DNA of 33,017 nucleotides. Origin: Candidatus Thorarchaeota archaeon (GTDB taxonomy: Archaea; Asgardarchaeota; Thorarchaeia; Thorarchaeales; Thorarchaeaceae). How positions within the stretch are numbered: the first letter of the stretch is position 1; every line of letters starts with the position of its first letter. Both the position numbers and the translations under genes were made by a program. The stretch spans positions 1-33,017 of the forward strand of contig RDNZ01000029.1 of NCBI GenBank assembly GCA_011364905.1, in the 5' to 3' direction. Of the stretch, positions 1 through 33,017 are shown piece by piece. The notes below the pieces were generated by a model. The model ran no database searches, was not told where the DNA came from, and was given only the letters and a program-made list of their open reading frames with translations.

Positions 1-471
1 GTTATCTGCATCTTCTTTTCGACCTCTTTTCTAATATTCATAGAACCTGCTCTTGGTATTCTTCCTTCAACTGACGTGTCTTTCACAACTATTGATCCAG
101 GTTATGGCTACGAACATGCTGAGAGAGAGAACTTCGCTATTAGAGATGCAACAACATGGGAGGAATTATGGCTGGACCTCTATAGTGGACATATTCCAAT
201 ACCTGAGGTGCCATTTGTCAACTTCACGTCAGAGATTCTTATAGCCGTCTTCCAAGGTGAGCGTACTTCTGGAGGATATTCTACAAATATCACAAGAGTC
301 ACTATGAATGGTTTATACTACAGAGTCTATGTCGATGAGATACATCCTGGTGAGGACTGCGGCACTGCCGCTGTAATGACATATCCGTATTGCATCGTAA
401 GGATTAGTGACCAACCATTGAACCTGCCAATTCAATTCGTTTACAACATCACTTTGCATCACTGTGAGTAG
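1..471 (+). CDS. PrcB C-terminal-domain protein, membrane-anchored (5' partial)
   Basis: Frame 1 is open from base 1 (VICIFFSTSFLIFIEPALG..., hydrophobic), so the gene starts upstream of the window. The motif IAVFQGERTSGGYS..I..V followed by A.VMTYPY is typical of PrcB_C domains. Confidence 0.7.
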   Translation, partial: VICIFFSTSFLIFIEPALGILPSTDVSFTTIDPGYGYEHAERENFAIRDATTWEELWLDLYSGHIPIPEVPFVNFTSEILIAVFQGERTSGGYSTNITRVTMNGLYYRVYVDEIHPGEDCGTAAVMTYPYCIVRISDQPLNLPIQFVYNITLHHCE

Positions 472-523
472 AACTCATTTCTTACATTTACGAGTTCAAA
501 TCTCGCTCTCCGTACCATCTTTT

Positions 524-991
524 CTAGTTCAAAGGTTTCTCCAGCCAAACATGATACCCCCATGGATTCTTGTCCTTTTTGAAAATGGAGAACCCATGTT
601 TCTCGTAGAAGTTGATAGCCCATTTCGCTTCACTATCAGTTTCCAGTTGAATCTTAGTAAAGTTAAGAGCTACTGCTTTCTTCTCAAGATATCTCAATAG
701 TGAAGACCCAATCCCCTTTCTCTGATACTTAGAATGAACATGCATCAATGGAATCCAAGCTGTTTTCTCATCTCTTGAACTGAATGATCCAACAGCAATA
801 ATATGGCCTTCCTCTCTGAGAACAAAGAAATCCATGAATGTTGCCATATGGTCAAGCTGTTTTCGTGTTAGAAAGGGATCTTGGTAGTGTTCCTCAGGGA
901 TTATCGTGCTATACCATTCGCGATTGATTTTGTTGATTAGGTATAGGATTTCACGTAAATCAGAATCTGCTGCGGTTTCGAATTTATGCAA
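524..991 (-). CDS. GNAT family N-acetyltransferase
   Basis: Acetyl-CoA motif A VHSKYQRKGIGSSLL and motif B AINFYEKHGF; TTG start preceded by a GGTGA SD-like sequence. Confidence 0.9.
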   Translation of the reverse strand: MHKFETAADSDLREILYLINKINREWYSTIIPEEHYQDPFLTRKQLDHMATFMDFFVLREEGHIIAVGSFSSRDEKTAWIPLMHVHSKYQRKGIGSSLLRYLEKKAVALNFTKIQLETDSEAKWAINFYEKHGFSIFKKDKNPWGYHVWLEKPLN

Positions 992-1308
992 CGAAATTCA
1001 CCCACCACTCCGCTTTGGAATCTTCTGACTATTCGAGCGACCTAAATACATCCTGAGTAGTTATAGACTTTGACTCATTATCTAGATTTTCTGATGGTCA
1101 AAAAGAAACTGGTATGCTCTCTTTTGGGCGGTTTCGTCGAAACTATGACCTTTGCCACAATCAGCTTCGTCCCTAAACCGTGGACTCGTTAGCAATCCCT
1201 CTTGCCACAAGGCTTGTCTTGCATCCTCGTTTGGAAATCAAGCAAAATCCTCTTTGCAAGGCAATCTTCAAATCCATTTGGTGACAAATAAGCACTAGGG
1301 GGAATATC

Positions 1309-1845
1309 GTGCAGGAATATCGCGTAGCCAATTCATATGACCGGCGAGGAATGATCGGGATAATCATCCCCATTCTTCTACTTGGTTTTGTCGCGATATT
1401 CATGCCCTTCGCTGTTCTGGAAACCACTGCGCCGCCTCCCTATTATCCGCCACCACCGGGATGGCATTCCACTGTCACGATTTATCTTTGGGCTGCTAGA
1501 TTTGATGTTGGATTTACAGTAATAGAGTATGGTCTTGGAGGCGGGGTCACTAACTTCTATACAATCCCATTTGTGATCATGACTTTGTTGTATTTCATAG
1601 TTCACATTGGTGTGGGTCTTAGAAGAATGCCAGCTAGATACGGCGCAGGATTTGATTTTGTGGTCCTTTTGATTTGGGTGGCCGCCTGTCAGCTCATCTA
1701 TGGCACTCTGCAAGAGTGGACACTGATTCAAGTTCCAATACTGCCAATGGCTGGAACTCTCATTCTATTGGTTGCATATGGGAGTCAAGTGTTCCAGCTC
1801 AAACCAACCACACCAGCTTCATCCTCTTATCTCTCTGCACCGTAG
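1309..1845 (+). CDS. Hypothetical integral membrane protein (~4 TM)
   Basis: 178-aa ORF with four long hydrophobic stretches and a Pro-rich loop (APPPYYPPPPG); start uncertain (GTG 1309 or ATG 1351). Confidence 0.65.
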   Translation: MQEYRVANSYDRRGMIGIIIPILLLGFVAIFMPFAVLETTAPPPYYPPPPGWHSTVTIYLWAARFDVGFTVIEYGLGGGVTNFYTIPFVIMTLLYFIVHIGVGLRRMPARYGAGFDFVVLLIWVAACQLIYGTLQEWTLIQVPILPMAGTLILLVAYGSQVFQLKPTTPASSSYLSAP

Positions 1846-1906
1846 TTTCTGCATCTGGCAAATCTTGGCTACCGTACCATCTTCTTCGTGCTCAAGATCT
1901 ACGAGT

Positions 1907-2242
1907 TCATTCAGTTTCGTATCTGGACGGCTCAGCAAAGAAATCCATTGCTCTAAAGAAAGTCTTGAACTCAGCGGAGTGAACAACTCCTTCGGGTATA
2001 TAGTACGAGTCTCCTCTCTTGTAGAGCTTGGTTTCATCACCGGATGTCAGCAACATCTCGCCTTCAATGACAAAGCCGTATTGCGCACCGTGGCTGTGTG
2101 AAGGTATAGTTCCAATTGGTTCAATCTCAAAGAAGGCAGCTTGGAACGCAACTCCTTGAGCAATCCATGCTTTAACTCCTTTGAGAGGAATCTTTGCTCT
2201 GGGCAGTTCTCTTATACAGTCAGGGTAGGGTTCAACAGTCAT
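1907..2242 (-). CDS. Cupin domain protein
   Basis: Cupin motifs PSHSHGAQYGFVIEGE and GDSYYIPEGVVHSA; GGAGG SD upstream. Confidence 0.9.
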   Translation of the reverse strand: MTVEPYPDCIRELPRAKIPLKGVKAWIAQGVAFQAAFFEIEPIGTIPSHSHGAQYGFVIEGEMLLTSGDETKLYKRGDSYYIPEGVVHSAEFKTFFRAMDFFAEPSRYETE

Positions 2243-2317
2243 AATACAAGCCTCCTACTAGGAGCGATTTTAATCTCGCCATTCGCGCGATTCTTCACCT
2301 TCAATCCGCGCAATCAT

Positions 2318-3133
2318 TTAGTCTTTGAAATAGACCATCTGGATGCTGGACGCCAGAAGTTCTCCTTCATCACTCCATAGCTCTGCGACCTGATCAAAAT
2401 AGCCACTATAGAAACGTTGACCCCGTGCAGCAGCCAAAACCGGTCGCGTTGCCTGACGTTTAAGGCTCGAATCATCAGCGTGAAAATAGGTCGTAAGTGA
2501 TACAGTGCCTGCCACCCCTAGTTTCTGGCGTCGAATGAAAACTCGTGGGAAAAAGACGTCACTTAACGCAGCTAGAGAGAGAAAGTCAAGCGGCCGTTCC
2601 GGCTCATCACGAACCCAGAGCAGACTCTCTGAGTCCTTCGCTGGCTGACCAGATAGAGTTGCCTTACCTCGTATGAATTTGAAGTCATAGCGTTGAATCC
2701 ATTTTGGTTCCGATGGAGCTGGCCACGACGCAACATCTTCAGGCTTCGGTGCAGATGGAGCGCGTGCCTCAGACATCATCCATGTTTCTTGTCGGTTTGC
2801 AAGAACTGCAGAGGCGGTTGTAGCTACTTCTGAGCCCTGGGTGAGTTCAGCAGTCCAATGCTGGTTTGATCGGTTTGTTCGAATGAGACCAAGTGCCAGC
2901 GCAAATGGAGCATCCGCGATTGGTCCAGCGAAGTTCACGGTTACTGAAATAGGAACTCCTTGACATTCTTTATGACTTAGTATGCCATTCAGAATGACTG
3001 CTACAATGATGCCACCGAATGGACCTACCATATTAGCATAGGTCTGAGGGATATGCCCTTGGTATGCATAGGGCGCTACTGCTGCAAGTTTGACCGCTTG
3101 GTCAAACGGGTGTAATTGATTATTGTCTGGCAT
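2318..3133 (-). CDS. Acyl-CoA thioesterase (TesB-like double hot-dog fold)
   Basis: NMVGPFGG, LAALSDVFFP, GTVSLTTYF and GYFDQVAELWS..G.LLA motifs match the thioesterase II-like family. Confidence 0.85.
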   Translation of the reverse strand: MPDNNQLHPFDQAVKLAAVAPYAYQGHIPQTYANMVGPFGGIIVAVILNGILSHKECQGVPISVTVNFAGPIADAPFALALGLIRTNRSNQHWTAELTQGSEVATTASAVLANRQETWMMSEARAPSAPKPEDVASWPAPSEPKWIQRYDFKFIRGKATLSGQPAKDSESLLWVRDEPERPLDFLSLAALSDVFFPRVFIRRQKLGVAGTVSLTTYFHADDSSLKRQATRPVLAAARGQRFYSGYFDQVAELWSDEGELLASSIQMVYFKD

Positions 3134-3274
3134 GGTCTTCGCCGTATCTAGCCCTTCGAGTTCTTTTATGGATACAAAGAATCTTCTGGCATTCTTTCAG
3201 AGCTAGGCTAACAGTGATAAATTTCAATATTGCCGTTCTTCAACGAGTTCAAGATTTGCCCTCCACGTCACTTG

Positions 3275-3748
3275 TTATTGTTTAGAAAGCTGATAAACAA
3301 AGATTACTTGATTGTTTGTCCAGCTGAGGTAGTGTGGCACATAACCTGCCCTCTCGAAACCACAAGATAGATAGAACTGCTGCGAGTATTCCATGAAGTC
3401 CCCAGTATCAACGCGAATCACATCAACAAGAGTGTGTTTCTTCCCAATTTCCTTCACTTCTTCTATCATCCTACTACCAACACCTTCTCGAAGGTGGTCA
3501 TGATGTGTGATGATGGAATTAATGACAAGGGCCCTCCAGTCAAACTGAATAGCTGTATACCCGAGCACCTCTTTATTCTCAGAGGCAAAAGCCATCAGGA
3601 TTTTACCGAGTTGGGGAAAAGCAGTATAAACATCAATTCTCAGCATCTCGTGGTCGAGAAATGGAGTTCCAAAGTTCTCAGCTTCAAGAACCATCTCTTT
3701 TATGACTTCTCTGTCACCGATCTGAAACTCGCGCATTTGGATTGTCAT
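3275..3748 (-). CDS. GNAT family N-acetyltransferase
   Basis: HLREGVGSRMI and QFYLSCGF motifs. Start placed at ATG 3748 (MTIQMREF); the ORF track extends to 3796. Confidence 0.8.
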   Translation of the reverse strand: MTIQMREFQIGDREVIKEMVLEAENFGTPFLDHEMLRIDVYTAFPQLGKILMAFASENKEVLGYTAIQFDWRALVINSIITHHDHLREGVGSRMIEEVKEIGKKHTLVDVIRVDTGDFMEYSQQFYLSCGFERAGYVPHYLSWTNNQVIFVYQLSKQ

Positions 3749-3966
3749 ACCAAATGATGAACCCGGTGACAACTTAAGAAGTTCGAGCCGTGCCATCCGT
3801 ACTGTTTCTTAGTATCGCCTGTCAAGAGGCCTATGATATTCGGCAGGACTGGATACCAATCCAGTTTCTACTTCTACCGTTAGTGGCGCTCTCAATTCTG
3901 GCAATCGTGTATTTGAGTCAAGCAGGCAACCAATCAGTTTTTTTCATCTGAGAACAAGTTGTAATA

Positions 3967-4136
3967 GGACCCACCCAGAGTGCGACGAGGCAAGAATCGC
4001 ACAACATAAGCGGGTGGGTCCGAGGGAGGGAGTTGTCTTCTGAAGCATAATGGGACTCGGCGCGGCATAGTGATCCAAGACGTGCATTATCATTCAGGCG
4101 AGTCCCTGATGGTTGTGTGAATCTTGGATTCATACA
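3967..4136. ncRNA. Putative structured non-coding RNA (hairpin plus pseudoknot-capable domain), family unknown
   Basis: Perfect 10-bp stem 3967-3976/4012-4021 with inner 6-bp stem 3980-3985/3997-4002. 8-bp complement GGGACTCG 4052-4059/CGAGTCCC 4099-4106 crosses the 8-bp ATCCAAGA 4073-4080/TCTTGGAT 4122-4129. Lies in a ~550 bp gap lacking a convincing ORF. Confidence 0.45.
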
Positions 4137-4243
4137 TGGATCAGTTGCAGTCAATATAAGACCGCCATGTCAACAATCGCCGTTTTCATATCATGAGGCT
4201 GCAAAAAATCAATCAATCAGGAAAAACTGAAGGACCATGGCAA

Positions 4244-4252
4244 TGTATAAAG
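4244..4252 (+). promoter_or_regulatory. Candidate TATA box for the oxidoreductase gene
   Basis: TGTATAAAG ~45 bp upstream of the proposed start, leaving room for a short leader with SD GGAGTGG (4286-4292). Confidence 0.35.
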
Positions 4253-4295
4253 GTCAAGAGGAGAGGGGGCACCTTGATTCCCACAGGAGTGGTTC

Positions 4296-5300
4296 ATAAC
4301 GTCATCTCAAAAGATTGTGATTGTTGGAACAGGCAATATGGGTCGTATTCATGCCCGAATTCTAAGCGATATGGGAGTCTTGGTGGGAGTGGCAGACAAG
4401 GACAATGCTACGGCGCGAAAGGTCGCGAAGGAACACAATACGACCGCATTTAGTGACTTTGAGAGTATGTTGAAAAAGACAAAACCAGACGGTGTCATCA
4501 TTGCTACACCAACTGCAACCCATGCCGAGATTGCACACTCCATCGCTACAGGCTTCGATGGAATCAAGGGAATTCTAATAGAAAAGCCACTAGCAAGCAC
4601 CCTAGAAGACGGTAAAAAGGTCGCAGAAATAGTAAGGGAACGAGGGATTGTCACCCTTATTTCTCATTCAGAGATCTATAATCCCATTGTAGGGAGAGCC
4701 TTGTCATTGATTGCCAGCGATGCCATTGGAACTCCCAGAACAATCATTCACGACAGACGAGGGTTTGTATCACCCGCGAGAATCCCGGCTTTGGGTGATG
4801 TCTTTGAGGACATTGGCGTTCACGACTTCGACATAATGGCGAGAATCAGCAACGGTCCTGCAAAGCTCTATGCCCAGAGTAACACAGCCAGTGGAATCCA
4901 TAACAGTGGGACGGTAATGGTGAAGTTTGCATCTGGGACTGAACATTTCTTCCATCTTTCTAGGCAATATGCAGGACGTCGTCGATACATGGATGTTTCA
5001 GGAACAAAGGGCTCTCTGGTTCTTGATTTGTTTGGACAGATAATCAAGGTACAGCACTTGGACCAAGCCCCTATTGCCAAGGGCGACACCATTCAGCTTC
5101 CGGAGAGAGGTGCTACGATAAAGGTCTATGGAGAACCTGTACGAGAGGTACTGAATGACTTTCTGAAGTGCATAAAGACAGGGGGGACTCCGAAGGTGAA
5201 CATTGATGATGCTCTTTGCGCATTGGAAGTTGTTGAGGCAGCGAGACAGAGTGCGGAGTCTGGCAAAATCATTGACATCAATATCAAGCCTAGGTCCTAA
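4296..5300 (+). CDS. Gfo/Idh/MocA family NAD(P)-dependent oxidoreductase
   Basis: Rossmann KIVIVGTGNMG, IATPT..H, EKPLA and DIGVHDFD motifs. The GTG at 4317 lies inside the first beta strand, so the start is proposed at in-frame ATA 4296 after SD GGAGTGG. Confidence 0.9.
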   Translation: MTSSQKIVIVGTGNMGRIHARILSDMGVLVGVADKDNATARKVAKEHNTTAFSDFESMLKKTKPDGVIIATPTATHAEIAHSIATGFDGIKGILIEKPLASTLEDGKKVAEIVRERGIVTLISHSEIYNPIVGRALSLIASDAIGTPRTIIHDRRGFVSPARIPALGDVFEDIGVHDFDIMARISNGPAKLYAQSNTASGIHNSGTVMVKFASGTEHFFHLSRQYAGRRRYMDVSGTKGSLVLDLFGQIIKVQHLDQAPIAKGDTIQLPERGATIKVYGEPVREVLNDFLKCIKTGGTPKVNIDDALCALEVVEAARQSAESGKIIDINIKPRS

Positions 5301-6579
5301 TCTCTCCGATTAGATGGGTTCTTTCGGATGATGTGATTTCGACATCAACCATAGTCCCTGGACTCAGGTCTTCTTGGACTATCACAATCTTGTAGGCTTC
5401 ATTACGTCCAAGCATCCCACCCTTCGAACCTTTCTCTGTGATTAAGACTGGACCCGACCATCCAACCCATGCCTTGTTTGACTCAATAAGAATCTCATCC
5501 ACAATTTTGGTCAGTTTTCTGCTTCGTTGTTTTTTCACCGAGGTTTCTACCTTATCCTTTGATTGCGAAGCAAGTGTATTTGGTCTGTCGCCATATTTTG
5601 AGATGTTGGTGATTGAGGGTCGCACTCGTTGAATCAGTTCCAGAGTGTGTTGAAAGTCAGATTCGTTCTCGCCGGGAAATCCGACAATGATGTCTGTGGC
5701 AATGGTTGCATTCTTGAATCGCTTTCGGACCTTCTCTACCACACTTACCCAATCACTTGCGATATAGCGGCGCTTCATCGTCTTCAAGAGCTTGTCACTA
5801 CCTGATTGAAGCGGAATGTGAAAGAACTTGAAGAAGTGTTCATTGTCCATTGCCTCTAGAAGCCTGTCAATTGAACTCATGACGATGTTTGGATTAAACA
5901 TCCCCAGCCTGAATCGGTGTGGTCCCTCAATCTCGTTTACTGAGAGCATAAGGTCTTCAAGCTTTTCACCTGTATCTGTTCCATACACAGCAGCATCTTG
6001 CGAAGTCAATCGGATCTCACGATATCCAAGATGAACACAACGCTCAACCAGCTCACGTAGGTCCTTGATAGAATAGCTCTTAACCTGACCTCGAGCAAAT
6101 CTCACTGCACAATACGCACAACTTCCAAGGCATCCCTCACATATTGGGATGGTACAGATTACACTGTCAGGGGGACCAGCAAACCACTTCAGTTTGTAGG
6201 CACCATCCGCCTCGATGTGGCGAATGCCTCTTTCACCGTCAAGGATACGTGGAATAATGTCAGCTAGGGTTTCCATAGACTGCGGTCCTAGTAGGGCGGC
6301 ATATTCTGGGATTGCCCTCTCGACTCGGTCCAAAGAGATTTTGGGAAGGCAACCGGCAACTACAATCGGAGTCGTTCCCTTAGCTAGCTCCTCAAGCCTA
6401 TGAACGATTTTGTCCTCAGTAGGTTCCTTTACTCCGCAGGTGTTCAGGAGAATCAGTTCAGCTTCATCAATATCCTGCACACGTTGCCCTTCTAAAGCGT
6501 TCAGACGTCCTACGATGATGTCGGAGTCAGCGGCATTTAATGAACAGCCATATGTTTCAAGATAGTACCTGAGACCCAT
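5290..6579 (-). CDS. mtaB: tRNA t6A37 methylthiotransferase (MiaB-like, archaeal/eukaryotic e-MtaB/CDKAL1 type), radical SAM
   Basis: N-terminal UPF0004 cysteines (ETYGCSLN, NTCGVK, AGC), CxxxCxxC (CLGSCAYC), HIPLQSGSD, TDIIVGFPGE and a C-terminal TRAM-like domain. Confidence 0.85.
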   Translation of the reverse strand: MGLRYYLETYGCSLNAADSDIIVGRLNALEGQRVQDIDEAELILLNTCGVKEPTEDKIVHRLEELAKGTTPIVVAGCLPKISLDRVERAIPEYAALLGPQSMETLADIIPRILDGERGIRHIEADGAYKLKWFAGPPDSVICTIPICEGCLGSCAYCAVRFARGQVKSYSIKDLRELVERCVHLGYREIRLTSQDAAVYGTDTGEKLEDLMLSVNEIEGPHRFRLGMFNPNIVMSSIDRLLEAMDNEHFFKFFHIPLQSGSDKLLKTMKRRYIASDWVSVVEKVRKRFKNATIATDIIVGFPGENESDFQHTLELIQRVRPSITNISKYGDRPNTLASQSKDKVETSVKKQRSRKLTKIVDEILIESNKAWVGWSGPVLITEKGSKGGMLGRNEAYKIVIVQEDLSPGTMVDVEITSSERTHLIGEIRT

Positions 6580-6590
6580 ATTCACACCAC

Positions 6591-6872
6591 CTAGCCGCCT
6601 TGGACATGGGGAAGTATTGCTATCTCATCACCATCGTGAACCGCTATATCAATACCACCTAGTGTTTCGACGTCCTTCTTGTTAAGCATGACAATCAAGT
6701 TTCCACTGATTTCTTTGTCCTGCATTATTAGCCTCCTGAGCTCATCTCCCCGTAGCTCAAGCACTGCGTCAATGACTTGGCGAACTGTAGCGTCAGGGGA
6801 GACCTCTACATCTATGATTTTCTCTCTCAAGAGTCTTCTCACAGGTCCAAAGGACTTGAACTTGACTTTCAA
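6591..6872 (-). CDS. Ubiquitin-like protein, MoaD/SAMP/Urm1 family
   Basis: ~93-aa beta-grasp pattern ending DGDEIAILPHVQGG (C-terminal di-Gly); TTG start. Confidence 0.9.
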   Translation of the reverse strand: MKVKFKSFGPVRRLLREKIIDVEVSPDATVRQVIDAVLELRGDELRRLIMQDKEISGNLIVMLNKKDVETLGGIDIAVHDGDEIAILPHVQGG

Positions 6873-6904
6873 GTATCCAACCAATGAAGTTGAAGGTTAG
6901 AGCA

Positions 6905-7276
6905 CTATTCAGCCTTTTGATATAGGGCAACAAACTCATCCACAAGTGCATCCACTACAGAAACAATCTCTTTGATCTCCGCACTCGTAGCCTTGTCATA
7001 ATGGATGCCAACTGTCACAACCGTGGGAACTTCTAGCGCCTTGGAGATTTTCTCTGCGACTGTGTTTGCAACAACGTAGTCCTTATGACCAGGCAGCGTG
7101 AGTGTATTCACGCTGATTGTTATTGCATCCCGGTAGTGACTCTCTGTGGGATAGGCGGCTGCGACCCCACCAATATGGTATTCATCACCACCATAGATGG
7201 CAATGAGAATATCCTTCCCAATCTCCTTTGCATCAAGGTAGATGGTATGTCGACCTGCTTTCTTCTTGACGATCAT
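6905..7276 (-). CDS. LpdD-like / proteasome-assembly-chaperone-fold small protein
   Basis: G.D...I.GG..HIG.V, LPGHKD and V.VGIH.D.AT motifs resemble the LpdD (prenylated-flavin chaperone)/PAC-like family. Confidence 0.6.
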   Translation of the reverse strand: MIVKKKAGRHTIYLDAKEIGKDILIAIYGGDEYHIGGVAAAYPTESHYRDAITISVNTLTLPGHKDYVVANTVAEKISKALEVPTVVTVGIHYDKATSAEIKEIVSVVDALVDEFVALYQKAE

Positions 7277-7330
7277 TGCTCTCAAAATGACAGTACTTGC
7301 CTCTAACACTTTCGGTGACTCAGTATGTGT

Positions 7331-8896
7331 TTATAGGACACCTTCTTTCTGGCGTTCCTTGTACATCCGGTATGAGAGTGCCATGGTCTTTGGGTGAGCT
7401 GAACGGTACTCGTCCAGCAGCCGGACAGATGTTGAAATAGGTGCGTTCTTAACCTTCTCTGGATCCTCGTGGGCTTCTTTCGATATCTTCTCGAGAGCTG
7501 AGATGAAGAAGTCAAGATCGTGACGTGGTTCCGTTTCAGTCGGTTCAATCATTAGTGCTTCAGGGACAATGAGAGGGAAGTAGACTGTAGGAGCATGGAC
7601 ACCAAAGTCCAACAGGCGTTTTGCCACGTTCATAGCTGTAATCTCTGTCTCGTCTTTCAATTCTGCGGCAGAGATCACGCACTCGTGCATTCTAGGTGCA
7701 TCTTGAGAATAAGGGAGTGTAAACCCAGGTATCTTTCTCACATGATGAGCAATATAGTTCGCGTTTAAGACCGCCACCTCAGAGGCTCGTTCGAGACCTT
7801 CAGATCCAAGTGAATAGATATAGGAATAGGCTCTGACGAGTACACCAAAGTTGCCATAGAAGCTCTTGACCTTGCCAATGGACTTGGGATAGTCATAGTC
7901 CAAATCAAAAGAACCGTCATCCTTCTTTACAATGCGTGGTACAGGAAGGAATTCCTTCAGTTTCTTTGTGACACCGACTGGTCCAGCACCGGGTCCGCCT
8001 CCACCATGAGGCGTGGAGAATGTCTTGTGCAGGTTCAGATGAACAACATCAAAGCCCATATCTCCAGGTCTCACTTTGCCCATAATCGCGTTGAAGTTGG
8101 CACCATCGTAGTAGACCAGACCTCCAGCGTCATGCACAATATCTGTTATCTCACCAATATCCTTCTCAAACACACCAATTGTATTTGGATTTGTAAGCAT
8201 CAAACCCCCAGTTTTCGGACCGACAACCTCCTTTAGGGCATCCAGATTAACTAGCCCTTCTTTGCTAGATGGAATGACTACCACCTTATACCCAGCCATA
8301 GCTGCAGACGCAGGATTTGTCCCATGTGCTGCATCCGGAATGAGCATCTCGGTTCTCATCTCACATTTATCGGTGTAGCAACGATGATACTCCCGCATCA
8401 TCATGACGCCAGTCCACTCTCCTTGCGCGCCTGCAGCAGGTTGAAGAGTGACCGCATCCATCCCGGTGATCTCAGCAAGCCATCCTTCAAGCTCCCACAT
8501 CATCTCAAGTGCACCTTGAGTCATCGAGGAGTCTTGTAGAGGATGCAACCAAGCAAACCCTGGAGTGCTGGCTGCCCAGTTGTTCTCTGCTGGATTGTAT
8601 TTCATTGTGCAACTGCCTAATGGGTAGGTGCCAAGATTAACTGCAAAGTTCATCTGTGATAGTCGTGTGAAATGTCGTGCTACTCCCGGCTCGGAAACCT
8701 CAGGAATCCTTGGTAGTTCTCTTCTAGCCATTTTATCCGGAATGACATCTCTGAGGGCGCCTACGACTTTCTTCACTTCAGAGTCAGCTGTTGGAAAAAC
8801 ATGCCCCACAACGCCTGGAATGGATCTTTCAAAGATCAGTGGTTCATCCCACTTTGCCTGGCGCACCTTGGTGTCATCCAAGTCATTACGCCTCAT
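7331..8896 (-). CDS. gcvPB: Glycine dehydrogenase (decarboxylating) subunit 2
   Basis: YPLGSCTMKYNP, QPAAGAQGE, HGTNPASA and the PLP-lysine motif LNLHKTFSTPHGGGGPG. Confidence 0.97.
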   Translation of the reverse strand: MRRNDLDDTKVRQAKWDEPLIFERSIPGVVGHVFPTADSEVKKVVGALRDVIPDKMARRELPRIPEVSEPGVARHFTRLSQMNFAVNLGTYPLGSCTMKYNPAENNWAASTPGFAWLHPLQDSSMTQGALEMMWELEGWLAEITGMDAVTLQPAAGAQGEWTGVMMMREYHRCYTDKCEMRTEMLIPDAAHGTNPASAAMAGYKVVVIPSSKEGLVNLDALKEVVGPKTGGLMLTNPNTIGVFEKDIGEITDIVHDAGGLVYYDGANFNAIMGKVRPGDMGFDVVHLNLHKTFSTPHGGGGPGAGPVGVTKKLKEFLPVPRIVKKDDGSFDLDYDYPKSIGKVKSFYGNFGVLVRAYSYIYSLGSEGLERASEVAVLNANYIAHHVRKIPGFTLPYSQDAPRMHECVISAAELKDETEITAMNVAKRLLDFGVHAPTVYFPLIVPEALMIEPTETEPRHDLDFFISALEKISKEAHEDPEKVKNAPISTSVRLLDEYRSAHPKTMALSYRMYKERQKEGVL

Positions 8897-10299
8897 CTTT
8901 CAGCACCCCCCTGTGAAACGATATCTTTCACTGCCCGTATCAGCTCTTCGATAGTTTCCTTGCTGTGCACTTCTGTCACGCAGAATAGCATCGACTCCCC
9001 AAGTGTCGGAAACTCATCGGTGAGGAGTTTACCGCCGTGTAGACCTCTCTCAAGTAGTCCCTCATAGACTGCATTTGCCGTCACTCCATTCTCAAAACGT
9101 ACAACAAACTCTTTCCAGGTAGACTTACCAAGAGCAGGCGCTTTTACTCCGGGAATTCCATCAAGCATTTTCGCCGCGTAATTTGCATTATACGCGATGG
9201 TTTCACCCACCTGTTTCAATCCTGTTGGACCAAGAAGCGAGAGATAGATTGCAGCACTCACTGCGAGAAGTGCCTGATTGGTACAAATGTTGCTGGTGGC
9301 CTTTTCCCGGCGAATATGCTGCTCTCTCGGGCTCAATGTCAGTACGTACCCATCCTCGAACGGTTCCTGTTCTGTCCTAGTCATCCCAACTAGCCGACCA
9401 GGCATCTGATAGATGAGTTTACGGTCATTAATACAACCAAAGATACCAACCAGCGGACCACCAAAAGTCATGGGAGACCCAAGGTGCTGTCCCTCAGCCA
9501 CCACGATGTCTGCACCATAATCACCAGGGGGGCGCATAAGACCCAGGGAGAGAATGTCAACACCTGCAACTAATAGTGCATCATGCTCATGGACTATCTT
9601 GCTTATCTCATCGACCTGATCTTCTATAAATCCAAGATAACTTGGATTTTCAATATAGACCCCTGCTACTTGGTCATCCATCTTTGATTCAAGGTCGTTA
9701 AGCGACATCAATCCGGTTTTGGAATCATACTCAATACTGTCTAATTCAATTTCGACTGGTTCTGTGTAGGTGTGACAGACCTTGTAGTGCTCGGGATTCA
9801 TTGTACCAGGAACAAGGAACTTTGACCGTTGTTTCTTGACACGGACTGTCATTCTCGCCGCTTCAGCTACAGCAGTTGCCATGTCATACATCGATGAATT
9901 GACAACATCAATGTCCAGAATCTCAGCGAGAAGACTCTGATACTCAAACAGTGTTTGCAGCATGCCTTGACTGACCTCAGCTTGATAGCTTGTATACGAC
10001 GTAAGAAACTCTGATCGGGTGGCCAGAGCAGGAACAATTGCTGGGACATAGTGCATTCCTATTCCAGCACCCAGAAAGACCCTTCCAGTGTCAGCAGGTC
10101 TGTTCTTGGCGGCTAGGTCCTGTATTCTTCGTGTCACCTCAATCTCGCTATGGGAGCGAGGGAGATCGAGGTCGCGTTGCAGCTTGAACTCCTCAGGTAT
10201 ATTCGAAAACAGCTCATCAAGGCGCTTCTTCCCGATAGACTCTAGCATGTCCTTCTCGGTCGCCTTGGTCATCGGTATCCAGGGATGCTTGTATTCCAT
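8893..10299 (-). CDS. gcvPA: Glycine dehydrogenase (decarboxylating) subunit 1
   Basis: FLTSYTSYQAEVSQG.LQ..FEYQS, SMYD.ATA.AEA and REQHIRREKATSNICTNQAL; 4-bp overlap (ATGA) with gcvPB. Confidence 0.97.
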   Translation of the reverse strand: MEYKHPWIPMTKATEKDMLESIGKKRLDELFSNIPEEFKLQRDLDLPRSHSEIEVTRRIQDLAAKNRPADTGRVFLGAGIGMHYVPAIVPALATRSEFLTSYTSYQAEVSQGMLQTLFEYQSLLAEILDIDVVNSSMYDMATAVAEAARMTVRVKKQRSKFLVPGTMNPEHYKVCHTYTEPVEIELDSIEYDSKTGLMSLNDLESKMDDQVAGVYIENPSYLGFIEDQVDEISKIVHEHDALLVAGVDILSLGLMRPPGDYGADIVVAEGQHLGSPMTFGGPLVGIFGCINDRKLIYQMPGRLVGMTRTEQEPFEDGYVLTLSPREQHIRREKATSNICTNQALLAVSAAIYLSLLGPTGLKQVGETIAYNANYAAKMLDGIPGVKAPALGKSTWKEFVVRFENGVTANAVYEGLLERGLHGGKLLTDEFPTLGESMLFCVTEVHSKETIEELIRAVKDIVSQGGAER

Positions 10300-10438
10300 T
10301 GCTGAAGCCTCTGAATAACAGGTTGCTTGTGGCGCAGCTAGCACCCAAATAGCCTTTCGGGTTAGACATCTGCAGAAGTAGCCAGAATGATTTTTAACGG
10401 CAACGGGTTATTCGATGCCAGTCACAGAAGTGATAGTA

Positions 10439-10753
10439 ATGAAACGCTGGTTGATGGACATCCTCGCCTGCCCTGTGAGCGACTGTAGAAGCAAACTAGA
10501 GTTGGATGTCTTCAAGTCCCATAACTTAGAATCAAAGGGCGAGAAGATCGAAGAAATCGACGAAGCGTTAATAACATGTCCGAAGTGTGGAAGATGGTAT
10601 CCTGTCATTGATGGGATAGCTTGCATGCTCCCTGATGATCTCAGGATGGATGGAAAACAAAGGAATGAAGAAACAGCATTTCTCGAGAGATGGAAGGAAC
10701 GAATATCTTCCGAAATCATTGAGAGCGGTATTCCTTTCAGTTTGAAGTCATAG
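10439..10753 (+). CDS. trm112: Trm112-like methyltransferase activator
   Basis: MKRWLMDILACP...L.CPKCGRWYPVIDGIACML is the Trm112 zinc-knuckle signature. Confidence 0.88.
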   Translation: MKRWLMDILACPVSDCRSKLELDVFKSHNLESKGEKIEEIDEALITCPKCGRWYPVIDGIACMLPDDLRMDGKQRNEETAFLERWKERISSEIIESGIPFSLKS

Positions 10754-10776
10754 ACCTGATTCACAGGTCAATCTAG

Positions 10777-10852
10777 AGCCCCGTGGTGTAGTGGTCCAGC
10801 ATTGAGGGTTTTGGCCTCTCAGACCTAGGTTCAAATCCTGGCGGGGCTACCA
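10777..10852 (+). tRNA. tRNA-Gln (anticodon TTG), intronless, CCA encoded
   Basis: Acceptor AGCCCCG/CGGGGCT (A1-U72, typical of archaeal tRNA-Gln), anticodon arm GAGGG-TTTTGGC-CTCTC, T arm CTAGG-TTCAAAT-CCTGG, then ACCA. Confidence 0.95.
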
Positions 10853-10899
10853 TTTTAATTGGTATCTGAACTGAAACCATACCTTTGGCAGTGATTGTT

Positions 10900-11754
10900 C
10901 TATTTCTCCTTCGGACTCAGTACTTCGCCAGCATCCTCCATTTGTACACGAAATAGTCGCTTCACATGAGAGAGAATCAGACGGTCTCCATTTACAAGAA
11001 CTTCAACATCGATATGGTCTTGAAGGCCAGAGGTGGAAATCTTTTTCTCCAGAACAGCTTCAACCTGAAAAACTCCTGCGGGATTGTCCATCGCCACAGT
11101 TATTCGCAACGGTTTGTTCTTGCCAGGCTCTAGAATAACGTTGTTGATTGCCATGGCACTTACGGAGTGAATATCGACCTTTCCTTTCTGGAAAGGGACC
11201 CTTGTGCGTCCCTTGGTCAAATCGCACCCATCACCAAGCTTTGTGATTCCAGCCTCAAGTGTCAAACACTGTGTGTCGTCATCATGAGCATAGATTCCGT
11301 GAAGAATGAATGAGAGAATATCAGTTGCCTTACCCGGGTCACCGTAGATGTCCATGAGCTTGTCCTCAAGAATGGGACTGGCCAAGTTGATTGATGCCTG
11401 AGGATGTTCATTCCTATGAACAACCATTCCTATATCATGAAGATAAGTCGATGCAAGCACTATTAGAAGACCATCGTCAATATCACCTATCCCCTCAGCA
11501 ACCACGTTAGGTTGGAATGTGCCTTCAAGGATATCAAAGGCTCTCAATGCATTCCAGGTTGCGACCTCAGCATGGACTGGGCCATGATCTGTGTATCCCA
11601 GTCTGGACACAGCCATTCGGTTGGCTGTACGGAGATAGGACTGTACTTTACGAGAACCAGTCAAGTATTGATACATCTCAAGAGCACGTGATTCTTCATG
11701 CAACAGCTCTCGTGCACGAATGTTCTCTCGTTGAAAGACTTCGCTCATATTCAT
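10900..11754 (-). CDS. HD-superfamily metal-dependent phosphohydrolase
   Basis: DHGPVHA, YLHDIG, IYAHD and GDGCDLTKGR motifs. Confidence 0.88.
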   Translation of the reverse strand: MNMSEVFQRENIRARELLHEESRALEMYQYLTGSRKVQSYLRTANRMAVSRLGYTDHGPVHAEVATWNALRAFDILEGTFQPNVVAEGIGDIDDGLLIVLASTYLHDIGMVVHRNEHPQASINLASPILEDKLMDIYGDPGKATDILSFILHGIYAHDDDTQCLTLEAGITKLGDGCDLTKGRTRVPFQKGKVDIHSVSAMAINNVILEPGKNKPLRITVAMDNPAGVFQVEAVLEKKISTSGLQDHIDVEVLVNGDRLILSHVKRLFRVQMEDAGEVLSPKEK

Positions 11755-11876
11755 TAAATTTTACCTTCATAGGGACAGTTTTTGGATGTCTTTTGTTTGA
11801 TAAGAGTTGCCTTCTGACATTATGTGATGTTTACATCTCTAGTCTCGAGGGGCAGAATCTAGGCGGCCGAGGCTGC

Positions 11877-14852
11877 CTAGATATCTCCAGCTTCTTCTTG
11901 CAATGAGAGTAGTATGCGGTCACTGGCACTTGTAGCCTTCTGGATCGTCTTGAGGTAATCCTGTCGAGACTTCTCAAAGGCTACACGACTGATTCGTTGC
12001 TTCTTCTTACGCAGAAGTAGCTGGCGAAGACCAGCTTTGGCTCCTTCGATTTTCTCATCTTGGAGTTCAAGTTGTCCAACAAGGTTACGGTATTTGGCAC
12101 CATAACCTATCAGCTCTGCTCTCAGGCTTGGGAGCTTGTCGTCAATCTCCTCAATCTGTTTTTTGAGGTCTCGTTCACGAATCATGTACTCTCTCTTTTT
12201 CACCTTGCCTCTCCTTCGAGCTGCGTCAAGCTTTTCCAAATCCATATTGAAACCTGTCTTCTTTGAATACAGAGTGGCAAACTCACTTAGGAGTTCAGGA
12301 GGGGCGCCTGTTTGTTTGGGCTGAGAGTCAACAACTTCTTCTTCATCTCGAGGACCTGTGACTTCTTCTGGTAGCTCTACTTTCCTCATCGTCACATAGA
12401 TGAGGCCTACTAAGCCAATCATCAGTGAAAAAATAGCAGGTCGTGCAAAGGCGCCTAGCGTCGTTGTATAGAAGACCTCCAATGAGATCGGATTTCTCTG
12501 GGTTGTATTGTATGATGAGTATTGAAGCGTGACATCAAAAATGCCATAGAGCTTCCGATAGCCAGCGCTAGCCTCTTTCAGAGCGACTGTTGGGCTCATG
12601 TCAACATCAATGACATGTTTTCGAACAAGGATGTCAGTTATAGTGGCCATTGGGATGTCGAGCTTGTTTCCATTGGGAGTAGCTTCTTGGTAGCTACTTG
12701 TTTGAACCACATAATCAACTGTGAAGGTGTATTTGAACCCTGTTTGCAGGCCTTGGCCAAACCTGTCGGCAGTGAGACTGACGATTAAGGTCTTGGTTTC
12801 ATTGAACTTGCTATCAACAATCGTTTTCTGAGTTTGTGCAAGAATGCCAACCTCATCATAGACGGACACTGATGTGGAGTAAGCAGGAATGACGAAATTA
12901 AATGTGTTAATTGGATTCGCACCTGTGTTGGTGATTGTGATGGTCTCTCTATAGGAAAGCCAGCCCCATGCACCAACAGTGACTCTGGTTGTTCTATCAG
13001 AAACAACATTAGGATAGAAGAGTCTCAAACGTGAGCTGAAGGTCAGCATTGAGAACGGGGCCAAATTTGCATCTGTTGAATCAGGCACAGGCTCATTAGG
13101 TATCAAAGAGCCTTGCTGTTGAAAGGTCAAAGCGAATTGGGCTCTGCGAATCACGTATGGGAGATATGGGTATCTCATGAAGGTTATTCGGTATTCCCAT
13201 TCAGTAGGAATTGTTAGGTAGAATACTCCCGTCATGTACATCGTAGTGGTGAAAGAGAATTCTTCTTGGAATCCGATTGGATCTCTGAAGTACAATATCC
13301 AATGCAGCATACCATCAGAGTCTGCAAGTTGAACGACAACAATCTCGTTCCCATCGCTATCTTCAGCAACCATTGACAGGAAGTTCGACGCGTATTCTTT
13401 GGGTAGATATATATCAATGGAGTTTATGGGAGCAGATCCATTGTTTACTATTGTATAATCATCAACCACTGTGGAACCATAGTGATTGGTCGGGGTAACT
13501 TTTCTGCTGACATCAACTTTCATCCCCAACAAAGGTAGGAATGGTCTGTTGATATTCACTGAAACGCTGGTGACCGCCGTTGCGTTTGATATGTCAGTTG
13601 CATTGAAGGTTATCACATGAGCTCCTTCGGAATATGTGGAAAGATCAATTTTTGACTCCCAGAATCCAGTACGGAAGTTATATTCCAAGGAGTCCCAATC
13701 CTCTTGATCAAATCGATAGGATGCAGACGTGACCCAGTCATCAGTAGCATTGAGCTGAAGGCTTGCAATCCATTGAAGAGAGGCCCCAGCTTCCGGAGTT
13801 ACGACTTTCAACGCTGGAGGGGCATTGGGTTCAAAATTCAGCAAGGCGGGATCTGACCAATATGTATGCTGTACTGGTAATCCATTGAGTTGCTCTTCAT
13901 TTCCAAACATGAAGATGAATGGAAACTGGATATCTGTGCTATTGAACAGGGGGATATCATTAGTGTCAGTGGAGTTCAGCAAGATTGCATACTCAAGCTG
14001 CGTGAAGGTGCCATTATCAGTCCCATCGGCTTGAAGAACTCTAGATTGGTCTGAATCACGGATATGCTGGAAAGTACTTGTCCCATGTTCATCACTAAAC
14101 ACTATCTGGCTCTGGTCAGCTGGATTGTCAGTATGAGATACACCGCCCCTGTAGATTCTGGTCAGAACAATGTCATAGATTAGGTCCTGCCCGTAGAGTG
14201 CGTGAGTTCTGTCTGTATATGCTTCGCTTGCAGGAATGACGAAATGACGCCTTTCACCAATTCGCATCCCAACTATTGCATCTTTATAACCCTGCAACGC
14301 TGATAACTCTTCAAGAGGTTGGACTGAAGTAATGTCGGGATAGTCAGACTCTTGGATAACTGTTCCATTTCGTAGACTCAAAACATAGTGTACTGTGACA
14401 GCGTCGGTGGTTTGAACTCTCCAATAACTACCAAGTGCTGCCCCAGGAGAGTAGCCAACTATAACATCACTGTTGTTCAACCCTGCACTCCTGAAAGTAT
14501 CAGTGTAGTTCTTCCATGCAAAGCCAATCCATCCGGAGGTCCTTGCCTCTAGACCAATATACAAAACTGTATCATTGTGTTCAGCATAGACTCTAACCCC
14601 GGTCACAGGATCTGTGTAAGTGAACGAATACTCGGTCGGGTCAATTATTCCATCGGTAATTCCGTAGTAATTATCTACAAAGGGAATAGACAGATTCGCT
14701 GTAGATTCAGCTATAATGGACCCGAAGTCCTTGGTTTGAGCCAAGTGTTCTGATTTCGCATTCTCTGAGATTGGACTAATCGCCATGAAACTACTTGTAA
14801 TAAACAGAGCAAGTAGTAGAAGGGTTCCTATCCGTTTGTTAAGCAGGCTCAA
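11877..14852 (-). CDS. Ribophorin I (OST1/RPN1)-like type I membrane glycoprotein with N-terminal DOMON-like, FKBP-like and Ig-like domains
   Basis: Signal peptide; DOMON-like (LYIGLEARTSGWIGFAW..SDVIVG); FKBP-like (VTVHY..GMRIGERRHFVIPASEAY); Ig-like (NAPPAL..EGAHVITFNATD). Two ribophorin-like repeats (VSRKV..YTIVNNG; RVTVGAWGWLSYRETITITNTG), one TM (PAIFSLMIGLVGLIYV) and a cytosolic coiled coil. Confidence 0.7.
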   Translation of the reverse strand: MSLLNKRIGTLLLLALFITSSFMAISPISENAKSEHLAQTKDFGSIIAESTANLSIPFVDNYYGITDGIIDPTEYSFTYTDPVTGVRVYAEHNDTVLYIGLEARTSGWIGFAWKNYTDTFRSAGLNNSDVIVGYSPGAALGSYWRVQTTDAVTVHYVLSLRNGTVIQESDYPDITSVQPLEELSALQGYKDAIVGMRIGERRHFVIPASEAYTDRTHALYGQDLIYDIVLTRIYRGGVSHTDNPADQSQIVFSDEHGTSTFQHIRDSDQSRVLQADGTDNGTFTQLEYAILLNSTDTNDIPLFNSTDIQFPFIFMFGNEEQLNGLPVQHTYWSDPALLNFEPNAPPALKVVTPEAGASLQWIASLQLNATDDWVTSASYRFDQEDWDSLEYNFRTGFWESKIDLSTYSEGAHVITFNATDISNATAVTSVSVNINRPFLPLLGMKVDVSRKVTPTNHYGSTVVDDYTIVNNGSAPINSIDIYLPKEYASNFLSMVAEDSDGNEIVVVQLADSDGMLHWILYFRDPIGFQEEFSFTTTMYMTGVFYLTIPTEWEYRITFMRYPYLPYVIRRAQFALTFQQQGSLIPNEPVPDSTDANLAPFSMLTFSSRLRLFYPNVVSDRTTRVTVGAWGWLSYRETITITNTGANPINTFNFVIPAYSTSVSVYDEVGILAQTQKTIVDSKFNETKTLIVSLTADRFGQGLQTGFKYTFTVDYVVQTSSYQEATPNGNKLDIPMATITDILVRKHVIDVDMSPTVALKEASAGYRKLYGIFDVTLQYSSYNTTQRNPISLEVFYTTTLGAFARPAIFSLMIGLVGLIYVTMRKVELPEEVTGPRDEEEVVDSQPKQTGAPPELLSEFATLYSKKTGFNMDLEKLDAARRRGKVKKREYMIRERDLKKQIEEIDDKLPSLRAELIGYGAKYRNLVGQLELQDEKIEGAKAGLRQLLLRKKKQRISRVAFEKSRQDYLKTIQKATSASDRILLSLQEEAGDI

Positions 14853-15051
14853 TACATATCACCGTGATATAATCGGGGTTTCTGTCAAGCGAAATAAAAT
14901 TCCACAAGACATGGGATTGGTCGCTCGAGCTTCTGGTTTGTTAAAATAGATTTCGGACGTTGAAAGCCTGCACAAACAACCACATTTGCTCCGAAAAGGT
15001 AAAAACTGACACGAAGTGCAGTGGGGCACAAGCACAAATGAAGTGGACCAG

Positions 15052-16077
15052 ATGATTACAATCCTTGTTGCATTGCTAGCTTCATTTCTTGTAGTTATAA
15101 TCTTCATGCCAAGAACCATCAAAATGCTGCTTGAAGCAGATAACACCGGAATAGATGTACACAAACCAGAGAAACCACGTGTTCCAAAAGGAGGCGGTAT
15201 CATCGTCCTCTTCGCCATTGTGTTCGGACTACTGATTGTGATGGGCATCACCACATTCCAGGAGCTAGCGGAGGTTCCTGAGGGGCTCCTTGCTGCATTG
15301 GTGTCTATACTCATGGCCGGGCTCATTGGACTTCTGGATGACACATTTAACTTCAAAAACAGGACCAAGATTGTACTTCCGCTTGTTGCATCAATTCCAA
15401 TGGTCGCTGTCAGTGTTGGAACTCCGACAATGACAATCCCATTCATTGGCACGATTAACTTTGGTCCGTTCTATGCACTTCTTATTGTGCCTTTAATGAT
15501 GACTTTTATCGTGGACTCCACAAATATGTACGGAGGAATGAATGGTCTCGAAGCAGGTCTCAGTACTATCAACTCCTCTGCAATCATTCTCTATATTCTT
15601 CTTTCGCCTTATGTCGACGGCCACATGATGACAAGTGCCCAGACGGATGCGGGGATAGTGGCGGCATCTCTTTTTGGTGCATCTGTTGCGTTTCTCATGT
15701 TCAATAGATATCCTGCTAGAGTGTTGCCCGGAGATGTTGGCAGACTGCCATTAGGAGCTGCAATAGCGTCAGCTCTGATACTTGGTAACATGGACAGGTT
15801 GGCAATAATAATGTATACACCATTCTTGATCAATTTCCTACTATACATAATATATCGTATCTATGTGAAAAGGAAGAGAATCGAGTATGTCAAATTCGCT
15901 TCCGCAAGAGAGGATGGAACTCTGAAAGTAGTTGGACCATTCACAATGTATTGGATACTGCCTCACTTCTCTACAAGGATTACCGAGAAACGGAATGTGC
16001 TGATGCTATTGTTACTTCAGGCAGTCATAGCATATGGTGCTGTAACCTTTCTCCTTTTGGGAATAACCATGTTCTAG
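15052..16077 (+). CDS. UDP-GlcNAc:dolichyl-phosphate GlcNAc-1-P transferase (GT4 / Alg7-AglH / MraY family)
   Basis: G.DVHKP..P.VPKGGG, IGLLDD, NMYGGMNGLE and FNRYPARVLPGDVG; polytopic membrane protein. Confidence 0.88.
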   Translation: MITILVALLASFLVVIIFMPRTIKMLLEADNTGIDVHKPEKPRVPKGGGIIVLFAIVFGLLIVMGITTFQELAEVPEGLLAALVSILMAGLIGLLDDTFNFKNRTKIVLPLVASIPMVAVSVGTPTMTIPFIGTINFGPFYALLIVPLMMTFIVDSTNMYGGMNGLEAGLSTINSSAIILYILLSPYVDGHMMTSAQTDAGIVAASLFGASVAFLMFNRYPARVLPGDVGRLPLGAAIASALILGNMDRLAIIMYTPFLINFLLYIIYRIYVKRKRIEYVKFASAREDGTLKVVGPFTMYWILPHFSTRITEKRNVLMLLLLQAVIAYGAVTFLLLGITMF

Positions 16078-17126
16078 CCTATCTTTTCTGAAAGATAAGT
16101 GTCAACAACATAGTCCATCCCAAACCTACTGAAAGCTTGTTGTTCGGCCTTTATCAGAATCTTCTTGAACTGATTGATGTGGTGCTGCCACTCTGATTCC
16201 ATATATCGTACATCTTGAGCTAGTTCACTAAGTCTTTTGAGGTCAGCATCACTCATCGGCTCTGTGGGCAATGAATAATGAACTATATCATCTGGAGTCA
16301 CTCCAATCCACTTCGCACCCGGGATTGTCAGGTTTTTGATATGCGCTGAATTTGCACTTCCGCTGGTTATGACTTTGGCAATATGCATACCCCACGGATC
16401 ACCATCTGTAAATATGTAGACAGGCAAGCCAAGCGAAACATTCAGGTTCCTCATGAGACGCCTAGTGGATCTGGGCGGTTGACCACCTAACTGTACCAAT
16501 ACAGCATTGAATCGCTTCCATGCTTTCGTTTCAATCAGACGAGAGAACATCCCTCCTGATTCTACAGCTAGGACCAGTTCAGCATCTGACTTAATGGGCT
16601 CTGCAGTCATCAGGGCCGGACCAATTGGCAATCCGTCTGGACTAACCGTTAGGTCAATCTCTTTTCCTTCGTATCCAGAAACAGTATACCGCATTAGCAC
16701 CTCACCATAGATTGAGGAGTGTTCCTCGGGATAGATTCCGAAGCTTTCACGAGGAAGACCTGTGAGGCATTCAAGATCAGTCACAATCCTGTCAGACTCA
16801 GACTGGTCTGAAAAATCAACACCAAAGGCCTCTGATGAGTAGTATAGGTCTCTTAGGGAACTGGTTCTTGATGTGCGAAGTAGTTCTTTGGCAAAAGACG
16901 CAGCCCAGGTCAATTGCGCAAATCGTTTTACGTGTTTTACATTACTTGAGTCCCGCACACTTCTTGATAGTCCGAGAACGTACTGGTTAGAGTTCTCGTC
17001 AAAGACTATATTGCTAGTTCGCCTATCTGGAATCTCAAGGGTAGGACACCTGCTCTCCTGCAAGGCCTCTACTATCGCTTTGCCCAGTGAGGTCAGGCTT
17101 TTGGTCGCGGGATCTGAATCATTCAT
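16074..17126 (-). CDS. top6A: DNA topoisomerase VI subunit A
   Basis: Catalytic LRDLYY, TOPRIM VE..GMF and TDGDPWG, KAEQQA; overlaps the top6B stop. Confidence 0.93.
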   Translation of the reverse strand: MNDSDPATKSLTSLGKAIVEALQESRCPTLEIPDRRTSNIVFDENSNQYVLGLSRSVRDSSNVKHVKRFAQLTWAASFAKELLRTSRTSSLRDLYYSSEAFGVDFSDQSESDRIVTDLECLTGLPRESFGIYPEEHSSIYGEVLMRYTVSGYEGKEIDLTVSPDGLPIGPALMTAEPIKSDAELVLAVESGGMFSRLIETKAWKRFNAVLVQLGGQPPRSTRRLMRNLNVSLGLPVYIFTDGDPWGMHIAKVITSGSANSAHIKNLTIPGAKWIGVTPDDIVHYSLPTEPMSDADLKRLSELAQDVRYMESEWQHHINQFKKILIKAEQQAFSRFGMDYVVDTYLSEKIG

Positions 17127-18645
17127 CAAGCCTCACCTCGAAAAGTTGCTTCACAATTCCATCTGTAGGAGGTACATCATCGCAACCTGCAAGCGCGCTA
17201 CCAAATCGTGCTATTTGTCTAAGTGATTTTGAGAACTCCCGCATCTTCTTCATTTCACGAGCACTCCTCTTCGACTTGCCTTTGATTCGTCCCAGTTTAC
17301 GCCCAAGTTCTCGGAAGAGCTGAAATGAAGAGTGCTCAATCTCCGGAATGGATGCAAGTGATTGTTTTCCTGCCGCTTTAAACGGAATCTTGGTTGAACA
17401 GAGGTGGAGAAAGATCGCAGCTGGTTCGGAGGTCGTACCGTTATACCTAGACCAGTTTACTCGTTTCAGGGCGCGGGTAAGAATCCCATCACTGGCATCA
17501 TATAGAAGAGGGACTCTGTTGACAAATCTGAAAAGCGTGGGAATATCAGATTGAGGAAACTCATCGCCCGTAGCGATCACAGCCTCCATCACGAACGGAT
17601 TTCCTTGCCATTCATTGACACCAAGACTTGCATATTCAGCTAATTCCACATTGAAGACGGAGCGCGTGGCTGTCAGAAACTCATTCTTTCCGATGGGACT
17701 AAGACACCTACTATCAGGCCGTTCGAACCCATCGTATTTCCTTAACGCATGCGCCAGATGGGACAGTTCGTCTCTATTGAGGTCTGAAACGATGCGACTT
17801 GGGCTAAAGTTCATGAAGCGGAGAAATCGGGACGCGGTCCTCTTTCCTATCTTTTGAAATGATTTACAGAGAAAGTCCTCAAGGTTCCTTTCCCCATGCT
17901 TTGAGATGAGCCTACGAAGGACTTCCATGTCAACAGATCGTGGGTGCGGCTTTGCAGGCCTAATCGGTTCAGGGATGGTCTTTGACCATCCGCCTATTTC
18001 CAATTGAGTGTCTTCATCAATCCTAAGGGTGAACTCTGCGTGGGGAGTAGACAAGGTAGACAGTCGCAGGTATTCCACAATGCGTTCTTGAGACCTCTTT
18101 AAGTCGCCTTTCAACTGAACACTCACAGTTGTACCAATATCTGCCCTAGGACTATCCTCTTTCCCCTCTACAAGAGGAAGATTGTTCTCTACATCGACCA
18201 GCAATCGATAGAGATGGCCACCAGATGTTTCTGTCCGAGTATGAATGACTACGGGGGAGTCTGTTGTGATTTGGCCATACAAGATAGCCATTGTCACACC
18301 CAGTCCGAAAGTGCCTCGTTTCTGCTGTTGTGAATACTTGCTACCATAGAGAACTCGACCAAAAGCAAATGGCACCTGCTCTGGGGGTACTCCTGTTCCA
18401 TTGTCCGAAACGGTCACAGTAAGCGTGTCAGCACTTAAGTTTTGAATATCAATATCTATCTTGGGAAAGTTCTGAGCATCGTCACATGAGTCTAGGCTAT
18501 TCTCGACCAATTCTCGTACTGTGGAATAGACAGCCTGGGTGGGATTACCAAAACCGGCCATCTGTCTATTCCTGTAGAAGAACTCTGCTGGTGAGATGCT
18601 TCCGAAGCTTGCTTCTATGGATTTGGGATGACTCATGCTACTCAT
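17119..18645 (-). CDS. top6B: DNA topoisomerase VI subunit B
   Basis: SISPAEFFYRN..AGF, GHKL boxes RELVENSLD and DNGTG, KPHP, H2TH, RFVNRVPLLY, STKIPF...GK. Confidence 0.95.
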   Translation of the reverse strand: MSSMSHPKSIEASFGSISPAEFFYRNRQMAGFGNPTQAVYSTVRELVENSLDSCDDAQNFPKIDIDIQNLSADTLTVTVSDNGTGVPPEQVPFAFGRVLYGSKYSQQQKRGTFGLGVTMAILYGQITTDSPVVIHTRTETSGGHLYRLLVDVENNLPLVEGKEDSPRADIGTTVSVQLKGDLKRSQERIVEYLRLSTLSTPHAEFTLRIDEDTQLEIGGWSKTIPEPIRPAKPHPRSVDMEVLRRLISKHGERNLEDFLCKSFQKIGKRTASRFLRFMNFSPSRIVSDLNRDELSHLAHALRKYDGFERPDSRCLSPIGKNEFLTATRSVFNVELAEYASLGVNEWQGNPFVMEAVIATGDEFPQSDIPTLFRFVNRVPLLYDASDGILTRALKRVNWSRYNGTTSEPAAIFLHLCSTKIPFKAAGKQSLASIPEIEHSSFQLFRELGRKLGRIKGKSKRSAREMKKMREFSKSLRQIARFGSALAGCDDVPPTDGIVKQLFEVRLDE

Positions 18646-18690
18646 GCTGTAAAAAGCGGCCTAGTCATATTAGACGGGGTATTACGTGAA

Positions 18691-19260
18691 TCATAGGTCT
18701 GTATCTTCCCAGAGTTCAGCCTTTTGACGATTCAGTTCTCTTCGCATGCTTTCAAGACGGGAGTAGACAGCACTGTGTGGTGCGCCAGCAATAAGCATGT
18801 CAATAGCTCTTCTTGCATAATCGAGACCTGGACTCATACCGATAATGGAAACCGTCTTCCCATATACTGAAACTTTGGTCTCTGTTGTCTGTTCAATGAC
18901 TCTTCTTGTCCGACCATTTTCCCCGATGATACGTCCAGCAACCCGTTTCATCTGGTTCTGCGAAGATCCCACGACTTCTCGAAGGGAGATCACCAAAAGT
19001 TGCATATCATCATCGATTAGGGAAAACGCATTTTTAGGACTGAATCCTCTGGCCATGGCACGTATGATGTCACGTGCTTTCCAAGCGAGAACCGGATTCT
19101 CAGTATTTTCGGGTGCAGTTATAGTCACAACTCCCTCAGAGTTCACATCAATCTTGGCATTGGTGAGTTCCTCAACACGCTTTCTGACTCTACCATCTCG
19201 TCCTACAATCACGCCTACGCGGTCTCCAGGCACTTTGATAGTTTCATGATAAAGCATCAC
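18691..19260 (-). CDS. dim2: KH-domain ribosome biogenesis protein Dim2/Pno1
   Basis: Two KH GxxG loops (VIVGRDG; GRIIGENGRTR), ARGFSP and GAPHSAVY. Confidence 0.92.
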   Translation of the reverse strand: MMLYHETIKVPGDRVGVIVGRDGRVRKRVEELTNAKIDVNSEGVVTITAPENTENPVLAWKARDIIRAMARGFSPKNAFSLIDDDMQLLVISLREVVGSSQNQMKRVAGRIIGENGRTRRVIEQTTETKVSVYGKTVSIIGMSPGLDYARRAIDMLIAGAPHSAVYSRLESMRRELNRQKAELWEDTDL

Positions 19261-20045
19261 TCTTCACCAGCTTTGACTATATGTTCAACAATGACTACAG
19301 GATCTTCTGTGTCAACACCAAGTTTCGTGAAGTAATTAGTTATGTTTTGAATGTCACGGAAGAGATACTTTAGTGCATAGTTGTGACCTGTCAAAACAGA
19401 TTGAGATACATCAATGAACACAGGCTTTCCAAGCCACAGAATATTGTACTCGGAGAGGTCTGCATGAACCAAACCAGCTTTGACATAGCCGGTTTCTACC
19501 ATTCGAATGATTTCATTGAAAGTCTTAACTGGCGCGGGTATCTCTATATTCCTGAGAAGGGGAGCTGGAAGCCCGCTCTTTTTGTCGCCTATGAACTCCA
19601 TGACTAGCACATTGCGTTCTATATCTAAAGGCTGAGGAACTCGGACTCCTGCATCACTGTATCTCAAGAGGTTCTTATATTCCTTCATGGCCCATTGCGG
19701 GACCAATGATCGACTACGGCGTTTCACCTTCTTGAAACGAGGATCGCCAACAATGTACTCAAGCATAAAGTCGGTTTCTGCAGTGGAAACACGGTAGATC
19801 TTGACAGCGACAGGTTTGCCATCAGCATCTTCACCACGATAGACATTAGCTTCTTTTCCAGTACTTATGGCTCCATGGAGTGCGCTGATTGTGCCCCGAT
19901 TCAAGAGCCTATAGAGAGTCTTGAGTGTGGGAGGGTCTATTACACCTTCAACTACCTTGAACTCATCATCGTCTTTACGTCGTTTCTGCCGACGCCGTTC
20001 AAGGTCTGAGAGTATTCTCTCATGTTGGTCATCAGCTCGTTTCAA
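19257..20045 (-). CDS. rio1: RIO1 family serine kinase/ATPase
   Basis: ISTGKEANVY, AVKIY, LVHADLSEYNIL and IDVSQSV. Confidence 0.95.
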   Translation of the reverse strand: MKRADDQHERILSDLERRRQKRRKDDDEFKVVEGVIDPPTLKTLYRLLNRGTISALHGAISTGKEANVYRGEDADGKPVAVKIYRVSTAETDFMLEYIVGDPRFKKVKRRSRSLVPQWAMKEYKNLLRYSDAGVRVPQPLDIERNVLVMEFIGDKKSGLPAPLLRNIEIPAPVKTFNEIIRMVETGYVKAGLVHADLSEYNILWLGKPVFIDVSQSVLTGHNYALKYLFRDIQNITNYFTKLGVDTEDPVVIVEHIVKAGEE

Positions 20046-20124
20046 TAGTGATTGCCTTCCTAGATGCTGCTACGCCAAAATCATGTGAATAATACATTGA
20101 ATTCAAAAAAAGATTGACTTCACT

Positions 20125-20463
20125 TCAAAACATTTTCAAAATACCTTTCTTCTGCAGCCAGTCTATCTCGTTGCCCCGATATCGATAAACAACATCACAT
20201 TTCTCATCGCTTTGAAAATCCCACGGTGTGATGAGGACTGTATCACCGATTCGCATCCAGACTCTCTTTTTCATTCTTCCAGGAATTCGACCAATACGAA
20301 TGTTCTGGTCCTCACATCTAACACGAACTCGATCAAAACCGAGCATCTGGATGATGATGCCAAACATCTCTCCATTATCACGTCTAGGCGTCCTTACTCT
20401 AAATGGTTCGTCTGACTCGCTGCCTTGACGCGGTTTTCTACCGCCTCCTTTTCTTCGGGACAA
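20125..20463 (-). CDS. eif1a: Translation initiation factor aIF-1A
   Basis: MLGFDRVRVRC.D...R.GRIPGRMKKRVWMRIGD.V...PWDFQ; TTG start with GGAGG SD. Confidence 0.95.
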   Translation of the reverse strand: MSRRKGGGRKPRQGSESDEPFRVRTPRRDNGEMFGIIIQMLGFDRVRVRCEDQNIRIGRIPGRMKKRVWMRIGDTVLITPWDFQSDEKCDVVYRYRGNEIDWLQKKGILKMF

Positions 20464-20556
20464 AGTATTCCTCCAGTTAATCGCTGGACTATGGCGTCCT
20501 GTAGCGACTATTGCATGAGTTTGGTAGAGGCCATTTAAGAGTACCGAAATCTCAGC

Positions 20557-21642
20557 CTATTCCGAGGGCAGAAGAAAAAAGTCATCATCAAGGATTAGAC
20601 CGTACACAGTGGCTCCGGTTTCTATATCCTTACTAAGAAGGGTTTCCTGTATTTCACGTATCTCGAATGTTTTTGAGTCCATTATCTGAGTTGGTTGACC
20701 GTACACTCTTGTCGTGACCATAAACTCCCGTCTTTCATCCTTTGATGCCATGTATTCAAGAGTACGCCACTTTGAGCTCTTAGAATTCATGGTGAATTGT
20801 TGCCTTTGTACCAGGTCAAAACACGTAAGCCCGCTCTTGTTCATTGCCACGACCTGGCATGGATTGCCAAGGACTCGGACAAAATCACCCACTCCAAACC
20901 TAGGAAGTCGAATGAGGATAGTTGTTCGAAACTTGTCCTTACCTCCTTTCTCTTGGCCAACTAGCTTGTAATTCTGTTTCCGTTGCGCCAGATACTGCGC
21001 TTCAAGAACATCAGCGATGGAACGACAGAGCTGTTCCGACCCAATTTGAAAGTCCATGCCATATTTGTCGCTGCTGATTTTCGTGACAAACGCCTTGTCA
21101 TCGCTCCCATACTGAGCAACAGTCATTTCAGTCACGATACGAACAATGTCATCTTCCTCTTCATCAGTTAGCGATCTTCCGTCGGCACGGATCTGAAGGG
21201 TAGATTCGTAGTAACCACCACTCATCATGCCACAGGTATCACACGTGCCGTATGAGAATCTAATTTCAACAGGGTAGTGCTCAATGTGCGGAGGAAGATC
21301 CTCATGGGACTTTCCTAGAGCGCTCAATGTGATGTGAAGAACCCTATCTAACCGTTTTTCTTCCTCGACCGTGAGTTCGACGTTTCGAACAAGGGGCTTT
21401 ACTTCACTATCCAGTAGAATGTCCACCTGGTGGAGCCAGAGGTCTCCCGTGTCTGTGGACATGTCGGAGAGTTTCTTCCAGCCTCCTGGTATCTTCACTG
21501 ACCCGCATCGCTTACAGCTGAGGAGGGTAAGTGGTGTTTTGACCTCAATCAACGGATGTGTTTCGTCATAGCATTTGGCACATAGACCATCCAAGACTGC
21601 AGGTTTGCCACATTGATAACAGGGGACTTTCAATTGAATCAA
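20557..21642 (-). CDS. nmd3: NMD3 family 60S/50S subunit biogenesis protein
   Basis: Four CxxC pairs (CYQCG, CAKC, CKRCG, CDTC), GYYESTLQIR and TILIRLP.F..GD. Confidence 0.9.
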   Translation of the reverse strand: MIQLKVPCYQCGKPAVLDGLCAKCYDETHPLIEVKTPLTLLSCKRCGSVKIPGGWKKLSDMSTDTGDLWLHQVDILLDSEVKPLVRNVELTVEEEKRLDRVLHITLSALGKSHEDLPPHIEHYPVEIRFSYGTCDTCGMMSGGYYESTLQIRADGRSLTDEEEDDIVRIVTEMTVAQYGSDDKAFVTKISSDKYGMDFQIGSEQLCRSIADVLEAQYLAQRKQNYKLVGQEKGGKDKFRTTILIRLPRFGVGDFVRVLGNPCQVVAMNKSGLTCFDLVQRQQFTMNSKSSKWRTLEYMASKDERREFMVTTRVYGQPTQIMDSKTFEIREIQETLLSKDIETGATVYGLILDDDFFLLPSE

Positions 21643-21794
21643 CCTGACTCTTACAAGTTTACTTAAAACGTGGACTATTATGCCAAGAAAAGGTCATGCT
21701 TTCCGGCCCATATCGATTTAGGCGAGATAATGGGAAAGAGCAGAAAAAACTGATTGTAATGGTCTTTGTGAGTGCAGCAGCGAAATTTATCACA

Positions 21795-22094
21795 TTAGAG
21801 TTTGACCCACTGCGCATGTGGATGGCCCTCAATGTACAAGATGGCTTGCTCGTGGACAAACCCAGCATTCATCGCCGCTTCTACAGTTCTCTTTCCAATC
21901 ATGTTGGCAATTGTGGCCCTCTTTAGGTGTTGTATGCAGTCTTTTATGTCGACTAACTCTCCACCATAGAACTCCTCACTGACCTTGAACCTCAGGTCTC
22001 CATGCTTCAAAGTTTTGCCGAGAAGGCCCTTGTCGCACATTGCGACGACATAGTGCTCATGTGTTTCACTGACACGCATGTAGACTTGCACCAT
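21795..22094 (-). CDS. DUF424 family protein
   Basis: VAMCD..LLGK, VSEEFYGG and ATIANMIG...V..A...G motifs; usual neighbour of nmd3/aIF2b. Confidence 0.85.
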   Translation of the reverse strand: MVQVYMRVSETHEHYVVAMCDKGLLGKTLKHGDLRFKVSEEFYGGELVDIKDCIQHLKRATIANMIGKRTVEAAMNAGFVHEQAILYIEGHPHAQWVKL

Positions 22095-22437
22095 TCTCAA
22101 TGGTCCTCCAAGACCAGACTGGATGAATCTATGTTCGAGGTATTTGAGTCGATTTCGAGCTGTTCGTTGATTTCATTGGACATGACGCATCCTCTGTTAT
22201 TGTTTGATTTTTAGTCCATATGAAGTTCTCTGTTAGAGAGTGTATTAAAGAAATAGTTGATGTAGAAGTTTGCATGGTGACGTATTTCAGAAGAATCCTC
22301 GGAGTCCTGAGTCCCCTTGGTTTACCGGTTGAGTAATGTCCAACCTTGTACAGTATCGATCTCATTAATGTAGAGTTAAGCTCAATGCTTCAAGGAGAGA
22401 AAAGACATTTCAATCAGGAGTTACTGTTGACTTCATC

Positions 22438-23169
22438 ATGACCGCAACTAGTTTCAAACAGTATGCCTGGGTTTTGTATGGCATTGTAAGTATTATCATC
22501 ATTTTCGGGGTTTCGATGATCTATGATGTTGTTGCAACCATATCCGTTTCACTACACACACCGGTCACACTCGCAACGCCAGTTGATCTAGCCATTCCTT
22601 TGGTCCCCCCAGTCATCATCATATATTGGTACGTCTTTTACTCGTTTATCTTCTTCAGCTACTTCTATTTCGCATTCGTACACCGAGAGTATCGTAATGC
22701 CATGGTACTAGCCTATGTGCTTGTCAATCTAGTTGCATATCTCATCTACTTGGTCTTCCCTGTGATAGGTCCGGACCGACTAGTGACAGGTACCGATTTC
22801 TTCTCAATCCAGATACAGTCCCTCTATACGCATGATGTGCAAGTAAACTGCTTCCCAAGTCTTCATGGATCAACATCACTGCTCACTGCTTTTGCATTAT
22901 GGAGAGCAAAGAAGGAGTATGGCTACATCTCTTGGCCAATCGCCATAGCTGTGATGGTCTCAACCCTCTTTGTCAGGCAGCATTGGATCGCGGACCAGAT
23001 TGCAGCAACCATCATCACTCTCCCAATTGCATATCTTGTCTTCAACCGGTTCAAGTACACGCGCGTACTGGAGTCTACAACCAAGGTCCGTCGGTGGCAG
23101 TTGGTCGTTTCAATTGTGGCTGCTGTACTCTTCATGATTTTCTATCTGTGGGTGTTCTATATCCTGTAG
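22438..23169 (+). CDS. PAP2-superfamily membrane phosphatase/phosphotransferase (Aur1/IPC-synthase-like)
   Basis: ~7 TM; FPVIGP, NCFPSLHG (C2) and RQHWIAD (C3) motifs. Confidence 0.8.
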   Translation: MTATSFKQYAWVLYGIVSIIIIFGVSMIYDVVATISVSLHTPVTLATPVDLAIPLVPPVIIIYWYVFYSFIFFSYFYFAFVHREYRNAMVLAYVLVNLVAYLIYLVFPVIGPDRLVTGTDFFSIQIQSLYTHDVQVNCFPSLHGSTSLLTAFALWRAKKEYGYISWPIAIAVMVSTLFVRQHWIADQIAATIITLPIAYLVFNRFKYTRVLESTTKVRRWQLVVSIVAAVLFMIFYLWVFYIL

Positions 23170-23187
23170 GACGCTTCTTGATCATGG

Positions 23188-23712
23188 TTACGGTACTTTG
23201 AACTTCACCCCTTTGCGAACTCCACCTACAAGAATTCCAATCGCAGTGATGGCGACCGCCACAATGGCAATCCCTAACGAAGTCACATCTCCCATCATCG
23301 AAACGACTATGTAGTCCACAGTCTGTAAGGCTGCCTCTGGATAAGTGAATGCTACGACAACACCAAACGCATGGACCAGTATAGCGGCAATTCCAATAAC
23401 AAAGCCCACTAAAATGATTAGTTTCCCTCTCGCTACGACAACTGGTTCATTAGTTGGTTTGTATGTTCTGAAGTATACAACAGCACCAAGAATTACTAGC
23501 AATCCTGCCACATCGACAATAGGTACCAAGATTGAAGTCCTATGGATGTATATCTGTAGATGGGGCCCACTGTTCCAAATCTCACCAGAATAGAGGTAAT
23601 AGAGGTGATCCAGCCCCATTATCCATCCACTGAGAAATATGTAGCATGTGTATAGAAACCCGCCAATCATGAGCGCGGCTACGGTCTTGGTTCTTCTCTC
23701 CATCCTTTCCAC
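23188..23712 (-). CDS. Hypothetical membrane protein (~4 TM)
   Basis: 174-aa ORF with four hydrophobic segments. Confidence 0.65.
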   Translation of the reverse strand: MERMERRTKTVAALMIGGFLYTCYIFLSGWIMGLDHLYYLYSGEIWNSGPHLQIYIHRTSILVPIVDVAGLLVILGAVVYFRTYKPTNEPVVVARGKLIILVGFVIGIAAILVHAFGVVVAFTYPEAALQTVDYIVVSMMGDVTSLGIAIVAVAITAIGILVGGVRKGVKFKVP

Positions 23713-23847
23713 GTCTTCCAGTTAGTTCTAAACCACCGCGGACCTTTCTTAAAAAACCTCTTTCCTCTAGGTGTTTTTTCTGTCACCATCCAGACCTAGT
23801 CTTGTAAGACGATGACATATTTTGAAAACATCGAACTGGTTAATAGA

Positions 23848-24051
23848 TCAGCCGCCTTCCATGTTCTTTGCGTTGAATATAAGAAATAAACCGTAAATAA
23901 GGATGATACTACCAACCACTGCCACAAGCGGAAAGAAGAGCAGCTCTAGTGGAGAAAGGCTGGGTAAATAGAAGGTCATTCCACAGAATATTAGAATCGC
24001 CCCAATCACCACAAAATTCCGACCTTTCCTTCTCTCTCGATTTGAATTCAA
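23848..24051 (-). CDS. Small hypothetical membrane protein (2 TM)
   Basis: Basic N-terminus plus two hydrophobic helices; TTG start with a GGAGGG SD 7 nt upstream. Confidence 0.6.
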   Translation of the reverse strand: MNSNRERRKGRNFVVIGAILIFCGMTFYLPSLSPLELLFFPLVAVVGSIILIYGLFLIFNAKNMEGG

Positions 24052-24145
24052 AGCTCAACCCTCCTACTGCAATAATAATGACACCAAGATAAATGATGTT
24101 TTCAAATATCCCCCAAGAAATGGGTGAAATGCATGTGTGTACCAC

Positions 24146-24559
24146 TTATACTGGCCTTATCGATGTTCGGGCACCGCAGGCTGAGCAGGTCAAATAATAT
24201 GCTCCAGACTCCTTAACAATCTCAGTGTCCGGACGAGTGCAGACTGGACATATGACATAAGAATCCACGTAGCGGTTGAGAACCTCGTCTACAAGTTCAG
24301 AGGTGAACTTGCCATTGAACAGAGCGTTGCTCCCTTCGACGTTACCAGCTGTCCCGAGTTGCCCTGAAACAAACTTCAGAACCTCTTTTCCTGGTCGATT
24401 AAGGATGTTGATGATCTCTTGGAAGTTTTGCCAGATACTCCTATTCCCTTGAACTATGAGTTGAACTTCAGGAACCTGAAATCGTTCGCCAGTTCTCTTG
24501 AAGGCATCTTCTGGCACTTGGGACCGCGCTCTATCTAAAAGCTTGTCATAGTCGTCCAT
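24146..24559 (-). CDS. eif2b: Translation initiation factor aIF-2 beta
   Basis: YDKLLDRA, ERFQVP, NF.EI...LNR and the Zn ribbon YVICPVCTRPDT...CSACGA. Confidence 0.95.
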   Translation of the reverse strand: MDDYDKLLDRARSQVPEDAFKRTGERFQVPEVQLIVQGNRSIWQNFQEIINILNRPGKEVLKFVSGQLGTAGNVEGSNALFNGKFTSELVDEVLNRYVDSYVICPVCTRPDTEIVKESGAYYLTCSACGARTSIRPV

Positions 24560-24613
24560 AGTTGCCCTCTCTCCTAATCACTATTGAAGGTATTGCTCTG
24601 TCAATCGTAGTAA

Positions 24614-25309
24614 TCACATATCGGACGTACAGAAATGACCTATGCTAACCTCATTGAGTATCCCTTCAGCAACTAGGTTGAACAATTTCGTCTGGACCTT
24701 TTCAGAGTCTTGGCCTTTCTTCTCGAAGTAAGCAACGATCTCTTTCAAGGGAAGTCCCTCAGGAGGTGCTTCCAATCGTACATAGGCAATGATGTCATTG
24801 GCCAACTTGCCCGAAACATCTTTACTGGGAATCGAAGCCATCAATTCCTGTTGTTGCTCCATCGAGTCTTGCAACGAAACACCGCTACGGTCTAAGATTG
24901 CCCTGTAACGTTCCATAAGATGAAGACTCATAAAATTCGGATCTGTTAACTCGCGAACCACCTCAGGCGTGACATAGACTTCATCACTGTACTTTCGCAC
25001 CTTACCAACTACCAATGCTAGAATGTGTTCTTTGACTCCTTCAAGGATTGCTGCATCTTCCTCGCCCCAGACCTTCACACCAATCGTTTCAGTCCCATCA
25101 TCAATAGTTATGCTCTCAAAGCGCTTCTTACCTGAATCATCACCCTCCCTTTGAACCTTGTTGACAACAAAACCCACAAGAACAACCCGTCTTAGTTCAA
25201 CTCCAAAGGGAGAGACTACATGTGGTCCATTGTCATCCGAAAAGGTCCCATTGGTGATATCAGAGATTGATGCTCTGACCGCTGTCATCCGCTCTCTCAT
25301 TGAAGCCAT
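24614..25309 (-). CDS. RPA32/RPA2-like ssDNA-binding protein (OB fold + C-terminal winged helix)
   Basis: RV.LVG.VV, ITIDDGTETI.V..W, VVGKVR.Y and H..E pattern; C-terminal LV.EG...E wH-like tail. Confidence 0.75.
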   Translation of the reverse strand: MASMRERMTAVRASISDITNGTFSDDNGPHVVSPFGVELRRVVLVGFVVNKVQREGDDSGKKRFESITIDDGTETIGVKVWGEEDAAILEGVKEHILALVVGKVRKYSDEVYVTPEVVRELTDPNFMSLHLMERYRAILDRSGVSLQDSMEQQQELMASIPSKDVSGKLANDIIAYVRLEAPPEGLPLKEIVAYFEKKGQDSEKVQTKLFNLVAEGILNEVSIGHFCTSDM

Positions 25310-25362
25310 TAACCTTTAACCTACAAATCCCTCGTTGTGTCACTATATATCCGTCACGGAAG

Positions 25363-26427
25363 CTAGAAGAAATCCGAAAGCGTACTCTGGTGCGTGGAGC
25401 CCCGGATTTCTTCAAGAGCAGCTGTTAATCTCTCAAACGATTTTTGTACTCTTGCCTCGCTGAAGTCGTGCTCTGTGCAGAGGATCCTATGCAACTCGTC
25501 AAACTGAGGATTTGACCATTCTGGAGGGGACATGTCTACTTCCGGCGGATTGAGAAAAATCTCTCGAATCTCGGTATATGGAATTTCTTGGATTTCTGTA
25601 AGTTTCTCCTTGTCCTTAGGTTTCTTAGATTTCTGAAAAACAGATTCAAGATTCTCAATGGTTCCATGTTTCTGAATCAACTTCAAGGCGGTCTTTGGGC
25701 CGATTCCGGTTACACTGTCATTGTAGTCAGTCCCGATTAGTATGGCAACATCGATAAGCTTCTCACGAGTTAGATCCATAAGCCGGAGGTTCTTGTCGAG
25801 GTCTATTATTTCTGGAGTTATCGGTACTGAGGAACGACCACCTCGTCGCCTCCCAGACAGAGAAAGATTCCGAATCATTCGAGGGCAATTATAGAGTAAT
25901 GAATCGTTATCTTGGCTGGCGCTGGCCCAGACCAATCCCGAACGGGCCATTTGAGCAGCCAGTGCTTCGCCTTCCGAAGGTGCTTGAATGGCAGGGATTC
26001 CCAATGCGACCAGCAGGTTCTTGCTCTCATCAATCATAGAGGTTGTCAATCTGGAACTACCCTTCGCAGCCTTCAATGCATCCTCAGTCCGTCCTTCAGC
26101 TTGGGCAACCTTCCATTCTACGTATGCGGCTTCACGAATCTCTCTCCTTTTTTGGACCTCTTTAGCCTTCAATTTGGGGGCCTCGCCATCGAATACATAC
26201 ACAGGATAGATGCCATTCTCAAGCAAGTTTATGTTACGATAGAAAAGTCCACTCAGATGGCTAGTTACTCGACCCTGTCTGTCCGACAAGGGAGTTCCAT
26301 CCGGCTGTCTTATAATTGATAAAAACGCATAGATGGCGTTGAATGCATCAACAGCAATTTTCCGTCCAGACAGGTCAGTCAATGAAACAGGTGTTGCATC
26401 AACAATATCACCAAGTTTGGTGCCCAT
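25363..26427 (-). CDS. fen: Flap endonuclease 1
   Basis: AVDAFN..Y.FLS.IRQPDG.PL, TSHLSGLFYR, APSEGEA, SQDNDSLL, GTDYN..GIGPKTA and C-terminal PIP box QSTLSDFF. Confidence 0.97.
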   Translation of the reverse strand: MGTKLGDIVDATPVSLTDLSGRKIAVDAFNAIYAFLSIIRQPDGTPLSDRQGRVTSHLSGLFYRNINLLENGIYPVYVFDGEAPKLKAKEVQKRREIREAAYVEWKVAQAEGRTEDALKAAKGSSRLTTSMIDESKNLLVALGIPAIQAPSEGEALAAQMARSGLVWASASQDNDSLLYNCPRMIRNLSLSGRRRGGRSSVPITPEIIDLDKNLRLMDLTREKLIDVAILIGTDYNDSVTGIGPKTALKLIQKHGTIENLESVFQKSKKPKDKEKLTEIQEIPYTEIREIFLNPPEVDMSPPEWSNPQFDELHRILCTEHDFSEARVQKSFERLTAALEEIRGSTHQSTLSDFF

Positions 26428-26577
26428 TCAATCCGCTCCTTCGTCATTCATACACTCAGTAGTGCCTAGAGGATATATGTTTGGCGTGATATTTACACTT
26501 CGACAGATTTATAATAATTCATCAGCACCGCCCCCCAGACTGGTGCCCTAGGTATCAGTAAACCTTCTGGTGATAAT

Positions 26578-26754
26578 TTGGCAACTATAAGAGCTATCAG
26601 GTGTACTTCGTGTCACGCGTCTGTGTCCCCACAAGAAAACTGCGTGAAGTACAAGTGTCCATCATGCGGTGAGTTCACCATCTGGCGATGTGAGTCATGC
26701 AGACGATTCTCGAACAGGTATACTTGCCCGAATTGCGGATTCGAGGGCCCATAA
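26578..26754 (+). CDS. Small Zn-finger protein (HVO_2753/DUF1610-like), 58 aa, absent from ORF track
   Basis: TTG start after GGTGA; MATIRAIRCTSCHASVSPQENCVKYKCPSCGEFTIWRCESCRRFSNRYTCPNCGFEGP has four CxxC and a GFEGP end; canonical position upstream of aEF-1b. Confidence 0.9.
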   Translation: MATIRAIRCTSCHASVSPQENCVKYKCPSCGEFTIWRCESCRRFSNRYTCPNCGFEGP

Positions 26755-26778
26755 CTAGACTTCGGAGTTGTAAGTGAG

Positions 26779-27045
26779 TTGGCGCGAGTTGTTATGACTC
26801 TTAGAATAATGCCCGAGGATCCTGACGTGGATTTGGATGATTTACTGGAGAGAATCAAAGAAGTCATTCCGAAGGGAACTGATTTAGGAGCAACGGAAAC
26901 ACAACCAGTGGCATTTGGCCTTCAAGCTCTCAGAATGAACCTAGCAAGAGACGAGTCGATGGGTGGAACTGACGATATAGAAGAGGCCATAAGCACTGTT
27001 GAGGGTGTATCACAAGTAGAAGTTGAAAGAGTTTCAAGGATGTAA
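26779..27045 (+). CDS. ef1b: Elongation factor aEF-1 beta
   Basis: LRIMPEDPDVDLD.L, PVAFGL.AL and GGTDDIEE....VEGVSQVEV. Confidence 0.93.
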   Translation: MARVVMTLRIMPEDPDVDLDDLLERIKEVIPKGTDLGATETQPVAFGLQALRMNLARDESMGGTDDIEEAISTVEGVSQVEVERVSRM

Positions 27046-27252
27046 AAGGCGCGTAGCTGATATGTTCCAGACTCTTGAGAAGCCAATTAACAGGTATTAG
27101 AAGCCTGCAAAGGCAAAATGCTAAGTTCTGTATCTGATTATATGGTTAACAAAGAAACATTGAATAGCAGAAACAAGACGGATTTTAATGACTGAGGCTT
27201 TCCGTCCGGTTTCTCATACTATAATAATGGTAGAGGAGGATGCTTCAAAGAA

Positions 27253-29460
27253 ATGGTCGAGATTATCCTTAAGGTCGCAGAGGCCGAACACAGAGACATT
27301 GGTCGGTTCATAGTCCGTATTGATGCTGTTTCAATGGAGAAGCTGGGAGTGAGAACTGGAGATATCATCCAGATCAAGGGCAAAAGATTGACTGCTGCCA
27401 TCGCTTGGCCAGCTTATCAGGGCGACAAAGGCAGAGAGATTATTCGGATGGATGGGCGAATCAGAAGAAATGCTGGTGTCAGTCTCAGTGAGAAAGTCAC
27501 TGTCACTCGAGCTAACGAAGAACCAGCCAAGAACGTGACACTTGCACCCACTTCAGTGCCAATCAGACCTGAACCACGGTTTGAGGAGTTCGTTAAGAGA
27601 AAACTGCTGAACTGTCCTGTGACGACTCAAGACACTGTGTTCATACCAATTCTTGGGAGAGCAATACCCTTCAAGGTTACCTCCATAAAACCAGCTGGCA
27701 CAGTTGTAGTCCAGCACTCTACGATTCTAGTCATTGCAGAGAAACCGACTGGAGATGTTATTGGTGCCGCACAGGTGACTTATGAGGAGATTGGTGGGCT
27801 CTCTGATGCAATTCAGAGAATCCGGGAGATGGTGGAACTCCCAATGAAACACCCAGAGATCTTCAAGAGATTGGGAATAGATCCGCCACGAGGGCTAATT
27901 CTCCACGGACCGCCTGGGACAGGAAAGACCCTGCTAGCAAAGGCTGTCGCTGGAGAGTCTGAGGCCAATTTTGTACATATCAATGGTCCGGAGATTATGT
28001 CTAAATTTTATGGTGAGTCAGAACAGAAACTACGGAAAATCTTTGAAGAAGCAGAGGAGAATGCACCGAGTATCATTTTCATTGATGAGCTAGATGCAAT
28101 CGCTCCTAAAAGAGAAGATGTGCAGGGCGAAGTCGAAAGACGAGTTGTCGCTCAGCTGTTGGCAACGATGGATGGACTTAAGGTACGTGGTCAGGTGGTT
28201 GTCATAGGTGCGACCAATCGTGTCAATGCTCTTGATCCTGCACTCAGACGCCCCGGAAGATTCGACAGAGAAATCGAGATTGGAGTTCCAGATGAAACAG
28301 GAAGACTGGAAGTGCTTCTCATTCATTCAAGAGGGATGCCGTTGACTACCGAGGGTGAAAATACAGTGAACTTGCAGGACCTGGCGAAGATTACCCACGG
28401 ATTTGTAGGTGCGGACCTCAATGCGTTATGTAGAGAAGCTGCAATGAAGGCCCTCAGAAGGTACCTCCCACAGATAGATTTGGAGGCTGATGAAATACCT
28501 CAAGATGTACTCGAGAAACTTGAGGTTCATTATGATGATTTCCTGGAGGCTTTGAAGGAGATCCAGCCATCCGCAGTTAGGGAGGTATTCATCGAAGTTC
28601 CCAACACGAGTTGGAGCGATATCGGAGGACTAGAGAAAGCAAAGCAGGAGCTGAAAGAGGTCGTTGAATGGCCACTTAAGAAACCTGAGTCATTTAGCCG
28701 ACTTGGTATCACACCACCTAAGGGGGTCCTTGTCTTTGGACCTCCAGGATGTGGAAAAACACTCTTGGCAAGAGCTGTAGCAACTGAGAGCGAGGCAAAC
28801 TTCATCAGTGTGAAAGGTCCTGAACTCATATCGAAATGGGTGGGCGAAAGCGAGAAGGCAATTCGAGAAGTCTTCAGAAAAGCAAGAACAGCGGCACCAG
28901 CCATTATCTTCTTCGATGAGATCGATGCTCTGGCTCCCACAAGAGGAGCAGGAGGAGATGGCCCTGGTGCAGTACATAATCAGAGAGTGATTAGTCAACT
29001 TCTGACAGAGATGGACGGACTGGAATCAATGAAAGACATCGTCGTTATTGCTGCCACAAATCGTCCGGAGCTTATTGATAAAGCACTCTTGAGGACAGGC
29101 AGATTCGATCGTTTCGTTTATGTTGATGCTCCAGATGCAGACAGTAGAAAGGCCATTTTTGAGATATATACGAAGGGCATGCCTCTCGATACCGATGTCA
29201 AGAAGCAGATTGGCAAGCTTGTTGAGCTGACAGAGAACTATGTCGGTGGCGACATAGAAGCAATCTGTAGAGAGGCGGGCATGAGAGCTTTAAGGGAGAG
29301 CATGGATAATGAACTGGTTTCTTGGAGACATTTCGAAGAGGCAGTCGGCTCAGTACATTCTTCTGTGACAAAAGAGATGTTGGAACGCTACAGGAAGATG
29401 GATATGACTTTACGAAGAGCAACCGAAGTGGATGAAGCCGCTCGTGCAATGTATGGCTAG
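27253..29460 (+). CDS. cdc48: Cdc48/VCP/p97 AAA+ ATPase
   Basis: N-domain plus two AAA modules ([16 protein letters not shown]; IDE/FDE Walker B; RRPGRFDR) and C-terminal HbYX motif MYG. Confidence 0.97.
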
Positions 29461-29480
29461 ACGATGATGGTGTGATGAAA

Positions 29481-29741
29481 ATGGCTCCATGGAACGCAAT
29501 GCCTATGACAAATCTAGTGGTCGAGATTGTGAAAAAGCGACGAGGGGTCATTCTCGATGACGAACTAATAAGAGCCCTAAAGAAAGAACTGGGAACTGAG
29601 CCTAGTGAAGCTGAACTCAATGCTGCTCTGTTGCAGCTTGAGATTAATGGACTGGTACATGTAAGCCAGATAACCAAGACGAAACGTCGGATTGAGATCA
29701 TCACTGAGGGAGCACAATTCCTTGCGGTAGATGAGGATTAA
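29481..29741 (+). CDS. Small winged-helix-like conserved hypothetical protein
   Basis: ELNAALLQLEINGLVHV helix-plus-wing pattern; tightly packed between cdc48 and ribL. Alternative starts at 29472/29475. Confidence 0.7.
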   Translation: MAPWNAMPMTNLVVEIVKKRRGVILDDELIRALKKELGTEPSEAELNAALLQLEINGLVHVSQITKTKRRIEIITEGAQFLAVDED

Positions 29742-29759
29742 GCAGCAGGTGACATCCCA

Positions 29760-30221
29760 ATGAAAGGAAAGCGAGTCCTTGCAGCGGGAAAGTTCGATAT
29801 TCTTCACCTTGGGCACATATCCTATCTTGAACAGGCAAAGGAACTGGCAGGTGAGGACGGAGAACTGATTGTGGTCATTGCTCTTGACAAGACCATCACC
29901 AGAGAACGCGGCGCCCCCCCAGTGTTCCCACAAGAACAAAGGCGAAGAATTGTTGAGTCCTTGAAGTTTGTAGATAAGGCCTTAATCGGTCTTGACACTG
30001 ACGACCATACGAAGATTGTTTCAGAGATTAATCCGGACATCGTGGCTTTGGGGTATGACCAATATACCGACACTAAGGTGATGGAGTCATTCTTTGCAAG
30101 ACAGGGTCTAAAAACAAAAATCGTAAGACTAGAGAAGCGTGATGCAGAGGGACTTTGTTCATCCACCCTAATCAGAAAGCGCATTATTGATTACTACAAG
30201 GATAATGGGACTCCGCGCTAG
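29760..30221 (+). CDS. ribL: FAD synthase (archaeal RibL, cytidylyltransferase-like)
   Basis: AGKFDILHLGH (HxGH), RRRIVESLK.VD.A..G, PDIVALGYDQ and SST.IR. Confidence 0.8.
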   Translation: MKGKRVLAAGKFDILHLGHISYLEQAKELAGEDGELIVVIALDKTITRERGAPPVFPQEQRRRIVESLKFVDKALIGLDTDDHTKIVSEINPDIVALGYDQYTDTKVMESFFARQGLKTKIVRLEKRDAEGLCSSTLIRKRIIDYYKDNGTPR

Positions 30222-30224
30222 ACA

Positions 30225-31580
30225 TCAGATGATTAGTTCACCTCGAGCCTCAGCTTGACGAATGATCTCATTCTTCTTCTCTATCCGCTCAAACTCCCAT
30301 TTCCACGCCAGATATACAAACACTGCAAGAACAAGTGTGATGGCTAGACCGATAATGGCGTCACCTCCGAGCTTGAAGTGTTCCGTGAAATCAGGCAATG
30401 GACCAGTAGTGAAGTAGTCCCAGTTACAGAACAGCCCAAGTAGATAGATAAAACCAACAACTGCCAGCTCCTTCATATAACCTGAAGCGTGCTCATCCTT
30501 GTCGAAGAGTACAACCATAGCCGCCATCCAATACAGGTACCAGGGCATAATCCAGCGAAATGCAAAGAGTATTCCAGGCAGTAAATACAGGTAGAGTGGT
30601 TTGAGCTCGAGAAGCTTTAGACGAATGGATTTTGCTTCTAGGTCCTGCTTAGAAGGCAGGTATGGTCTAATTGTCTTCAACATGAAGAACGCATAGAGGA
30701 CGATAGGAATAGCAGCAGGTGGCCACCAATAGTAAGTGATCGGGTCTGCAGCCAAGTTGGGCGTACCCCAAATCAAGCCAGGGAACATCGGATTCACAAT
30801 GTACACACTATAGCTGGCTGTGTTGAGAAAGTGAGAGATTAGGGATTGAAAGCTGGCCCCGAAGAACGAAGGTATGACGGAAACAAACATTGAACCAATG
30901 AACCATACTGAGGATATGGGATTCATAAGGAACAGTAATGGAAATGCAACAACAGAGTAGATTTTGGTCTGTACACTCAGGCCGAGAGTAAACATCCCTT
31001 TGCCATACTGCTTCTCCTGCCAGAGGACAAAGGACATCAACAAAAGGCAGTCCACAAGGGGTTCAAGTTTCCCACCACCTGCAGACATCAAGAGACCATA
31101 GACAAAATAGCCTGCAAAGAACAAACGAGCCCATCTTTTGGTATGCAATTTCTCCTTTAACAGAATCGATAACAAGACTAGGTTCAGATTGAAGACCAAG
31201 ACCAATAGAAAATTGAGCCATAACGGCTGCAATCCTCCAGCACCGGGGAACAACCACGTGGCTATTGCAAAGAAGATTAAACCAAAGACCGGATATTCGT
31301 ATGCTATTCCGCCCAGGTAGTCGGGTAGAACATGTTGTCCATCATTGAATACTACGAAATCACCACCCCGAGCCGCCATAGCTGCAGCAAGGTCAGTGTC
31401 GTTCATTTGGTACACGCCGAAGCCATAGATCCAGAAGGCCTCGCCATACATCTCATTTCTGTTGCGGTCTCTTTGGATGACGAGAACATTGGCAATGGGG
31501 ATAGCGATTAATGACATCACGAGCGAGAGCACTAGGTACTTGCGGTACCTGTAGATGTGCAAACTTATCGCTGACAGCAT
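30225..31580 (-). CDS. Polytopic membrane protein, probable GT-C fold glycosyltransferase (GT87/PIG-M-like)
   Basis: N-terminal TM, external loop with D-x-x-x-F and YEYP, then ~10 TM with KIY...FP and MPWYLYW motifs. Confidence 0.55.
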   Translation of the reverse strand: MLSAISLHIYRYRKYLVLSLVMSLIAIPIANVLVIQRDRNRNEMYGEAFWIYGFGVYQMNDTDLAAAMAARGGDFVVFNDGQHVLPDYLGGIAYEYPVFGLIFFAIATWLFPGAGGLQPLWLNFLLVLVFNLNLVLLSILLKEKLHTKRWARLFFAGYFVYGLLMSAGGGKLEPLVDCLLLMSFVLWQEKQYGKGMFTLGLSVQTKIYSVVAFPLLFLMNPISSVWFIGSMFVSVIPSFFGASFQSLISHFLNTASYSVYIVNPMFPGLIWGTPNLAADPITYYWWPPAAIPIVLYAFFMLKTIRPYLPSKQDLEAKSIRLKLLELKPLYLYLLPGILFAFRWIMPWYLYWMAAMVVLFDKDEHASGYMKELAVVGFIYLLGLFCNWDYFTTGPLPDFTEHFKLGGDAIIGLAITLVLAVFVYLAWKWEFERIEKKNEIIRQAEARGELII

Positions 31581-31685
31581 TTCACGCTCGACCGACGTGT
31601 GTTTTCAATGCGGAAATAATAACCTTGCTGTTACAAATTCGCGCCAAAAAAGCGTGTTTCAAAGGAGATGTATGACTATAAGACG

Positions 31686-33017
31686 CTATGCAAGGTAGGT
31701 TGGACAAGGCCAATTGTCACATTTGAAACAGTTTGTGCACTTTTCTGAATCAACTGAAATCTTTCCTGCATCGAGGGTCAAAGCACCATGTTCGCACTGG
31801 GGCACACATGAGCCACACTCCTGACAGAAAGTCGCTCTCCTGACTGCACGTTCCATCTTCTTGGTCAGTCGGTCTACAGACTTCTCGTCAACTCCTCTGA
31901 CAACCACTGAACCAGACGAGAAGAGCGCAATGCTGTTCCTCCCTGCTGTTGTCCTTAGTGCACCTAGCTCTTCTGACAGCTTTGTTTCACCGAATATCGG
32001 GAACACCTTGGAAACTCTGTTCAGATCAATACCTGATGAGAAAGCGCCTTCTAGACTAAAACCTGATTTAGAACAGGGAGAGATTCCTTTGGTCACCTGA
32101 AGAGAGATGGTTTCTCCTGGACTTGTCCGATCAGGTTCAACATCCAGACCCAGCTTATTAGCCAGCTTGATTTGACCCTTCGGTAGCTTTTTCCATCTCC
32201 AGAATCCCATCTCAATCCATTCATCTGGATATCCGTACTTCCCAGCCCATTCTCGCATCATGGACTCCCATTTCTCATGGAGCTCTGGATGAGTGTCCCT
32301 TAGACTTTCCAGCTCAGCTAGGGGAGATGAGGGGCAGAGGTAACAACCCATCCTGTGATATCCACGGTTGTATAGTGGGTTGAATTGAACCTTTTCCCTG
32401 AAGATATAGAGCCAGACCTCGAGAGCATTCCAGTTTTGAATAGGATTTGCGGAAACCTGACCAGGGACCCATGGATTTTCAGTCACCCGTGGTTCAATGG
32501 ACCTCTGAAATGATTCCAGTTTCCTTTGTCCCATGAAACTCAAGGTCGCTCCACCCATTTCATCAGCAATAGAGGTGGCTGCAGGACCCAGCTTCAATAC
32601 CTTGCAGCACCATCGAAAATCACGGGCTGGCGGTCCAAATACATCAACAGACTCCCAGAAGCGATCCCCTGCCTCCTGTCCGATGATTTGGACATCTCGA
32701 GACTTGGCGAAATTCTTGATGTGTTCAACAGTTTCTGGTAGCTCAATGCCTGTATCCATGAAAAAAATCGGAGGGCTAAATCCAATCGCTTTCTCAACAA
32801 GCAGGTATGTGGCGAGTGAGTCCTTCCCGCCGCTGAAACCCACGACTACAGGGATATCCTGCTTAGCAGCAGTCCGTTTAATGAATGAGATGACTTCCTC
32901 TTCGGCAACTGCTAGGTCACTAGTGTTAGCCCGCACAGCCGCCTCCCAAGTGGCTGTCTTTTGGTTTTCATTCGCAGGCCGAGGATCCTCCACTGCACGG
33001 ATTTTCACAGCAAATCC
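31686..33017 (-). CDS. PAPS/APS reductase family protein with C-terminal 2x[4Fe-4S] ferredoxin domain (5' partial)
   Basis: FSGGKDS PP-loop, DTGIELPET, RWCCKVLK, RMGCYLCP, and C-terminal CxxCxxCxxxC / CxxCxxC..CP. The frame stays open to the window end. Confidence 0.85.
   Translation of the reverse strand, partial: GFAVKIRAVEDPRPANENQKTATWEAAVRANTSDLAVAEEEVISFIKRTAAKQDIPVVVGFSGGKDSLATYLLVEKAIGFSPPIFFMDTGIELPETVEHIKNFAKSRDVQIIGQEAGDRFWESVDVFGPPARDFRWCCKVLKLGPAATSIADEMGGATLSFMGQRKLESFQRSIEPRVTENPWVPGQVSANPIQNWNALEVWLYIFREKVQFNPLYNRGYHRMGCYLCPSSPLAELESLRDTHPELHEKWESMMREWAGKYGYPDEWIEMGFWRWKKLPKGQIKLANKLGLDVEPDRTSPGETISLQVTKGISPCSKSGFSLEGAFSSGIDLNRVSKVFPIFGETKLSEELGALRTTAGRNSIALFSSGSVVVRGVDEKSVDRLTKKMERAVRRATFCQECGSCVPQCEHGALTLDAGKISVDSEKCTNCFKCDNWPCPTYLA

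Follow-up and report, generated by a model that had tools for sequence, protein, structure and literature searches.

What does the 520-nt gap between two protein genes in this Thorarchaeota DNA encode? Asgard archaea are the closest prokaryotic relatives of eukaryotes and, to our knowledge, almost nothing is known about their regulatory RNAs. A first-pass annotation of the window (the whole stretch of 33,017 nt analysed here) had flagged positions 4052–4136, within this gap, as a pseudoknot or two-state RNA element in an orphan intergenic region. It had proposed an undescribed structured non-coding RNA, a riboswitch-like switch or an atypical H/ACA guide. Our analysis indicates that the flagged stretch is most likely the front half (5' domain) of an undescribed small non-coding RNA (sRNA) gene, which lies on the strand opposite to the one folded earlier. 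Coordinates of all features are collected in Table 1.

Locus, distribution and candidate identities

Across about 16 same-genus genomes, positions 3958–4316 of the window share 75–82% identity. The DNA to the left of 3967 could not be aligned in same-genus genomes, which gives the element a sharp left border at hairpin P1. A search with the P1 pattern returned exactly one copy in 25 of the 27 own-genus genomes, as well as copies in two further genera; the element is single-copy in the genome of the window, which is 81% complete and in which the window forms contig 26. The oxidoreductase gene on the right side of the gap is a single-copy orthologue in 81 of the 86 genomes of the family. When the region upstream of this gene was read in all other genera, the same element, with diverged sequence, was found in most of them, and longer-loop variants were seen by eye in further genera. 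R1, a covariance model of the element's 3' part, gave one match per genome in 56 of the 86 family genomes. Those matches whose position was compared with the coordinates of the oxidoreductase gene all adjoined it and lay on the strand opposite to it. A further two weak matches (E 0.002–0.005) are probably noise. Altogether, at least 9 of the 16 genera in one Thorarchaeota family carry the element, at one copy per genome.

Table 1. Coordinates of the element and its surroundings, in positions of the window.
Feature	Position	Strand	Remarks
GNAT acetyltransferase gene	3275–3796	minus	left flank of the gap
3' tail	3940–3966	minus	one or two U-tracts in most relatives; degenerate in this genome
Conserved non-coding element, whole	about 3955–4176		contains every complementarity listed in the first-pass annotation
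Predicted small RNA	3955..4131	minus	both ends predicted, from sharp conservation borders, an initiator-like motif, and P1 with the tail
Terminal hairpin P1	3967–4021	minus	best-supported part; outside the range flagged earlier
P1 outer stem	3967–3976 with 4012–4021	minus	10 bp
P1 inner stem	3980–3985 with 3997–4002	minus	
P1 loop motif UUGCCUC	complement of 3987–3993	minus	
C/U-rich tract	4022–4045	minus	directly 5' of P1; CCUCC twice; predicted single-stranded
5' domain of the sRNA	4052–4131	minus	holds H2' and the candidate crossing helix H3'
H2'	4099–4106 with 4052–4059	minus	8 bp; weak comparative support
H3'	4122–4129 with 4073–4080	minus	8 bp; candidate crossing helix
TATA-like box T1	4154–4160	minus	reads CUUAUAU; putative sRNA promoter
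CAUGR box	4165–4169	minus	5–9 nt upstream of T1; 79–89% position-specific conservation across genera
TATA box T2 of the Gfo/Idh/MocA gene	4246–4252	plus	between element and gene; outside the sRNA
Shine-Dalgarno-like AGGAGTG of the oxidoreductase gene	4286–4292	plus	
Gfo/Idh/MocA oxidoreductase gene	4317–5300	plus	Pfam and NCBIfam matches

The description of the region as orphan did not hold. Wherever it was found, the element lay directly upstream of, and divergent from, the one single-copy Gfo/Idh/MocA oxidoreductase gene, and its other (upstream) neighbour differed in identity and orientation among relatives. These comparisons establish, at the level of sequence, the family, its single copy and its fixed linkage to this gene. 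In three genera, g5, g10 and g36 (our labels), the oxidoreductase gene is present with no recognisable element upstream of it, and no element was recognised upstream of the gene in g35. A pattern scan of public genome contigs was swamped by chance matches in high-GC bacteria, and a scan of metagenome contigs contributed only about 6 sequences.

The NCBIfam models nearest to the oxidoreductase were archaeal UDP-GlcNAc 3-dehydrogenase and inositol 2-dehydrogenase, both under the cut-off. The gene has its own TATA box (T2), which is kept in nearly all genera at 40–60 nt ahead of the gene. Its reading frame opens after TGA 4275–4277, and the sole common start codon in the window is GTG 4317. This GTG is missing in relatives, where the oxidoreductase must start ~20 nt further upstream (at TTG or ATG), so the start codon shifts within the genus, behind the conserved AGGAGTG.

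Further observations were made at these loci. In many genera, the region upstream of the oxidoreductase gene contains a tRNA-Leu(GAG) gene in the same orientation (loci L346, L352, L359–L363, L366, L372, L373 and L351/L361). It stands in place of the element in g5, g10 and g36, and in one g3 subgroup it replaces P1 and the remainder of the element stays. Several of these upstream tRNA-Leu copies were undetected by ARAGORN, which suggests introns. A strongly conserved CCGAAAAG-RTAAAAAG box about 45–55 nt before tRNA-Leu (L359, L360, L362, L363, L366 and L373) looks like a promoter with BRE and TATA box, and could be used as a reference promoter for the family. Genome G010 carries two diverged copies of the element together with the oxidoreductase gene, on contigs C127 and C209 (L024 and L010); with 7% reported contamination, the two copies are most simply explained by two strains binned together. 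At L357 (g6), the P1 3' arm and the C/U-rich tract are kept and the plus-sense 5' arm is swapped for an unrelated small hairpin; this may be a decayed copy.

The element matched no known RNA family on either strand. With Rfam 15 at the gathering threshold, the only match in the window was a tRNA at 10777. At E ≤ 10, positions 3700–4400 gave a sole match, to mir-50 (E 6.6), which is noise, and four divergent homologues had no match at the element. The literature searched contained no account of it either. Without a match in Rfam or in that literature, and with strong conservation and clear covariation in one helix (P1), the element is most probably a previously undescribed small RNA gene; here the earlier suggestion of an undescribed structured non-coding RNA was supported.

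Several other identities were considered and rejected. SRP RNA and RNase P RNA lie on contigs other than that of the element in 26 and 24 of 27 relatives, respectively; neither was found in the genome of the window (G000), where 16S rRNA is present on contig 24, and their absence there is attributable to the 81% completeness of that genome. A repeat or mobile element was ruled out by the single copy per genome. As for a small protein gene, length differences are not multiples of three (hairpin length differs by 1–3 nt among close relatives), runs of 24–33 nt are invariant at all codon positions, and the local ORFs had no Pfam matches. C/D box and H/ACA readings were dropped because the motifs, seen by eye, are unconserved. 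The ACA triplet noted earlier after the hairpin is indeed present at 4134–4136, but it is not kept among 17 close relatives and precedes the predicted RNA start. When the alignments were read by eye, they showed neither a conserved tandem G-A motif nor a conserved symmetric pocket. With ACA unconserved and no conserved pocket or K-turn organisation seen by eye, the proposal of an atypical H/ACA guide was abandoned.

Hairpin P1 and the strand of the RNA

To analyse P1, 59 sequences representing 9 genera were aligned. In its outer stem, 99.5% of the cells were paired, and compensatory changes on both sides had occurred in six of the ten pairs. This level of pairing was reached by none of 500 shuffles, and slid controls did not come close either. 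The inner stems vary in sequence by group and retain pairing, and the spacing between the arms ranges from 18 to more than 70 nt among homologues.

The non-Watson-Crick pairs of P1 discriminate between the two strands. Over 21 distinct arm combinations, the minus-strand reading gave 13 G-U pairs and 2 mismatches, whereas the plus-strand reading gave 1 G-U pair and 14 mismatches; thus, for 13 of the 15 non-Watson-Crick pairs, the minus strand has G-U where the plus strand has an A-C mismatch. Several positions exhibit every step from C-G through U-G to U-A when the minus strand is read. The closing pair of H2' and the inner stems of P1 also tend to favour this strand. Selection on a minus-strand RNA helix would be expected to produce such a pattern. 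From the G-U versus A-C asymmetry, we infer that P1 is a hairpin of a minus-strand RNA and that the minus strand is the probable strand of the RNA as a whole, contrary to the plus-strand reading with G-U pairs in the first-pass annotation. Our own first working model, a plus-strand RNA from P1 to a T-run, was dropped after divergent genera gave only A-C mismatches in P1 when the plus strand was read. More generally, this asymmetry in a single helix offers a means of assigning an RNA gene to its strand from sequence alone.

The minus-strand RNA from 4131 to 3955 had a folding energy of −55.9 kcal/mol (z = −3.7), with P1 as the main contributor. The variable 5' domain gave a less uniform picture. 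Plus-strand G-U pairs appeared in a hairpin in subgroup g1C, in a helix in g4 and in the g3 version of the 4052/4099 helix; these amount to few cells in short helices, collected by a permissive search and reading by eye. An automatic helix census of this domain for a strand signal was noisy and mixed.

On the plus strand, positions 4012–4030 contain four G3 tracts with short spacers, a canonical G-quadruplex motif. This motif shares bases with the 3' arm of P1 and is conserved in the genus of the window and in g7; the strand supported by P1 is the C-rich one.

The 5' domain and the predicted promoter and ends

The complementarities reported earlier in the flagged stretch could all be located. 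GGGACTCG at 4052–4059 and its exact complement at 4099–4106 are present, as is the core ATCCAAGA (4073–4080) with TCTTGGAT (4122–4129), and the competing pairings, including TGATCCA with TGGATCA, lie where they had been placed. The two 8-bp helices interleave, so the crossing was confirmed. The long plus-strand hairpin 4071–4132, however, was missing from the minimum free energy (MFE) structure of the plus strand of 4045–4150, which consists of the 4052/4099 helix and a local hairpin at 4107–4143. Compared with shuffled sequences, 4045–4150 folded with z = −2.6 on the plus strand (3 of 200 shuffles were as good) but with z = −1.4 on the minus strand; as modelled, the fold of this region alone appears only weakly unusual.

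On the minus-strand RNA, the four segments follow in the order 4129–4122 (at the very 5' end), 4106–4099, 4080–4073 and 4059–4052, which still corresponds to the topology of an H-type pseudoknot. H2' is 96.7% paired in 19 close relatives, and its closing pair is G-U (10), G-C (6) or A-U (1) on the minus strand. H3' is invariant, with no covariation among the 19 close relatives, and it is broken in two of them (L016 and L229), in which two central pairs are mismatched and uncompensated. One neighbouring subgroup has a loose equivalent of H3', whereas the other subgroups lack one. As both helices are almost invariant, the comparative data say little about the pseudoknot, and the same invariant segments of the 5' domain have other, mutually exclusive pairings. 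The domain is conserved within subgroups only, and other hairpins replace it elsewhere; the part between P1 and T1 ranges from 44 to about 196 nt, and its sequence differs between genera. Of the conservation and covariation expected in relatives, the element as a whole is conserved and P1 covaries, but H3' shows no covariation. The pseudoknot or two-state structure proposed in the first-pass annotation retains its crossing helices and a weakly supported H2', but its H3' lacks covariation and is disrupted in two relatives. A pseudoknot or switch is possible, and to judge from the alignments would be at most lineage-specific.

We next consider the predicted promoter. When homologues were anchored on T1 (n = 64), flanks that are otherwise unalignable across genera showed position-specific conservation. 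The CUUAWAU core of T1 was present in all 64, with C as the first base in 93%; on the minus strand, we take this sequence to fit the archaeal TATA consensus. On the same strand, an A at +13 from T1 was found in 90% of the 64 homologues, and UG(A) about 22–25 nt downstream of T1 in 75–78%. The spacing and motif of UG(A) fit an initiator, which predicts an RNA start near 4131/4130, a position argued from the consensus. By the consensus of the 64 sequences, the element has its own putative promoter at a proper distance from its conserved 5' end, as is looked for in a stand-alone sRNA gene. The CAUGR box may be a factor-binding or BRE-side element.

At the other end, U-runs of at least 4 nt within 25 nt after P1 were found in 23 of 31 same-genus sequences and in several from g7 and g8. 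No U-tracts follow P1 in g2, g3 and g4, and in the window the tail after P1 has a longest U-run of 2 and no U-tract. The RNA end is accordingly placed, on sequence features, at P1 plus, in many relatives, the U-tracts. The predicted RNA would be about 175 nt long here and 88–229 nt among relatives.

T1 is nearly symmetric, and in plus orientation it also resembles the oxidoreductase gene's own TATA box; the two TATA-like boxes, T1 and T2, are about 95–110 bp apart. About 25 nt to the right of T1, a G/C box followed by a T4–5 run (about 4176–4190, plus strand) is conserved in homologues. It could be bound by a factor or act as a terminator on the plus strand, and the minus-strand model offers no explanation for it.

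Proposed mode of action and relation to known systems

Three features are common to all genera with the element: a C/U-rich tract 5' of P1, P1 itself and a GCCUCCC-like motif in the P1 loop. The exception is one genus in which this motif occurs in the tract only. The tract at 4022–4045 is invariant over 19 genomes, and nearly all genera have C/U-rich equivalents. The predicted mean unpaired probability was 0.80 for the tract and 0.85 for the P1 loop motif, compared with 0.53 for the 5' domain. The 16S rRNA of the genome of the window has GAUCACCUCCU as its 3' end; the core of this anti-Shine-Dalgarno sequence, CCUCC, is found again in the tract and loop motifs.

Taken together, we assign a probability of about one half to a minus-strand sRNA gene (about 4131 to about 3955), divergent from the Gfo/Idh/MocA gene, whose product acts by base pairing. 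According to this model, RNA polymerase would start at the initiator ~23 nt downstream of T1 on the minus strand. The resulting RNA would comprise a lineage-variable 5' domain, the exposed C/U-rich tract, the very stable P1 and a tail, which many relatives have in U-rich form. The exposed CCUCC motifs of tract and P1 loop would then pair in trans with purine-rich, ribosome-binding-site-like sequences of mRNAs, a mode of action suggested by analogy with the C-rich-region sRNAs of staphylococci and Bacillus (PMC9410917). Synthesis of the sRNA might be coupled to that of the divergent oxidoreductase gene through a shared control region of about 95–110 bp. A duplex-energy scan of 2688 crude translation-start regions detected pairing no better than with shuffled seeds, and genome-wide counts of complementary purine motifs revealed nothing striking. 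A more far-reaching version, to which we give little credence, is that the sRNA is a general competitor for ribosome-binding sites, displaying the anti-Shine-Dalgarno core twice (in loop and linker) and tuning Shine-Dalgarno-dependent translation, with coupling to the dehydrogenase and with the 5' domain gating the seed in some lineages.

The C/U-rich motifs and P1 might instead bind a protein, with the minus-strand RNA serving as a sponge or RNP scaffold and not targeting mRNAs. By reasoning alone, such a role would suit the repetition of GCCUCCC-like motifs in the loop and the single-stranded tract, the runs of 24–33 nt that are invariant beyond the needs of pairing, and the start-region scan in which no specific mRNA target stood out. 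However, the gene neighbourhood points to no partner protein, the neighbours being a sugar- or inositol-type dehydrogenase and variable genes, and we consider this role unlikely. A plus-strand cis-regulatory leader of the Gfo/Idh/MocA gene (riboswitch-like or terminator/antiterminator) is rather improbable. It would start just left of or inside P1, and would terminate at the T-run ~25 nt right of 4160 or extend into the gene. The element is locked 5' of this one gene in every genome that carries it while the other neighbour varies, the G/C box and T5 right of T1 are conserved, some 5'-domain helices have plus-strand G-U pairs, and the competing pairings seen earlier would suit a switch. A riboswitch of the downstream gene nevertheless needs the plus strand, and the wobble pairs of P1 favour the minus strand by 13 to 1. 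Moreover, a separate, well-conserved TATA box (4246–4252) and a Shine-Dalgarno-like sequence intervene between element and gene, and no conserved TATA box is properly spaced to the left of P1, where candidate boxes would start transcription inside the hairpin. Between genera, the middle part from P1 to T1 changes in both length and sequence, as an aptamer would not, which led us to reject a conserved ligand-binding core; and g5, g10 and g36 retain the gene without the element. On the grounds of the wobble pairs and of the gene's own signals downstream of the element, the riboswitch-like identity proposed earlier was set aside, as was that of a cis leader.

The mixed strand signals (minus for P1, plus for some middle helices) and the near symmetry of T1 could also mean that both strands are used, a minus-strand RNA that ends in P1 overlapping a plus-strand RNA of the middle part as a cis-antisense pair. 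As the plus-strand signals consist of few cells in short helices from a permissive search, and no plus-strand promoter was found at a fitting distance, we regard this arrangement as very unlikely. Nevertheless, the plus-strand wobble in the 5' domain, the likeness of T1 in plus orientation to a TATA box, and the G/C box with its T-run leave the plus-strand leader and the use of both strands with about a quarter of the probability between them. The location in a divergent promoter region and the 10-bp inverted repeat formed by P1 would fit a protein-bound inverted repeat or regulatory region that acts as DNA, with no functional RNA. Yet the arm spacing varies from 18 to more than 70 nt, the inner stems alter their sequence and retain pairing, covariation of the arms follows a wobble pattern specific to one strand, and about 100–230 nt are conserved, more than operator sites need, which makes a purely DNA-level element highly improbable.

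For the preferred reading, a minus-strand sRNA, the single copy, the presence in many genera, the covarying hairpin and the exposed anti-Shine-Dalgarno-like motifs make the element a concrete candidate: it could be the first family of trans-acting sRNAs found to be conserved in Asgard archaea. Its ~60 natural sequence variants can be used for covariation analysis and target prediction.

Among known systems, the element resembles riboswitches and cis leaders in its fixed place 5' of one gene and in its competing pairings, but its supported helix is on the opposite strand, the gene's promoter lies in between, the supposed aptamer part varies between genera, and there is no Rfam match. With archaeal H/ACA guide sRNAs it shares a hairpin with an internal loop and, on the plus strand, a nearby ACA. 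Unlike in H/ACA guides, this ACA is unconserved and falls beyond the predicted RNA, no conserved pocket or K-turn was seen by eye, and P1 is followed by a purine-rich tract (plus strand) or an A/U-rich tail (minus strand) instead of ACA.

The gene arrangement has bacterial parallels. In micF-ompC, oxyS-oxyR and gcvB-gcvA, an sRNA gene is divergent from its neighbour and shares a control region with it. As in these pairs, the sRNA gene described here is fixed head-to-head with one protein gene, but its neighbour is an oxidoreductase and not a regulator, and the shared regulation is putative.

In function, the element may resemble Firmicutes sRNAs with C-rich regions, such as IsrR, and RsaE/RoxS and FsrA as cited in PMC9410917; staphylococcal sRNAs of this kind pair through their C-rich regions with Shine-Dalgarno sequences (PMC9410917). 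In contrast to those RNAs, to which it is related by neither sequence nor family, the element is archaeal (Asgard), and its motifs are C/U-rich (CCUCC, GCCUCCC) and not C-runs; in addition, the genome of the window is not AT-rich, so G-rich sites are less discriminating. Like the IsrR-type sRNAs, however, the predicted RNA is small and stand-alone, with its own (here putative) promoter, stem-loops and a terminal hairpin, and it carries C-rich motifs in a loop and beside a stem that are complementary to the G-rich Shine-Dalgarno core.
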